DNA of 64,000 bases from an uncultured Methanosarcinales archaeon (GTDB taxonomy: Archaea > Nanobdellota > Nanobdellia > Woesearchaeales > CAYSVS01): positions 20,611 to 84,610 of the forward strand of contig CAZPRK010000004.1 of NCBI GenBank assembly GCA_964589485.1, read 5' to 3'. A model generated the notes under the pieces. That model did not search any database, was not told the DNA's origin, and worked only from the letters and a program-made list of their open reading frames with translations. Shown in pieces: positions 1-64,000 of the stretch; positions within the stretch are counted from its first letter, which is position 1; each line of letters begins with the position of its first letter. A program made the position numbers and the translations under genes.

Positions 1-54
1 AGCAAAAAAATCTTTTTTAAAATTATTAGGAAGTATTAAAAAGAGGTTAGATAC

Positions 55-1029
55 ATGAAATTTTTAACCTATGAAGATTTGTTTGGGCCTCTTAATGAGA
101 ATTATTCAATTAGCTTAGAAAATTTAGCAAACGGAAGAATTAAGCCTAATGAACTATTATGGCAAGATATTTTCGCAAAAGAAGGGAAGTCTTCTTATAT
201 CTATATAGGAGATAAGAAAACTGATTTAGATTTTATATTGTCTTCTCCTCATATAAATGGACTTATTATACCACGAGATATATCTCAAATAGAACGTTAT
301 CAAATTAATATTTATTCTAAAAATGTAGAAGATAGAGTTAAAGTAAGTGAACAAAATTTAGATTCAATTTTAGCTTTATTGGGTGGTTTTCTAAAAAATA
401 CAGAAGTAGATCAAGTTTTTTTAGGGTTTGATTTAGATGATACAGCTCACCCTAAATTTAATAATGCTCAAAATAAAGCAGCTTATCACTTCGCAGATGA
501 GTTGGCAAAGTTATCTGGTTTCAGTGAAGCTTTCAATGATGTTGCTATTGCTTATATTAAAAATTATGAACGTAATTTTAAAAGATATTCTCATGATGAT
601 AGCGAAGCTATTCCTGGTGGATCTGATTTTAAGGTTGCATTATCTATATTAACAGTAATAGAGTTTTATGCCATCAATAGAAAAGCGCCATCTACTCAAT
701 CTGAGTTGAAAGATCAAATTAAACCTAGTATAATAGAAAATTATGTAACTAATAAAGGTGGAAGATCTAAATTAATTGAAGATTTGATAACATTTTCTAT
801 TTTATCATCTGCTAAAATATCTGAGGAATACTTTTTAATTCCAAGGTTTAGAGAATTAGAAGCTAAATTTTCACAAAATGAAATTGTTCAAGGAGAAGTA
901 TATTTTTTTGAAACTATGGTGAATTTAATAGACAAATTGAAAGAAAGAGGATATGCTCCTAAGTTTGTAACTAATAAACCTGAATCTGTTCTAAATAAAA
1001 TATATGGTTCGCGCTTTCAAGTAAAATAA
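55..1029 (+). CDS. hypothetical protein (324 aa), no recognisable motif
   Basis: Long ORF with an AGAGG SD-like sequence upstream. Convergent with the next gene. No known domain recognised. Confidence 0.45.
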   Translation: MKFLTYEDLFGPLNENYSISLENLANGRIKPNELLWQDIFAKEGKSSYIYIGDKKTDLDFILSSPHINGLIIPRDISQIERYQINIYSKNVEDRVKVSEQNLDSILALLGGFLKNTEVDQVFLGFDLDDTAHPKFNNAQNKAAYHFADELAKLSGFSEAFNDVAIAYIKNYERNFKRYSHDDSEAIPGGSDFKVALSILTVIEFYAINRKAPSTQSELKDQIKPSIIENYVTNKGGRSKLIEDLITFSILSSAKISEEYFLIPRFRELEAKFSQNEIVQGEVYFFETMVNLIDKLKERGYAPKFVTNKPESVLNKIYGSRFQVK

Positions 1030-1998
1030 TTATAATTCAATTGATATGGTTGCTTCAATTAAATCTAATAAAAGGTCTAATATCATTATTTGTTGACTTG
1101 CATAATAAATTTCTTCAGAAGCTATATTTTTAAGGTTTGTTTCAATTTTTTTTCTTGCTTCTCTTCTTTTTCGACTAAATTCTACAATTTTATTATAATC
1201 TAATTTGTAAAATATTTCATAGAATGCATTAAATTCACTTTCTACATATTTTATAATTTCTAATGTTTCATGATTTATGTTTATTTTGTGTTTTGTTATA
1301 TTTCTTGCTAGATATTTGTAAATGTCAGCAATTTTATCTATATTTGAAATAATGTGGTAAAGAAGTGAAGATTTTTTATAGTCTTTTATTCCTTGTTTGT
1401 TTAATAGTCTAAGGCAAAAAGCAATAAATTTAGTTATGTTGTCGTGCTTTTCTTGTATGTTTTCTAATTCTAAAGCATCTTTCTTTTCAATCCCTATTAT
1501 GCTACTATTAATCATATCTTTTGTTAAAAGAAAAATTCTTCTTAAAACATTACTAAATTCTTGACTGGAAGTAGATGATATGTCTTTTAGAATACATAAA
1601 TTTTCACTTTGTTTAATTATTTCAAATCCAACCAATCTTTCTGTAGTTTTACTTATTATTGACTGTACTCTTTCTGATTTTGTTGTTTTAAAATCTTTAA
1701 CTTCTCTATTTGTAAATCTTAATGTAACTTCATCGTACCCTTTTTTATATGCTGCTTGTATTATATGTAATATTGTTGAAGAGTCAAGGTTACTAATATC
1801 TATTTCTTTTTTCTCTATAGCTTTTTCTTCATTTGTTTTTGGATTTAATGTTAGAATGTTTTCATTTATATCTAATGCAATTGTACTTCCTTTTTCTAAA
1901 TTATTTTCAACTAACCATTTCTTTGGAAGTGAAACTACAAATGAACTTTTTCCAAATCCTATTAGTTTTCTAAATTCCATAAATACATCTCTCTCCAA
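1030..1998 (-). CDS. PhoU-family regulator with N-terminal AbrB/SpoVT swapped-hairpin domain
   Basis: N-terminus 'GKSSFVVSLPKKWLVENNLEKGSTIALDINENILTL' looks AbrB/SpoVT-like. The remainder is helical with PhoU-like 'ISNIDKIADIYKYLARNI' repeats. Confidence 0.5.
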   Translation of the reverse strand: MERDVFMEFRKLIGFGKSSFVVSLPKKWLVENNLEKGSTIALDINENILTLNPKTNEEKAIEKKEIDISNLDSSTILHIIQAAYKKGYDEVTLRFTNREVKDFKTTKSERVQSIISKTTERLVGFEIIKQSENLCILKDISSTSSQEFSNVLRRIFLLTKDMINSSIIGIEKKDALELENIQEKHDNITKFIAFCLRLLNKQGIKDYKKSSLLYHIISNIDKIADIYKYLARNITKHKININHETLEIIKYVESEFNAFYEIFYKLDYNKIVEFSRKRREARKKIETNLKNIASEEIYYASQQIMILDLLLDLIEATISIEL

Positions 1999-2069
1999 GT
2001 ATATGCTATATATAGGTTAAGAATATATATAAATCTATCGCTGAATTTCATTAAAAAAGAGGTGTTTAA

Positions 2070-2219
2070 GTGAATATTAAAAAAAGAGTTAGTTTATTAG
2101 AAACAGAGCAAGAAAAACACTTCTATGATCCAGAATATAGGGAAGAATTAGTCGATAATGACATTATTAACACTGCAGAAGAAGGTTTTATGAAAGGCTA
2201 TGAGGAAGCTTATGATTAA
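2070..2219 (+). CDS. mini-protein (49 aa) with C-terminal 'AEEGFMKGYEEA' motif, paralog 1
   Basis: GTG start 5 nt after 'AAGAGGTG'. Not in the ORF track (<60 aa). Shares its C-terminal motif with the next mini-ORF. Confidence 0.35.
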   Translation: MNIKKRVSLLETEQEKHFYDPEYREELVDNDIINTAEEGFMKGYEEAYD

Positions 2220-2299
2220 CATATAGTGTATATGCATAATATCCCCAAAATATATATTGGCTGTTTGGTATACTTTCATTGTACATGGGGGTGTAGCGT

Positions 2300-2440
2300 A
2301 TGATGAAACTATTTGTTGATGATTATTGGGAAGAAAATTTAGGAATATATTCAGAAGATACTAGAGAAGATTTAGTAGAATCAGGCGCTCTTTCTGCAGA
2401 GGAAGATGCATTCATGAAAGGATATGAAGAAGCAAGTTAA
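2300..2440 (+). CDS. mini-protein (46 aa) with C-terminal 'AEEDAFMKGYEEA' motif, paralog 2
   Basis: ATG preceded by 'GGGGGTG'. C-terminal motif is near-identical to the 2070..2219 product. Confidence 0.35.
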   Translation: MMKLFVDDYWEENLGIYSEDTREDLVESGALSAEEDAFMKGYEEAS

Positions 2441-2514
2441 AGGTCAAAAAAGAGAGGGATGGCATTAGCCTCGGCTAACCATCTCTCCACTATTTAATTC
2501 TAAGAGAATATAAG

Positions 2515-2637
2515 TCCGCCCGGCCGGATTTGAACCAGCAACCTTCCGGTAACAGCTGACTGTTTATCATCATAGCTAATTAGCACATCAAAACAGCTTT
2601 CTACAGCCGAACGCTCTAGCCGTTGAGCTACAGGCGG
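2515..2637 (-). tRNA. tRNA-Tyr: tRNA-Tyr (anticodon GTA) with ~50-nt intron at 37/38
   Basis: Folded by hand on the minus strand: acceptor CCGCCTG/CGGGCGG (C1-G72, the archaeal Tyr identity pair), D-arm GCTC/GAGC, anticodon stem TTCGG/CCGGA, loop CTGTAG|A, T-arm GCTGG-TTCAAAT-CCGGC, discriminator A. No encoded CCA. The intron has an AGCTG/CAGCT helix compatible with a bulge-helix-bulge (BHB) splice motif. Confidence 0.8.
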
Positions 2638-2674
2638 ATGTTATAGAACAAAAAGAGTTTGTTTATAAATTTTT

Positions 2675-4162
2675 CTAACCTTCGACCTTAACACTATTGG
2701 AATATAGAGTTTTTCTTCTTTTTCCTTTACTATATTTTAAGTTAGCAACAGGTAAAGAAAAATCTCCTAATATGCTTAATTTTGATTTAATTCTATATGT
2801 TAAAATTCTTTCTTCTTGTGGATCTATTTCAGGAATTTCCCACTTAATTAATGTTGCTCCGTTCTTTTTAGTAAATCTTGAAGGGCTTAATGTTCCTACA
2901 TCAAAATCTTTTAATACATCAACAATGTTTGGAACTTTATCTATAATGTCTATGTTTTCAATTGGCTTTACTCCTTCGTTTTTGATGTTGATGTTTATTT
3001 TAATTTGAGATATGCCTCCTTCTGCTGTTTCTATATTGTGGGCTTCTTTTGTAATTCTAAGAGGGCTTTGGTCCATGTAATTATAGAATAAAAATAATAA
3101 AATTAAAATAATTGCATAAAATAGCCATCTATAATTAACTAATATTTCTAAAGTATAATTTTCATCTGATTTTAAATCAATTTCCCATTCAAAATATCTA
3201 TTTCCATCAATATCTTTTGTTAATCTTGCTTTCGGGTTAGTGGAAGTAAAAAATCTACTAAAAAATCCAGTTTCGTGTTGAATTAATTGTTTTTTATCAT
3301 TATTACCTTTATTAGTATATTTTATGGTTTCTTTATTTTTTAAGAATCCGCTTTCTGTTTTTTTTTCTTCTTTGAATCTTTCAGTGTAATCAACTATATT
3401 ATACACAAAAGCACCGATGTGTTGCACTTGACCGTCTATTTCTAATTGTCCTACTACTGTGTCTTTGGTTGGTTTTTGGTTTTCGGCTAGAGAGACTGGC
3501 CATTCAAGAAATGCAGTAGCTATTTGATCATCTACTCTTCCTGCTATTCCTGTTGAAGCTTCCATTACTCCTAATAGAGGACTTTCTAAGGTTACTTTTA
3601 TTTCTTCTTCGGAATATTCCCTTGGATTAAAATTTTCTAGTTTTAACCTTATTTTGTTATCTTCTCTTGGGTCTACTTCATTTGGGAAATCAATTGTTCC
3701 TTGTAAATCAGGAGAATATTTTGAAATGCTATTACTTTTTATGTAAGTATCTAAAGGAATATCTAATGCTGAATTGGAATTTCTTACTTTAAACACTGCC
3801 TTTAATATGTGTGTTCCGGATGCAAGGTTTTCTAATGGATCTAATTTAATTATGAACTTAGTTTCTTTTGCAGGATATAATGCAGTTTCTGATGCAGTAT
3901 ATAATAATGGTTCTGATCTTACCCATTTCCACTCGTATACTTCACTAAATATAATACTTAAATAATCTATTTTTTCTTTATTATTGGATACTGTTATTGC
4001 AAATTCAGCAGATTCTTGGGTTGAAATTTCATTTTTTATTGGTTCAACTTTAACTTGAAAAAAATCATTTGCATAAATTCTTTCTTTTTCAAGTACAACT
4101 GGTTCAGCATATGCAAAAGAACTTAATATGATTAATAATATAATTGGTAGTTTAAACTTCAT
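2675..4162 (-). CDS. secreted surface protein with C-terminal TM anchor (hypothetical)
   Basis: N-terminal signal peptide 'MKFKLPIILLIILSSFAYA'. Hydrophobic helix 'LFYAIILILLFLFYNY' near the C-terminus. Confidence 0.5.
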   Translation of the reverse strand: MKFKLPIILLIILSSFAYAEPVVLEKERIYANDFFQVKVEPIKNEISTQESAEFAITVSNNKEKIDYLSIIFSEVYEWKWVRSEPLLYTASETALYPAKETKFIIKLDPLENLASGTHILKAVFKVRNSNSALDIPLDTYIKSNSISKYSPDLQGTIDFPNEVDPREDNKIRLKLENFNPREYSEEEIKVTLESPLLGVMEASTGIAGRVDDQIATAFLEWPVSLAENQKPTKDTVVGQLEIDGQVQHIGAFVYNIVDYTERFKEEKKTESGFLKNKETIKYTNKGNNDKKQLIQHETGFFSRFFTSTNPKARLTKDIDGNRYFEWEIDLKSDENYTLEILVNYRWLFYAIILILLFLFYNYMDQSPLRITKEAHNIETAEGGISQIKININIKNEGVKPIENIDIIDKVPNIVDVLKDFDVGTLSPSRFTKKNGATLIKWEIPEIDPQEERILTYRIKSKLSILGDFSLPVANLKYSKGKRRKTLYSNSVKVEG

Positions 4163-4280
4163 AATTTCTTCCCTCGCTAATAAATTATAACTTAAACTAT
4201 CTTAAATCATATTTAAATTTTCCTATTACCAAGTATACTCTTTCTACTAAATAATGATAAACTATTTATATTTGTTATAA

Positions 4281-5066
4281 TTGTTTGAATTGGTGACGTA
4301 TACTAAGTTAGCTATATTTGATATGGATGGTACTCTTATTATTCAAGAAACTACTGATGTTATGGCTAGCTTAAAAGGTAAGGAAAAAGAAGTTGCTGAA
4401 ATTACTACTTTAGGAATGACTGGTAATTTAGATTTTAAAGTTTCTGTTCTTAGAAGGCTTAGTATCATGAACCCATCTATGGATGATTTTGAAAATATAT
4501 CTGATAATTTAGATTTAAGTACTGGAGCAGTTGATTTAATAAGTTTTTTGAAACAAAATGATTTTATTGTTGGGATTATTTCAGGAGGGTTTGATCCTGT
4601 TGCAGAAAAGATAGCAAAAAGAGTAGGGGCGAATTTTTATATCGCGAATTCTTTAAATGAAGTTAATAATGGCCTTGAAGTTGATTTTAATGTGTATAAT
4701 AATAAAGCTACTTTAGTTTCATTTTTATCTGAATTATTTCAAAGCGAATTTGTTTTTGCAATTGGTGATGGAAGTAATGATTTGAGAATGTTGCAAGCTG
4801 CTAATTTAGGTGTTGTGTATAAAAGTACTAATTTGAGAGGTAGATTACCGCAACATAGTTATATTCCTGAAAATTTATATGATTCTGTTGAATTAATACG
4901 CAATTTTGATGGGTCGAAGAGAATGGTTTCTAGGTCGGATGAATTGTTAAATTTTCATAATCATATATCAAATATAGATAAACCTATTAACCTTTCTTTG
5001 GAATATATGTTATTTACAGGTAAAAGAATATTGGATTTAGGTCAAGATGAAAGCTACGCACGATAG
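4281..5066 (+). CDS. HAD-superfamily phosphatase, phosphoserine-phosphatase-like
   Basis: HAD motif I 'FDMDGTL' and motif IV 'GDGSND'. Confidence 0.6.
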   Translation: MFELVTYTKLAIFDMDGTLIIQETTDVMASLKGKEKEVAEITTLGMTGNLDFKVSVLRRLSIMNPSMDDFENISDNLDLSTGAVDLISFLKQNDFIVGIISGGFDPVAEKIAKRVGANFYIANSLNEVNNGLEVDFNVYNNKATLVSFLSELFQSEFVFAIGDGSNDLRMLQAANLGVVYKSTNLRGRLPQHSYIPENLYDSVELIRNFDGSKRMVSRSDELLNFHNHISNIDKPINLSLEYMLFTGKRILDLGQDESYAR

Positions 5067-5102
5067 CAAAGCTTTTATAGTATCTGATTTGTTTATATAA
5101 TT

Positions 5103-5390
5103 ATGGATAAATCTGCTAAATTTTTAAATTTTGAGAATAACGTTGAAAAAATAGTTATAATTTCTGATTGGAACACTGAAAAAATAAATGATGTTTTGTT
5201 CAAATGTTATGTTGTTGAAGAAGATGGCGAAGAAGTAGATAAATTCTGGTATGTATGGGATTATGATTTAGCTGAAAATTTAAAAAAATTTATACGGGGA
5301 AAAAAACCATATGAAAAAATTAAAATTAAAGTACTAATGACTGAAGTTGATGAATTTTCTAAAGAATATAAACTTAGTAAGTCTGATTAG
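5103..5390 (+). CDS. hypothetical protein (95 aa)
   Basis: ORF only. Confidence 0.3.
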   Translation: MDKSAKFLNFENNVEKIVIISDWNTEKINDVLFKCYVVEEDGEEVDKFWYVWDYDLAENLKKFIRGKKPYEKIKIKVLMTEVDEFSKEYKLSKSD

Positions 5391-5772
5391 ATAATAATAT
5401 TTCTATTCCTTTTGCTGTTGACATTATATTTATTTCATTATTTTCTTGAGCTAACAAATAACCATCCCATACTGAACCTATCATTGGATCTTTTGTAATT
5501 CTTTCTTCTTTATGGTATTTTATTGCATGTAAAATTTTTTGATGATCTAAATTTGGAAAACTTAATAGAAATTTAGTTGCAAAGTCTATATTTAAATTAG
5601 TGTTTTTTAAAACATTATGTAAATAACTTGCAATTGTAACTTCTTCTATTTTATTTGGACATTCTGCTTTTGCAATAGTCATAGAATAGTTTACAACTTC
5701 CCTTATTTTTTTTAATTGATTTTTATCTGTAACCTTTAGAATTTTATTTTCTACTTCATCGAAGTTTATCAT
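5374..5772 (-). CDS. hypothetical protein (132 aa), possible HD-like His/Asp pattern
   Basis: ORF. 'YLHNV...LDHQKILHAIKYHKE' is weakly HD-domain-like. Confidence 0.3.
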   Translation of the reverse strand: MINFDEVENKILKVTDKNQLKKIREVVNYSMTIAKAECPNKIEEVTIASYLHNVLKNTNLNIDFATKFLLSFPNLDHQKILHAIKYHKEERITKDPMIGSVWDGYLLAQENNEINIMSTAKGIEILLSNQTY

Positions 5773-5858
5773 TTCTAAATGTAATTTAGTTTTATTTAAA
5801 AAAATAACTAGTAAGGTTTAAATAGAAGTTTATTTTATTACGATGTGGTGAGTCAATT

Positions 5859-6044
5859 ATGGGTATGAAAGATTGCAATAATTGTGATAATGAAGTTCCA
5901 AAGGCTGGACAATGTAATTCTTGTGGATTTGTAGATGGAATGGCAAGGCAACCTAGTGACGAAGAGTTTAAAGACGCTAGGGAAATTAATGATAAACATG
6001 AGTATGAACAATTTCAGAACCTAGATATGTTGTTGTTGGATTGA
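5859..6044 (+). CDS. small zinc-ribbon protein (CxxC...CxxC)
   Basis: 'CNNCDN...CNSCG'. GGTGAG SD-like sequence upstream. Confidence 0.4.
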   Translation: MGMKDCNNCDNEVPKAGQCNSCGFVDGMARQPSDEEFKDAREINDKHEYEQFQNLDMLLLD

Positions 6045-6046
6045 TT

Positions 6047-6826
6047 CTATATTCTTTTATATTTAATTCCTTCTAACAAAGAAACAATTCTTTCTTTTTC
6101 TTTACCTAAACCTTTCCAATCTAAATAAATTTCTTTGGCATTGCATTTTTTCATTGCTTCTTGTATTAATTCTTTTGTTAGGGCTGGGACCATATGTTTT
6201 GGACAAACATGACCGAATGCCGAATCTATTTTTTTAAAATTAGGAGTGTGATGCATTCCTCCTATTCCTATTGCAATGTTATGTTTATCTTTACATTCTA
6301 ATGTTTCAAAAATTGTTTCTGCAATTATTTTTCCTGCTTGTTTATTTTCCCATTCTTTTATATCTGAGCCTATTTCAATAAACACCGATGGTGTTTCTAC
6401 ATACGGTCCGTGATGTGTTGCTTCTTGTATAACTTCATAATTTTTATTTTTTTTATCTAATATATTTAATGTGTTTTTTAAAAAATTAGCATCTGTGTTA
6501 ACTAAACTTTTATCTCTTCCTCCAAACATTGCTTTATCCCAATTTCCAATTGAATGTACTGATAAGCTATGAATTCCTGCTTTTGACATATGTTTAGTTG
6601 CAAAAATTAATAATTTTATTTTTAGATTTAATTCAGAATTAATTTCTTTGTCTATATTTTCGCAATGGATGCTTTCTTTATCTGTTGTGAATAAATATGT
6701 GTCTTTATATTTATAATAATGGTGTGAATGAAATTCTCCTATTTCTTTCCATTCAACTAAAGATAGTAGATTGTTTTTGATATTTATTCCTGCTGGATCT
6801 AAAGTTGATGTTAGTATTGCTATCAT
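6047..6826 (-). CDS. dtdA: D-aminoacyl-tRNA deacylase, archaeal type (DTD2/DtdA-like)
   Basis: 'HSLSVHSIGNW' and 'THHGPY' motifs recalled from the archaeal D-Tyr-tRNA deacylase family. Length is about 260 aa. Confidence 0.5.
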   Translation of the reverse strand: MIAILTSTLDPAGINIKNNLLSLVEWKEIGEFHSHHYYKYKDTYLFTTDKESIHCENIDKEINSELNLKIKLLIFATKHMSKAGIHSLSVHSIGNWDKAMFGGRDKSLVNTDANFLKNTLNILDKKNKNYEVIQEATHHGPYVETPSVFIEIGSDIKEWENKQAGKIIAETIFETLECKDKHNIAIGIGGMHHTPNFKKIDSAFGHVCPKHMVPALTKELIQEAMKKCNAKEIYLDWKGLGKEKERIVSLLEGIKYKRI

Positions 6827-7037
6827 TTAATGTATTTTTTTGTTTGTTGTATATATTGTTTTCTGTTCATCTTGCTTAAAAATAAGTACTAAAATAAGTA
6901 TTTTTATTCTTTTTTAAGTATTGATTTTTATTATTAACTTAATTAGTATTTTTAGTGGTATTAAAATAAATCAAAACATTTATATATTAGTTAGTAAATA
7001 TAATATCCAATAACTTAGTATAAAAGTAAGTGATAAT
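6827..7037. promoter_or_regulatory. AT-rich divergent intergenic region with reiterated TAAGTATTTTTA-like elements
   Basis: Lies between divergent starts at 6826 (-) and 7038 (+). Near-identical 'TAAGTATTTTTATT' / 'TTAGTATTTTTAGT' copies resemble archaeal TATA/BRE elements. Confidence 0.3.
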
Positions 7038-7220
7038 ATGCCTAATAAGACGACACATACTATTAAAAGAAAACTGTATAAACGTGGTTCAAGTTACGAA
7101 ACTACTATTCCTATTCCTATGCTGTTTGCGTTAGACAAAAAACAAAAACATAATGTTTTATTCAATTATGATCCTAAATTAAATAAGTGGTATGTAGAAT
7201 TCGAAGAGGTGAAATCATAG
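7038..7220 (+). CDS. small AbrB/SpoVT-like DNA-binding protein (60 aa)
   Basis: 'RKLYKRGSSYETTIPIPM' resembles the AbrB swapped-hairpin 'K.G.S..vtIP' motif. Confidence 0.4.
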   Translation: MPNKTTHTIKRKLYKRGSSYETTIPIPMLFALDKKQKHNVLFNYDPKLNKWYVEFEEVKS

Positions 7221-7231
7221 TTTTTGGCGAA

Positions 7232-7285
7232 AAACTAAACTAAAGCGGGGTGTTTACCAGACTGAGTCTGTCCCCTTTAGTTTAT
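7232..7285 (+). terminator. compound hairpin (outer AAACTAAAG-GGGG/CCCCTTTAGTTT, inner CAGAC-TGA-GTCTG)
   Basis: Inverted repeats read directly. It is the GC-richest patch locally, sits immediately 3' of the 7038..7220 ORF and is followed by T-rich sequence. Confidence 0.4.
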
Positions 7286-7302
7286 TTAAGGTGATGTAAA
7301 AA

Positions 7303-7743
7303 ATGGAACCAGCAATAAAATTTGTAATTATTTTAATGATCTTATTAACAGTAGGGTTTTTTTATGCTAGATTTTTTTCTAAGAGGGCCCCTATGGGTAA
7401 TTTTAATGATGTTATGTCTCATTATGTTTGGAGAACAAAACGTATTAGAAAAAGTATAAGAAAAAATGAAAAGAAAAGGGTTAAGGATCAAGAATCTAAA
7501 AAGACGATGGTGATGCTGGATTCGGTTTTTGCTGATAAAGTTAATAATGCAAAGGAAGATATTCAAGATAAAACTGAAAAAGTTGCAACTAAAATAAATA
7601 AATCAAAGATAATTCCGTTAAAGAAGAATTTGAAAAGAGAAGTTAGAAAAATTGCTTCAAAAATTACTGAGAAATTAAGTGACGGTCCTTCAAAGAAAGA
7701 TAAGTTAATTTCTCAAATGCAAGAGGTGTATAGAAATGAGTAA
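7303..7743 (+). CDS. membrane-anchored, lysine-rich basic protein (hypothetical; possible ParA/MinD partner)
   Basis: N-terminal TM 'FVIILMILLTVGFFYARFF' followed by a K/R-rich charged tail. The stop overlaps the ParA start. Confidence 0.45.
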   Translation: MEPAIKFVIILMILLTVGFFYARFFSKRAPMGNFNDVMSHYVWRTKRIRKSIRKNEKKRVKDQESKKTMVMLDSVFADKVNNAKEDIQDKTEKVATKINKSKIIPLKKNLKREVRKIASKITEKLSDGPSKKDKLISQMQEVYRNE

Positions 7744-8536
7744 AACAATTGGCGTAATTGCTATTAAGGGAGGCGTAGGTAAGACAACTACTACTGTTAA
7801 CCTGGGAGCTTCTCTCGCAAAAGATTTTGGAAAAAAAGTATTAATAGTTGATGGGAATTATAGTGCACCTAATTTGGGATTGCATATAGGTGTTGTTAAA
7901 CCAGAAAAAACTTTACATGATGTTTTAAGTGGAAAGTTGAATATAAAAAAAGCAACTTATGCACATGATTTAGGGTTTGATTATCTTCCATCTAACTTAA
8001 TTCATAAAAAAATAGATGTATATAAGTTAAAACAAAAGTTAGCAGAAATTAAAAGTAATTATGATGTGATTTTAGTTGATTCTAGTCCTAACTTAAATCA
8101 TGAAATGTTATCTACAATTGTAGCTTCTGATGAGTTATTAGTTGTGACTACTCCTGATTACCCTACATTAAGTGCAACTATGAATGCAGTTAGGTTAGCT
8201 AAACAAAAAAGTACAAAGATAAGTGGTTTGGTTTTGAATAAAGTTAGAAACAAAAATTTTGAGCTTAATTTATCTGATATTGAAGATGCTACAAATACAC
8301 CAGTTTTGGCAATTTTAAATGATGACCTTAAAGTTTTGGAATCTCTTGCTGAAACAACTCCTTTTGCGTTGAGACATCCTGGTCAAAATGCTGCAGTTGA
8401 ATATAAGGAATTAGCTGGAACGTTAATCGGTGATAGATTTAATGATGGGAGATTTGTAACTAAAATAAAAAGATTATTTTCCTCCCCTTCAAAACAAGAT
8501 GTTAATAGAACATTGTATAGGGATTTAGGTAAATGA
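7736..8536 (+). CDS. ParA/MinD-family P-loop ATPase
   Basis: Deviant Walker A 'IKGGVGKTTT'. Overall ParA/MinD architecture at 266 aa. Confidence 0.85.
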   Translation: MSKTIGVIAIKGGVGKTTTTVNLGASLAKDFGKKVLIVDGNYSAPNLGLHIGVVKPEKTLHDVLSGKLNIKKATYAHDLGFDYLPSNLIHKKIDVYKLKQKLAEIKSNYDVILVDSSPNLNHEMLSTIVASDELLVVTTPDYPTLSATMNAVRLAKQKSTKISGLVLNKVRNKNFELNLSDIEDATNTPVLAILNDDLKVLESLAETTPFALRHPGQNAAVEYKELAGTLIGDRFNDGRFVTKIKRLFSSPSKQDVNRTLYRDLGK

Positions 8537-9804
8537 AAATTAAATTTTTTGGTGCAGCCAAGGAAGTTGGAAGAAGCTGTGTTGTTATTGAATCAAATAA
8601 TGAAAAATATATGCTAGATTGTGGCCTTAAATTTGGAAAGTATGGAAATGAATATCCTCTTAAATTTGATGTTACTAAAATAGATGCTACTTTTATTAGT
8701 CATGCTCATTTAGATCACACTGGGGCCTTGCCTTTATTTAATAGCCAAGGTTTAAATTGTCCTATTTTTACAACAGCAGAAACAAAAGAAATTACAAGAA
8801 TTCTGTTAAAAGATTCATTACATATTGAAATGTTAAATGGAACATATCCGCATTATGATGAAGAACATATTTATCATGTGTTGGGTGCAATGAGAAGAGT
8901 AAATTATAAAGAAACTTCTTCTTTTAGTAATATAGAATATACTTTTTATGATGCGGGACATATTCCAGGAAGTGCTTCAATATTATTAACAGTTGAAGGA
9001 AAAAATATTTTATACACTGGTGATATTCAAACTAATGAGAGTGAATTATTACCTCCTGCTGATACAAATTATGATAAAAAAGTTGATATTCTTATTTGTG
9101 AATCTACATATGGAATTAGAGAACATGTTCCTAGACAAAATGAAGAAAGTAAATTTATTAAAGAAATTGAGAATGCATTATTAGATGGAGGTTCAGCAAT
9201 TATTCCAGCTTTTGGAGTAGGAAGAGCACAAGAAATAATATTATTACTTGATAAATTAAACATTAAAGTTCCAATTTATTTAGACGGTATGGCTAAAAAG
9301 GTTACAAATTTATTTCTTCAAAAGCCACAATTTTTGAAAGATGCAAATCATTTAAAAAAAGTACTTAGAAAAATAAAATATGTTCAAGGAAAGCATATGA
9401 GAGAGAGGTTAATTAGAGAAAATAGTGTTATTATTTCAACTTCAGGAATGGTTACAGGTGGACCAGTGATGTTTTATTTGGATAAATTTAAGAACGATAA
9501 AAAAACTGTAATTTTACTTACTGGTTACCAAGCTGAGGGAACAAATGGACGTACATTACTTTCAAAAGGAATGGTTAAAATAGACGATAAACCTACAAAA
9601 ATTAAATGTAAAGTAAGACAATTTGATTTTTCTGCTCATTCTGGGCTAAAAGGTTTGAAAAATTTAATATTAAAAATTAATCCCAAAGTTCTTTTATTAA
9701 ATCATGGAGATCAAACTTCAGAAGATAATTTAGAAGGTTGGGCAAGGAATAAAAATTTTGAAGTACATAGTTTAGCTTTAGGTGAATGTTACGATGGGCA
9801 TTAG
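8533..9804 (+). CDS. metallo-beta-lactamase / beta-CASP ribonuclease (aCPSF2- or RNase J-like)
   Basis: 'SHAHLDHTGALP' MBL motif. 423 aa and no KH domains. Overlaps the ParA stop (ATGA). Confidence 0.75.
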   Translation: MKIKFFGAAKEVGRSCVVIESNNEKYMLDCGLKFGKYGNEYPLKFDVTKIDATFISHAHLDHTGALPLFNSQGLNCPIFTTAETKEITRILLKDSLHIEMLNGTYPHYDEEHIYHVLGAMRRVNYKETSSFSNIEYTFYDAGHIPGSASILLTVEGKNILYTGDIQTNESELLPPADTNYDKKVDILICESTYGIREHVPRQNEESKFIKEIENALLDGGSAIIPAFGVGRAQEIILLLDKLNIKVPIYLDGMAKKVTNLFLQKPQFLKDANHLKKVLRKIKYVQGKHMRERLIRENSVIISTSGMVTGGPVMFYLDKFKNDKKTVILLTGYQAEGTNGRTLLSKGMVKIDDKPTKIKCKVRQFDFSAHSGLKGLKNLILKINPKVLLLNHGDQTSEDNLEGWARNKNFEVHSLALGECYDGH

Positions 9805-10033
9805 CGAAGCAATTAATATATTTGAACAGAGGAAAGTAAGAATGAGTCAATTACTTTCACAAAATAGTTTTTCTCCAGAAAGGAGACATAGGATAGAAGG
9901 AGCTGTAGAAGAAATTGATGTTTTTATAAATACGTTAAGAAGTTTACAAATTCGTAATTCTGGACTTGATAATTTAATTCCAGAGGAAGAACCTTCATTT
10001 TTAGATAAGATTAGTTCTAGGTTTAAGGGTTGA
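9782..10033 (+). CDS. hypothetical small protein (83 aa)
   Basis: ORF coupled between neighbouring genes. Confidence 0.3.
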   Translation: MNVTMGISEAINIFEQRKVRMSQLLSQNSFSPERRHRIEGAVEEIDVFINTLRSLQIRNSGLDNLIPEEEPSFLDKISSRFKG

Positions 10034-10881
10034 TTATTTTGATGGGACATGATGTCATAAAAAAGCATGTTAAAAATAGATTAAATAAAGGTCATGATAT
10101 TGTAGATATAAAAAAAGATTTAGTATCAAAAGGTATTCCGGAAAGTCATGTACATAATGCAATCGATAACGCATACGGTGAAATAAAAAAATCGCAAAAA
10201 TTTCATAAAGAGACTCATAAATTATTTTATCCTTCTAAATCAAAAATTATTTTTCCATCACTTCTATTAGTTTTTTTATTAATTAACATATTTACTAATT
10301 TTACTATTATTCCAAATATTTCTAATAATTTATGTGATAGTGTTAATTTAATTAATGAATTAGATACTTTGATTAAAAATAAAGATTCTATCGAAAAAGT
10401 TAGTGAAGTTGAAAGTAAATTAATAAAAAAAGAATTATCTATAATTGATGATTTTAAGAAATATACAGTTTCTAATTTACCTTTGATTTTTTCTGAAATA
10501 TATTGGTTAAATCCATTTTATCCTACTTCATGTGAAGCAAGGGGTATGTTTAAAACTTATGCATGTAGGTATTACATTTCTCCGGAAAATTATAGATGTT
10601 TAAAAGATGATGTACAAAAAACTAAATTATCTACTTTTTTTAAGGGAAAAACTCCAGATTATAATAAAGTACAAAATTTAGAAATTATAGTTCATACTTT
10701 ATTTATTTTATTTGTAGCTTATATACTTAATTGTATGGTTGTTTTTGCTTATAAAAAGCATAGACATAATTACTCTTTAAAAACAATTGAATTATTTGAA
10801 TTTTCATTTGCATTAATAGCTATTTTGCTTCTTTCATTAGCTGTATATTTATATTTTAACATTGTAGGTGGAGTATTATGA
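10030..10881 (+). CDS. hypothetical membrane protein
   Basis: Several hydrophobic helices. Translationally coupled to the downstream ccdA. Confidence 0.4.
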   Translation: MIILMGHDVIKKHVKNRLNKGHDIVDIKKDLVSKGIPESHVHNAIDNAYGEIKKSQKFHKETHKLFYPSKSKIIFPSLLLVFLLINIFTNFTIIPNISNNLCDSVNLINELDTLIKNKDSIEKVSEVESKLIKKELSIIDDFKKYTVSNLPLIFSEIYWLNPFYPTSCEARGMFKTYACRYYISPENYRCLKDDVQKTKLSTFFKGKTPDYNKVQNLEIIVHTLFILFVAYILNCMVVFAYKKHRHNYSLKTIELFEFSFALIAILLLSLAVYLYFNIVGGVL

Positions 10882-11546
10882 TAAGTTTTTATGCGGCTTT
10901 TATTGCGGGTCTAATATCTTTTTTAAGTCCTTGTGTATTGCCTCTAGTTCCTGGTTTTTTAGCATATTTAGCAGGAAGTGAAACTAATTCTAGAACCAAA
11001 TATTTTTTGAATAGTGTTTTTTTTGTTTTAGGGTTTAGTGTAATTTTTGCAATTATTGGTGTATTGCTAAATGGAATATTCAAAAATATATCAATTACTG
11101 TACAAATGTGGCTAAATTGGATAGGTGGTATAATTATAATAATATTTGGATTGCATTTATTAGGTTTAATTAAAGTTTCATTTTTAGAAAAAGAACATAA
11201 AGTTAAAGTTAAATTAAAAAGATCTTATATTACTTCATTTTTATTTGGTGGGGCGTTTGCAGTAGGTTGGACTCCATGTGTTGGTGCCGTCTTGGGGAGC
11301 GTTTTAATTTTAGCTGCAACACAACCAGGGCAAAGTCTTGCATTGTTATTAACATATTCCTTAGGGTTAGGCCTTCCATTTTTGTTTGTCGGGTTATTTT
11401 CAGGTCAAGCAATTAATTTAATCAATAGATCTAAATCATTTTTGAAGTATTTTAATATTTTTGTTGGAATATTATTAATAATATTAGGAGTATTAGTTTT
11501 TACAAATAACTTAATACTTGTCGCAAACTTTGGATGGTTTTTATGA
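10878..11546 (+). CDS. ccdA: CcdA/DsbD-type thiol-disulfide electron transporter (cytochrome c biogenesis CcdA family)
   Basis: 'FLSPCVLPLVPGFLAYLAG' signature with a second Cys in 'WTPCVGAVLG'. Polytopic membrane protein. Confidence 0.8.
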   Translation: MISFYAAFIAGLISFLSPCVLPLVPGFLAYLAGSETNSRTKYFLNSVFFVLGFSVIFAIIGVLLNGIFKNISITVQMWLNWIGGIIIIIFGLHLLGLIKVSFLEKEHKVKVKLKRSYITSFLFGGAFAVGWTPCVGAVLGSVLILAATQPGQSLALLLTYSLGLGLPFLFVGLFSGQAINLINRSKSFLKYFNIFVGILLIILGVLVFTNNLILVANFGWFL

Positions 11547-12595
11547 TTAAAGTAAACAAACCTTTAGTGTTAATTGTTGTATTAATAATTATTCTAGGAT
11601 TTATTGCATATTTAACGCCACAAAGTCCACGTGAAATTGATATTCCTTCGGACGATTTAAGAATAACATTGAAACAAAATAAATATAAAAAAGCTTTTGA
11701 ATTATTAACACCAGATGGTTATATTAACACTAAAAATATTAACCTTACTTCAATTGTTGGTAAGAAAGTTATATTAATTGATTTTTGGACTTATAGTTGC
11801 ATTAATTGTCAAAGAACTTTTCCATACTTGAAAGATTGGCATTCTAAATATAAAGATCAAGGTTTACAAGTAGTAGGAATACATACTCCTGAATTTAAAT
11901 TTGAACGTGAATATGAAAATGTTGTAGATGCGGTAAAAAGATTTGGTTTAGAATATCCTGTCATTATGGACAATGGTTATCAAAATTGGAAAGCGTTCGG
12001 AAATAGATATTGGCCAAGAAAATATTTAATAGATATTGATGGGTTTATTGTATATGACGTTATAGGTGAAGGAAAGTATTTTGAAACAGAACAAAAAATA
12101 AAAGATTTACTTTTTGAAAGATCTAAAGTTTTGGAAATGAATGTAGAAATAGATAACACTATAACTAGAACAGATAGTGTTAAACCAAATTTAATTACAA
12201 CTCCTGAAGTATACTTTGGTTCATATTTCGCAAGAGGAAATACCTTTGGTAATATTGAAGGGTTACATGAAGGAAAGATTATAGATTATTCTTTACCTAA
12301 AATTGAAAAAGATAAAGCTTATGTTTCTGGCACATGGTATAATGATCGTGATTACTTACAATTAGCTTCAGATACTGGAAAGGTTGTATTAAATTTTAAT
12401 GCAAAAAATGTAAATGTTGTTGCAGAAGGGAACTCCACAGGTGATTTGTATTTAGATGGGGAATTCATAAGTAATGTTGAATTTAATGAACCTAAATTAT
12501 ATGAATTAATTATGATAGAAAATTCAGGAAATCATATTCTTGAAATTAAAGTAAAAGGCCCAGGATTTAGAATATATAGTTTTACGTTTGGTTAG
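11534..12595 (+). CDS. membrane-anchored thioredoxin-fold protein (TlpA/ResA-like) with C-terminal extra domain
   Basis: N-terminal TM segment. 'FWTYSCINCQRTFP' CxxC active site in a thioredoxin-like context. Overlaps the ccdA stop. Confidence 0.7.
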   Translation: MVFMIKVNKPLVLIVVLIIILGFIAYLTPQSPREIDIPSDDLRITLKQNKYKKAFELLTPDGYINTKNINLTSIVGKKVILIDFWTYSCINCQRTFPYLKDWHSKYKDQGLQVVGIHTPEFKFEREYENVVDAVKRFGLEYPVIMDNGYQNWKAFGNRYWPRKYLIDIDGFIVYDVIGEGKYFETEQKIKDLLFERSKVLEMNVEIDNTITRTDSVKPNLITTPEVYFGSYFARGNTFGNIEGLHEGKIIDYSLPKIEKDKAYVSGTWYNDRDYLQLASDTGKVVLNFNAKNVNVVAEGNSTGDLYLDGEFISNVEFNEPKLYELIMIENSGNHILEIKVKGPGFRIYSFTFG

Positions 12596-12625
12596 GTTTA
12601 TAAGTTTTCTTTCTAGTTTAACTTT

Positions 12626-13168
12626 ATGGATAGATATGAAGAAGAGTTAAATGAAAAAGGATTTGTTATAGTTGAAGGTGTTGATGTAACTCTATTAGAA
12701 AGATTATATCATAGATTAGAAGTAGATTTAACTAGGGAAATGGCAATTAGTCATTTAGGAAAAATAGAAGGTAGATTTGTAGAAGGTACTTTTTTTTTGT
12801 CTTTACAGGTTTATGATAGTCATAAAAAAAATGATTATTACCCTGAACTTTTTGATTCAATATTTTTATTTAAAGATTCTTTAAATTTAATGCCTTTATA
12901 CCAAGGTATAAAAATTATGCAATTTCGTAGATATTTTGAAACTGATAATTCAGATTTGGTACTTATTCATCAAGATAAGGATCAGCATTTTATTGCTTTT
13001 AAACCTATTGGAGAATCGTTAGAGTTATTAGTTGATGAAAAAATTCAACCTATTAATCTTAAACAAGATCAAGCACTTCATTATGATGGTAGTATACCCC
13101 ATGGTGTGAGAAATTTAAATCCTAACAAAGAAAGATATTCTATTACTTTCAGTATGATGAGAAGTTAA
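12626..13168 (+). CDS. putative Fe(II)/2-oxoglutarate-dependent oxygenase-fold protein
   Basis: 'IHQDKDQH' (HxD) with distal 'HYDGSIPHGVRNL...RYSITF' (His and Arg) spaced as in the double-stranded beta-helix (DSBH) fold. Weak call. Confidence 0.35.
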   Translation: MDRYEEELNEKGFVIVEGVDVTLLERLYHRLEVDLTREMAISHLGKIEGRFVEGTFFLSLQVYDSHKKNDYYPELFDSIFLFKDSLNLMPLYQGIKIMQFRRYFETDNSDLVLIHQDKDQHFIAFKPIGESLELLVDEKIQPINLKQDQALHYDGSIPHGVRNLNPNKERYSITFSMMRS

Positions 13169-13199
13169 TTTTATAAACATTTAGCTAGTCTTTCCCATA

Positions 13200-14858
13200 A
13201 TGAAAGAGTATATTCAAGAATTAGTAAACACAATAATAGAACAAAATTTAGATAAAGATCAAATTGCTAAATTGAAGCTTAAACTTTGTATTAAACATAA
13301 AATAAAGAAAGCTCCAACTGATATTGAAGTATTGCTTAATGTGAATGAAACTTTACTTCCAAAACTTAAAATATTACAATCTAAACCAACTAGAAGTATT
13401 TCTGGAGTAAGCCCAATTGCAGTAATGACTGAACCAAGCAATTGTCCTCATGGAAAATGTATATTTTGTCCTGGTGGTTTAGATAGTTTTTATGGAGATG
13501 TTCCTCAAAGTTATACCGGGAAAGAACCTGCAACAATGAGAGGGATCAGGAATGATTATAATTCTTATTTACAATCTTTTAATAGGTTACAACAATATGC
13601 ATTATTGGGACATAATTTTGATAAAATAGAATTAATTATAATGGGTGGGACATTTCCAGCAACTCCTAAAGAATACCAAGATTCATTTATTTTAGGTTGT
13701 TTCCAGGCAATGAATGACTTTAGTGATTTATTTTTTGATGATTCTGTTTTTAACATTAAAAAATTCAAAGAATTTTTTGAACTTCCATCCGATATAAATG
13801 ATAAAGAAAGAGAAAAAAGATTAAAAACTAAAATACTTTCTCAAAGAAAAGATTCAGATTTAGTAAGTGAACAAAATAAAAATGAGACTTCTAATATTAG
13901 ATGTATTGCATTATGTATTGAAACTAAACCAGATTGGGCAATGGAAGAACATATAGAACAAATGTTAAAATTAGGTTGTACTAGAGTTGAATTGGGTGTT
14001 CAAAGTACATATGAAGAAGACTTAAAAAAACTAAATAGGGGACATACTGTAGAAGAATCAATAAAATCTATAGAATTGATGAAAAAAGCTTTACTTAAAG
14101 TAGGGTTTCATATGATGCCTGGTTTGCCAAAAAGTACAAAAGAAAAAGATGTTCAAATGTTTAAAGAAATATTTGAGAATCCTGTATATAAACCTGATGC
14201 ATTGAAAATTTATCCGTGTATGGTTATGCCCGGAACTCCTTTATTTAATATATATGAGGCAGGAAAATTTACTCCTATTTCAACAAAGGAAGCAGCAGAA
14301 TTAATTGCAGAAATTAAACCGTTTGTTCCAAAATATTGTAGAATAATGAGAGTTCAAAGAGACATTCCTACATTCCAAACATCTGCAGGGGTAGATAAAA
14401 CTAATCTTAGACAATATGTTGCAGATGTAGTTAAAAAAAATAAAATAATTTGTAACTGTATTAGATGTAGAGAACCAAGAAAAAGAAAAATTAATTGGGA
14501 TAATGTTAAAACAAATGTAATGGAATTTGAAGCAAGTAAAGGAAAAGAATATTTTATTAGTTTTGATGATAATGATATTTTATTAGGTTATTGTAGATTA
14601 AGAATAGATGATAATGTTGCCGGTATAAGAGAATTACATGTTTTTGGAGAAGCTGTAGCTATCGGAGAACAAGGAAATGTTCAACATAAGGGCTTAGGTA
14701 AACAATTATTATTAGAAGCAGAAAAAATATCTGTAGATAATAATTGTATTAAAATAAAAATCATTTCTGGAATAGGTGTAAGAGAATATTATAGAAAATT
14801 AGAGTATGAATTAGAAGGATATTATATGGTTAAAAATCTTTTTAAGCAAGGAATATAA
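13200..14858 (+). CDS. elp3: Elp3-family tRNA uridine-34 modification enzyme (radical SAM + GNAT)
   Basis: 'CPHGKCIFCPGG' (CX4CX2C as in archaeal Elp3). C-terminal GNAT-like acetyltransferase region. 552 aa. Confidence 0.9.
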   Translation: MKEYIQELVNTIIEQNLDKDQIAKLKLKLCIKHKIKKAPTDIEVLLNVNETLLPKLKILQSKPTRSISGVSPIAVMTEPSNCPHGKCIFCPGGLDSFYGDVPQSYTGKEPATMRGIRNDYNSYLQSFNRLQQYALLGHNFDKIELIIMGGTFPATPKEYQDSFILGCFQAMNDFSDLFFDDSVFNIKKFKEFFELPSDINDKEREKRLKTKILSQRKDSDLVSEQNKNETSNIRCIALCIETKPDWAMEEHIEQMLKLGCTRVELGVQSTYEEDLKKLNRGHTVEESIKSIELMKKALLKVGFHMMPGLPKSTKEKDVQMFKEIFENPVYKPDALKIYPCMVMPGTPLFNIYEAGKFTPISTKEAAELIAEIKPFVPKYCRIMRVQRDIPTFQTSAGVDKTNLRQYVADVVKKNKIICNCIRCREPRKRKINWDNVKTNVMEFEASKGKEYFISFDDNDILLGYCRLRIDDNVAGIRELHVFGEAVAIGEQGNVQHKGLGKQLLLEAEKISVDNNCIKIKIISGIGVREYYRKLEYELEGYYMVKNLFKQGI

Positions 14859-15772
14859 ATTTCTTTTTTTCCATCATTATAGTTAATGCTAAAATATTCT
14901 AAGTCAACTTCAGCATATGCTATTAATGTAGCTTCGACATTTAAATCTCTTCTTTCAAGTTGATTAATTTGAATATCAAATTCTTTTTTGATAGTTTCTC
15001 TTTTAGTTAAGTTTTTCTTAATCAGTTCTGTATGTTTCCTTTTTAATTCTTTAACTTTATAATTCCATTTATCTTTAGTTGAAAATTGAGATGCTAATAA
15101 TGCATTATCTCTTGCTTCTTGAATTTTATTTAGAATTACATTTTCTTTATTTTGTAATTCATTGTATAAATCCTCTGAATGTTGAGTTTGTATGTTTATT
15201 AATTCTTTCATATCTTTTTCATGTATTTTATCCGCTTCATCGAATTCTTTTACAAAATCTATTTTAATTTGATTTAAAGCAGGTTCTAAGTTTTTAACAA
15301 TATTTTTTTCATTGGTGGCTTCAAAATTACCTTCTTCAAAACCATTTATTTGTAAAGCTTTATTTTTTATAATTAGATATTGTGTTACAATTTTTTTCTT
15401 TTGGTTAGCAGTTGAAATATTTACATCAAACATAACAAATGAAGCCATATCTTTTTTTTCATCTATAGTAACTCCAGTTTTTGGTAATTTTTCATTAAGT
15501 TCCATTAAATCATCATTATTCTTAGGTAATTTTAGTTTAGCAATAACAAAATCTGAATTCCTACTAACCATTGAATCAAAAATATACTTTCCTGGTTCTA
15601 ATAATAATATTTTATCTGTTGCTTTATTTGGAATAAATGTACACATTAAAGTCTTTATATCATACCATTTTTGATGTTGTTTATCAAATTCAATTTTATA
15701 TACGCCGTTTTTTACTTTATACTCTAAATTATACTCCTTTAAGTAGGCTATTAAAAATCTCTCACTTATCAT
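14822..15772 (-). CDS. coiled-coil protein, hypothetical (last gene of the histone/SNF2 block)
   Basis: The track ORF extends to 15883, but that extension overlaps the SNF2 gene by 120 nt. The likely start is 'MISERFL' at 15772. The C-terminal half is heptad-rich. Confidence 0.45.
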   Translation of the reverse strand: MISERFLIAYLKEYNLEYKVKNGVYKIEFDKQHQKWYDIKTLMCTFIPNKATDKILLLEPGKYIFDSMVSRNSDFVIAKLKLPKNNDDLMELNEKLPKTGVTIDEKKDMASFVMFDVNISTANQKKKIVTQYLIIKNKALQINGFEEGNFEATNEKNIVKNLEPALNQIKIDFVKEFDEADKIHEKDMKELINIQTQHSEDLYNELQNKENVILNKIQEARDNALLASQFSTKDKWNYKVKELKRKHTELIKKNLTKRETIKKEFDIQINQLERRDLNVEATLIAYAEVDLEYFSINYNDGKKEIYIPCLKRFLTI

Positions 15773-17504
15773 CGAAAATTCTCCTATCCAATTCTTTAAC
15801 TTTATCTGATTCAGTTTTGGCTTGTTCAAAATCATCAACAATTTCACTATCATCAAAAAATGAATCAAACACATTTTGTTCAACGCTTCCTTTTGATTTC
15901 AAATGACTTAAAATTAAATCCATTTCGCCTATAGATACTTCAAATAAATTTATTTTTTTGTAAAGTTTATCTAATATATAAGACTCAATTGTATTTTTTA
16001 TTGATATATTATGTATTTGAACATCATTTTTTTGTCCAATTCTATGAACTCTTCCAATTCTTTGTTCAATCCTCATAGGATTCCATGGCAAGTCATAATT
16101 AATTAGTATATGAGCAAATTGTAAATTTCTACCTTCTGATCCTGCATCAGTGCAAATAAGAACTTGTTTATCTTCTCTAAATTTGTTAATTGCAATTTCC
16201 TTTTCTTCAGGTGTCATTGTCCCGTTAAAATTAATACAAGAAATACCATTCATAGCTAATTCAACTTGAAGTTGTTTTTGAGTTTTAATAAAAGTTGTAA
16301 AAATTATAACTTTTTCTTTCTCTTTTTTTAGAAGTTTCATTAAACATTCTAATTTAGTATCTTTAGATATTCTTTTAGCACTTTCGATTAAAGCTTCTAT
16401 TTGAATTTTTTGTTTTTCATCTTCTAAAGTTTCTTTATACCTATTCATTGCAGAAATTCCAGTTTGTATTGAAGATGTGATTTGCCTTGTTAACATAATT
16501 AAACTAAATGTTAATAATCCTTTTTGTCTATATTTTATAGCCATTTCTGCAAGTTCTTGTTCGGTTAAGTTACCTGAATTTTCTACATCTTCATTTACTT
16601 CAGGTTTTTCTAAATTTTTAATTTCAAAATATTGTTTTTTAATAAAAGAAATAGCTTCATTATAAAATTTCATTTCTTCATCTGAAAAATCAAGAATGTG
16701 TGTATCAACATTTCTTTTTGCAAATTTAATTCCTGTGTCACTTCTTAAATTTCTAATCATAATATTAGATAACTTTGTTTGTAAAATTTCGTTATTTTTA
16801 ATTTTAAGGCCTTGTTCATCTTCAATATATTGTTCAGTAAATTTAGCTTTACTTCCTAGAAAACCAGGATGTAAAAGATCTATCAATGTCCATAATTCAA
16901 ATATATTGTTTTGTAATGGAGTTGCAGTTAACATTAAGAACCTATCTTTATGTAAATTTTTAACAAGTTTATAATTTTGAGTATTTTGATTTTTTAGTTT
17001 ATGAGCTTCATCAACTATAACTAAGTCCCAAGTCATTTTTTTTAATTCATCTAAATGTTTTTGAGTTTTAGCTGTATCTATTGATGCAATATTTAAATTA
17101 TTTTGAACATATTCATTTGCATTTTGAATAACATGAAAAGATTCATCAAATTTAGACCTTAATTCTTCTTGCCACTGAAATTTTAAAGTTGCAGGAACTA
17201 AAATTAATATTTTTTTTGCTAATTTTCTAGCTAAATATTCTTTTATTATAATACCTGCTTCAATAGTTTTTCCTAATCCTACTTCATCTGCCAATAATGC
17301 TCTATGTGAAAAATTATTTAATACATGTAATGCAGTTTTAGTTTGATGTTTAAGGATTTCAATCTTATGTTCATAACTACTTTGACCAAGTAATCTATCT
17401 ACTTGATCGTTTGCTTTCAATGAATGTGCAATAATGCTCATCTTGAATTTTTCCGGGCTGCATAGAGCTGTCCCTTCTGGTACTTTCTGTAAATTAATCT
17501 TCAT
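15762..17504 (-). CDS. SNF2/Swi2-family helicase-like ATPase (minimal, core only)
   Basis: Motif I 'LADEVGLGKTIEAG', 'DEAHKLKN', 'LTATPLQNN' and helicase-C 'QRIGRVHRIGQ'. 580 aa with no accessory N-terminal domains. Confidence 0.85.
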   Translation of the reverse strand: MKINLQKVPEGTALCSPEKFKMSIIAHSLKANDQVDRLLGQSSYEHKIEILKHQTKTALHVLNNFSHRALLADEVGLGKTIEAGIIIKEYLARKLAKKILILVPATLKFQWQEELRSKFDESFHVIQNANEYVQNNLNIASIDTAKTQKHLDELKKMTWDLVIVDEAHKLKNQNTQNYKLVKNLHKDRFLMLTATPLQNNIFELWTLIDLLHPGFLGSKAKFTEQYIEDEQGLKIKNNEILQTKLSNIMIRNLRSDTGIKFAKRNVDTHILDFSDEEMKFYNEAISFIKKQYFEIKNLEKPEVNEDVENSGNLTEQELAEMAIKYRQKGLLTFSLIMLTRQITSSIQTGISAMNRYKETLEDEKQKIQIEALIESAKRISKDTKLECLMKLLKKEKEKVIIFTTFIKTQKQLQVELAMNGISCINFNGTMTPEEKEIAINKFREDKQVLICTDAGSEGRNLQFAHILINYDLPWNPMRIEQRIGRVHRIGQKNDVQIHNISIKNTIESYILDKLYKKINLFEVSIGEMDLILSHLKSKGSVEQNVFDSFFDDSEIVDDFEQAKTESDKVKELDRRIFDDK

Positions 17505-17533
17505 CTTAGAAATTATTTGTTACTAAGTTATGT

Positions 17534-18316
17534 TTATTTATAAATCTTCTTAATAACATAATATAATTCTTCACCTAATTCAAACATTTCGAAAACATAC
17601 CCTGTTCTTAAAATAACTTTTTCAAACCAATTTCTTCTTTTTAACTTCATTATTTTCTTTCCAGAAATACTTTTTAATGGAAAACTTACAATAATACATT
17701 TAGCATTAATGTTTTTAATTATTTCATAACTAATATTTTTTTTTATTGACTCCAAGCTATCTAATACTTTAAACAAAAAACAAATATCTACTTTATATTT
17801 TTTTAACTTTTCATAATCTTCCAATAAATTTAATTTTATTGCCTTTCCTTTAATTAAAAATGATTTAAAAAATTTATTTAAAAAATCCATTTCGTTTTGA
17901 TTAAAATCAGATACAATATATTTTGGTTTAATTTTCATATACTTATAACTAATTGGGTTTAATCCACAACCTAAATCTAAAATTGATTTAGGTTTAATAT
18001 AAGAAAATATTTTTTTATACAAGTTAGGGTAATGTATAAGTCTCTCTTTAGTTGACAAATGCGTTTTTAATAAAGTATCAATTTCTTTTTTTTCAAGCAA
18101 TTCTTCTCTTTTTTTAATATTCTTAGCTTGAAACATTCCATATACTTCATGAGATTTTTCTCTTACATATTTAATTAATAGTTTAACATCTTTATTTTTT
18201 TCTAAATTTAATTTAGGGTTAAGTTTAATATATTTTTCAATATATTTCAAAACATATTCATCATCAAGGTACATTAATTCCTTTTTCTTTTTTATTATAT
18301 CAATTAGTTTTTGCAT
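17534..18316 (-). CDS. class I SAM-dependent methyltransferase (substrate unknown)
   Basis: Motif I 'ILDLGCGLNP'. No (D/N)PPY motif, so probably not a DNA amino-MTase. Confidence 0.55.
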   Translation of the reverse strand: MQKLIDIIKKKKELMYLDDEYVLKYIEKYIKLNPKLNLEKNKDVKLLIKYVREKSHEVYGMFQAKNIKKREELLEKKEIDTLLKTHLSTKERLIHYPNLYKKIFSYIKPKSILDLGCGLNPISYKYMKIKPKYIVSDFNQNEMDFLNKFFKSFLIKGKAIKLNLLEDYEKLKKYKVDICFLFKVLDSLESIKKNISYEIIKNINAKCIIVSFPLKSISGKKIMKLKRRNWFEKVILRTGYVFEMFELGEELYYVIKKIYK

Positions 18317-18662
18317 CTTTTAATAGAAATTGGTTTCCATCAATATCTTCAAATGTAGCGAACTTTCCCCATGGCATTTGTTTTGGTTCTTCAATGAATT
18401 TAACTCCTTTTTGTTTATAATATTCGTACTTTTTGTCAACATTACATTGAAAAATGATACTAGCTTTTCTTTCAGAGTAATCTTCCATTAATTCTTTTGG
18501 ATAAAGTACTAATCTAGTTTGTGCATTTTTTGGAGCAACTTCTATCCAGAAATGTTTGTTAGTCATTGGTTTTTTTTCTATTAATTCAAAACCAAGATTA
18601 AGCCAAAATTGTAAAGATCTTTCTTGATCATCTACATATATTGTTACAGTTGCTATATTCAT
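18300..18662 (-). CDS. glyoxalase/bleomycin-resistance/VOC-family protein
   Basis: 120 aa, VOC-like 'TIYVDDQERSLQFW' beta-alpha-beta module. Overlaps both neighbours. Confidence 0.6.
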   Translation of the reverse strand: MNIATVTIYVDDQERSLQFWLNLGFELIEKKPMTNKHFWIEVAPKNAQTRLVLYPKELMEDYSERKASIIFQCNVDKKYEYYKQKGVKFIEEPKQMPWGKFATFEDIDGNQFLLKDAKTN

Positions 18663-18937
18663 ATTCCTGATTTTGAAGCTAATTTAATATCTTTTTCTTG
18701 TACTGTTTTTCTTCCGCTGTGTTTTGCAATTTGAACGGCTTTTGTAGATATTTCAGTAGCTATTTCTTCAACGATTTCAGAAAATGCGGCATTAGCTTCA
18801 TGACTAACTCTTTTTGCACCAGCTTTAATCAAAATCCTACCAACCGGAGCTAATGGAATTGTTTGTGTATTTCTTTGTGACATAATATGTATTATGTTTT
18901 CGTCATTTAAAAAACTTTTTATCTTTTCAAAAAGCAC
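18659..18937 (-). CDS. archaeal histone (HMf-like histone fold)
   Basis: 'IPLAPVGRILIKAGAKRVSHEANAAFSEIVEEIATEISTKAVQIAKHSGRKTVQEKDIKLA' aligns closely with HMfB. The true start is probably the internal Met at 18883. Confidence 0.85.
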   Translation of the reverse strand: MLFEKIKSFLNDENIIHIMSQRNTQTIPLAPVGRILIKAGAKRVSHEANAAFSEIVEEIATEISTKAVQIAKHSGRKTVQEKDIKLASKSGI

Positions 18938-19958
18938 AAGTTATATAAATAACCACTACTTGGTGGTCAATATGCTTAAAAAAACACTAGAATATATTGC
19001 AAATATTAGTAATACTTTTGATGAACTTAGGCCTCATGGAGGCTTTCTTTTACCTGAGTATAGTAAAGAAAGAGTAGTTGCAGAGTTAGCTTTTTTAAAT
19101 GGGACAAATAGAGATTTAATTAAAATTGGTTCTAATGATGGGCTATATAGGTTACTTATAGATAAAGAAGGAGCCAAAGAACATTTAGAATCACAATTGA
19201 AAGAATTTTCACCATTAGATATTGCTCAAAAAATACAAAATTTAACTGGAGCTCCGATAGATGGAACAGTTAAAGCTATAGAAAATCAAACTAATTTTGG
19301 TAAATACTTAACATTATCAGATAAATTTTATGGTAGTAATGTTTTAGATATTTTAAACTTTTATAGAGATTTATTTAGTGTTGTATTTGAAGATTTAGAA
19401 AAGCCAGTATTAAAATTAGGAGATAGGAAAGATTATACTTTTATTTTAGATGATACTTTTAAAGATATACCTATAAAACAAAGGAAAGGTCAATTTTCTA
19501 ATTTTGCAATGGATCATTTAAAGGCATTTTTTCCTGCGATTTTTGTAGCAGCTTATATAGATAGAATTGAAACAGACCTTGATTTAGAAGGAAAGTATAA
19601 TGTTGTTGAAGTTTCTCCTTTATCTATGGGTGAAATTAAGTTTGAAGATAATCTTGAAATTCAAGAACTTCATTATGATAAAAATAATACTCCACACTTA
19701 GTTTCTGTTGGTGGTTCTCAAAAAAATGAACAGACTTTAGTTAAATTTCTTGAATTAATCGGTAATGTTTTGCCTCATGTACGAATATCTTATACAGGGA
19801 TTGATGAAATTATTTATTCTTCTCATTCTGTAAATCAAAATAATCCAATTATGCAAATTAAATCAGATAAAGTGGTTAAAATGGTTAATTGGACTTCTTT
19901 TTTGAAAGATTTTGTTCAGAAAAAACAACAAGCGCCAGTAATTAAGGTTAAGTTTTAA
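18894..19958 (+). CDS. hypothetical protein (divergent from the histone gene)
   Basis: ORF. The likely start is ATG 18972 ('MLKKTLEYI'). No recognised domain. Confidence 0.45.
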   Translation: MFSSFKKLFIFSKSTSYINNHYLVVNMLKKTLEYIANISNTFDELRPHGGFLLPEYSKERVVAELAFLNGTNRDLIKIGSNDGLYRLLIDKEGAKEHLESQLKEFSPLDIAQKIQNLTGAPIDGTVKAIENQTNFGKYLTLSDKFYGSNVLDILNFYRDLFSVVFEDLEKPVLKLGDRKDYTFILDDTFKDIPIKQRKGQFSNFAMDHLKAFFPAIFVAAYIDRIETDLDLEGKYNVVEVSPLSMGEIKFEDNLEIQELHYDKNNTPHLVSVGGSQKNEQTLVKFLELIGNVLPHVRISYTGIDEIIYSSHSVNQNNPIMQIKSDKVVKMVNWTSFLKDFVQKKQQAPVIKVKF

Positions 19959-20075
19959 ACTTTTTTAAGTTAAATCAAAATTAAGTACATCGTATGTCAT
20001 CATATTAATTAAAATACAATATTTATTAATTTAACTGAGGCAAAATATATAAACTCCTAATAATTCTATTTAAAT

Positions 20076-21725
20076 ATGGATAAAGCAATTGAAAAGTATG
20101 CTTTAGAGAATGCTGTTAAATTCAAAGGAAAGGCAAACCCTAAAGCTTTAATTGGAAAAATAATGGGTGAATTTACTGAAGCTAGAGAAAATCCAAAAAA
20201 TACAATGGATTTGATTAATAAAATTGTTTCTAATGTTAATAAATTATCTTTAGATTCTCAGAAAGAAAAGTTAGAAGAATTAGCTCCTGAGTTATTAGAA
20301 AAAAAAGAAAAAAAAGAAAGAGATATTTTTTCTAGTTTAAAGTTAGGTAAAGTAAATACTTGTTTTCCTCCAGGTGTTGAAAAATATCCTCATATTGGAC
20401 ATGCTAAGGCAATTATGGTTAATTTTTTATTAGCTCAAAAACAAAAAGGAAAATTCTTTTTAAGGTTTGAAGATACAAATCCTAAATTAGTAAAAAAAGA
20501 ATTCTATGATATAATGGAAGAAAATTTTAAATGGTTAGGAATAAATTGGGATAAAATCTTCCATGCATCTGATTATATGGATTTATACTATGAAATGGCT
20601 GAAAAGTTAATTAAAAAAGATAAATCTTATGTTTGTACATGTGAAGATGTTCAAGAAAGTAGAAGGTTGGGTATTCCTTGTACTTGTAGAAGTCATACTA
20701 AAAAAGTTAATTTAGATTTATGGAAAGAAATGTCTAAAGAAAAAGAAGGGTTTGCTATTTTAAGATTAAAAATTGATTTAAAACATCAAAATACAACAAT
20801 GCGTGACCCAACAATATTTAGAATTATTGAGGAAAAACATGCACGGCAAGGAAAGAAATATAGAGTTTGGCCAAATTATGATTTTCAAAATTCTATAATG
20901 GATAGTCATATTGGTGTAGATATCAGGTTAAGAAGTAAAGAATTTGAATTAAGAAGTGAGTTACAAAGATGGATTCAAAAAGAATTAGGTATTCGTAAAA
21001 CTAGTACAATAGAATTTGGTAGGTTTAATTTAACTGGAGTTGAAAGTTCAGGAAGAGTTATAAGAGAAAAAATAGAACATGGGGAATTACTTGGTTGGGA
21101 TGATCCTAGTTTAACTACGATAGTTGCATTAAGAAGACGTGGTTTTCAACCAAAGGCAATATTAGATTTTTTGTTATCTACAGGAATTACAAAAAATGAA
21201 GCAACTTTAACTTGGGATGATTTAATTATGCATAATAAGAGATTACTTGATGAAGAAGCAGAAAGGTATTTTTTTGTTGAAGATCCTATTGAAATTAATG
21301 TAAAAAATGCATCTGAACAAAAAATTAAATTAAAAAAGCATCCAAGTGAAGATAAAGGGTTTAGGGAATTTAAGGTTAAAGGTACTTTTATAATTACTAA
21401 GAAAGATTATGATAATATTAGGTCAAAGGAATTAATAAGGTTAATGGATTGTTTAAATTTTGAAAAGAAGGGAAAAGAATTAGTTTTTAATTCTTTAAGT
21501 CATAAAGATTTTAAGGGAAATGGAAAGAAAATAATTCACTACTTACCTACTGATAATTTAATTGATGTTGAAGTTTTAATGCCAGATAAAACAGTAGTTT
21601 CAGGAAAAGGGAGTAAGTATTTAAAAAAACTCAAAGAAGGTCAAGTAATTCAATTTGAAAGGTTTGGGTTTTGTAGATTAGATAAAATTCTTAAAACTAA
21701 GTTAATTTTTTGGTTTACTCATTAA
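20076..21725 (+). CDS. gltX: glutamyl-tRNA synthetase, archaeal/eukaryal type
   Basis: HIGH motif 'PHIGHAKA'. 549 aa, class I Glu/Gln-RS architecture. Confidence 0.9.
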   Translation: MDKAIEKYALENAVKFKGKANPKALIGKIMGEFTEARENPKNTMDLINKIVSNVNKLSLDSQKEKLEELAPELLEKKEKKERDIFSSLKLGKVNTCFPPGVEKYPHIGHAKAIMVNFLLAQKQKGKFFLRFEDTNPKLVKKEFYDIMEENFKWLGINWDKIFHASDYMDLYYEMAEKLIKKDKSYVCTCEDVQESRRLGIPCTCRSHTKKVNLDLWKEMSKEKEGFAILRLKIDLKHQNTTMRDPTIFRIIEEKHARQGKKYRVWPNYDFQNSIMDSHIGVDIRLRSKEFELRSELQRWIQKELGIRKTSTIEFGRFNLTGVESSGRVIREKIEHGELLGWDDPSLTTIVALRRRGFQPKAILDFLLSTGITKNEATLTWDDLIMHNKRLLDEEAERYFFVEDPIEINVKNASEQKIKLKKHPSEDKGFREFKVKGTFIITKKDYDNIRSKELIRLMDCLNFEKKGKELVFNSLSHKDFKGNGKKIIHYLPTDNLIDVEVLMPDKTVVSGKGSKYLKKLKEGQVIQFERFGFCRLDKILKTKLIFWFTH

Positions 21726-22351
21726 CCAAACAATAATTTATTTTGAATTAAATTAGGTATGTCAATAAAGTAACCGTTTTTTTTAGGTCTTAAATTCTTT
21801 AATTTTTTTGTTTTTCTATATTTATTTAACCAATGAAGTCCTTTTTTTGTTAATTTTATTGAATACCCTTCACTTAAGTCAATTCTTTGGACTAATTCCA
21901 TTTTTTCTTCTGGAGAACAAATGTACATGTCTGAATGATATGTCTTTTCTTTATTTGCAGTGAAAGTAGAAATTCTTTCAAACATTTCATCTAATCCAGA
22001 AAATGTACTAGCTAAATTTGAATATTCTTTTGATTTATATGTAGTTTGTTCGTGTTCTGAAAAAATATCACTTGATTCTTGATTTTCTTTAATAAAAAGT
22101 CCAAAAAATTTAGTTCTTCTTGACTTATAATTATGTGTTTGTTTTGATTTATCTATAAAAAAATTTACACATTGTTCTAATTCATTTATAGGGGGTGATG
22201 TTATGGGATCTACATTATCAAAAGCTTCTAATTCGTTTCTTCTTTGTTCAGTTAAAAAATCTACATCATCTAACCTGCCATTTTTATTAATATATTTCTC
22301 TAATTCTTTTATAATTACATCAAATCGTGAATGGATATATCCTTTTAGCAT
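21722..22351 (-). CDS. hypothetical protein (209 aa)
   Basis: ORF only. Confidence 0.4.
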   Translation of the reverse strand: MLKGYIHSRFDVIIKELEKYINKNGRLDDVDFLTEQRRNELEAFDNVDPITSPPINELEQCVNFFIDKSKQTHNYKSRRTKFFGLFIKENQESSDIFSEHEQTTYKSKEYSNLASTFSGLDEMFERISTFTANKEKTYHSDMYICSPEEKMELVQRIDLSEGYSIKLTKKGLHWLNKYRKTKKLKNLRPKKNGYFIDIPNLIQNKLLFG

Positions 22352-22444
22352 AATTTAAAGGATGTAACCAAGCATATAAAACCTTTATTGTGATTAAATA
22401 CTTGATTAAATTAAAGTAAGTTTTATATTTAATTTATTTCTTAT

Positions 22445-23182
22445 ATGCTTATGACAATATTAGAGACTGTAGTTCGTGATAATTTTATAAGAAAAGGTTA
22501 TGAAATTGTTCAAACAGCTTATGCATCCAAACATGCAATTATCATTTTCGCTGCTAGAGAGAATGATCGTATTTTAGGAATTGGTTATGATTTAACTAAA
22601 TATAAGGAAAGAAATCAACGTAATTCTAAAATGTATAATAATTTTAAAATATTACATTTTGATGCTGACTCTGAAACAGTTGAAGATATTTTTGCGATAG
22701 TTAAACGTAAATTAAAGCCCAAGGATATAAGTGCTCAATGGTTTTTTTCTCCAAAATATAATTTAGGAGGGGAAGTAGTATATGTTGCTAATAATTCAAA
22801 TAAAATGTCATGGAATTCATTAGAAGATGGATTAGTTGAGATAAAACAAGGTGAAGAATTAATACAAGATTTACTTTTTCAAATAACTTTTCAAAGTTTA
22901 TACCTTTCAGGAAAAAGAGTTGATAACAATAATTTTAAACTTGAAATTCAGAAAACTGCTAAACTTTTAAAAAATTATTATTTTCCTAGTGAGGGAAATG
23001 TTGTTATAACTCAAAAATGTCCAGAATTATATATTGAGGTATTCAGAGAAATTCCCCTTGGTTTAGATTTATACATAGATGATAGTTCTATTTCTATTTC
23101 TAGATTTCCTTTTGAAGAAAATATAAATGCTAGTGTTGAGGATTTTTTAATGATGGTTAAAGCAAATTTAAAGAAAACTTAA
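22445..23182 (+). CDS. hypothetical protein (245 aa)
   Basis: ORF only. Confidence 0.4.
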   Translation: MLMTILETVVRDNFIRKGYEIVQTAYASKHAIIIFAARENDRILGIGYDLTKYKERNQRNSKMYNNFKILHFDADSETVEDIFAIVKRKLKPKDISAQWFFSPKYNLGGEVVYVANNSNKMSWNSLEDGLVEIKQGEELIQDLLFQITFQSLYLSGKRVDNNNFKLEIQKTAKLLKNYYFPSEGNVVITQKCPELYIEVFREIPLGLDLYIDDSSISISRFPFEENINASVEDFLMMVKANLKKT

Positions 23183-23208
23183 TAAATAAGCTAAATCTAA
23201 CTCATTTT

Positions 23209-23642
23209 ATGATTAAAGACTTCAAAGATATAACTAAAGAAGATGTAATCCAAGAAGGGGGAAAGGGGCATCTTTAGGTGAAATGACCAATGCTTCACTT
23301 CCAGTTCCTGAAGGATTTGTTCTTCTATCAAGTGAGTTTAATGCTTTTATTGATTATAATGAAATTAAGTCAGATATTGATGCTATTTTACATAATGTAA
23401 ACAAAGAAGAAATGCATACAGTTGAAGATGCTTCTGAGAAGATACAAGCAATTATAACTAATTCAACAATGAGGGATGAAACTAAGCAAAAAATCTTAGA
23501 AGAGTTTGAAAAATTAGAACAAATTAAGAAATCTTTTAATGAAGAGTATAAAACTTTTTCAAAAACTTATAAAGAGAAGTTGATTCAGATAATGGGGTTG
23601 TTAGGAAAGTATAATGAATGTGTTAAGTTAATAATAAGGTGA
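23209..23642 (+). pseudogene. frameshifted, truncated N-terminal fragment of a PEP-utilising enzyme (PPDK_N, PEP synthase/pyruvate phosphate dikinase-like)
   Basis: ATG 23209 encodes 'MIKDFKDITKEDVIQEGGKG', then stops. The -1 frame continues 'ASLGEMTNASLPVPEGFVLL...', recreating the 'GGKGASLGEM...GLPVPPGF' signature. The shift lies in a G-run at 23257-23268. The ORF ends after 119 aa, far short of a full domain. Confidence 0.55.
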
Positions 23643-23645
23643 CTC

Positions 23646-24449
23646 TTATAAAACGTCATGAATAATTTTAACTTTATCAATAATATCTTGGTGCGAAAAG
23701 CCATTTGATGCGATAAGTCCTTTTTTATTAGCGCCATCTTTTTGTGTAAATTCTATACTATTTCCATAAAAGTCTGTTATTTGTCCACCAGCTTCATTCA
23801 AAATAACACTTGGTCCGCAAATATCCCAAGCATACATTAAATTTATAGGGTTGCATAAAAATAAAGCAGCATTACCTTTTGCAACTTCAATAGTTTTTAA
23901 TGATCCTGGCTGTTTAATAATTTCATATTCTGGGAAGTTATTAAGCAAAATTTGTAATTCTGCTGATATTACATAACTTACTAATATTTTTGAATTTCGT
24001 TTAACATGTATTCTTGTTGTTTCATTTTCAGTTTGTATAAATGCACCTTTACCTTCTGTTGCAAATACAAGTTCATCTAATTTAGGTCTATAAGTAACTC
24101 CTAATACTGGTTTTAAGTTATGCATTAAACCTATAATTATTCCATAATTATTTCCTTTATGCAGTAAATCAGAAGTTGCATCAATTGGATCAACTACCCA
24201 ACAAACTTCTTTTTTAGTTGCAATACTATCATTTTCTCTTTCTTCATCTAAAATCCCGTAATGAGGGAATTCTGTTGATAATTTTTCAAATATTATATTT
24301 GAAACTTTTTTATCTAAATCAGATACGGGTGAACCATCAGTTTTATATTCTACATTATTTGGACTATTACAAAGAATATACTCACCTGCTTCTTTTGCTA
24401 TCTTTTTTGCAATTTTTAGTTCAGTTAAAAATGTCATTATATTTTTCAA
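23646..24449 (-). CDS. suhB: inositol monophosphatase / FBPase family protein
   Basis: 'WVVDPIDATSD' and 'WDICGPSVILNEAGG' IMPase motifs. Confidence 0.75.
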   Translation of the reverse strand: MKNIMTFLTELKIAKKIAKEAGEYILCNSPNNVEYKTDGSPVSDLDKKVSNIIFEKLSTEFPHYGILDEERENDSIATKKEVCWVVDPIDATSDLLHKGNNYGIIIGLMHNLKPVLGVTYRPKLDELVFATEGKGAFIQTENETTRIHVKRNSKILVSYVISAELQILLNNFPEYEIIKQPGSLKTIEVAKGNAALFLCNPINLMYAWDICGPSVILNEAGGQITDFYGNSIEFTQKDGANKKGLIASNGFSHQDIIDKVKIIHDVL

Positions 24450-24543
24450 ATTACGATTTGTTATAAATCTAATCTAAAAGAAAACTTAATTTTAACAACT
24501 AAAACAAAATATTAATAAACCAATAATAATTTAATTCTAATAG

Positions 24544-25065
24544 GTGATATTTATGAGAAAAATAATGTTTATTTTAATTTTAGTTTTAATAGTTGGTTGT
24601 AATACTCATGAACATAATAATGAAGATGGCCATCATGAAGATTCTGTAATGGTTAAAAATAATGATGTTTCGAATGAAGAAGTTCTAGAAAATAATGAAA
24701 ATTCAGATTTAATAACTAATCAGGAAATTGATAATACTGATAAAGAATTAAATGTTGATGTTCTTAGTGAAAGTAACGCAGTAACTTTTAAGTTAACTGG
24801 TGAAAATTACAAATATGTTCTTGATGGAGTAGATAATCCTGAATTAAGAGTAAAACAAGGAGATAAAGTAATAGTTGAGTTTGAAAGTACTCAAGGATTT
24901 CATGATTGGGCTGTTGATGAATTTGGTAAAACTGGTAGAGTTAGAACTGATGATGGCGTTACAACTGTTGAATTTATAGCTGACAAAAAAGGAACTTTTG
25001 AATATTATTGTAGTGTTGGAAATCATAGAGCTTTAGGTATGAAAGGTAACTTAATTGTTGAATAG
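24544..25065 (+). CDS. type-1 (blue) copper protein, lipoprotein (plastocyanin/halocyanin-like)
   Basis: Lipobox 'LIVGCNT'. Copper ligands 'FHDW' plus 'YYCSVGNHRALGM' (H...C-x4-H-x4-M). Confidence 0.7.
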   Translation: MIFMRKIMFILILVLIVGCNTHEHNNEDGHHEDSVMVKNNDVSNEEVLENNENSDLITNQEIDNTDKELNVDVLSESNAVTFKLTGENYKYVLDGVDNPELRVKQGDKVIVEFESTQGFHDWAVDEFGKTGRVRTDDGVTTVEFIADKKGTFEYYCSVGNHRALGMKGNLIVE

Positions 25066-25095
25066 ATTTATAAAGTTACTACTGTTATCTGACGA

Positions 25096-25575
25096 ATGTT
25101 AGATGAAATATATCTATTAAGGGATGCGTTAGATAAAGATAACTGCCATCCTAAGCACCCTAAGGTTTTTTATCTTAATGATAAACTTATAGCTAAAGCT
25201 GGCAGTGAAGTAAGAATTAATTTAGAGTTTGGAGTAGGACAATATTTATTTAAAAATAATATAAAAGTTCCTGAAATGCACAGTATTATAAAATCACCTT
25301 TTACTGAAGAATGGTTTGCTGATTTGTATGATGATTCTTGGTTTGTTTTTATGGATAGGTTAGATGGTAAACCTTTATCTGAATATAGAGAAAATAATTA
25401 TGGAAATTTAAAACTTCAATGGGTTGAGGAATTAAAGAAAGCACAAAAGTTAGGAGTTTCATTGGAAGATATGAGTGAAGATAATGTTTTAGTTGTAAAT
25501 GATGAAATATTTTTAATTGATTTTGAGCATGCGTACATTGAAGGTAGACATAGACCTAAAATGTCATACAAATAA
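25096..25575 (+). CDS. hypothetical protein with protein-kinase-like catalytic-loop remnant
   Basis: 'LEDMSEDNVLVVNDEIFLIDFEHA' resembles the 'HGDLseyNiLv...iDF' loop of RIO/Bud32/aminoglycoside kinases, but the His is replaced by Glu. Weak call. Confidence 0.3.
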   Translation: MLDEIYLLRDALDKDNCHPKHPKVFYLNDKLIAKAGSEVRINLEFGVGQYLFKNNIKVPEMHSIIKSPFTEEWFADLYDDSWFVFMDRLDGKPLSEYRENNYGNLKLQWVEELKKAQKLGVSLEDMSEDNVLVVNDEIFLIDFEHAYIEGRHRPKMSYK

Positions 25576-25607
25576 CTTTATATATTAGTTTTTATTTTTT
25601 TATTTTT

Positions 25608-26156
25608 ATGTCGATATTAGCGTTTGCAGGAAGTACAAGAGAAAATTCTTTTAATAAGAAATTAGCTAAAAATGCAATGACTGATGATATGCAGTTTATT
25701 GATTTGAAAGACTATCCTTTGCCATTATATGATGAAGATTCTGAAGAACAGGAAGGTCTTCCAGAAAATGCATTAAAATTAAAAAAAATGTTTATAGAAG
25801 CTAAAGGGTTTTTAATTTCTTCGCCAGAGTATAACAGTGGAATGTCTGGTGTGTTAAAAAATACTATTGATTGGATTTCTCGGCCAGTTGAGGGTGAAAA
25901 ATCATTAGAAGCTTTTGAAGGAAAAGTTTGTACTATAATGAGTGCATCCCCTGGAGCGTTAGGTGGTTTACGTGGCTTGGTTCATTTAAGATATGTTTTA
26001 TCCAATATTAAATTAATAGTACTTCCTGATCAAACTACAATTAGCCAAGCGCACGAAGCTTTTGATGAAAATGGAATTCTTAAAGATGAAAAGTTAAAAG
26101 GAAGAGTTAAAGCACAAAGTAAAAAGTTAAAAGAAGTTATTGATAAGTTATGTTAA
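25608..26156 (+). CDS. NADPH-dependent FMN reductase family (flavodoxin-like)
   Basis: 'ILAFAGSTRENSFNKKLA' N-terminus and 'SPEYNSGMSGVLKNTIDW' are typical of the NADPH-dependent FMN reductase family (Pfam PF03358). Confidence 0.7.
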   Translation: MSILAFAGSTRENSFNKKLAKNAMTDDMQFIDLKDYPLPLYDEDSEEQEGLPENALKLKKMFIEAKGFLISSPEYNSGMSGVLKNTIDWISRPVEGEKSLEAFEGKVCTIMSASPGALGGLRGLVHLRYVLSNIKLIVLPDQTTISQAHEAFDENGILKDEKLKGRVKAQSKKLKEVIDKLC

Positions 26157-26279
26157 ATAAAAAACAATTAAACTATTTTATTATAAGAAGCTGCAAAGTT
26201 AAGCAATGAAAATTGGGCTGAAGCTTATGCAGAGTTTATTTTAGAAAAACTTAAATATACATAATAATATAGTGCTATT

Positions 26280-27029
26280 ATGCATATTAAAAATCAATTA
26301 AATAAGTTAAAAGATAATTGGTTATTAATTTTAATTCTATTAATAATAGTATTTGGTTCTAATCTTAATTTATCTCAGTTTAATACATTTGAAAGTATTT
26401 CTACATCAAAAAGTTTTGCTGCTGAAGAAAGAATTGTTACTTCATCAATAAATTTGAAGGTAGAAGTAAAAGACTTTAGTGAAAAAGAAAATCAATTAAG
26501 AAGTTTAATTAAAGAAAATGAAGCTATATTATCAAATCAAAATATAAACAAAAAAGATGAATTAGGTTTATTTACTGTTAAAGTTCCGTCTAAGAACTAC
26601 GATACTTTTATTTCTGAAACTAAAAATTTGGGAAAAGTAATTTCTTTTAATGAAAATCAAAGAGATATTACTGATCAATACTTGAATAATAAACAAGAAC
26701 TAGATTTAGAAAAATCTAGGTTACTTAAATTTGAAACAATGCTTAAAGATGCTAAAGAAGTTAAGGATAAAGTACAATTAACGGATAGAATTTTTGATTT
26801 AGAAAGGAGAATTAAATATTTAGAACAAAATTCTAAAAGAAACAATAAATTAGTTGACTACATAACAATATGGATTAATATTTATGAAAAACAATATGAA
26901 TTTGTAACATTTAGTAATTTGATTGATAATTTAGTAAATAACTTTAATTTATTGTTTAAGTTCATATTTGGAATAATTCCTTGGTTAATTGCTTTCTTTA
27001 TTGGAAGATGGATTTATAGAAAATTCTAA
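26280..27029 (+). CDS. membrane-anchored coiled-coil protein (hypothetical)
   Basis: N-terminal TM, central coiled coil, C-terminal TM 'IIPWLIAFFIGRWIY'. Confidence 0.4.
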   Translation: MHIKNQLNKLKDNWLLILILLIIVFGSNLNLSQFNTFESISTSKSFAAEERIVTSSINLKVEVKDFSEKENQLRSLIKENEAILSNQNINKKDELGLFTVKVPSKNYDTFISETKNLGKVISFNENQRDITDQYLNNKQELDLEKSRLLKFETMLKDAKEVKDKVQLTDRIFDLERRIKYLEQNSKRNNKLVDYITIWINIYEKQYEFVTFSNLIDNLVNNFNLLFKFIFGIIPWLIAFFIGRWIYRKF

Positions 27030-27154
27030 AGTCTTCCTTCGCCAAATGGATGTAATTCAGAAACAGTATTACATTCTCTACAATTCTCACACCTTGCACT
27101 TACAATAAACTTACCTTCTTCAGTTACTTCACAATCACATTTTAGTTGTACCAT
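27026..27154 (-). CDS. Cys-rich mini-protein (42 aa), possible zinc ribbon
   Basis: 'MVQLKCDCEVTEEGKFIVSARCENCRECNTV...' preceded by GGTGA. Not in the ORF track. Confidence 0.3.
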   Translation of the reverse strand: MVQLKCDCEVTEEGKFIVSARCENCRECNTVSELHPFGEGRL

Positions 27155-27163
27155 ATTTTCACC

Positions 27164-27556
27164 TTATAACATTTTTTTTTCAATTAAATCAGGAAAGATT
27201 TTATTTTTTATTATTGGAGACAATAGAGATGTATCATCTTCTTTTCCAATCCATTTAAATTCTTCTATTTCTCTGTTTACTGTAACTTCATTATTGATAT
27301 CTCCTATATATAACCTCATAAAAAGCATAGTATTTTCTTCATTAGCTGCAATATCTTCATATTCATTGAAAAATTCTATATTTGTTATTTTAACGTTATG
27401 TTCTTCTTTTAGTTCCCTAGACAAACATTCTTCTATTGTTTCATGATCAATTGGTTTTCCGCCTGGCATTAGAAATAGTTTAGTGTTAAATTTTCTGTTA
27501 ACTAATAATCTTTTATTTTTGATTATAATTAGCCCGTATTTACGAATTTTATTCAT
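27164..27556 (-). CDS. NUDIX hydrolase
   Basis: Nudix box 'GGKPIDHETIEECLSRELKEEHNV'. Confidence 0.8.
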   Translation of the reverse strand: MNKIRKYGLIIIKNKRLLVNRKFNTKLFLMPGGKPIDHETIEECLSRELKEEHNVKITNIEFFNEYEDIAANEENTMLFMRLYIGDINNEVTVNREIEEFKWIGKEDDTSLLSPIIKNKIFPDLIEKKML

Positions 27557-27604
27557 TATATTGGTATGTTTTAATATTTTATATATTTAACGTAAAATAT
27601 ATAA

Positions 27605-28030
27605 ATGAAATGTTTTTTGATGCTCAAAATGACTAATGTGGTTAGAGGGATTATTTACTTAGGGGACATGGTAATGATTGCTCAAAAGAAAAAATCTAAT
27701 CCTGATCGGTTTAAAGGAAGGTGGCATTTTCCAGGAGGAAAGGTAAGAAAAGGTGAATCTTTAGAGGATGCCTTACATAGGGAAATTAATGAAGAAACAG
27801 GAAGTGTTATTTCAGTTTCAGATTATATAGCTAATATTCATGTTACAAATAGAGACGGAAAACAATTTGATATTCATTATTTTAAAGGTGAAATTTTATT
27901 AAGTAAGTTAAATCCAGGAGATGACGTTGTTGGGTTAGGAATCGTTAATAGACAAGATCTATCAAGAAGTTTATCTTCTGACTATATAAGTCAATTACCT
28001 AATCAAGTACGAAAGTATTTAAGGGTTTAA
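27605..28030 (+). CDS. NUDIX hydrolase
   Basis: Nudix box 'GGKVRKGESLEDALHREINEETGS'. The start is probably an internal Met. Confidence 0.8.
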   Translation: MKCFLMLKMTNVVRGIIYLGDMVMIAQKKKSNPDRFKGRWHFPGGKVRKGESLEDALHREINEETGSVISVSDYIANIHVTNRDGKQFDIHYFKGEILLSKLNPGDDVVGLGIVNRQDLSRSLSSDYISQLPNQVRKYLRV

Positions 28031-28059
28031 TTTTTATTTATTCTTTAAATAATAAGAAA

Positions 28060-29361
28060 ATGAAGATATTATTAATAACTCCGCCATCATTTGCGCCTAC
28101 AGTAATGCCGTATTCTTTGGCTATGTTAAAAGCTACTTTAAGGAAAAATATTGCTGATGAAATAATCTGTTTAGACTTAAATGCAATTTTTCATTATAAT
28201 GAACTAAATAACTATTATAAAAAGGAATTTTCATTTGAATTATTAGATAAATTTATTGATAAATCTCGTAAATTAAGTTCAGAAATATCTAAAAATGTTC
28301 TTAATAAAAGAAATCCAAAAGGTTTTGATAAAATTATTAAACTAATTGAAAGTCATAAACCGGATATTATAGGGATGAGTTTAACTTATAATAGTCAAAT
28401 TTTTTATGCAAAATCTATAATAGATAATGTTAAATCTCCTCTTATTATAGGTGGACCTGCAGATTTTTCTAAAGTAATGGGTAACTCATTAGTATTACCT
28501 AGCGCAGAAGCAATGGTTACTTATTTAGTTAATAATGGCGCAACTAAAAAAGAAAGTAAATTTGAATTATCTTTTGATGATTTTGATAAGAAACATTATT
28601 TTACAAAAGATATAGTTTATCCTTTACGAACAAGTTATTCTTGTCCTTATCAAAGATGTACTTTTTGTACACATCACGGAAATGCTCCGTATAAATATAT
28701 TGAATTAGATCAAATTAAAAATATTATAATTAGTAATAATATGAAAAAAGTTTTTCTGATAGATGATGATTTCCCTGTTAATAGGTTACTTCAAGTTTCT
28801 GAAATTTTAGGTGAATTAAATATAGAATGGTGGTGTCAATTAAGACCATTAAAGAAGTTAATTGAAGTATTATCTACTTTAAAGAAAAATGGTTTGAAAA
28901 GTGTTGCATGGGGGTTAGAATCAGGATGTCAACGTGTTTTAGAAAAAATGGAGAAAGGAACTATTGTTGAAGATATTTCTACTGTTTTAAAAGAATCAAA
29001 TAAGTTAGGTATAAAAAATATGGTTTATGTTATGTTTGGATTGCCAACTGAAACAAAGGAAGAGTTTATGGAAACTATTGTTTTTTTAGAAAAAAATTCT
29101 GATTATATTGATATTATCTCCCCAAGTGTTTTCGGATTACAACAAGGAAGTAGAATTTACGATAACCCAAGTAACTTTGGAGTTAAAAATGTTACATTAA
29201 AGCAACGTACTTATTTAAGTGATAAAGTAAGTTTTGATATAATTTCTGGATTATCTGTAGATGAAGTTAATAAATTAAAGAAAAAAAATATTCATAGAAT
29301 ATATAAAATAAATAAGTTACCTAGAATAGTGGCTCATTGTAAAGAACAAGTGTTAAATTGA
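28060..29361 (+). CDS. B12-binding-domain radical SAM protein
   Basis: N-terminal cobalamin-binding-like Rossmann region. Cluster 'SCPYQRCTFCTH' (CX4CX2C). Confidence 0.7.
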   Translation: MKILLITPPSFAPTVMPYSLAMLKATLRKNIADEIICLDLNAIFHYNELNNYYKKEFSFELLDKFIDKSRKLSSEISKNVLNKRNPKGFDKIIKLIESHKPDIIGMSLTYNSQIFYAKSIIDNVKSPLIIGGPADFSKVMGNSLVLPSAEAMVTYLVNNGATKKESKFELSFDDFDKKHYFTKDIVYPLRTSYSCPYQRCTFCTHHGNAPYKYIELDQIKNIIISNNMKKVFLIDDDFPVNRLLQVSEILGELNIEWWCQLRPLKKLIEVLSTLKKNGLKSVAWGLESGCQRVLEKMEKGTIVEDISTVLKESNKLGIKNMVYVMFGLPTETKEEFMETIVFLEKNSDYIDIISPSVFGLQQGSRIYDNPSNFGVKNVTLKQRTYLSDKVSFDIISGLSVDEVNKLKKKNIHRIYKINKLPRIVAHCKEQVLN

Positions 29362-29577
29362 ATCAATTTTATTCCCTAATTCAACATCTTTAGCTGTTAC
29401 TTTACCTTCAGAATGAGTTGTTAATTTAATTTTTACTTTATTATAATTTATTTCTATATCAGGATGATGATTCATTTCTTCAGCTAATGGAACTATTTTA
29501 TTTACGAATTCTATTGCTTTTACAAAGTTTTCAAATTCAAATGTTTTTTTTAAATGATTATCTATTTGTTCCCACAT
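29353..29577 (-). CDS. pterin-4a-carbinolamine dehydratase (PCD/DCoH)
   Basis: 'EEMNHHPDIEINYNKVKIKLTTH' signature. 74 aa. Confidence 0.8.
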   Translation of the reverse strand: MWEQIDNHLKKTFEFENFVKAIEFVNKIVPLAEEMNHHPDIEINYNKVKIKLTTHSEGKVTAKDVELGNKIDSI

Positions 29578-29628
29578 GAATTGTGATAATCGCCAAAGCT
29601 TTTAAACTTTCTTACTTTTCTTAAGTTA

Positions 29629-29910
29629 ATGTTACACAAATTAATACAAGAATGGGACAAATCAACTAAAGAATGTATTGATAATTTGTCAAATCTTAAG
29701 CTTCAAGAGCAACATATTTCATTAAAACAATCTGGTTTTCAAAAAGTTGGAAGTTATTTTACCAATGAAGAATATAGTAAATTAATAAGTAAAATGGGGT
29801 CAGTAACTTTTAAACCAATTTCAGTATCTAATTTAAAAACTAAAAATAAAATAGATCTTTATGTTAGTGTGATTCCATCTCTTATATCGTATGGTTATGT
29901 GAATCCATAG
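29629..29910 (+). CDS. hypothetical protein (93 aa)
   Basis: ORF only. Confidence 0.3.
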   Translation: MLHKLIQEWDKSTKECIDNLSNLKLQEQHISLKQSGFQKVGSYFTNEEYSKLISKMGSVTFKPISVSNLKTKNKIDLYVSVIPSLISYGYVNP

Positions 29911-29956
29911 TAATTCCACCCAAAACCATTTAAATCAACCTTTTTTTCTATATATT

Positions 29957-30613
29957 ATGCCAAAACCAATCAAATTTGAATCAGAGTTATTAGAAATAAG
30001 AGATTTAACTAAGGATGTTAAACATTTTGTATTTAGTAGTCCAAAAGATTTTACTTTCGAAGCAGGACAATTTGTTAATATAGCTATTGACAAAGTTAGA
30101 AGACCTTATAGTATTGCTTCGTCTCCAGAGTTAAATAAAATAGAGTTATGTGTGAAATTAATAGAAACTGGACAATTTACACCTGAGTTATTTAAGTTAA
30201 AAGAAGAAGATAAAATTCAAGTAATAGGACCAATGGGATTTTTTAAGATTAAAGACGATAAGAAAGATTTAGTGTTTATATCAACTGGAACTGGAGTTAC
30301 TCCATTTAGGTCAATGTTATTAAATAATAATTTTAAAAATAAAATTACATTAATTGCTGGATATAAACATAAAGAAGATGAACTTTATAAAGATGAATTT
30401 AAAAAATTAGAAAAAACAAATAAAAATTTTGAATATTTAGTTGCATATTCAAGAGAAGATGATAATAAACATGTTCAAGACATTTTAGTAAATTACATAA
30501 ATAAAAAAACAGATTATTATATTTGCGGATTAAAAGAAATGGTTTTCAGTGTAAGAGCTATGTTATCTGAAAATGTGTTAAAAGAAAATATATTTTTTGA
30601 GAGGTATGATTAA
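29957..30613 (+). CDS. FAD/NAD(P)-binding oxidoreductase, ferredoxin-NADP reductase-like module
   Basis: 'RPYSIAS' FAD motif and 'GTGVTPF' NAD(P) motif. No Fe-S Cys cluster. 3' end overlaps trxB. Confidence 0.6.
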   Translation: MPKPIKFESELLEIRDLTKDVKHFVFSSPKDFTFEAGQFVNIAIDKVRRPYSIASSPELNKIELCVKLIETGQFTPELFKLKEEDKIQVIGPMGFFKIKDDKKDLVFISTGTGVTPFRSMLLNNNFKNKITLIAGYKHKEDELYKDEFKKLEKTNKNFEYLVAYSREDDNKHVQDILVNYINKKTDYYICGLKEMVFSVRAMLSENVLKENIFFERYD

Positions 30614-31532
30614 AATGGAAAATGTTATAATTTTAGGAAGTGGAATTGCAGGGTTAACAGCAGCATTATACACATCAAGGGGAAATTTAAACCCAGTAGT
30701 AATTTCAGGAAAGGATGAAGGTGGACAATTAATGTTAACTACAGACGTAGAAAATTTCCCTGGTTTTCCTGAAGGAATATTAGGACCGGAGTTAGTTGAT
30801 AAAACTAGAAAACAAGCTGAAAAGTTTGGAACTACGTTTAAAGCTGGTCATGTAAAAGCAGTTAGAAAAGTTGAAAACCATATTGAAGTTGAAACAGATA
30901 ATGAAACTTTTCAAACTAAAACATTAATAATTGCAACTGGCGCAAGCGCAAGATGGCTTGGATTAGAATCAGAGAAACAATTTATGGGAAGGGGAGTTCA
31001 TACTTGTGCAACTTGCGATGGATTTTTTTATAAAAATAAAGAAATTTTTATTGTTGGTGGTGGAGATAGTGCTTGTGAAGAAGCTAGTTTTTTAACTAAA
31101 TTTGCTAGTAAAGTTACAATTGTACATCGAAGAGATGAATTAAGGGCAAGCAAAATTATGCAAGAAAGAGTTAAGAGTAATCCTAAAATTGATTTCATCT
31201 GGGATTCTGCAATTGAAGAATTTAAAGGAGATAAACATATAACTTCAGTGATGATAAAAAATATAAAAACAAATGATATTACTGAGCATAAAATAGATGG
31301 AGTTTTTCTAGCTATAGGTCATATTCCAAACACTTCATTCGCAAAAGATGTCGTTGAAATGGACGATCATGGGTTTATTATTACTGATAACAGAGTTAGA
31401 ACTAATGTTGAAGGTATTTTTGCAGCTGGAGATGTTCAAGATACAATATACAAACAAGCTATAACTGCCGCTGGAACTGGATGTCAAGCTGCATTAGAAG
31501 CGGAGAAGTATGTTGAAGCTAATAATCATTAA
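30597..31532 (+). CDS. trxB: thioredoxin-disulfide reductase
   Basis: 'GSGIAGLTAA' FAD motif, 'CATCDG' redox centre, 'GGGDSA' NADPH motif. Confidence 0.9.
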   Translation: MRGMIKMENVIILGSGIAGLTAALYTSRGNLNPVVISGKDEGGQLMLTTDVENFPGFPEGILGPELVDKTRKQAEKFGTTFKAGHVKAVRKVENHIEVETDNETFQTKTLIIATGASARWLGLESEKQFMGRGVHTCATCDGFFYKNKEIFIVGGGDSACEEASFLTKFASKVTIVHRRDELRASKIMQERVKSNPKIDFIWDSAIEEFKGDKHITSVMIKNIKTNDITEHKIDGVFLAIGHIPNTSFAKDVVEMDDHGFIITDNRVRTNVEGIFAAGDVQDTIYKQAITAAGTGCQAALEAEKYVEANNH

Positions 31533-32208
31533 TTCCTTTAATTATATCATCTGTACTAATATCTGGGAATAATTTATCTGTAAAATAAATATGAGCAGAA
31601 ATACTATCCCAAAGTAAAAATCCATGAGTTACTTTTCGTAACCCAGTTTTAATTATAATATTAGGTGGAAGAAAGTAAGATGAATATAAGTTTTCTTTTA
31701 TAGTTTCTTTATTGATATTTTCAGGATCTATTTTTTCTGATAATACTTTTTTAGCAATAATTTTAGCAGCGTCAACTAATTCTTCTTGACCATTGTAATT
31801 TATACATAAATTTAGAAAAAATTTATCATAATCTTTTGTTTCCGAAAGTAATCCTTTAATTGGATCGATAGCTCTACTTGGCAAATCATACCACTTCCCT
31901 AATACAGATACTTTAATTTGATTTGAATTTATTATATCACTTTTTTGTAGTTTTTGTAAAAAATCTATAAATTGATCTGTAATTTCCAATGTTTCTTTCA
32001 TTGGCATCATATAAATACTTAGAATTCTTATATTTCTTTCAATTTGAAATTTTATAATGTCACATAATATTTCGAAACTTTTATCATAAGATTTTTCCAA
32101 TGATAAATTATTTTCTTCAGAATACTGTTTAATACCATTCATAGTAATTGCAAGATGTAACGGTTTTTTTTCTTTACTCTGCAATAGTTGTTTAACTTTA
32201 TTAAACAT
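31519..32208 (-). CDS. uppS: cis-prenyltransferase (undecaprenyl-diphosphate synthase family)
   Basis: C-terminal 'GFLLWDSISAHIYFTDKLFPD' matches the UppS signature. N-terminal 'LAITMNG' sits where UppS has IIMDGNGRW. Confidence 0.6.
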   Translation of the reverse strand: MFNKVKQLLQSKEKKPLHLAITMNGIKQYSEENNLSLEKSYDKSFEILCDIIKFQIERNIRILSIYMMPMKETLEITDQFIDFLQKLQKSDIINSNQIKVSVLGKWYDLPSRAIDPIKGLLSETKDYDKFFLNLCINYNGQEELVDAAKIIAKKVLSEKIDPENINKETIKENLYSSYFLPPNIIIKTGLRKVTHGFLLWDSISAHIYFTDKLFPDISTDDIIKGINDY

Positions 32209-32242
32209 AAGTCTATTAAAATGACAAAGTTTATAAATATTA

Positions 32243-33085
32243 TTGCGAGTTATTCTCTATATGACAACATTAATGCATTTTTTCGCAATTTTAGTTTTAA
32301 TAATAGCTAGTATTCAAGACTTAAAAAAAAGAGAAGTTATGGATTGGTTAAATTATGGATTAATATTTTTTGCAATTTTATTTAGGTTATCAGCGTCTGT
32401 TATTGAATCAGATTATAGTATATTCACTAATGGTATTTTAGGTTTTTTAGTAACTTTTGCAGTAGGGTCACTATTTTATTATACTGGTCAATGGGGAGGT
32501 GGTGACGCAAAACTACTTTTCGGATTGGGTGCATTATTAGGTTATTCTTATTTTTTATTTGTATACATTGCTGCAATTTTTGTAATGGGATCATTGTATG
32601 GGTTAATATATTCAGTTTATTTAGCTATTAAATACAAAAGAAATTTTGTCAACGCGTTTGCACGAATATATAACGAGTATAAATCGAAACAAAATTTTTT
32701 AGTTGTTACAGTTATGGCTTTATTGGTTTTATCTATCCCTTTACAGTTTAAACATATATATTTATCATTTTCATTTTTATTAATTTTATTATTTTATTTG
32801 TACTTATACGCTAAAGCATTTGAAGAGGGTTGTATGATGGTTTATTATAATCCAAAAAAATTAACTGAAGGAGATTGGATTGCAAAAGAAGTAAAGTATA
32901 GGGGTAAAGTTATTGCTGGCCCTAAAGATTTAGGCGTAGAAAAACATCAAATTAAAAAGATAATGGCATTATATAGAAAAGGTATTATTAAAAGAGTTTT
33001 AGTGAAAGAAGGTATTCCATTTGTTCCAGGATTCTTGTTAGGTTATATTGCAAACTTATATTTATTTGCTGTTTATTTATTGTAA
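32243..33085 (+). CDS. A24-family prepilin/preflagellin peptidase
   Basis: Polytopic membrane protein with 'ASIQDLKKREV' and 'GQWGGGDAKLL' catalytic Asp motifs. Confidence 0.7.
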   Translation: MRVILYMTTLMHFFAILVLIIASIQDLKKREVMDWLNYGLIFFAILFRLSASVIESDYSIFTNGILGFLVTFAVGSLFYYTGQWGGGDAKLLFGLGALLGYSYFLFVYIAAIFVMGSLYGLIYSVYLAIKYKRNFVNAFARIYNEYKSKQNFLVVTVMALLVLSIPLQFKHIYLSFSFLLILLFYLYLYAKAFEEGCMMVYYNPKKLTEGDWIAKEVKYRGKVIAGPKDLGVEKHQIKKIMALYRKGIIKRVLVKEGIPFVPGFLLGYIANLYLFAVYLL

Positions 33086-33118
33086 AGATTTATAAATCAT
33101 ATGTAATTCTATTCTTTC

Positions 33119-34477
33119 ATGGTTTTGGAAAAATTAGGAACTTCCCTAAAAGCAACTTTATCTAAAATTGCAAGCTCAGTTTTTGTAGATGAAAAGCTAG
33201 TTAATGAATTAGTTAAAGATATTCAGAGAGCATTATTACATAGTGATGTAAATGTTGAATTAGTTTTTGAACTTTCGAAAAGAATTAAAGTAAAAATATT
33301 AGAGGGCGAAGTTCCTCCAGGTTTAACTAAGAAAGAATATTTGATTAACATTGTTTATGACGAATTAACGGAATTCTTAGGAAAAGAATCTAAACCTTTA
33401 AAATTAGATAATAAACCTAGTAAGTTAATGTTAGTAGGGTTGTTTGGAAACGGTAAAACAACAACTGCTGGAAGAATTGCTAAATTTTATAAGAAAAGAG
33501 GAAAGAAAATTGCATTATTATCTACAGATACATGGAGACCTGCTGCATTTAAACAACTTCAACAATTAGGTGGACAAATCGATGTAAGTGTATTTGGAAA
33601 CCCTGAACTAAAAAACCCTGTTGAAATATATAAACAATTTGAACCTAAATTTAATGAATATGATTTAGTTATAGTAGATACTGCTGGAAGAGATGCGTTA
33701 AATGAAGAATTAACTAATGAATTAAATGAACTTAATTCATATATTAAACCTGATGAAACTCTATTGGTAATGGCGGCAGATGTTGGACAAGCTGCTCAGA
33801 ATCAAGCTAAATTTTTCAGTGAACATTCAACAGTTACTGGCGTTGTTATAACTAAATTAGATGGAACTGCAAAAGGTGGAGGAGCCTTAAGCGCATGTAC
33901 TGTAACTGGAAGTAAAGTTATTTTTATTGGAGTTGGAGAAAAAATAGATGATCTTGAATTATTTGAACCTAAGAGATTTGTGGGAAGACTTCTTGGAATG
34001 GGAGATATGGAAGGTCTTTTAGAAAAAGCTAAGGATGCAATTTCTGAGGAAGATGCAAAAGATATGGAAAAAAAGTTTATGAAAGGTAAGTTTAATTTAG
34101 TAGATCTATATCAACAAATGGCATCAATGAAAAAAATGGGTTCTTTAGGGAAATTAATGGAAATGGTTCCTGGATTTAGTCAATTACAATTGCCAAAAGA
34201 AATGTTAGATTCTCAGGAAGGAAAGATTGAAGTTTGGAAACATATAATGGATTCTTGTACAAAGGAAGAACTTGAAGATCCTGAAGTAATTTCATCAACT
34301 AGAGTAGATAGAATTTGTAAAGGGTCTGGAAGAAAACCAAGTGAAGTAAGAGAATTACTAAAGCAATATAAAGAATCTAAGAAACTAGTAAAAGTAATGA
34401 AAGGAATGGGTGCAGGGTCTCCTAACCAAATGAAAAAACTAATGAGTAAATTTAAAGGTAAAATGCCTGGAATGTAA
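33119..34477 (+). CDS. srp54: signal recognition particle protein SRP54
   Basis: NG domain 'GLFGNGKTTT' and 'DTAGR'. Met-rich M domain. Confidence 0.9.
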   Translation: MVLEKLGTSLKATLSKIASSVFVDEKLVNELVKDIQRALLHSDVNVELVFELSKRIKVKILEGEVPPGLTKKEYLINIVYDELTEFLGKESKPLKLDNKPSKLMLVGLFGNGKTTTAGRIAKFYKKRGKKIALLSTDTWRPAAFKQLQQLGGQIDVSVFGNPELKNPVEIYKQFEPKFNEYDLVIVDTAGRDALNEELTNELNELNSYIKPDETLLVMAADVGQAAQNQAKFFSEHSTVTGVVITKLDGTAKGGGALSACTVTGSKVIFIGVGEKIDDLELFEPKRFVGRLLGMGDMEGLLEKAKDAISEEDAKDMEKKFMKGKFNLVDLYQQMASMKKMGSLGKLMEMVPGFSQLQLPKEMLDSQEGKIEVWKHIMDSCTKEELEDPEVISSTRVDRICKGSGRKPSEVRELLKQYKESKKLVKVMKGMGAGSPNQMKKLMSKFKGKMPGM

Positions 34478-34479
34478 CT

Positions 34480-34980
34480 ATGTATGAATGCAAAAATACT
34501 TTAGTCTGTGTTAAATCAGGAGATTGTTGTCAATTTAACCGAAAAGATTTTCTTACTGAAGAAGAAGACCTTAAATTAAAAGGTCAAATGTATTTAAAAA
34601 CAGGAATAATTTATTTATATCCTTTTTCAAGGTATACTATTTCTTTATCTCTTGAAGAAAAAAAAAGATTAGAAAAAGAAGCAAAAAAACAAGGTAAAAA
34701 AATTAAAATTTTACCTAAAAAAATATTTTATGACCTTGATAATGATAAAGTACACGTTATTGATTATTTTTTAGATAAAGACGGTCCATGTACTTTTTAT
34801 GAGGGAAAGTGTACAATATATGAAAAAAGACCTGCAGTTTGTAGACATTTTCCAAAGAAAGACTTTGAACATAAATTCGATCTTAAAAAATTAATAGGTC
34901 ATACTAATATTAGATTAATTAATTTAGAATATAAAGAAATTCAGAAAATAATTAAAGAAAAACTTACTTGTGATACTTAA
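34480..34980 (+). CDS. YkgJ-family Cys-cluster (zinc/iron-chelating) protein
   Basis: 'CKNTLVCVKSGDCCQ' (CxxCxxCC-type) plus distal 'CTFYEGKC...CRHFP'. Confidence 0.5.
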   Translation: MYECKNTLVCVKSGDCCQFNRKDFLTEEEDLKLKGQMYLKTGIIYLYPFSRYTISLSLEEKKRLEKEAKKQGKKIKILPKKIFYDLDNDKVHVIDYFLDKDGPCTFYEGKCTIYEKRPAVCRHFPKKDFEHKFDLKKLIGHTNIRLINLEYKEIQKIIKEKLTCDT

Positions 34981-35356
34981 TATTTTTATTAATCATAATT
35001 GCTCTATATATTTGTTCTATTAAGAATAATCTAAACATTCTATGGGGAAATGTCATTTTTGATAAACTTAATACTAAATTTGACTTTTTTTTAATTTCTT
35101 TATCTATTCCTGTTGCGCTTCCTATTAAGAACGTAATATCTTCCATAGTTTTATTTTTGATTAGTTTAGCAAATTCAACTGAATCTAATTGCTTTCCTTC
35201 TTCAGATAATGCAATAGTATACCCAGGTTGTTCTTTAAGTGTATTTGTTTCGTGAATTTCTATTTTAGAATATTTTCTAATTCTTTTAATATAATCTTGC
35301 ATTAATCCTTCTAAGTGTTTATCTTTTAATTTTCCTGAGGCTATTATTTTAATCAT
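34964..35356 (-). CDS. rlmH: SPOUT methyltransferase RlmH-like (rRNA m3-pseudouridine methyltransferase family)
   Basis: C-terminal 'SLSKMTFPHRMFRLFLIEQIYRAIMINKNIKYHK' is collinear with E. coli RlmH '[34 protein letters not shown]'. Confidence 0.7.
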   Translation of the reverse strand: MIKIIASGKLKDKHLEGLMQDYIKRIRKYSKIEIHETNTLKEQPGYTIALSEEGKQLDSVEFAKLIKNKTMEDITFLIGSATGIDKEIKKKSNLVLSLSKMTFPHRMFRLFLIEQIYRAIMINKNIKYHK

Positions 35357-35924
35357 GTTTTATTAGTGCTTCTTTAAATGAATCATATCTCCAGTCACTT
35401 AATTCTTTACCATTAATAAAAACGGTTGGTGTTCCTTGTACATTTCGTTTTAAACCTTCTCTTATATCTTGTTTAATAATATTTTTTTTTGAATTAGAAA
35501 TAAGGCATGCTTCAAATTTGTTAATATCTAAATTTACTTGTTTAGCGTATTCTCTTAAATCATTTATTAATAAATTTTCATTGTTTTTATGAGCTAAATC
35601 AACATATTCCCAGAATTTATCTTGATCATTTGCACATTCTGCAGCTTCTGCTGCTTTAAACGCATTTTTATGAAGTTGTGTTAATGGAAAATGAAAATAT
35701 TTAATTGAAACATCAAATTCGGCTTCAATTTGTTTTAATACTGGGTGAAATATATTACATACAGGACATTCAATGTCTTCAAATACTTCAATTTTTATAT
35801 TTGAATTTTCATTTCCCAGAATTTGTTTTGGTGTTAAAAGTTCATCATAACTAGAGTTTTCGTTTAAAACTTTAAATACTCCGAAGAATAATATAATAAA
35901 AATAATCCAATATATCCATTTCAT
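35349..35924 (-). CDS. DsbA-like thioredoxin-fold thiol:disulfide oxidoreductase (membrane-anchored/secreted)
   Basis: N-terminal hydrophobic anchor. 'CPVCNIFHP' CxxC active site. Confidence 0.65.
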   Translation of the reverse strand: MKWIYWIIFIILFFGVFKVLNENSSYDELLTPKQILGNENSNIKIEVFEDIECPVCNIFHPVLKQIEAEFDVSIKYFHFPLTQLHKNAFKAAEAAECANDQDKFWEYVDLAHKNNENLLINDLREYAKQVNLDINKFEACLISNSKKNIIKQDIREGLKRNVQGTPTVFINGKELSDWRYDSFKEALIKHD

Positions 35925-36055
35925 TAATTATGATAACTTATCAATTTATTTATACTTTGTGTTTTTAAATATAAATCCCGTAACATCAAAAAGCTTAAAT
36001 AGTATTTGTTATTGTCAAATGCTAACTAAGAATTGTTTTTTAGGAGGGGTAATGA

Positions 36056-36931
36056 ATGATTAGAAAACTATTAACTGTGATTTTTGTGCTAAGCTTCTTG
36101 GTAGGCTGTAATTTATCTGATTATAAATATTCTGAGGGTTCTAATCAAATATGTGATGATGAAACTAAAATTTGTTATCCTGTAAATAATACTGTAGTTG
36201 AAACTCCTGAAAATAATGATGAGGATTTTAATAAGGAGTTTGAAAAATTAAAGAAAATAGTAGAAGATATGAATAAAGAGGAAGTTCCTGAAACTTTAGA
36301 AGAACCTCAGCCTAAAGAAGAAATTACTGAAACTAAAGAAGAGGTTGTTGAAGTAAAAGAAGAAGTGGTAAATGAAACACCTGCTCCGGTATTAATTGAT
36401 TTTGAAAGAGAAAGGACAGTAGTAGACAAATATGTTAGAGCTTATGCAGGAGAACTAGTTAAATTAAATGTAAAAAGTAATGATCCAGATGGCGATATTT
36501 TAACATATACTTTTTCAGAACCTTTAGATAAAAATGGAGAATGGCAAACTACAAAAGATGATATTGGTAAGTATAATGTATATGTTACAGTAACTGATGG
36601 AAAGTATAGACAAACTAAGCGTATACAATTAGATGTTACTAAATTTAATAGGCCACCTGTTTTAGAACTTATAGAAGATGTTGAAGTATATGAAGGAGAA
36701 ACTGTATATGTTAGAGCAAAGGCAAGTGATGCTGATAATGACCCTATAACATATAAATATTCAGGTTGGGCTAACACTTATACTAAGAAAACAGGATATG
36801 ATGATTCAGGTGAATATAAAATAACAGTTACTGTAAGGGATGATGATGGGGAAGAAGATTCTCAAGTTGTTAACATTATAGTAAGGGATAGAAATAGGCC
36901 TCCTGTAATCGAAGAAATAACTCTTGGATAG
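36056..36931 (+). CDS. acidic lipoprotein with Ig/cadherin-like repeats
   Basis: Lipobox 'FLVGCNL' after a GGAGG SD. Repeats 'PAPVLIDFE...DPDGDILTYTFSE', 'NRPPVLELIED...DADNDPITYKYSG' and a third 'NRPPVIEEITLG' cut short by the stop. Confidence 0.5.
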   Translation: MIRKLLTVIFVLSFLVGCNLSDYKYSEGSNQICDDETKICYPVNNTVVETPENNDEDFNKEFEKLKKIVEDMNKEEVPETLEEPQPKEEITETKEEVVEVKEEVVNETPAPVLIDFERERTVVDKYVRAYAGELVKLNVKSNDPDGDILTYTFSEPLDKNGEWQTTKDDIGKYNVYVTVTDGKYRQTKRIQLDVTKFNRPPVLELIEDVEVYEGETVYVRAKASDADNDPITYKYSGWANTYTKKTGYDDSGEYKITVTVRDDDGEEDSQVVNIIVRDRNRPPVIEEITLG

Positions 36932-36965
36932 TTTTTTATATTAGTTTTGTTATTCTTTTTTTAAT

Positions 36966-37568
36966 ATGGTTAATTTGCATTATGTATGTTTTAGTGGTTA
37001 TAGGGGAAAGGTTGCAGAAGAAGTTGCAAAGAGAGAATTGGAAGGAACTGAACATTCTGTAAAGTCTAGTGGGGTTATATTTAATAATAGAGTTTCTTTA
37101 ATTAAATCGCATTTTGTACATATTTTATCATATTTTCAACAAGCACTAGATGATAATTTATTTGATCGTTCATATACACTGTTAGCAACTCAAGTAATAA
37201 ATGATGCAAATTTTTTGAATAGAGGTGAAACAAAACACATTTTTTTTGATATGGTTAACATAACTTTAGATGTGCTTTTAAAGGATAGAAAGAAAAAAAC
37301 CATTGAAGTTTTGCGAAATAAAGGATATGGGGTTAAAGATTTTTTTTCAGAGCCATTTACTCCTTTAAAAAATGATGTAGTTATTGCTATGGATCAAAAA
37401 GTTGAAAATTTTATCTCGCCTATTTATCAAGGGAATATTATTTTACTAGAAGGTTATTCACGAAATGGAATAAGTATGCCACTCGGTGGATCTAAAGAAC
37501 AACATATACAATCATTTGATGAAATTAAAGAAGCTGTTAAAAGTTCTTTAGATCAAATAATTGATTAG
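36966..37568 (+). CDS. hypothetical protein (200 aa)
   Basis: ORF only. Confidence 0.4.
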   Translation: MVNLHYVCFSGYRGKVAEEVAKRELEGTEHSVKSSGVIFNNRVSLIKSHFVHILSYFQQALDDNLFDRSYTLLATQVINDANFLNRGETKHIFFDMVNITLDVLLKDRKKKTIEVLRNKGYGVKDFFSEPFTPLKNDVVIAMDQKVENFISPIYQGNIILLEGYSRNGISMPLGGSKEQHIQSFDEIKEAVKSSLDQIID

Positions 37569-37598
37569 TTTTTTATATATTCCTTCAATAGCTAAGTT

Positions 37599-38288
37599 AT
37601 GGATTTGTCAAAGTTGCCTCAATTGTTAGTTTCTAACCCAAGTGAAGCTTTGGAATTACTTAATAAGTATTATAGTACTTTGGGTTTAAAAGAACTACAT
37701 TCTATGGATGACATTGTTTCAGAACATGCAACTCGTAAATTGGGTCTAATTTTTGGTTTTGAAAGAAGAGATTCTGAAGTTTGGCAGAGAATATTAATAA
37801 AATCAAAAACCTTATCTTATGATCTTTCTGTTAATGGTAACCTTAGTCAAATTGTTAATTTAAGAAATTCATCAGTTTATCTTAAAGGGGAACATCCGTT
37901 TGTAGAAGGAAACTTAACAATATTGTTAAAATCTGAAGAATTTAAGGGATACTTAAACAGTTCAGGAATAGTTTCTTTAGATCATATTGATGATGGTAAT
38001 AAAAGAAGAATTAGGACAATCATGGGAAAAAAAGAATTAAAGTTAAAACAGATAAGAGATAAATTGTATGATGAGGGAGTTTTTTCTATGTTTCTTCCAA
38101 GTTATAATATGAGTTCTATTGATGCTATATCAGAAAGATTGTTGCAAACATTTAAGACAGTCTATCTTGATAAATCAAGAGAAGATGTTTATGAACCTAA
38201 TAGGTGTACAATAATAGAAAATGAAATTTTTAGAGATGCATCAAAAGAGAATCAAACTAGATTTTATAAAAAGTTTCCTTTATTATAG
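37599..38288 (+). CDS. hypothetical protein (229 aa)
   Basis: ORF only. Confidence 0.4.
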   Translation: MDLSKLPQLLVSNPSEALELLNKYYSTLGLKELHSMDDIVSEHATRKLGLIFGFERRDSEVWQRILIKSKTLSYDLSVNGNLSQIVNLRNSSVYLKGEHPFVEGNLTILLKSEEFKGYLNSSGIVSLDHIDDGNKRRIRTIMGKKELKLKQIRDKLYDEGVFSMFLPSYNMSSIDAISERLLQTFKTVYLDKSREDVYEPNRCTIIENEIFRDASKENQTRFYKKFPLL

Positions 38289-38460
38289 TCTTCAGTTTCT
38301 TCAAACATTTCTTTTATATCAGTTTTTTCTTGAAATTTACTTTTCATTAATTCTAATATTTTTTGGTCTAAATCTAATATTATTTCAATTAATTCCTCTT
38401 TTGATTTATTTTGTAAATTTTCCTTTTTCATTTGAATTAATGAGTTATTTTTATATATAA

Positions 38461-38730
38461 ATGTTATCTATCAGGAAAATGAAATACATGCATATTGCAG
38501 GATATATTACTAATTATTTTAGTGACAGGTTTATGGACGGAGAAAAGGTAGATTTGAATTCTATTAAGGAAATAGTTAATTTTGAACTGAAAAACTTACC
38601 AAAACCTCATACTAAATTATCCATTTTGGATGAACAGATAGATAGAATGTATCATGCTTTGCTTCAGGAACATGCAAATGTTAGAATTTTAGGTATTTTT
38701 AGAGAAACGCAGAGGAAATTACAAAAATGA
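38461..38730 (+). CDS. hypothetical protein (89 aa)
   Basis: ORF. A 46-aa ORF (38727..38867) follows with ATGA coupling. Confidence 0.3.
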   Translation: MLSIRKMKYMHIAGYITNYFSDRFMDGEKVDLNSIKEIVNFELKNLPKPHTKLSILDEQIDRMYHALLQEHANVRILGIFRETQRKLQK

Positions 38731-38898
38731 AACAATATGAAGATATAATTAGAGAAACTCTTAGGCATAATGAATTAGTTTCAAAGCCTTCTGAACCTTA
38801 TGAATATGATTTAAAAAGAAATAATGAAATGCAGAAAAAAGCTAAATTATATGAAACAATTAGATAAGTTTTTATATTTCTAAAGCAAATTAATTGTC

Positions 38899-39873
38899 AT
38901 GATCAATTCAGAAATATCTAGAATATTCAAAGAAATGGGAGATATTCTTGAAATTAATAATGAAGTTTGGCCGTCTAGAGCATATCATAGAGCTGCTCAA
39001 ATAATAGATTCTTTACCTAAAGATTTAGTAGATATGTATAAAGAAGGTGGATTAAAAGCTATTGAAGAAATAAATGGAATAGGTAAAACTTTAGCAGAAA
39101 AAATTGAAGAGTTTATTAAAACAAAACAATTAAAGGCACACCAAGAATTAAGATCAAGTATTAACCCTGGATTGTTAACATTATTACAAATTCATGGCAT
39201 GGGTCCAAAGAAAGTTAAAAAGCTACATAACGAATTAAATATTAATTCAATTGAAGATTTAAGAGATGCAGTTGAAAAACAAAAAATTAGGCATTTATCT
39301 GGGTTTGGAGAAAAATCAGAATTATTGATAAAGGAAGGTATTGATATTGATAAAACAAAAAGAGTCCTTTATAAGAAAGCAATTTCTGTTGCTAAAGAGT
39401 TAGTAAAAAAATTAATTCAAGCTAATGTTGTTGTAAAAGTTGAAATTGCTGGTTCTTTAAGAAGAAAGAAATCAACAATAAAAGATATTGATATTTTATG
39501 TATTTCTGATGATATAAAAAAAACAGTTGATTTTTTCACAACTGAATTTGAAGTAAAGAAAGTAATTGCAAAAGGTAAAACAAAAGCTGCCATTTTATTA
39601 AAAAATAAAATTCAAGTTGATTTAAGGATTATTAAAGAAAATGAATGGGGAAGTGCTTTACATTATTTCACAGGAAGTAAAGAACATAATGTATATATGA
39701 GACAAGTTGCTATTTCTAAAGGTTACAAATTAAATGAATATGGGTTATTTGATAAAAAAATAAATAAATTAATTGCATCTAAAACTGAAAAAGAAATTTA
39801 TGATAAATTAGGGTTTAATTACATTCCACCTGATAAAAGGGAAGTTGGGAAATATATTGAGTTTAAGAATTAG
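38899..39873 (+). CDS. family X DNA polymerase core (Pol beta-like nucleotidyltransferase, no PHP domain)
   Basis: HhH motifs 'INGIGKTLAEKI' and 'HGMGPKKVKKL'. Nucleotidyltransferase 'GSLRRKKSTIKDIDIL'. 324 aa. Confidence 0.8.
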   Translation: MINSEISRIFKEMGDILEINNEVWPSRAYHRAAQIIDSLPKDLVDMYKEGGLKAIEEINGIGKTLAEKIEEFIKTKQLKAHQELRSSINPGLLTLLQIHGMGPKKVKKLHNELNINSIEDLRDAVEKQKIRHLSGFGEKSELLIKEGIDIDKTKRVLYKKAISVAKELVKKLIQANVVVKVEIAGSLRRKKSTIKDIDILCISDDIKKTVDFFTTEFEVKKVIAKGKTKAAILLKNKIQVDLRIIKENEWGSALHYFTGSKEHNVYMRQVAISKGYKLNEYGLFDKKINKLIASKTEKEIYDKLGFNYIPPDKREVGKYIEFKN

Positions 39874-39903
39874 TTTTAAAAAGATATAACTTATTTCAAC
39901 AAT

Positions 39904-40215
39904 ATGAAAGAACTAATTGAACAAAAATCAATTGATAATTTTTTTGCAGATTTTAATGATGACGAAAAACTTGTTGCAAAAAGCATTTTAAGTATGAAAA
40001 TGATTACAGGATTATCTGGAAGAATATGTAATAAAGCAAATGAAATAGAAGGAATAAACTTACAAACAACCTTTTTTAAATTAACTGACTATTTAGATAA
40101 TGTAGCTGCCGGTCAAAATAAATTATTTAAAGAATATGCTGCAAAACTAGGAATTTCTGAACAAAGATATAGAGAAATTGCAGATTTTGTTTACACACAT
40201 GAAACAGAAATTTAA
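39904..40215 (+). CDS. hypothetical protein (103 aa)
   Basis: ORF only. Confidence 0.35.
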   Translation: MKELIEQKSIDNFFADFNDDEKLVAKSILSMKMITGLSGRICNKANEIEGINLQTTFFKLTDYLDNVAAGQNKLFKEYAAKLGISEQRYREIADFVYTHETEI

Positions 40216-40767
40216 TCAAAATCCCTTCTTCTTAACAAATTCAATAAATCCTTCTGGAAGAAATACTTTATCATTTTCAACAACATACCTATAAGGTAAT
40301 ACTATTTCTTCTCCTTTTTCAATATGAATAACTAAATCATCTTGAAATTGAAATTCAGTTCTTCCTTTAGAAATTTCATGAACTACATAAACAGCTGTAT
40401 TGGTTGACATTTGTTTTTTTCCAATGTTTCTTTTTTCAGATTTAATTTTATCACTTAATTCTTGTTTAGTTCTTTTACGCATTGGATAATCTCCTAATAT
40501 TCCACCAAAAAGTAAATAGTCAAAATTTTGACAATCTGTTTGAGAAATTTTATTTTCAGCTTCAGGATCTAAAATACACATATTTTCAAAATTTAAATCT
40601 ATTACACTTTTTTCATATACTTCTCCTAAAGAAGATAATTTATTTTTATCTTTTTTAACATTAGTGAAAATTAAATTATCTTTTCCAACTATTTCAGAAA
40701 TATGCGTATATTCTCTTTCGCACCATTCAAATACTTCAGGTTCTAAATGTTCGATTATATATTTCAT
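40216..40767 (-). CDS. hypothetical protein (183 aa)
   Basis: ORF with an alpha/beta-like composition ('YLLFGGILGDYP'). Family not recognised. Confidence 0.4.
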   Translation of the reverse strand: MKYIIEHLEPEVFEWCEREYTHISEIVGKDNLIFTNVKKDKNKLSSLGEVYEKSVIDLNFENMCILDPEAENKISQTDCQNFDYLLFGGILGDYPMRKRTKQELSDKIKSEKRNIGKKQMSTNTAVYVVHEISKGRTEFQFQDDLVIHIEKGEEIVLPYRYVVENDKVFLPEGFIEFVKKKGF

Positions 40768-40787
40768 TTTTATTAAAATAACTTAAT

Positions 40788-41213
40788 TTGTATAAAAAAG
40801 TAATGTTTCGTACCAACAAGTTTTTAAATAATAAAATAAATATTCCCTTCATGGCAAAAAAGAGGGTTAAGAAACATCATCATTCGTTATTAGTGTTTTT
40901 TGTAATTACTTTACTTTTATTTATGCTCTCTTTTAGTTTTGGAAGTTTTAATCAAACCTTTAATGATAAAAGAATGGCTGCAGTTTTAATTGCAGATGGA
41001 AATGCTGATTTAGCATTAACTTATTGTGCTAAAATGAAGTTTAGAAATTTTGAATGTTATGATATATATATGGATAATATAAACGAATTTGATAAAAATA
41101 TTTGTAGCGTTATGAATGTTGGAAAACTTCCATTTTGGACTACTGAAAATCAAGAAAGAAATATTTTCTTGAATTTTAAAAAAGTAAAAGAAAAATGTTT
41201 ATCTAGATTCTAA
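40788..41213 (+). CDS. hypothetical membrane-anchored protein
   Basis: ORF with one TM 'LLVFFVITLLLFMLSF'. Confidence 0.3.
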   Translation: MYKKVMFRTNKFLNNKINIPFMAKKRVKKHHHSLLVFFVITLLLFMLSFSFGSFNQTFNDKRMAAVLIADGNADLALTYCAKMKFRNFECYDIYMDNINEFDKNICSVMNVGKLPFWTTENQERNIFLNFKKVKEKCLSRF

Positions 41214-41426
41214 ATGTTCAATTATATTTTGAGAATCTCCTATAAATTCACCATTATCTTCTAATACGGGAACAGTTCCTACTCCTGATTTCTCTAATAA
41301 CATCTTCCTTGTAGGGTCTTCTCTATCGTGTTCAACATTAACTTTTTCATATTCAATGTTTAGTTCTTCGAATTTAGCTCTAACTTTAGCACAGAAAGGA
41401 CAAGTTTCAAATTGATATAATTTCAT
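41199..41426 (-). CDS. grx: glutaredoxin (CPFC active site)
   Basis: 'ETCPFCAKV', cis-Pro 'TVP' and 'GDS' as in the glutaredoxin fold. 75 aa. Confidence 0.8.
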   Translation of the reverse strand: MKLYQFETCPFCAKVRAKFEELNIEYEKVNVEHDREDPTRKMLLEKSGVGTVPVLEDNGEFIGDSQNIIEHLESR

Positions 41427-41435
41427 TTTAACACC

Positions 41436-42668
41436 TCATTTATTAATTATTCCATATCCTATTAATCTAAATCTATTTCCTAATCTTCTTGATATGGTAA
41501 CTCTAGCTCCAGGTTCAGCACAAATTGGTCTTTTTAAAACACATTTAATTTTATTCTTACCTAATTCTGAAACAACTCCAACAGTTGCTGCAGAATTTAC
41601 ATTAAGCATTAACATTTCTGATTTTTTAATTGGTTCCACAACTAAATCATCTTTTGCTCCTACAACCCTATCTAACAATTTTGTTTTTAAAGTTAATTCT
41701 TCTAATACGGGTGGAAGTTTTCCAGGAACTCCGGCAATTCCACCAGTTAATTTATCACTTTTTACAACACTAGGATCTAAGGTTGTCATTATTCCAATTG
41801 ATCCTCCTGGAGAAACTTTATCAAATTGTTCTTTTCCTGAATTAATTGAAACTATTTTTGTTTTTATTGGTTTGTATATTTTCTTATTTTGTTCTTCAGT
41901 TTCATATCCTGGCTTAATTTCAATTTCTTCTCCTACCTTTAAAACTCCTTGAGTTATTGCTCCTCCAAGTACTCCACCGACTAAATCTTTAGGAAAAATT
42001 CCAGGTTTGTTAACATCAAAACTTCTTGCAATTAAAAACGTTGGACTTTTTTTAGCATCTCTTTTAGGAGTAGGCATTATTTCTTCTATTGTTTTAATTA
42101 AATAACCAATATTTATTGAATGTTGAGCTGATATTGGAATTATTGGAGAATTTTCATATTTAGTTTTTTTAATGAATTTTTTAATTTGTTCGTAATTTTT
42201 CATTGCTTGTTCTTCCGATACTAAATCAATTTTATTTTGTATTATAACTAAATTTTCTATTCCTGCAATTTCTAATGCCATTAAATGTTCTCTAGTTTGA
42301 GGTTGAGGGCAAGTTTCATTTGCGCTAATTAACAATAAAGCTCCATCCATTATTGTAGCTCCACTAAGCATTGTTGCCATTAAACTTTCGTGACCTGGCG
42401 CATCTACTATACTTATTTTTCTTAATAACTTACCTTTGCTTTTGCATTGTTTACATTCCTTATCTGTGGTAAATGCTTCGCTTCCTTTGCACTTACATTT
42501 ATAGAAAGTTGTATCTGCATATCCTAATCTAATGGTAATTCCTCTTTTAAGTTCTTCACTGTGGGTATCAGTCCATTTTCCTGAGAGTTTTTGGGTTAAT
42601 GTAGTTTTACCATGATCTACATGTCCAACCATTCCAATGTTAATTTCAGGTTGAGTTATTTTTACCAT
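41436..42668 (-). CDS. eif2g: translation initiation factor 2 subunit gamma (aIF2-gamma)
   Basis: G1 'GHVDHGKTTL'. Four-Cys zinc knuckle 'CKCKG...CKQCKSKG' characteristic of aIF2-gamma. 410 aa. Confidence 0.9.
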   Translation of the reverse strand: MVKITQPEINIGMVGHVDHGKTTLTQKLSGKWTDTHSEELKRGITIRLGYADTTFYKCKCKGSEAFTTDKECKQCKSKGKLLRKISIVDAPGHESLMATMLSGATIMDGALLLISANETCPQPQTREHLMALEIAGIENLVIIQNKIDLVSEEQAMKNYEQIKKFIKKTKYENSPIIPISAQHSINIGYLIKTIEEIMPTPKRDAKKSPTFLIARSFDVNKPGIFPKDLVGGVLGGAITQGVLKVGEEIEIKPGYETEEQNKKIYKPIKTKIVSINSGKEQFDKVSPGGSIGIMTTLDPSVVKSDKLTGGIAGVPGKLPPVLEELTLKTKLLDRVVGAKDDLVVEPIKKSEMLMLNVNSAATVGVVSELGKNKIKCVLKRPICAEPGARVTISRRLGNRFRLIGYGIINK

Positions 42669-42671
42669 TTT

Positions 42672-42788
42672 TCACCATAAAAAAAAGCTAATTAACACAA
42701 ATACCAAACCTAATGCAAAAATTATATAACTAATTTTTTCATCTTTTGGTAAGTCTTCTAGCTTATATTTAATTTCTTCAAAGTTCAT
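42672..42788 (-). CDS. 38-aa single-TM mini-protein wedged between rps6e and eif2g
   Basis: 'MNFEEIKYKLEDLPKDEKISYIIFALGLVFVLISFFLW'. Starts 1 nt after the S6e stop and ends 4 nt before the aIF2-gamma start. Not in the ORF track. Confidence 0.35.
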   Translation of the reverse strand: MNFEEIKYKLEDLPKDEKISYIIFALGLVFVLISFFLW

Positions 42789-43193
42789 TTATTCACCTTC
42801 TTTTGCAACAACTTCTTCTTCTTTTTTTTCTTCGAAAAGTGATTCTTTACCTTGTTTAAGAATTTTTAAGTTTATTTGTTTGATACTATCGTTAACTTTT
42901 TCTCCACATACTGTTTTTCTTTTTCTTAAACCTTTTTCAAAGTTTTTGAATCCAACTCCACCTTTAGTAAGAATTTTTTTTCTTGGTAGATTAATACCTT
43001 TTCTCATAGGAAAACCACATCTGTCGCTTCCTCCTCTTAATTCAAATTCATACCCTTGTAAGTCAAGAACTTCTCCTTTAACAGTATCTCCTATTTTAAG
43101 ATCTAGAAAAGGTTTAGCTTGATCATCTTTAGCTTCAAGCTGTTTTGATTTTCCTGTTTTTGGATCATTTATTACAATTTTAAATTCTGCCAT
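42789..43193 (-). CDS. rps6e: ribosomal protein S6e
   Basis: 'MAEFKIVINDPKTGKSKQLE...GYEFELRGGSDRCGFPMRKG' S6e signature. Start chosen at 43193 (GGAGGG SD 6 nt upstream) rather than the track's 43244. Confidence 0.85.
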   Translation of the reverse strand: MAEFKIVINDPKTGKSKQLEAKDDQAKPFLDLKIGDTVKGEVLDLQGYEFELRGGSDRCGFPMRKGINLPRKKILTKGGVGFKNFEKGLRKRKTVCGEKVNDSIKQINLKILKQGKESLFEEKKEEEVVAKEGE

Positions 43194-43372
43194 ATGCTTC
43201 CCTCCATAAATCTCTCGAGAACTACGATCCCGAGAACATAGCAATTATGCCTCAGCAACGTATTGGAAAAGTATTTTGTTTATAAATCTTTGGTTGATTT
43301 ATTCTTTTCTATATTGAAATAAAAAAACAAAACAGTTACATTTAAATACTATTCACTCATAACCACTATTAA

Positions 43373-44278
43373 ATGACAAAAAACAAATGTGCAGAATGTG
43401 GTGAAGGAGATTTCTTCATAAACAGAGAACAAGGAGAAGTGATTTGTAAATCTTGCGGCTTCGTTGTAGAAGATAGTATGGTTACTTTTGGTAGAGAAAG
43501 ACATATTGATTCTGAAGATATGGAAAAAAACAGTAGAACTGGTGCTCCGTGGGATCCAAGAATTTCAAATAACTTGTCAACAAATATAGGTAATCATCAA
43601 GATTTAAGAGGATTAAATTCAAAACAACAAACTTTATTCAAAAGAATTAGAAAGAAAAATAACTGGACAAGTTCAAGTTTAGAAAGTAATTTCAACAAGA
43701 ACTTAGCTAATTTAAGATTACTTTCTAGTGCATTAAGTATTCCTGAAATTGTAGAAAAGGAAGCTGCTCAATTATATAGAGAATTTGCACAACATGGTTT
43801 TACTAGAGCTAGAAGTTGTGAATATGTTGTAGTAGCATCAATTTATGCTGCATGTAAAATGCACGCTTTGCCTAAGTCATTAAAAGAAATAAGTGATTCT
43901 TCAAATATTGATAAAAAAATAATTGCTAAAAATTACAAATACTTAGCAAAAAAACTGAGCTTAAAAATGACATTGAGTAATCCAATTGATTTTTTAGGAA
44001 AGTTCAACTCAGCTTTAGAACTAAGCCCAAAAGTTCAATCACAAGCGGTTGAAATAATTGAGCTTGCTGAAAAGAAAGGATTAACTAATGGGAAAAGTCC
44101 TTTAAGTACAGCTGCAAGCTCGCTATATATTTCTGCATTAATGTTAAACGAAAAAGTTACTCAGAAAAGTGTTGCAGATACTGCAAAAATAACTGAAGTA
44201 ACTTTAAGAAATAGATGTAAAGAAATGATTAATGGCTTAAAAATTAAAAGTAAACTTAAGAAGAAAATTAAGTGTTAG
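43373..44278 (+). CDS. tfb: transcription initiation factor TFB (TFIIB)
   Basis: N-terminal Zn ribbon 'CAECGEGDFFINREQGEVICKSCGFV', B-finger and two cyclin-like repeats. Confidence 0.9.
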   Translation: MTKNKCAECGEGDFFINREQGEVICKSCGFVVEDSMVTFGRERHIDSEDMEKNSRTGAPWDPRISNNLSTNIGNHQDLRGLNSKQQTLFKRIRKKNNWTSSSLESNFNKNLANLRLLSSALSIPEIVEKEAAQLYREFAQHGFTRARSCEYVVVASIYAACKMHALPKSLKEISDSSNIDKKIIAKNYKYLAKKLSLKMTLSNPIDFLGKFNSALELSPKVQSQAVEIIELAEKKGLTNGKSPLSTAASSLYISALMLNEKVTQKSVADTAKITEVTLRNRCKEMINGLKIKSKLKKKIKC

Positions 44279-44330
44279 TTTTTTTAAGTAAATTCTTTTT
44301 TTAAATTAATTATAATTGTTGTTGTAGTAA

Positions 44331-44630
44331 CTAAAACAATCTAGGAACGCAATCATCTACTTCATCTTTTTCCATAAATGGATATATTTTACAAATATCT
44401 GGTCTGTTTTCATAAATTGTACATAACTTTGTTTTTTGATTCAAAAACATACAATAACCATTAATTCTTTTTAATACAGTTTTACCATTCTCTGGGTGAA
44501 TAGGGTCAAGGTCAAGAAAATCTTTATGTCCTGCATTTTTTATTTTTTCTATATCTTCTTTAGTTGGAACAACAACTGGTTTACAACATTCAGCACAATC
44601 TTTACAGTTAAGATTTTCTTTGGTGATCAT
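44331..44630 (-). CDS. YkgJ-family Cys-cluster protein (second copy)
   Basis: 'CKDCAECCKP' CxxCxxCC plus distal Cys residues. Confidence 0.5.
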   Translation of the reverse strand: MITKENLNCKDCAECCKPVVVPTKEDIEKIKNAGHKDFLDLDPIHPENGKTVLKRINGYCMFLNQKTKLCTIYENRPDICKIYPFMEKDEVDDCVPRLF

Positions 44631-44643
44631 TTAAGATAATATT

Positions 44644-44922
44644 GTGTTGGTTTATATTAACTTTTTGAAAAAGTTTTTAAATAATAAAATAATATTCTGT
44701 AAAGGGGTGATTCAAATAGAATTAGAAAATTATATGAGTAATTTAAAACCTTTAAGATTTGAAGTTGATTTAACTCCTGTGAATGGAACAAAACAGGAAA
44801 CAAAATATATGAATTTAAAAAATTTAGTTATGGTTCTAGGGGCAGCTGCAACTATTGGAATTGGGGTTTATAATTTGGAACGTCAAGAAGATTATAATGT
44901 ACGACAACACTATCAAAAATAA
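44644..44922 (+). CDS. hypothetical small protein with one TM
   Basis: ORF with 'LVMVLGAAATIGIGVY'. Confidence 0.3.
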   Translation: MLVYINFLKKFLNNKIIFCKGVIQIELENYMSNLKPLRFEVDLTPVNGTKQETKYMNLKNLVMVLGAAATIGIGVYNLERQEDYNVRQHYQK

Positions 44923-44974
44923 GTTATTCAAGAGTAGAAACTTTTAAATACAAACCCTAAATTCTGGAAATGGG

Positions 44975-46591
44975 GTGTTTGATATGACAAAAGATGTTCA
45001 ACCGATTTTTATTATGCCTGAAGGTACTCAGAGAAGTACTGGAAGAAATGCACAAAAAAATAATATTATGGCTGCAAAGTTAGTTGCAGAAACAGTTAGA
45101 ACTACATTAGGTCCAAAAGGAATGGATAAAATGATTGTTGATTCTTTAAATAATGTTATTGTTACTAATGATGGTGTTACAATTTTAGAAGAAATGCAAA
45201 TTGAACATCCAACTGCGAAAATGATTGTTGAAATTGCAAAAACTCAAGAAAGTGAAGTTGGTGATGGTACAACTACTGCAGTTGTATTAGCTGGAGAGTT
45301 TTTAAAAAATGCAGAAGAATTAATTGAAAGAAATGTACATCCAACAGTTATAGCAAAAGGTTACAGGTTAGCTGCAGTAAAAGCTCATTCTTTATTACAT
45401 GACATTGCAGAGGATGTTGATGAAAAAAATATGGATGTTTTAAAAAAAATAGCACTTACTGCTATGACTGGAAAAGGAGCAGAACATGCAAAAGAAGTTC
45501 TTGCGGATGTTGCAGTTAAAGCAATTAAATTAATTACAGATGAAGATATTAACTTAAATAATATTAAACTTGAAAAAAAATCAGGAGCAAGTGTTGAAGA
45601 AACTAGTTTAGTTAATGGTATTATTTTAGATAAAGAAAAAGTTCATCCAAATATGCCATCTAAAGTTGAGAATGCAAAAATTGCTTTACTTGATTGCTCA
45701 ATTGAAATTAAAGATACTGAGACAGATGCTAAAATTAGTATTACTGAACCTTCTCAATTACAAGCTTTTATTGATCAAGAAGATGCAATGTTAAGAACAA
45801 TGGTAGATAAAGTTGTTTCATCAGGTGCAACAGTAGTTTTTTGTCAGAAAGGAATTGATGATTTGGCTCAACATTATCTTGCAAAAGCTGGAATTTTTGC
45901 ATCAAGAAGAGTTAAAAAAAGTGATATGGAAAATTTGTCTAGAGCAACAGGTGCTAAAGTTATTTCTAATTTACATGATTTAAATAGTAGTGATTTAGGA
46001 CATGCTGGCATGGTAGAAGAAGAAAAAGTAAATGATGAAGAAATGGTTTATGTTAAAAATTGTAAAAATCCTAAATCGGTTACAATTTTAGTTCGAGGTG
46101 GAACTGAACACGTTATTGATGAAGTAAAAAGAGCTATGGACGATGCTTTAGGTGATTTAAGATCTGCATTAAAAATGAAAAAAGTAGTTGGTGGCGCAGG
46201 TTCTTCTGAAATTGAGATTAGTAAATCGTTGCGAAAATATGCAGATAGTTTATCTGGAAGGGAACAACTTGCAGTGGAAGCATTTGCAAATGCAATGGAA
46301 GTTATTCCTAGAACTTTAGCTGAAAATGCTGGACTTGATCCTATTGATGTTTTAACTGAATTAAAATCATCTCATGATAAAAATCAAAAGTGGGCAGGGA
46401 TAGATGTATTTTCTGGAAAAATTGTAGATTCTTGGAGAAAAGGTGTAATTGAGCCATTAAAAATTAAAACTCAGGCTGTTTCAAGTGCATCTGAAGTTGC
46501 AATAATGATTTTAAGAATAGATGATGTTATTAGTGGAAGTTCACCGAAAGATACGCCTATGCCTCCTCCTGGAATGCCTCCTATGATGTAA
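44975..46591 (+). CDS. ths: thermosome subunit (group II chaperonin)
   Basis: 'GPKGMDKM', 'NDGVTIL' and '[13 protein letters not shown]' motifs. C-terminal 'GMPPMM' tail. Confidence 0.95.
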
Positions 46592-46593
46592 AC

Positions 46594-47037
46594 CTATTTA
46601 GCTAATTTTTGAACTTCGCTTTCAAAGGCTTTAATGCTTCTAAAATTTTGATATACTGAAGTAAACCTTAAATACGCAATAGGATCAATATTTTTTAATT
46701 CTTGCATTGCTAGTTTTCCAACTTGTTTAGTTGTTTGATTATGCTTACTTAAACTTCTAAGTTTAGTTTCAACTTGTATTATGATTTGATCTATTTTTTC
46801 TTCAGAAATAGGTCTTTTTTCACAGGATAATAATAGCCCTTTTTTTAATTTTTCTCTGTCGAATGGTTGCATACTTTTATCTTTTTTTCTTATTAATAAT
46901 GGTCTAAATTCAACTTTTTCGTAAGTTGTAAATCTACTTTTGCATTTCAAACATTCTCTCCTTCTTCTATTAAAGTTATTTTCATCTCTTTTATCTATAA
47001 CTTTACTTGAAGTTGAGGCACAAAATGGACATAGCAT
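46594..47037 (-). CDS. nrdR: transcriptional repressor NrdR (Zn ribbon + ATP-cone)
   Basis: 'MLCPFCAS...CLKCKSRFTTYEKVE' zinc ribbon followed by an ATP-cone. 147 aa. Confidence 0.8.
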   Translation of the reverse strand: MLCPFCASTSSKVIDKRDENNFNRRRRECLKCKSRFTTYEKVEFRPLLIRKKDKSMQPFDREKLKKGLLLSCEKRPISEEKIDQIIIQVETKLRSLSKHNQTTKQVGKLAMQELKNIDPIAYLRFTSVYQNFRSIKAFESEVQKLAK

Positions 47038-47112
47038 GAGTAAATAGTGCGTATTAGAGTATATAAAATTTGTGAAACCTAAAACTTTAAATAGTATTAC
47101 TTCATCATACTT

Positions 47113-47946
47113 TTGATGAAAGAAAGATTAACTGTAACAATTGATGAAGAAATTATAAATCGTGTTGATGAATCTATAGATGGACATAATGTTAAAAATA
47201 GAAGCCATGCTTTTGAAGTTTTGTTAAACAAAGCATTAAAGCCAAAGCTACCTAAAAAAGCAGTAATTTTATGCGGTGGTCAAGGAACTAGATTAAGACC
47301 TTTAACTTATGAAATTCCCAAGGCATTAATTCCTGTTCATGGTAAAACTTTAACTGAACATTTATTTGATTTATTTAAGAAATATGGTGTAGAAGAAATA
47401 TACATGGCAGTAGGTCATATGAAAGATAAAATAATGAATTTTTTTGGCAATGGGGATAAATTCGGATTAAAAATACATTATATTATTGAAGAAGATCCCT
47501 TAGGAACGGGAGGTCCTCTAAAAAAACTAAATCTTAATGAACCATTTTTTTGTACTAATGGTGATGAATTAAAAGATATAAATTTAGAAGAAATGTATAG
47601 TTTGCATAAAAAAGAAAATGCAACTGTTACAATTGCATTAACAACAGTTGAAGATCCAAGTCAATATGGAGTTGCAAGACTTAACGGAAGTAAAATTCAA
47701 GAATTTGTTGAAAAACCAAAAGAAAATGCACCTAGTAAATTAATTAATTCTGGATTTTATATAATTGAGCCTCAAGCTTTATCTTTAATTCCAGATGGAT
47801 TTGCTATGCTTGAAAAAGAAGTATTTCCAAGGCTGGCTTCTGAAGATAAATTAACTGGATATCCTTTTTCTGGTCAATGGTTCGATACAGGAAATATGGA
47901 AAGGTATGAAAAAGCAATTAAGGAATGGAGAGGCTTTTCAGAATGA
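47113..47946 (+). CDS. sugar-1-phosphate nucleotidyltransferase fused to an N-terminal ribbon-helix-helix (CopG/Arc-like) domain
   Basis: Residues 6-42 'LTVTIDEEIINRVDESIDG..NRSHAFEVLLNKAL' read as an RHH strand-helix-helix. They are followed by the 'AVILCGGQGTRLRPLTYEIPKALIPV' NTP-transferase signature. Confidence 0.7.
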   Translation: MMKERLTVTIDEEIINRVDESIDGHNVKNRSHAFEVLLNKALKPKLPKKAVILCGGQGTRLRPLTYEIPKALIPVHGKTLTEHLFDLFKKYGVEEIYMAVGHMKDKIMNFFGNGDKFGLKIHYIIEEDPLGTGGPLKKLNLNEPFFCTNGDELKDINLEEMYSLHKKENATVTIALTTVEDPSQYGVARLNGSKIQEFVEKPKENAPSKLINSGFYIIEPQALSLIPDGFAMLEKEVFPRLASEDKLTGYPFSGQWFDTGNMERYEKAIKEWRGFSE

Positions 47947-49259
47947 GTGTTTTTAAGGCATACGATATAAGAGGACTCTTTCCTGAAGAAATAAATGAAG
48001 AATTAGCTTATAAATTTGGTCGTGCATTTGTGACTTTTTTAAATTGTAAAGAAGTTGTTGTTGGGTATGATATGAGAAGTTCTTCTGAAGTTTTATGTTC
48101 AGCTTTAATTAAAGGAATTATTGATCAAGGTGCTAAAGTTTATAACATTGGTTTAGCATCAACACCTATGCTTTATTTTGCAGCAAAAGATAAAGAAGCT
48201 GCAATAATGATTACTGCTTCTCATAACCCTGGTGAATTTAATGGATTTAAGTTATGTAGAAATAATGCAATGCCAATTAGTGGCGAAACTGGAATTAAAG
48301 AAATTGAAAAATTAGTAGAAAATACATTTGTTGATGCTGAGAAAGGAGAAGAAATAAAGCTTAATATTATAGATAAATTTATTGAACATAATATGAATTT
48401 TTTTAATCAAAACAATTTAAAAATTGTTTTTGATTTTGGAAATGCAATAGGTGCATATTCACATAAATTAATTTGGGATAAATTAAATTTCACAAAAATA
48501 TATATGTATGATGAACTTGATGGAACATTTCCAAATCATATTCCTGATCCTTTAAATTTAGATAATGTAAAAGATTTACAAAAAAAAGTAGTAGAAGAAA
48601 ATGCTGACTTTGGAGTTGCAATTGATGGTGATGCAGATAGATGTGTTTTTATTGATGAAAAAGGTCAATATATAAGTTCAGATTTAATAACTGCATTAAT
48701 TGCAAAAGAAATATTATGTAATAACCCAGGTGAAAAAATTCTTTATGATTTAAGAAGTAGTAAAGCAGTTAAAGAAGTAATTAGGGAAAATAAAGGATTT
48801 CCAGTTAAATCAAGGGTTGGACATTCTTTTATTAAATCACAAATGCGTGAAGAAAATTCAATTTTTGCAGGAGAATTATCTGGACATTTTTATTATAGAG
48901 ATAGTTTTTTTACTGAAAGTAGTATTATTACTATAATGAAAATTATGAATTTAGTTAAAGATAAATCTTTAAGTAGATTAATTCAACCAATTAAAAGATA
49001 CTTTTCTTCTGGAGAAATTAATTCGGATGTAGAAGATAAGGATTTGAAAATGAAAGAAATTGAATCTAAATTTAGTTCAGCTAAAAACATTTTATGGTTA
49101 GATGGTTTAACTATTGAGTTTGAAGATTGGTGGTTTAATTTAAGACCAAGTAATACTGAGAATAAATTACGGTTAAATTTAGAAGCTAATTCTCAAATTT
49201 TAATGGAACAAAAAAGAGATGAAGTGTTAAGTATGGTTCGCAACATCATCAAAACATAA
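47943..49259 (+). CDS. phosphoglucomutase/phosphomannomutase
   Basis: Active-site 'TASHNPGEFNGFK', Mg loop 'DGDADR'. Start chosen at 47943 ('MSVFKAYDIRG'), coupled ATGA to the upstream gene. Confidence 0.9.
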   Translation: MSVFKAYDIRGLFPEEINEELAYKFGRAFVTFLNCKEVVVGYDMRSSSEVLCSALIKGIIDQGAKVYNIGLASTPMLYFAAKDKEAAIMITASHNPGEFNGFKLCRNNAMPISGETGIKEIEKLVENTFVDAEKGEEIKLNIIDKFIEHNMNFFNQNNLKIVFDFGNAIGAYSHKLIWDKLNFTKIYMYDELDGTFPNHIPDPLNLDNVKDLQKKVVEENADFGVAIDGDADRCVFIDEKGQYISSDLITALIAKEILCNNPGEKILYDLRSSKAVKEVIRENKGFPVKSRVGHSFIKSQMREENSIFAGELSGHFYYRDSFFTESSIITIMKIMNLVKDKSLSRLIQPIKRYFSSGEINSDVEDKDLKMKEIESKFSSAKNILWLDGLTIEFEDWWFNLRPSNTENKLRLNLEANSQILMEQKRDEVLSMVRNIIKT

Positions 49260-49296
49260 GAAAACTTTTATAAACTTCTTATTATTTGATAGTAAT

Positions 49297-50256
49297 ATGC
49301 TTACTTATAAAGAAAAGTTATGTTTCTGGGGTTTAGTCGAATATCCTAATTTAAACGATCAACAATTATCTGAAAAAATTAATTTAAAAAGGTCAACTAT
49401 AACTTCTATTAGAAATAAATTAATAAAAAATAATTTTTTTAAAAATTTATATATTCCTAATTTATCTCAATTGAATTGTGAAATAGTTTCCATATTGTTT
49501 GGATCTTTAAAAAATAACGATGATGAAAATATTTTTGAAAAAATAACTAAATCATCAAGTGTAATTTATGCAAATTTTTCCAAATCTAAATTTTTTATTA
49601 TATTTGCGGAAAACAATTATTCTTCTTTTTTAAGTAATTGTTATAATTGTTTAGATATTCTTGAAGCAAAAAATATGCTTAAAAACTATAGTTATGTTAA
49701 TTTTCCTTTAAGTATTTCAAATGTTCATAAATTTTTAGATTTTTCTAATATTTTAAAAAAATTATATAATTTAGAAGTTACTTCAGATAAAGTAGATTTT
49801 AAAATAAAAAAATTAAAACTTACTAAGAAAGAAAAATTAGTTTTTAAACATTTAGTTGCTAACCCTAATGAGACAGATACTTTTATTTCTCATAATACGG
49901 ATGTTGCTAGACCAACTATTAGTTCAATTAGAAAAAAGTTAATTCTAAATGGATTTTTAACAGCGTTAAGAGTTCCTAATTTTACCAAGCTACCTTTTGA
50001 GTTATTAGTATTAAGTCATGTGAAATTAAAAAATAATAATTCAGATTGGTTTAATAAGAATTTTAGTTTTTTAGCTTTAGCAAATAAACGAAATGGTTTT
50101 TCTTTAGGTTTGTATAAGGAATATAAGGATTCATTTGATATTTTGAGTGAAAAAAGTTTATTTAAATCTGAGCCAAACGAATTATTATTTTCATTAAAGG
50201 AAACGTATAAAGAAAAAATTTGTTTTTCTGAATTAATAAATCAGGCTTTTAAATGA
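49297..50256 (+). CDS. protein built from two tandem winged-helix-like halves (putative transcriptional regulator)
   Basis: Half 1 'KEKLCFWGLVEYPNLNDQQLSEKINLKRSTITSIRNKLIKNNFF' and half 2 'KEKLVFKHLVANPNETDTFISHNTDVARPTISSIRKKLILNGFL' are collinear. Confidence 0.45.
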   Translation: MLTYKEKLCFWGLVEYPNLNDQQLSEKINLKRSTITSIRNKLIKNNFFKNLYIPNLSQLNCEIVSILFGSLKNNDDENIFEKITKSSSVIYANFSKSKFFIIFAENNYSSFLSNCYNCLDILEAKNMLKNYSYVNFPLSISNVHKFLDFSNILKKLYNLEVTSDKVDFKIKKLKLTKKEKLVFKHLVANPNETDTFISHNTDVARPTISSIRKKLILNGFLTALRVPNFTKLPFELLVLSHVKLKNNNSDWFNKNFSFLALANKRNGFSLGLYKEYKDSFDILSEKSLFKSEPNELLFSLKETYKEKICFSELINQAFK

Positions 50257-51443
50257 AAAGTAGTTACTTCTTTTACTTTAACATTAACTGTTTCTCCTAA
50301 TATCTGTTTTGAATCAAAAACAATAGGTTTATACGCAAAGTTTCTTCCCATATTGATATTGTCAATTAAAACTTCACCTTGCCACTCGTTCCAAGATTTA
50401 TTTCTTTCTAAAGAAATTTGTTTAAATAATTCAGTTAGTCTTTTAGATCTATCATTAATAATTCCTTGATGTAATTGTTTCATTTTACTTGCGGGAGTGT
50501 TTGGTCTTGCACTATATTTTGAGATATTAATAACATCAAATCTAATTTTATTAACTAAATCTAAAGTTTCCAGAAATTGTTCTTCAGTTTCAGTTGGAAA
50601 TCCAACTATAATATCTGTGGCAAGGGTAATTCCTTTTAATTTATTACATATGTCAATAAATTGTTCTACTGTGTATCTTCTATTCATGTCTTTTAGAACT
50701 TGATTATTACCACTTTGTACAGGGATATGAATAAATTTAAACATTTTAGGATGTTGAAGTATCTCAAATATTTCGTCAACCATATCTATTAAATGGTTAG
50801 GGTTTCCCATACCTATCCTTATTTTATATTCTCCTTCAATTTTTAACAGTTCTTTTAATAACCCACATAAATTCGTTCCAATATCTTTCCCGTAAGCTCC
50901 GTTGTCTTGAGAAGTTAACCAAATTTCTTTTGCACCTTCTTTTATTGCATTTTTCATTTGCTTAACTATACCTTCAACACTATATGAATACAAATGTCCT
51001 CTTGCTGCTTTAGTTTGACAAAAACTACATCTATCTAAACATCCTTGACATATTGGAATAATTTCTATAATATCGTTTTTTCTTATTTTTGGTAAATTTA
51101 ACCTTTCATTTTTTTCTCTTTTAATCATAGAAACAATATTTCCTTCTAAGGTTTCTTCAACAACTTCTACAATTTTATGTATTTGATCAGTTCCAATGCA
51201 AGAATAATCTAATTTTTGAGTTTGAGCAATACATCCAGCTAAAATTACTTTTTTATCTTTATATTGTTCTAGAAATTTCTTAAAATTCTTTATAGTTTGA
51301 TCTTTTACTGTACAAGTATTAATAATAATTAAATCTCCATCTTCTCCTATCTCATATCCTGCTTTATTTAATATTCCTTGCATAATTTCAGAATCTGCTT
51401 GATTCATACTACATCCAAAGGTTTTAAAGCTAATTTTAACCAT
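50241..51443 (-). CDS. MiaB/MtaB-family radical-SAM tRNA methylthiotransferase
   Basis: Methylthiotransferase (MTTase) N-domain Cys 'FGCSMNQADSE'. Radical-SAM 'CQGCLDRCSFCQT'. C-terminal TRAM-like segment. Confidence 0.85.
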   Translation of the reverse strand: MVKISFKTFGCSMNQADSEIMQGILNKAGYEIGEDGDLIIINTCTVKDQTIKNFKKFLEQYKDKKVILAGCIAQTQKLDYSCIGTDQIHKIVEVVEETLEGNIVSMIKREKNERLNLPKIRKNDIIEIIPICQGCLDRCSFCQTKAARGHLYSYSVEGIVKQMKNAIKEGAKEIWLTSQDNGAYGKDIGTNLCGLLKELLKIEGEYKIRIGMGNPNHLIDMVDEIFEILQHPKMFKFIHIPVQSGNNQVLKDMNRRYTVEQFIDICNKLKGITLATDIIVGFPTETEEQFLETLDLVNKIRFDVINISKYSARPNTPASKMKQLHQGIINDRSKRLTELFKQISLERNKSWNEWQGEVLIDNINMGRNFAYKPIVFDSKQILGETVNVKVKEVTTFHLKA

Positions 51444-51516
51444 TTTTATTTGAAAAAAACCACTATATTTAAATATAACTTCTAGTTTTTGCCATTCTAT
51501 GAAATTACCAAAAGCT

Positions 51517-51807
51517 ATGAATAGACTTTGTCCATACTGTAAGAAACATACTGAGCATAAAGTAACTCAGAATAAGAAAAAACAAGCTTCTAGTTTAACT
51601 TATGGTAGTAAAGTTAGAGCTAAATTAAGAGGAAGGGCTAGAGGTACAGGTAATTTGGGAAGATATTCTAAGCCAGCAGTTACTAAATTTAAAAGAACTG
51701 GTGCTAAACAAACTAAAAAGACAGACTTAAGATATGAATGTAAAGACTGTAAAAAGATGCATATGCAAAAGAAAGGCATTAGAGCTAAAAAAGTTGAATT
51801 TGTTTAA
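51517..51807 (+). CDS. rpl44e: ribosomal protein L44e
   Basis: 'MNRLCPYCKKHTEH...YECKDCKK' zinc-ribbon r-protein. Start chosen at 51517, inside the track ORF. Confidence 0.85.
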   Translation: MNRLCPYCKKHTEHKVTQNKKKQASSLTYGSKVRAKLRGRARGTGNLGRYSKPAVTKFKRTGAKQTKKTDLRYECKDCKKMHMQKKGIRAKKVEFV

Positions 51808-52787
51808 ATTTTTTCTATTTTCGGATACGTACCTGGAAGCATAAATACTTTTTTAGAATTAACAGCTACACCTTTTTCTTCATTTAATATTTGATTACTA
51901 TTCATTTTAACTTCTCCAACACTTATTAATTCATTTTTAAGTGTCATGATGGCAACAGTTTGATCAATTTCAATATCACTTTCTACTTTAGAAATTCCAG
52001 GGACATGTAAATTTGCACCATGGCATAAAGTATCTACAGTTGTATCTAATACCCATATTTTTGGCAAGTGACCTACAGCTTTTTCTATTGGTAATAATAC
52101 TCTTCTAATATAATCTTCATTATTTTCATCTTTCCATAATTGTAATGCGTCCATACAGTCATGTAATGTAACTAATGTTTCTTCTTTAAATGGCCCAGTT
52201 TGACTTCTTCTTAATTCCGCCATATGAGCTCCGATTCCAAGTTTATCTCCAATATCTGAACAAAGTTTTCTCATATATGTTCCTGCTTGACACGCCACCC
52301 TAAATAAAACATCTTGTTCAACTATTTCCAAGATATCTAAAGAATATATTGTTCTATCTCTCCATTGTCTTTTAACAGCAGATTTGATTGGTGGAAGTTG
52401 TTTTATTGTTCCTATAAATTCATTCATAATTTTTCTAATTTTAGATTCATCAACTTCTTTATGTAAATGCATTAAAACGATATATTCTTTTCCAGAAGTT
52501 AATAATTGTTCAACTACTCTGGTTGCTCTTCCTATTGCGGTTGGTAAAACACCTGTAACTTTTGGATCTAATGTTCCGCTATGACCTGATTTATTTACAC
52601 TAAATATTTTTTGTATATAAGAACTTACTTGATGAGATGTAGGTCCTTTTGGTTTATCTAAGTTGATTATAGAATATTCTAACAATTCTTCAACTGTTCT
52701 TTCATTTGGATTTTTTCCATATTGTGAAGAAGTTTCTGTTTCTTTTTTAATTAATATTTTTCTATTTATATTCTCAAAAGGTAACAT
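51804..52787 (-). CDS. cbf5: H/ACA RNP pseudouridine synthase Cbf5 (TruB family with PUA domain)
   Basis: 'KSGHSGTLDPKVTGVLP' TruB catalytic motif. C-terminal PUA-like region. Confidence 0.9.
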   Translation of the reverse strand: MLPFENINRKILIKKETETSSQYGKNPNERTVEELLEYSIINLDKPKGPTSHQVSSYIQKIFSVNKSGHSGTLDPKVTGVLPTAIGRATRVVEQLLTSGKEYIVLMHLHKEVDESKIRKIMNEFIGTIKQLPPIKSAVKRQWRDRTIYSLDILEIVEQDVLFRVACQAGTYMRKLCSDIGDKLGIGAHMAELRRSQTGPFKEETLVTLHDCMDALQLWKDENNEDYIRRVLLPIEKAVGHLPKIWVLDTTVDTLCHGANLHVPGISKVESDIEIDQTVAIMTLKNELISVGEVKMNSNQILNEEKGVAVNSKKVFMLPGTYPKIEKI

Positions 52788-52820
52788 ATTCAGAAGTTAA
52801 TTTTATTTATATATAAAGGT

Positions 52821-53366
52821 TTACTTGATTTGTTCTTTTGTAGTTGGAGCTTTTACGGGAGTTGCCCCTGGTCCAGCAGAAGGTGCATCAGGTAAAGCAA
52901 TTTTATGTTTGACTGTAATTGTTTGTAACATCCATTTATCTCCATTACAATCCCATCCTGAGTCTTTTAATTGCGAACATCCGTAAGCTACAACATAATA
53001 TTCTCCTTCATTAAAAGTTTCTTTATTCATAGATATTTCTGTTGTTGCTGTTCCTTGGATCCAGTTAGATTCTTGAACTGTATCTTGGTCAAATGTAAAT
53101 CCTTGCCATTCGTTATTTAAATATATATATCCATTTTTCCAAATAAAACTTTGACTTTTCACAGTAAAACTATTTGATTTTAAACTTTCATCTACTTCAT
53201 AAACTATATCATTATCTACTGAGAATTTTCCTCTTGGAGATGCATATGCATCTAATGCAGAAGTTGCTTGTCCTACAACACCTGGAGACTCAGGATTAGG
53301 AGGAATATCATTATTTGAACAACCAATTAATAATATTGCAATTAAAAGTATTATATATTTTTTCAT
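52821..53366 (-). CDS. lipoprotein, hypothetical
   Basis: Lipobox 'LLIGCSNN'. Confidence 0.45.
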   Translation of the reverse strand: MKKYIILLIAILLIGCSNNDIPPNPESPGVVGQATSALDAYASPRGKFSVDNDIVYEVDESLKSNSFTVKSQSFIWKNGYIYLNNEWQGFTFDQDTVQESNWIQGTATTEISMNKETFNEGEYYVVAYGCSQLKDSGWDCNGDKWMLQTITVKHKIALPDAPSAGPGATPVKAPTTKEQIK

Positions 53367-54304
53367 CTTTTTTTATTTATATACTTTCTCCTATATATAT
53401 TTTTTCTTTTATATTCATGAATTATAAATAAACTAATTAAGATTAATGCTAAAATTAACACAGTATACCCATCACAAACATTCCCTTGAAATAATTTTTT
53501 AGATAAAAAAACTTCAATTAAAGCTGCAACTCCAAGAACAATTACACTTAAAATTAATAAAATAAATGAATCTTTAACTATTATTTTGAAGCTATTAGAC
53601 ATAAATCTCTCTTTAGCGTATGCTTTTGACAATACTCCTCCTGCTATTGCTGCAATAAAATATCCGCCAAGTTCAGGAAGCATATGAAAAAACATTATAG
53701 CTGTATTACAGGATAAAAAAGTAAATGTAAACAGTATACTTGAATTAACTAATTTTAGTTTCACAGATTGAGCTAATGCTGATGCAAATATTGAAGCGTT
53801 CAATGTAATTAAAAAAATAGCTCCGCTTCCATAAAATAATGATAACAAGAAACAAATAAACATTACTAATAAATTATTTAAAAATATAGATTTTAATAAA
53901 CTTTCTTGAATTATTGGTGGCGGAGGTAAGTTGCCTGATACATATTCAACTTTTTTTTGAGTTAATCCTGATAAAACCATTTCTGGAGAGAAATAAGCTA
54001 TAACTAAGAAAACTAAAAATGTTCCAATGAAAAAATATATGAAAAAATCAAGTATAGTTTCATGTTTTTGCCAGAATGTTTTTTTACTTTTTTCTAATTT
54101 TTCTTCCATGCTTAGAAGTTTATTTATACTTGGTAAGGTTAAAATAACAATGAAAAATATTGTTGCTACTCCTATAAAATTAGGTGTTCTCTGAAATAAA
54201 ATCCATGCTGTAAAAAATGAAATAATTGTATATATTACACCCATATAAAAACTATATATATGTTTTTTTTCTAACCATTTTTCTTTAAATAATTTTTCAA
54301 TCAT
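53363..54304 (-). CDS. polytopic membrane protein (hypothetical)
   Basis: About 6 TM helices. Overlaps both neighbours by 4 nt. Confidence 0.45.
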   Translation of the reverse strand: MIEKLFKEKWLEKKHIYSFYMGVIYTIISFFTAWILFQRTPNFIGVATIFFIVILTLPSINKLLSMEEKLEKSKKTFWQKHETILDFFIYFFIGTFLVFLVIAYFSPEMVLSGLTQKKVEYVSGNLPPPPIIQESLLKSIFLNNLLVMFICFLLSLFYGSGAIFLITLNASIFASALAQSVKLKLVNSSILFTFTFLSCNTAIMFFHMLPELGGYFIAAIAGGVLSKAYAKERFMSNSFKIIVKDSFILLILSVIVLGVAALIEVFLSKKLFQGNVCDGYTVLILALILISLFIIHEYKRKNIYRRKYINKKR

Positions 54305-54942
54305 TTTAATACATTTTTTATTGTATCTTCATTATACCCAGATTGTTCAAGTTGTTGTTTAATTGCATCATTACTATAACCTGAATTTCTCATTTGTTGT
54401 ACATATGAAAAAACTTGTGGAGATATAACCGGTTTTCTAAGATAAATTATTAATCCTATAATAAGACTAATTAAAGTAATAGAAACTATTGTAATTAAAA
54501 TTAAATTATTATTTTCAGAATTTAATGAATTGAAAATTTCAGTAGGACTTTGTTTTGTTGCTTGACTACTTTCTTCATTATTGTTATTTTCAATTGCTTG
54601 ATTTTGTGATTCTGCTTGATTTGTAGTGAAACCTTCATCTAGACTTTCTTCTTCATTTGATTGATCTTCTTCTAAGAATTCTTCATCTTCTAATGTCTCT
54701 TCTTTTAAGAATTCTTCATCTTCTAATGTCTCTTCTTTTAAGAATTCTTCATCTTCTAATGTCTCTTCTTCTAAGAATTCTTCATCTTCTAATGTCTCTT
54801 CTTCTAAGAATTCTTCATTTTGAACTTCTCCTAATCCACCTGGGCTTGGAGGTGGAGCTGGAATTGCACCAATTAAAAAAATTAAACCTAATAATAAGAA
54901 AATCACTATGTTTCTTTTTATTATTGTTTTCACCTTTGACAT
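54301..54942 (-). CDS. membrane protein with acidic tandem repeats (EEFLEEETLED)x~5 and Q/N-rich linker
   Basis: N-terminal TM, 'PAPPPSPGG', about five 11-aa acidic repeats, N/Q-rich stretch, second TM, then tail with duplicated 'SGYSNDAIKQQL'/'SGYNEDTIKNVL'. Confidence 0.5.
   Translation of the reverse strand: MSKVKTIIKRNIVIFLLLGLIFLIGAIPAPPPSPGGLGEVQNEEFLEEETLEDEEFLEEETLEDEEFLKEETLEDEEFLKEETLEDEEFLEEDQSNEEESLDEGFTTNQAESQNQAIENNNNEESSQATKQSPTEIFNSLNSENNNLILITIVSITLISLIIGLIIYLRKPVISPQVFSYVQQMRNSGYSNDAIKQQLEQSGYNEDTIKNVLK
54664..54825. repeat. 33-nt tandem direct repeat x~4.7 (in-frame, inside the 54301..54942 CDS)
   Basis: Unit 'TCTAAGAATTCTTCATCTTCTAATGTCTCTTCT' repeats with only T/C variation at unit junctions, read directly. 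Confidence 0.85.
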
Positions 54943-54993
54943 TATACTTTTATATTACTTAAATGTATTTGTTTTAAAAAAAAGAAAAAAAAT

Positions 54994-55662
54994 TTAAAGT
55001 CTTCTTCTTAAGTTTTTCACCATTGATTTAGCTTCATCTTTTAATCCAAGACCAAATCCTATTCCTAAAGCTAATGCAATGGCAAATACAACTCCCGATA
55101 AAACTATCAAGAATGAACTTTGTGCAAGCATAACATTAATTCCTAATTGTGCTAATGCTAGAATAGCTGCAAAAATTAAGATTACGACTTTAAGTACTTC
55201 TGCAATTATTGCTGCACCTGTTGCTTTTGTTTTTAATACTGCTGCTTCAACGTATTGAGCAAACATAAATCCTATTACACCAAATGCTACAGCTGCAATT
55301 AAACTAGGAACCCAAATAGCTAGATTTATGAAAAACACGCTTAATGTTTTCAAGTTAGTTATTTCTGCAGCAGGATTTAAGAATAAAATGAACACATACC
55401 ATTTCGCAACTGCTCCCAGGAAATAAGTTAAGTCAAATCCCCCTAAAAATTTTTTTGCATTTGTTTTTTTGCTTAACAAACTTACAAGTCTTGTTTGTTC
55501 AACAATTTTTCTTACTATATGGCCTATTAATTCAGCAACTAAATAACCTACAATTAAAATAATAATCGCACCAATTAATCCAGGTAATGCTTGAAGTAGT
55601 CCATTGAAAATACTTACTAATGGATTGATTATAGCACTACTTGTTTGTTCTAGAAACGTCAT
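54994..55662 (-). CDS. polytopic membrane protein (hypothetical)
   Basis: About 6 hydrophobic helices. No motif recognised. Confidence 0.45.
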   Translation of the reverse strand: MTFLEQTSSAIINPLVSIFNGLLQALPGLIGAIIILIVGYLVAELIGHIVRKIVEQTRLVSLLSKKTNAKKFLGGFDLTYFLGAVAKWYVFILFLNPAAEITNLKTLSVFFINLAIWVPSLIAAVAFGVIGFMFAQYVEAAVLKTKATGAAIIAEVLKVVILIFAAILALAQLGINVMLAQSSFLIVLSGVVFAIALALGIGFGLGLKDEAKSMVKNLRRRL

Positions 55663-55720
55663 CGTTTCACCCCCTTTTTTAGTAACTTTTGTTGTTATCT
55701 TTTATAAACTTTACTAAAAA

Positions 55721-56065
55721 TTATTTTGGAAAATACTGAGAAAGAACTTTAACTAAATTTTCACCAATTTCATTTGATTTTTCGATTACATGTTTAGTGA
55801 TACTATACATTTCATTCATTGGTATGCTTGTAACTATACAAGTAGGCGTGTCTGTATTTAATATTTTAAAAGCTTCCATTCCATCTATTCCAGGAGGCAT
55901 ATTATTATCAGTAATAATTAAATCGTATTTTTTTAATTGTGCACAATTTAGTAACTCTTTTGCATTAGTAACTTGTTTAATTTGAATATTTGGATTATAT
56001 TTATGAATAATTTGTCTAATTAAATTTCTATCAAATTCCAGATCTTCTGCATGAAGTATTTTCAT
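55721..56065 (-). CDS. stand-alone CheY-like response-regulator receiver domain
   Basis: 'ILHAEDLEF', phospho-acceptor context 'DLIITDNNMPPGIDGMEAFKIL', then 'IVTS'. 114 aa, no output domain. Confidence 0.7.
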   Translation of the reverse strand: MKILHAEDLEFDRNLIRQIIHKYNPNIQIKQVTNAKELLNCAQLKKYDLIITDNNMPPGIDGMEAFKILNTDTPTCIVTSIPMNEMYSITKHVIEKSNEIGENLVKVLSQYFPK

Positions 56066-56119
56066 AATTTTATTAGAATATGGTTCTTTATAAAATTTTA
56101 GTTAATAGTATTCTAAATA

Positions 56120-56698
56120 TCATATCATCACCTTCAATATCATAGGAGCAATATGTTTAAACATCCACCAATGAAATAAAATATGTGTTGCACTGAAAGT
56201 AAAACATTTTACTGGGTTACTTCCCATCATGTAATATAATGGCATTATTGTTAAGTTATACAATATTAATAAAGTTATTCCTGTTGAAAAAACATTTCCA
56301 TTGTAAATAAAGCTAGACATTATTCCTACTATTATGATTGCAACAAAACTTACTATTGTTTGAGGTGCTATTTTCATTGATAATATTTCTCCTAATAATA
56401 ATCCAACAAATCCAACAATTGCTCCGGCTAAAGGCCCATATGCAATTCCACATAAAACTGTTCCTGTAAAAACTAATTCAAAACCTAAACTCCATCTGAT
56501 TACTCTTTGATAAATCATAGAATACCCACCTATGATTACAAAAAGTAAAATAAAAAATAAAGCTTTAATAAATTTAAAAAGTGCAAGAAAGATTAAAATT
56601 AAAACAAAACTAATTAATAAGCAAACTCCTGTCCAAAATAAAAATGGTGATTTTTTTCTTATGTGTTTAATTACTTCTTTTGGTGTTAATTGTTTCAT
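56120..56698 (-). CDS. 5-TM membrane protein, tandem paralog B (BioY/ECF-S-like?)
   Basis: About 60% identical to the upstream paralog. Shared 'AYGPLAGA(I/M)VGF(V/L)GL' resembles BioY 'GPTGGYLVGF'; weak. Confidence 0.5.
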   Translation of the reverse strand: MKQLTPKEVIKHIRKKSPFLFWTGVCLLISFVLILIFLALFKFIKALFFILLFVIIGGYSMIYQRVIRWSLGFELVFTGTVLCGIAYGPLAGAIVGFVGLLLGEILSMKIAPQTIVSFVAIIIVGIMSSFIYNGNVFSTGITLLILYNLTIMPLYYMMGSNPVKCFTFSATHILFHWWMFKHIAPMILKVMI

Positions 56699-56700
56699 TT

Positions 56701-57267
56701 TTACATCATTAATTTTATTAAAATAGGAGCAACTTTACTCAACATCCACCAGTTAAATAATAAATGAGTAGCAGAGAAAGCTACTAATCTTATTGGGTTT
56801 CCGCCCATCATGTAATATAATGGTAATAAAATGATATTGTATGCTAGTAATAAAGTTATTCCTGTTACTGATACATTTCCAGTAAACATAAAATGTGCAA
56901 TTATTCCCACTATTGTGATTGCAATTAAACTTAAGAAAGTTATTGGAGCAAGTTTCATTGTTAATAATTTACCTAAGAATAATCCTAAAAATCCCACCAT
57001 TGCCCCTGCTAAAGGTCCATATGCAATGCTACATAATATTGTTCCTGAAAAAACTAATTCCATTCCCAAACTCCATTTGATATATACATGATACCACATT
57101 GAAAATGCTCCTGCTAGAATGAAAAAAATAATAAAAAATAATGCTCTTATATAATTAAATGTTAATATGAAAAATGTAATTGCTAAACAAATTGCAAAGA
57201 ATATTACTACACCCCAATAAAATCTTGGGTTTTTATTTCTAAGTTTTTGTACATAGTTCATATACAT
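56701..57267 (-). CDS. 5-TM membrane protein, tandem paralog A (BioY/ECF-S-like?)
   Basis: Collinear paralog of 56120..56698, separated from it by 2 nt. Confidence 0.5.
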   Translation of the reverse strand: MYMNYVQKLRNKNPRFYWGVVIFFAICLAITFFILTFNYIRALFFIIFFILAGAFSMWYHVYIKWSLGMELVFSGTILCSIAYGPLAGAMVGFLGLFLGKLLTMKLAPITFLSLIAITIVGIIAHFMFTGNVSVTGITLLLAYNIILLPLYYMMGGNPIRLVAFSATHLLFNWWMLSKVAPILIKLMM

Positions 57268-57343
57268 AGATTTATTTGTTAGTTATATAAATATAACTGA
57301 GTAAAAAGCAATCTTTAATAATAACTATAAATATCTAGAAAAT

Positions 57344-57712
57344 ATGAAAGAAGCTTTTAATGAACTTTTTGAAACTCAGAAAAAAAATAGAGAACAATGT
57401 CCATGGGCAAAAATCCAAAACATTGAAGGTTATTCACTTTATTTAAAAGATGAGTTAGAAGAATTGTTAACTGCAATTAAAAACAAAGACTGGAATAATG
57501 TAAAAGAAGAAACAGGAGATATGTTTTTAATTTTAGTATTTCTTTCAGTAATGGCAGAAGAGAAAGGTTTATTTACTTTAAAGGAAGTTATTCAAACTAC
57601 AACTGAAAAAATTAAGTTAAGAAAACCTTGGGTTTTTTCAGACATGAAAGGAATAGATAACCCTGAGAAAGCTTCACAAATGTGGAAAGAAATTAAAGAG
57701 AAATTAAAATGA
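57344..57712 (+). CDS. MazG-family nucleotide pyrophosphohydrolase
   Basis: 'EELEELLTAI...EETGDMFLILVFL' EExxE...EExGD MazG motifs. Confidence 0.7.
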   Translation: MKEAFNELFETQKKNREQCPWAKIQNIEGYSLYLKDELEELLTAIKNKDWNNVKEETGDMFLILVFLSVMAEEKGLFTLKEVIQTTTEKIKLRKPWVFSDMKGIDNPEKASQMWKEIKEKLK

Positions 57713-58104
57713 AATGTATTTTTTGTAAAATAATTAAAAATGAAATACCTTCATCGAAAGTATATGAGGATGATGATTTTATTGCAATACTTGATATTGC
57801 TCCTGCAAATACAGGTCACACTTTAATTATTCCAAAAAAACATGTTGAGGTAGTTGATGAATTTGATCTTGATTATATGGTTATTGTAAAAAAAGTAGCT
57901 AAAGCAATAATTACTTCCACCAAATGCCATGGATATAATGTTTTGATAAACAATCATAGAGCTGCAGGGCAAGAAGTAGAACATTTACACATTCATATAA
58001 TTCCTAGGTTTTCTCAGGATAACTTTAGTTTTAAGTGGTCACCTAAAGAATACATTCATGGTGAGATGAAAACTGTTGCTGAAGATATTAAGAAATATCT
58101 GTAA
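57709..58104 (+). CDS. HIT-family hydrolase
   Basis: Histidine triad 'HLHIHIIP'. N-terminal 'IFCKII'. Confidence 0.9.
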   Translation: MKCIFCKIIKNEIPSSKVYEDDDFIAILDIAPANTGHTLIIPKKHVEVVDEFDLDYMVIVKKVAKAIITSTKCHGYNVLINNHRAAGQEVEHLHIHIIPRFSQDNFSFKWSPKEYIHGEMKTVAEDIKKYL

Positions 58105-59193
58105 TTACATATTTCCAATTATAGCATCCGCAAATTCTGAACATTTTAATAAAGTAGCACCTTCCATTTGTCTTTCTAAGTCATAAGTTACTTTCTTTTG
58201 AAGTATTGTTTTTTCAACCGCTGATAATATTAAATCTGCAGCGTCATTATAACCAATGTGTTGTAACATCATAACTCCAGATAAAATAAAACTTCCTGGA
58301 TTAACTTTATCTAATCCTTTATACTTAGGAGCAGTTCCATGAGTTGCTTCAAATAAAGCTATTCCAGTATTATAATTAATATTTCCGCCAGGTGCAAGTC
58401 CAAGTCCTCCAACTTGAGCAGCACAAGCATCAGATAAATAATCTCCGTTTAAATTAGTTGTAACTATAACATCATATTCATTAGGTCTAAGCAATAATTG
58501 TTGAAACATAGCATCCGCTATAACGTCATTAACTTCAATGTCATATTCTTTTGCAACTTCATAACCCCATTCATTAAAAGCTCCTTCTGTAAACTTCATT
58601 ATGTTTCCTTTATGAACCATTGTAACTTTTTTTCTTCCATGTTTAATAGCATATTCGATTGCAGCTTTTACAATTCTTTTTGTTCCAAAGATACTTATTG
58701 GTTTAATTCCAATTCCACTATCTGAACGAACATTATTTCCCATACTATTAATAAAATTAATTACTTCTTTACAAGATTCACTTCCTTCTTTAAATTCTAT
58801 TCCAGAATAAACATCTTCAGTATTTTCTCTAAATATAATAACATCTAACTTTTCAGGATTTTTAACTGGAGCTGGTACTCCTGTAAACCATTTTACTGGC
58901 CTTACGCATGCAAATAAATCAAGTTCTTGACGTAATGTGACATTTAAACTTCTAATGCCTCCGCCGATAGGAGTTGCCAGAGGACCTTTTATTGCAACTT
59001 TATGTTCTTTAATTGCATCCATAGTTTCTTGAGGTAAGTATTCTCCTGTTTTTTCAAAAGCTTCTTCTCCTGCAAGGATCCTTTTCCATGTAATACTTTT
59101 TCCAACTTTATCTAAAGCGGAATTGATTACTTTAATTCCTGCAGTTGTAACTTCTTCACCTACTCCGTCTCCATATATTACTGGTATTTCCAT
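58105..59193 (-). CDS. icd: isocitrate/isopropylmalate dehydrogenase family (probably isocitrate dehydrogenase)
   Basis: Beta-decarboxylating dehydrogenase fold and length. '[19 protein letters not shown]' signature. Lies beside aconitase. Confidence 0.75.
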
Positions 59194-59195
59194 TT

Positions 59196-61343
59196 CTATT
59201 CACCTGCTATTTTATTCATTGCACTCCCTGCCTTAAACCAGGAAATTTGATTTTCATTATATGAATGATTTAACATAATTTTATCTTTAGAATTTAATGT
59301 CATTTCAATTTGACTTCCTTCACTAAATTCACTTAAGTCAAAAGTAAACACGTCATGAATATTAATTTTATCATAATCCTCTTTATTTGCAAAAGTTAAT
59401 GCTAATATACCTTGCTTTTTTAAATTAGTTTCATGTATTCTTGCAAAACTCTTTGCTATAACAACTCTACAACCTAAATGTCTAGGTTGCATTACGGCTA
59501 ATTCCCGAGAACTTCCTTCTCCATAATTTTCTTCTGCAATAATAACCCAACCAACTTTATTTTTTTTATAATACCTTGCAACATCTGGAACTTTACCGAA
59601 TTCATTTGTAAAAACATTACGGACAATTCCAGCTTTATCATTTTCATAATTAATTGCTCCTATTAATGTATTATTAGAAATATTATCTAAATGTCCTCTA
59701 TATTTTAACCATACGCCAGCCATAGAAATATGATCTGTTGTACATTTTCCTTTAACTTTAATTAATAATGCTAAATTTCTAAAATTATTTTCATTAAATG
59801 AATCAAAGGGAAGTAAAAACTGTAACCTTTCACTATTTTCATTAATATTAATTACATTTCCCATATTATTTTCATTTTTAAGTAAACCTTTACTTTCTTC
59901 AAAGTTATTTGGTAAATCTTTTCCTTTAGGAGCTTCCAATTTAAATTCATCTAAAGAGTCTGTTAAAGGATTAAAAGTTAAACTTCCAGAGATAGCTAAT
60001 GCAGTTACAATCTCAGGGCTTGAAACAAAACATAAAGTATTTGGATTTCCATCATTTCGTTTTGCAAAATTTCTATTAAAACTTGTTACAATTACATTTT
60101 TTTCATTCTCAGAAACATCAACTCTATCCCACATTCCAATACATGGTCCGCAAGCGTTTGATAAAACAATTCCACCAAATTCTTTCAAAATATCTAAAAA
60201 TCCATCTCTTTCAACTGTTTTTTTAATTTTATTACTTCCTGGAGATATAGCGAAAGGTATTTTTGATTTTAATCCATGAGATAATGCTTGTTTTGCAATA
60301 TCTGCACATTTACTTATATCTTCGTAACTTGAATTAGTACAACTTCCTATTAATGCATAACTTATTTTAGGAAATTCTGCATCTTTAATATCATTTAATG
60401 TCCAACTCCTATCTGGAGTAAAAGGTCCATTAAGTCTGGGTTCTAAAGAAGATAAATCAATTTCAATAACTTCATTATAAAACTGATTAGGGTTTTCTAA
60501 AACTTCATCATCTTGCTTTAATTCAGGAATATAACTTGTATCACGTCCAGTAATTTCTAAAAACTTTTTCATTGATTCATCATATGGAAAGATACTTGTT
60601 GTAGCTCCAATTTCAGCACCCATGTTACAAATTGTAGCTTTTCCTGTACACGATATAGTTTCACAACCTTCTCCAAAATATTCAATTATATGTCCAGTTC
60701 CACCTTTTACTGTTAATTTTTCAGCTAAAAACAAAATTACATCTTTTGGACTACACCAACCTGACAATGAACCTATTAATTTAACTCCAATAATTTTAGG
60801 CCATTTTAATTCCCAAGGTAAATTAACCATTGGTTCTAATACATCTGCTCCTCCAACTCCAATTGCTAAAGTACATAACCCACCTGCATTAGGAGTATGA
60901 CTATCTGTTCCTAATATTAATTGTCCAGGTATGGCATAATTTTCTAGAACTACTTGATGAATTATTCCAGAGCCTGGTTCCCAAAAATCAAAACCAAATT
61001 TAGAACTTGCACTTTTAAGAAAATCATAAACTTCTTTATTTTGTTCTATAGCTTTAGCTAAATCTTTTTCCTCTCCTTCTTTTGCTGAAATTAAATGATC
61101 ACAATGTATACTTACTGGGATAGAGCTTGGTTTATTAATTAAATTAAATTGAAGTAAAGCCATTTGTGCAGTTGCATCTTGCATTGCAATTCTATCTGGA
61201 ATAAATTCAACATAATTTAAGTTATTTTTATCTTTAATATTAGAATGACTAAGTAAAATCTTTTCACTTAATGTAAGAGGTCCAAATCTATTTCTTAAGT
61301 TAATTAATTTTTCTTTTAATTCTCTATAAAATTCCGAAGTCAT
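59196..61343 (-). CDS. acn: aconitate hydratase (mitochondrial-type aconitase family)
   Basis: '[11 protein letters not shown]' with Fe-S ligand context 'SCTNSS' and 'NACGPCIG'. 715 aa. Confidence 0.85.
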
Positions 61344-61395
61344 AGAAATAAGTAAATATAGTTTCTTTTTATATCTTTGTTTTGATATAACTTAT

Positions 61396-63291
61396 TTACT
61401 TTAACCTAATAGTTTCAAGAATTCTTGGTGCAACAGTTTCAATTCTGTTTTGTTTATGTATACTTCTTGCTAAATCTAAAGTTCTACTACTTTCGCCATG
61501 AATTACAATTACTTTTTTAGGTCTAGGTGAACATTTGCTTACAAAACCCATTAATTCTTTACGGTCGGCATGATCTGAAATTTCAATTTTATGAACTTCC
61601 ATTTTAAGAGGTGTGATTTCTTGTTTAGTTCCTTTTTGTGTTACAAGTTCCCTTAATCCGTTTTGAATTCTTTTACCTAAACTACCTTCTCCTTGATAAC
61701 ATGAAAATACTAAAGTATTTTTCTCATTATCTGCAAGATGTTTTAGGTATTCTACACTAGGACCACCAACTAACATTCCAGAAGTTGCTAGAATTAAACA
61801 AGGTCCACTGTATTCAATAACTTCCATTCTTTCTTTTTGACTACCAATTCTTTTAAAATATGGTTGTAAAAAAGGATTATTATCTTTATGGAATATTTGA
61901 TTTCTAATATTTTTATTTAAAAATTCAGGATATGCAGTATGTATTGCAGTAACGTCCCATACCATTCCATCAATGTAAACAGGAATTTCGTCTATAACTC
62001 CAGTGCTAATTAAATTTTCAACCATTACTATTACATCTTGTGCTCTTCCTGTTCCCAACACTGGCATTAAAACTTTTCCGCCACGTTGAACTGTAGTTTT
62101 AATAATTTCTCCAAGGATTCTATCTCCTTCTTTAGGGTTTGGTAAAACATTATCTCTTCCGCCATATGTACTTTCCATCATTAAAGTTTCAAGCCTAGGA
62201 AATTTCCAATTTGCTCCTTCTAACAATTGAGTTCTTGCAAACTTTAAATCACCAGTATAAACAAAGTTATGTAATCCATTTCCAATATGTATATGAACCA
62301 GTGCAGCTCCTAATATATGTCCTGCATTGTATAACGTTAATCTTAAATCAGGAGTAATGTCTGCCACTTCTTCATAATTTAAAGTAATACAATGTTTAAC
62401 CATTTCTTTAACATCTTCAGAAGTATAAATTGGTTCTCTTCCTTCATTTCTCATAATTTTAACTGCATCTAATGCCAATAGAGCCATTACATCTCTTGTT
62501 GGTTCTGTACAATAAACAGGTCCTTTATATCCAAATTTATACAAATATGGAACTAGGCCACTGTGATCAATATGACTATGGGTTATAATTACTGCATCTA
62601 ATTCATCAATTTTAAATTCAGGAGCCTCTAAGTTTGGATAAGGTTCTTTATCATTTGCAACGTCAATTCCACAATCAAGTAAAACTCTAGATTCTGGTGT
62701 TTGTAATAAGAAACAACTTCTTCCTACCATTCTTGATGCTCCAAGACAAGTTAATCTAACCCATTCATGTTTTTTATCTCTAATCCAGCCATCATAAATT
62801 CTATGTCCAGCTCTGTTAAGAAACTTTTTTCTTTCACTAGAGTTTTTGTATAATACTGAACGAATATCTTCAATTAATTTAGACCTTATTGCAGGTTTTC
62901 TTCTTATTAGAGGAACCCAGTGAGTTTGTTCTTTAATTTCTCTTAAATTTGCACCTTGTTTTCCGATTGCTACTCCAGGTTTATCGGCTTCAATTATTAC
63001 AATTGATCTTTCATTATCAAAAAAAATTTGGTCTACACCTGCTTCAGTTTCAATTACTTCTCTAATTTTAATTTCAGCTTGTTCTGAATCCATTAATATT
63101 GAAGGATCAGGTCTTAACTCAACTCTTTTTTTGAATTCATTTACAATTTCTCTAATTATTCCTTTATTATCAAGAAAAAAATCTTTATTTTTTGTATATA
63201 GAACTATGTTAGATGCTTCAAAAACAGCATCGCTAACTAAACTTTTTGAATTTGGAATTTTCTCCAATATTTCTTTTAAAATATCTCCCAT
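61396..63291 (-). CDS. aCPSF1/FttA (KH-KH-MBL-beta-CASP ribonuclease, transcription termination factor)
   Basis: N-terminal KH domains plus MBL 'ITHSHIDHSG'. 631 aa, typical aCPSF1 architecture. Confidence 0.9.
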   Translation of the reverse strand: MGDILKEILEKIPNSKSLVSDAVFEASNIVLYTKNKDFFLDNKGIIREIVNEFKKRVELRPDPSILMDSEQAEIKIREVIETEAGVDQIFFDNERSIVIIEADKPGVAIGKQGANLREIKEQTHWVPLIRRKPAIRSKLIEDIRSVLYKNSSERKKFLNRAGHRIYDGWIRDKKHEWVRLTCLGASRMVGRSCFLLQTPESRVLLDCGIDVANDKEPYPNLEAPEFKIDELDAVIITHSHIDHSGLVPYLYKFGYKGPVYCTEPTRDVMALLALDAVKIMRNEGREPIYTSEDVKEMVKHCITLNYEEVADITPDLRLTLYNAGHILGAALVHIHIGNGLHNFVYTGDLKFARTQLLEGANWKFPRLETLMMESTYGGRDNVLPNPKEGDRILGEIIKTTVQRGGKVLMPVLGTGRAQDVIVMVENLISTGVIDEIPVYIDGMVWDVTAIHTAYPEFLNKNIRNQIFHKDNNPFLQPYFKRIGSQKERMEVIEYSGPCLILATSGMLVGGPSVEYLKHLADNEKNTLVFSCYQGEGSLGKRIQNGLRELVTQKGTKQEITPLKMEVHKIEISDHADRKELMGFVSKCSPRPKKVIVIHGESSRTLDLARSIHKQNRIETVAPRILETIRLK

Positions 63292-63318
63292 AATTAATCA
63301 CCAAAAGAAAAAATATTT

Positions 63319-63954
63319 TTAAAGTTCAACACTTAGAACTTTAGGTTCAAGTTTTTTCATTCCTTCTTTAGTTATAGTAAAAACATTAATCCCATTTCCA
63401 GATGCACTATCTCTTTTTAATGCAGTATTTATTGCTACTGTTGCTATTTTAACTCCCTCTTCAACTGAAATATCAGGTTTGTAATGAGTTTCTAATACAC
63501 CGTAAGCAAAAACACTTCCAGATCCTGAACTAATAAAATCATCTACTAATTGAATAGATCCATCTGGAAAAATATCATATACGCTATGTCCTTCATCATC
63601 TATTCCTCCTAGAATAAAATGAGCAATTCCTGGAATCATTGACATTTTTCTAATATTTTGATAAACCATTCCAGCTAATAAATTTGCACTTTCTTTAACT
63701 GTTGGTTCTCTATTATTTCTAATTTTGATTAAATTTAATTCAGCTTTAATTAATTTTGTTACTAATTGAGCATCTGATACAGTACCAGCCATAGTAACTG
63801 CTAAATTATTTGCAATTGGAATAACTTTATCTGTTCTACTATTAACTATTAAATTTCCAGCTGTTGCCCTCATATCTGCAGCTAACACAACTCCATCTTT
63901 ACAAATTAAGCCTACAGTAGTAGTACCTGTTTTTAATCTTTCATCTTCTGTCAT
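63319..63954 (-). CDS. psmB: proteasome beta subunit
   Basis: Propeptide then 'TTTVGLICKDGVVLAADMRATAG' (Thr1 nucleophile). 211 aa. Confidence 0.9.
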   Translation of the reverse strand: MTEDERLKTGTTTVGLICKDGVVLAADMRATAGNLIVNSRTDKVIPIANNLAVTMAGTVSDAQLVTKLIKAELNLIKIRNNREPTVKESANLLAGMVYQNIRKMSMIPGIAHFILGGIDDEGHSVYDIFPDGSIQLVDDFISSGSGSVFAYGVLETHYKPDISVEEGVKIATVAINTALKRDSASGNGINVFTITKEGMKKLEPKVLSVEL

Positions 63955-64000
63955 ATTTAATTACCTCTCAGAATTAATATAATATAATTAACTTCAAGAT

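Follow-up and report, generated by a model that had tools for sequence, protein, structure and literature searches.

Probable chance juxtaposition of four gene modules upstream of cbf5 in an archaeal contig

Seven genes on the minus strand, at 52821-57267, fill a variable slot immediately upstream of cbf5, and we consider it probable that four modules, each inherited separately and probably also transcribed separately, have come together here by chance: a tandem pair of membrane proteins (A and B), a stand-alone receiver, a PF05552 membrane protein, and a trio encoding a bitopic protein, a SpoIIM-family protein and a lipoprotein. The initial annotation had proposed that the receiver may belong with the membrane genes to a single signalling or transport-regulation unit. 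This candidate does not hold up, as the gene order is kept in no relative sampled, and little follows from it.

Gene content and spacing upstream of cbf5

The window, by which we mean the whole 64-kb stretch of DNA analysed, derives from a marine metagenome, and the GC content of the genome is 27%. Going by the names given to homologues, this very gene-dense genome appears to be of Woesearchaeota/DPANN type. The features discussed below are as follows.

57284-57291, minus strand: TTTATATA box, 24 nt upstream of the ATG of A; putative archaeal TATA box, weak evidence at 27% GC
56701-57267, minus strand: paralog A, 188 aa; unannotated membrane family, ECF S-component-like fold
56120-56698, minus strand: paralog B, 192 aa; in tandem with A
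56087-56094, minus strand: TTTATAAA box, 29 nt upstream of the ATG of the receiver, in the 54-nt gap after B
55721-56065, minus strand: stand-alone receiver (REC), 114 aa; PF00072
54994-55662, minus strand: PF05552 'conserved TM helix' protein, 222 aa, polytopic; PF05552 E=3e-10
54301-54942, minus strand: bitopic acidic-repeat protein, 213 aa; first gene of the trio
54665-54818, minus strand: tandem repeat of a 33-nt unit, 4.7 copies with 98% matches, encoding EEFLEEETLED units
53363-54304, minus strand: SpoIIM-family polytopic membrane protein (PF01944), 313 aa; start overlaps the preceding stop (ATGA)
52821-53366, minus strand: predicted lipoprotein, 181 aa, with an uncharacterised extracellular domain; start overlaps the SpoIIM stop (ATGA)
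51804-52787, minus strand: cbf5 (pseudouridine synthase), the conserved synteny anchor immediately downstream

The description of seven co-directional, tightly spaced genes was borne out, all seven being present as minus-strand ORFs, and the public contig carries identical gene calls. Our own ORF call gave 81 genes in the window, which is 94% coding, and the gaps between co-directional genes have a median of 30 nt, with 81% of them not exceeding 60 nt. Close packing of co-directional genes is thus the norm in the window, and the seven genes do not go beyond this background. Other same-strand runs in the window comprise 10, 8, 6 and 5 genes.

B starts 2 nt past the stop of A, so the two are probably co-transcribed, and the SpoIIM gene and the lipoprotein gene each have a start that overlaps the stop before it. 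The receiver and PF05552 genes, unlike these, are preceded by TATA-like boxes in gaps of 51-58 nt. The receiver may have its own putative promoter at the TTTATAAA box, while the PF05552 gene is preceded by a GGGGGTGA Shine-Dalgarno-like motif and by a TTTATAAA box at -46, and a T8CT8 tract lies 3' of its stop. Finally, a separate TTTATATA box lies at -30 of cbf5, which does not belong to any unit with the seven genes. Because chance alone yields many TATA-like motifs at this GC content, read-through may nevertheless co-transcribe all eight co-directional genes.

Paralogs A and B and the ECF S-component fold

The two paralogs share 52% identity (BLASTP E=2e-72), somewhat less than the ~60% first given. 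They belong to a family, so far known from archaeal contexts, with 291 representatives at E<=1e-3 in an exhaustive HMMER search; few of its members carry a source name, and all of those that do are labelled Nanoarchaeota. The family can be recognised at the level of fold, where the suggestion that the pair is ECF-S- or BioY-like found support. The AF2 model (pLDDT 96.7) contains 6-7 helices, taken here as seven, an N-terminal one followed by the six-helix core of an S-component, rather than the five transmembrane segments initially described. When this model was compared with the PDB using Foldseek, the best 12 matches were all ECF S-components (probability 0.84-1.00, TM 0.40-0.55), although with weak E-values of 0.085 or worse, and they are spread over five different proteins: PanT, RibU, FolT, ThiT and 4huq_S. 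The matches to PanT, RibU, FolT and ThiT are full-length, and that to PanT (4rfs_S) has a probability of 1.0 and a TM of 0.55. The family profile in turn matches RibU (3p5n) at E=0.0022, with FolT as the only other match, and the alignment of family positions 44-194 with RibU residues 10-167 spans the whole six-helix core and includes a common [YF]GPxAGxxVG junction motif. We regard the ECF-S assignment as supported at the fold level, with weak statistics.

The curated S-component families are a different matter. Paralog A has no Pfam match above threshold, and for A and B the E-values are 0.5-0.7 with PF07155 and 0.14-0.24 with NCBIfam models. Neither they nor any family member scanned reaches the threshold of PF12822, PF07155, TIGR04518 or similar models; 4 of 100 members match PF12822 or PF07155, all of them sub-threshold (best E=2e-4). 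With known ECF S-components (RibU, FolT, ThiT and PanT; PF12822, PF07155), A and B share a size of ~190 aa and the six-helix core and, as is the case for group-II S-components, their genes lie away from ABC genes. They differ in the extra N-terminal helix, in the lack of any member at a Pfam threshold, and in genomic context: the 66 kb covered (the window of 64 kb and a further 2 kb) contain no ABC_tran, CbiQ, EcfT or EcfA gene, and none was seen in the five further family contexts sampled. At four distant loci, family members are single-copy in unrelated housekeeping contexts, with no receiver or ABC genes nearby. The A-B tandem is a lineage-specific duplication, specific to the marine lineage.

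These same differences, taken with the modest TM scores and Foldseek E-values, the marginal RibU profile match and the few sub-threshold Pfam matches, would also suit an unrelated family of small helical-bundle membrane proteins (envelope- or lipid-related, for example) whose likeness to S-components is convergent. We think this unlikely, as three independent methods point to S-components only, the best structural matches are not confined to one S-component, and the sequence match extends across the entire core. If A and B are indeed S-component-like, the fold suggests that they most likely bind and take up a small micronutrient, and the polar residues conserved in the family (E70, Y83, Y143, Y151, T167, H168 and N172) are candidate pocket residues. 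With this result, an archaeal membrane family that lacked annotation can be labelled at the level of fold as ECF S-component-like, which bears on cofactor acquisition by genome-reduced DPANN-type archaea. As a tentative extension, which we hold to be on the doubtful side, A and B might represent a previously undescribed S-component-like branch (291 representative clusters with no Pfam or NCBIfam model) that acts in these genome-reduced archaea as a solitary, ECF-module-free scavenger of a host-derived cofactor, with A and B forming a heterodimer or having two substrate specificities.

The stand-alone receiver

The stand-alone CheY-like receiver noted in the initial annotation matches PF00072 at 45.2 bits over residues 3-94, well above the cut-off of 30.2. 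In alignments with CheY, Spo0F and PhoB made with hhalign and MAFFT, and in PDB phmmer alignments, Glu7/Asp8, Asp53 and Thr79 align with Asp12/Asp13, Asp57 and Thr87 of CheY, and the protein has the acidic pair (after beta1), phospho-acceptor Asp (after beta3) and Thr/Ser (after beta4) expected of PF00072. Of the conserved Asp and Lys whose proper alignment had been put forward as a check, the Asp (Asp53) is clearly there and the Lys is not placed: the Pfam alignment reaches only profile position 89 of 111, that of hhalign breaks off at residue 86, and in the MAFFT alignment the segment with the Lys at the end of beta5 is deleted. By eye, both Lys96 (HVIEKS) and Lys106 (NLVKV) are possible, or the Lys may be absent. 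Loss of this segment, in a receiver that works independently of phosphorylation, is a separate proposal and just as tentative as that of a solitary scavenger for A and B.

The statement that there is no histidine kinase or chemotaxis gene in the window was confirmed in several ways. No HisKA, HATPase_c or CheA was found in the precomputed Pfam matches, which cover 3.2-64 kb of the window and 2 kb beyond, or in the three leftmost ORFs of the window, and a six-frame regular-expression search of the window gave no H-box and no G1-box. A cognate histidine kinase is thus not encoded within the 64-kb window or the 2 kb beyond it. Relatives of the receiver are equally elusive, as a search of 5.8 billion proteins returned only the self-match (this was a word-indexed search, blind to divergent relatives). 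We take the receiver to be a lineage-specific orphan stand-alone REC domain in which the acidic pocket and the phospho-acceptor Asp are preserved. Provided that it is active, it would receive its phosphate from a kinase or a small phospho-donor encoded elsewhere, and would act through protein-protein contacts.

In archaea, ~40% of response regulators are stand-alone REC domains, most of these lie outside conserved neighbourhoods, and they are thought to work by protein-protein interaction (PMC5847659). The receiver resembles these CheY-like regulators in having a single REC domain and no conserved neighbourhood (PMC5847659), but it is short at 114 aa, its alpha4-beta5-alpha5 region fails to align, its window lacks kinase and che genes, and no close relative was found.

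The receiver could still be imagined as the regulatory subunit in a membrane complex peculiar to this lineage, in which phosphorylation, or binding independent of phosphorylation, gates the neighbouring ECF-S-like, PF05552 or SpoIIM proteins. Its position would fit, since it is co-directional and has membrane-protein genes on either side at distances of 54-58 nt; its acidic pocket, Asp53 and Thr79 are intact; and interaction with other proteins is the mode of action favoured for archaeal REC-only proteins (PMC5847659). We nevertheless judge this very improbable. The arrangement of receiver and membrane genes recurs in no relative sampled, every neighbouring family is widespread without a receiver, equally tight spacing is the background in this genome, both the receiver and the PF05552 gene are flanked by promoter-like and terminator-like elements, and neither a kinase in the window nor a detectable close relative (in the word-indexed search) speaks for it. 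As the receiver is present in this lineage only, comparative data are blind to a link between it and its neighbours, and a functional link specific to this lineage may exist.

The variable slot, the PF05552 protein and the SpoIIM trio

The check on conservation of gene order in related genomes told against a single unit, as L007, L015/L021, L018 and L019 carry only parts of the seven-gene set. In the closest relative, L007, whose cbf5 is 79% identical, the order is HIT-MazG-NUDIX, A-B, cbf5-L44e-MiaB; the five middle genes, a block of ~3.3 kb, are missing and only 63 nt separate B from cbf5. The A-B pair is also kept in L011. In L015/L021, the PF05552 gene is followed directly by cbf5 and preceded by the end of an unrelated ORF, whereas in L014 a divergent unrelated gene lies upstream of cbf5. 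The slot upstream of cbf5 is variable in this sample of a few related genomes, in which the L015, L021 and L014 contigs end close to the slot.

The orthologue next to cbf5 in L015/L021 is 61% identical to the 222-aa PF05552 protein, which we take to be a small membrane protein whose gene probably already lay here in the ancestor. At 13 other loci with PF05552 homologues, the receiver is a neighbour in none. The PF05552 helix is found in some mechanosensitive-channel proteins, but the profile matches do not place the protein among MscS-type channels. Although the protein shares PF05552 and aligns to the C-terminal half of NF033912, it scores 47.9 bits against the NF033912 cut-off of 100, and the profile search detected no MscS channel or beta domain (PF00924), such that a channel function is at most putative.

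The three remaining genes form a set of their own. The acidic-repeat membrane protein described earlier was confirmed by the 33-nt tandem repeat; it has an N-terminal hydrophobic segment, a PPPSPGG motif, the acidic repeats (47 Asp+Glu), a TM helix and a cytoplasmic tail of ~45 aa with weak RecX/UBA-like three-helix similarity. The SpoIIM-family protein matches PF01944 with E=2.9e-11 and 44 bits (cut-off 26.9) over profile positions 3-162 of 163, that is, essentially the full domain, and it has 113 homologues; those that carry a name are Woesearchaeota or Nanoarchaeota by label. The call of a lipoprotein at the end of the run also stood, as the protein begins MKKYIILLIAILLIGC, in which a lipobox-like signal (LIGC) can be read.

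This trio is found again in related Woesearchaeota-type genomes, at other places and unaccompanied by the other genes. In L018 (SpoIIM 73% identical) and L019/L020 (54%), a bitopic-like protein overlaps the SpoIIM start and has the same architecture: a hydrophobic N-terminus, a poly-Pro motif, a low-complexity ectodomain, a TM helix and a 'GY..I..L' tail; the ectodomains of the L018 and L019 homologues are variable. Downstream of SpoIIM, the lipoprotein domain is present in three copies in L018 (35-41% identical) and at 31% identity in L019. There is no receiver, A/B or PF05552 gene near the trio at L018 and L019/L020. We propose that the trio is a conserved, translationally coupled module, with a probable role in the cell envelope, that moved into the cbf5 slot.

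In Bacillus subtilis, SpoIIM acts on peptidoglycan with SpoIID and SpoIIP. The 313-aa protein covers nearly the whole profile of this family (PF01944, formerly DUF95), but its host is an archaeon without sporulation, the SpoIID and SpoIIP partners are not present here, and its gene is instead coupled to those of a bitopic protein with a variable ectodomain and a lipoprotein. A three-gene putative envelope module defined in Woesearchaeota-type genomes provides a handle on the role of SpoIIM/DUF95 proteins outside sporulation.

Least probable, by a small step, is that the five genes from receiver to lipoprotein are a single islet recently acquired by horizontal transfer between B and cbf5: the absence of the entire block from L007 and the orphan status of the receiver would fit, but the region has uniform GC content and no integrase, tRNA or meaningful flanking direct repeats, the trio homologues look vertically inherited at 54-73% identity in related genomes, and the PF05552 gene already adjoins cbf5 in the more distant L015/L021, a distribution that favours a gene present in the ancestor and lost in L007 over a single insertion.

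The gene run and related loci

The seven minus-strand open reading frames described in the initial annotation were recovered exactly in the ORF listing, and in relatives they come apart. They lie directly upstream of cbf5:

56701-57267, minus strand, A, membrane protein (188 aa)
56120-56698, minus strand, B, membrane protein paralogous to A (192 aa)
55721-56065, minus strand, receiver (114 aa)
54994-55662, minus strand, PF05552 gene (222 aa)
54301-54942, minus strand, acidic bitopic protein (213 aa)
53363-54304, minus strand, SpoIIM-family protein (313 aa)
52821-53366, minus strand, lipoprotein (181 aa)
51804-52787, minus strand, cbf5, pseudouridine synthase gene

The same seven gene calls are found on a public contig, Ga0104999_1000102 (JGI 3300007504, 126 kb, marine metagenome), of which the window is the reverse complement at ~41.6-105.6 kb. 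Because cbf5 continues on the same strand, the run is one of eight genes, not seven, and the neighboring genes (cbf5, L44e, thermosome subunit, proteasome subunit, aCPSF1, TFB, and histone) are archaeal. The whole window has a GC content of ~27% and is ~94% coding, with 81 genes by our ORF call; its co-directional gaps have a median of 30 nt, with 81% of them ≤60 nt, and it also holds same-strand runs of 10, 8, 6, and 5 genes. Compared with the rest of the window, the tight co-directional arrangement of the seven genes is nothing special. All seven are of known kinds, as ordinary or new members of them, and the observation of the initial annotation was accurate save for one identity figure and a helix count. 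The reported lack of histidine kinase and chemotaxis genes in the window was also borne out by Pfam lists and a six-frame motif search.

With cbf5 as the synteny anchor, the search of genome contigs found only two relatives, L014 and L015, both on contigs ending close to the slot (the region directly upstream of cbf5). In locus L007 (A 85%, B 83%, and cbf5 79% identical) the order is HIT-MazG(-NUDIX) / A-B / cbf5-L44e-MiaB, with 63 nt between B and cbf5 and all five middle genes missing, and in L011 the A-B pair (95% and 96% identical) stands alone on a 2-kb contig without cbf5. At L015/L021 (cbf5 67% identical), a PF05552 orthologue (61% identical) lies directly upstream of cbf5; the trio of acidic-protein, SpoIIM, and lipoprotein genes is missing there, and the ORF end upstream of the orthologue is unrelated to the receiver or B. 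An unrelated divergent gene is found upstream of cbf5 in L014 (cbf5 70% identical). No receiver gene neighbors PF05552 homologues at thirteen loci examined, and A/B-family genes at four distant loci are single-copy in unrelated housekeeping surroundings.

Because these comparative loci split the run, the seven genes fall into four modules with different evolutionary histories, and the slot is simply variable, a local hotspot where genes are gained and lost. The earlier proposal of a non-canonical signalling or transport-regulation unit is therefore not supported, since the A-B pair, the PF05552 gene, and the trio occur apart in relatives, and the order of the seven genes is not conserved. It is unlikely that the five middle genes are a single horizontally acquired islet, given that the ancestor probably already had the PF05552 gene at this site, that the trio homologues look vertically inherited, and that there is no integrase in the Pfam lists, no tRNA, no meaningful flanking repeats, and no GC shift. 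A lineage-specific complex of the receiver with its neighbors would be improbable, with nothing in its favor beyond the adjacency of the receiver to membrane genes, although comparative data are not decisive for a gene of a single lineage. A mobile element was rejected on the absence of an integrase (Pfam lists), of a tRNA, and of meaningful flanking repeats, and a defense system because PADLOC was empty save for a marginal REC-like match (E=0.0019).

At the junctions, 2 nt separate the A stop from the B start, the starts of the SpoIIM and lipoprotein genes overlap the stop codons of the preceding genes (ATGA), and gaps of 51-58 nt precede the receiver, PF05552, and acidic-protein genes. Elements read from the sequence are:

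-24 of A and -30 of cbf5, minus strand, TTTATATA boxes
-29 of the receiver, minus strand, TTTATAAA box
-46 of the PF05552 gene, minus strand, TTTATAAA box
before the PF05552 gene, minus strand, GGGGGTGA Shine-Dalgarno-like motif
3' of the PF05552 stop, minus strand, T8CT8 tract

We infer that the seven genes make up four putative transcription units, namely the A-B pair, the receiver, the PF05552 gene, and the acidic-SpoIIM-lipoprotein trio, with cbf5 having its own box; because TATA-like strings are frequent at 27% GC, this reading is tentative.

Several further features of this lineage were observed. Different gene sets occupy the slot in four related lineages (L007, L014, L015, and L021, compared with window 51804-57267), and cbf5-L44e-MiaB is syntenic across the compared lineages despite the variable slot. 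An NrdR-like gene in this archaeal genome (window 46594-47037, minus strand) carries Zn_ribbon_NrdR and ATP-cone domains in the precomputed Pfam calls; its counterpart in L007 and L002 was called with the ATP-cone alone. Just past window position 64000, a 1524-aa ORF without a Pfam match adjoins the proteasome subunit gene (L001 1-1618). The public labels of the lineage look inconsistent, with the GTDB relatives L014 and L015 labeled 'uncultured Methanosarcinales archaeon' and homologues of the SpoIIM and A/B proteins labeled Woesearchaeota or Nanoarchaeota; we regard assignment to DPANN as likely.

The A/B family

A and B are 52% identical (E=2e-72), not ~60% as first given, and the count of five transmembrane helices is also corrected, as the predicted fold adds an N-terminal helix to an S-component-like core. 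A word-indexed search returned three close relatives only, and an exhaustive HMMER search with a four-sequence profile gave 291 representative clusters at E≤1e-3 (105 at E≤1e-10), mostly 180-200 aa in length and some with N-terminal extensions. Among ten representative clusters looked up, only two had a source name, 'hypothetical protein [Nanoarchaeota archaeon]'. None of 100 family sequences tested reached a Pfam threshold, weak matches being to PF12822 (ECF_trnsprt; 4/100) and PF07155 (ECF-ribofla_trS; 4/100); with none above threshold, A and B are not in any curated S-component family.

A 100-sequence profile of the family matched the RibU S-component 3p5n over the whole core (E=0.0022), with a [YF]GPxAGxxVG motif common to both, and its remaining matches were to FolT S-components only. 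An initial model of A from four sequences was set aside (pLDDT 50.9); the AlphaFold model from the 100-sequence alignment reached a pLDDT of 96.7 and a pTM of 0.86. When it was compared with the PDB using Foldseek, the best 12 matches were all ECF S-components (PanT, TmRibU, FolT, RibU, ThiT, and 4huq_S), with probabilities of 0.84-1.00, TM-scores of 0.40-0.55, and E-values of only 0.085-1.4. A and B are thus predicted to have an S-component-like fold with an added N-terminal helix, so that the ECF-S suggestion of the initial annotation holds at the fold level by profile, AlphaFold, and Foldseek. They are probably remote homologues of ECF S-components, convergence on this fold, not homology, being the minority possibility. 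No ECF energising module for A/B was found within the 66 kb examined. The family, S-component-like and unannotated, is of mild interest.

A conserved partner of A/B was considered and rejected, as the ~285-aa neighbors, at L016 and L037, are unrelated proteins that match nothing significantly in Pfam. At one distant locus (L016 6001-9360), ~1.4 kb separates the A/B-family gene from pdxT/pdxS (PLP synthase), which is encoded on the other strand; this is a single case, and four other A/B-family contexts showed no pattern. L038, an archaeal contig bearing a distant family member, also encodes an intein (Intein_splicing + LAGLIDADG_3) in a pyruvate:ferredoxin-oxidoreductase beta-type subunit (11439-13412).

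The receiver and the PF05552 protein

The assignment of a stand-alone CheY-like receiver holds, its PF00072 score of 45.2 bits being above the 30.2 cut-off. When aligned with CheY, Spo0F, and PhoB reference sequences, its Glu7/Asp8, Asp53, and Thr79 correspond to CheY Asp12/Asp13, Asp57, and Thr87. The last 28 residues lack a confident alignment: the Pfam match ends at profile position 89/111, the hhalign alignment ends at residue 86, and MAFFT drops the beta5-Lys segment. We prefer Lys96 (HVIEKS, with a short alpha4-beta5 loop) as the candidate conserved Lys; Lys106, or loss of this residue, is possible. The word-indexed search, which cannot see divergent relatives, returned the self-match alone. 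In a published census (PMC5847659), ~40% of archaeal response regulators are stand-alone REC domains, most of which lie outside conserved neighborhoods, and two-component proteins are also present in some DPANN phyla; in this light, an isolated REC gene is in itself not unusual.

By Pfam and NCBIfam profiles, the 222-aa protein matches the PF05552 'TM helix' repeat only, falling short of the NF033912 cut-off and showing no MscS domain; any channel activity is putative.

The SpoIIM-centred trio

The acidic protein has 47 acidic residues and a near-perfect tandem repeat (54665-54818, 33 nt x 4.7, 98% match) encoding EEFLEEETLED units, and the lipoprotein has a lipobox-like start signal (...LLIGC). 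The 313-aa protein belongs to the SpoIIM family, its PF01944 score of 44 bits exceeding the 26.9 cut-off, and has 113 homologues that are 26-73% identical, the named ones labeled Woesearchaeota or Nanoarchaeota. In the two SpoIIM contexts examined, L018 (73% identical) and L019/L020 (54%), the gene immediately upstream overlaps the SpoIIM start and encodes the same bitopic architecture: a hydrophobic N-terminus, a poly-Pro/PGG motif, a low-complexity or Cys-rich ectodomain, a TM helix, and a conserved tail of ~45 aa ('..GY..e.Ik..L..sGY...I..vL'). In the bitopic protein of the window, the RecX/UBA-like three-helix similarity of this tail is sub-threshold only. Homologues of the lipoprotein domain follow downstream of SpoIIM, and neither context has receiver, A/B, or PF05552 genes nearby.

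These comparisons indicate a conserved module of three genes whose starts and stops overlap, encoding in turn a bitopic protein with an ectodomain that evolves fast, a polytopic protein of the SpoIIM family, and a protein that is secreted or lipid-anchored. We infer a role in the cell envelope for this SpoIIM-centred trio. In the window, the ectodomain consists of an acidic repeat that expanded recently; it is Ser/Gly-rich in L018 and Cys-rich in L019; because the low-complexity ectodomains of orthologues differ so much, the repeat region evolves fast, possibly under diversifying pressure.

The lipoprotein domain is present in three copies in L018, two of them fused in one 326-aa ORF with the third downstream (3352-4867), and in L019 it makes up the N-terminal part of a protein of 1288 aa (9548-13414). 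Just past the N-terminal hydrophobic segment, the bitopic protein, the lipoprotein, and homologues have in common a P-P-x-P-x-x-P-G-G motif (window 54301-54942 and 52821-53366; L018 1703-2350 and 3352-4332; L019 5979-7007), examples being AIPAPPPSPGGLG, DIPPNPESPGVVGQA, ALPPPPETPGGF, DLPPEPGAPGGITVGQA, and AQPPPPPPPPPIG. A loop of the SpoIIM protein likewise contains NLPPPPII. Such a motif may act as a signal for envelope sorting or processing, or as a spacer.
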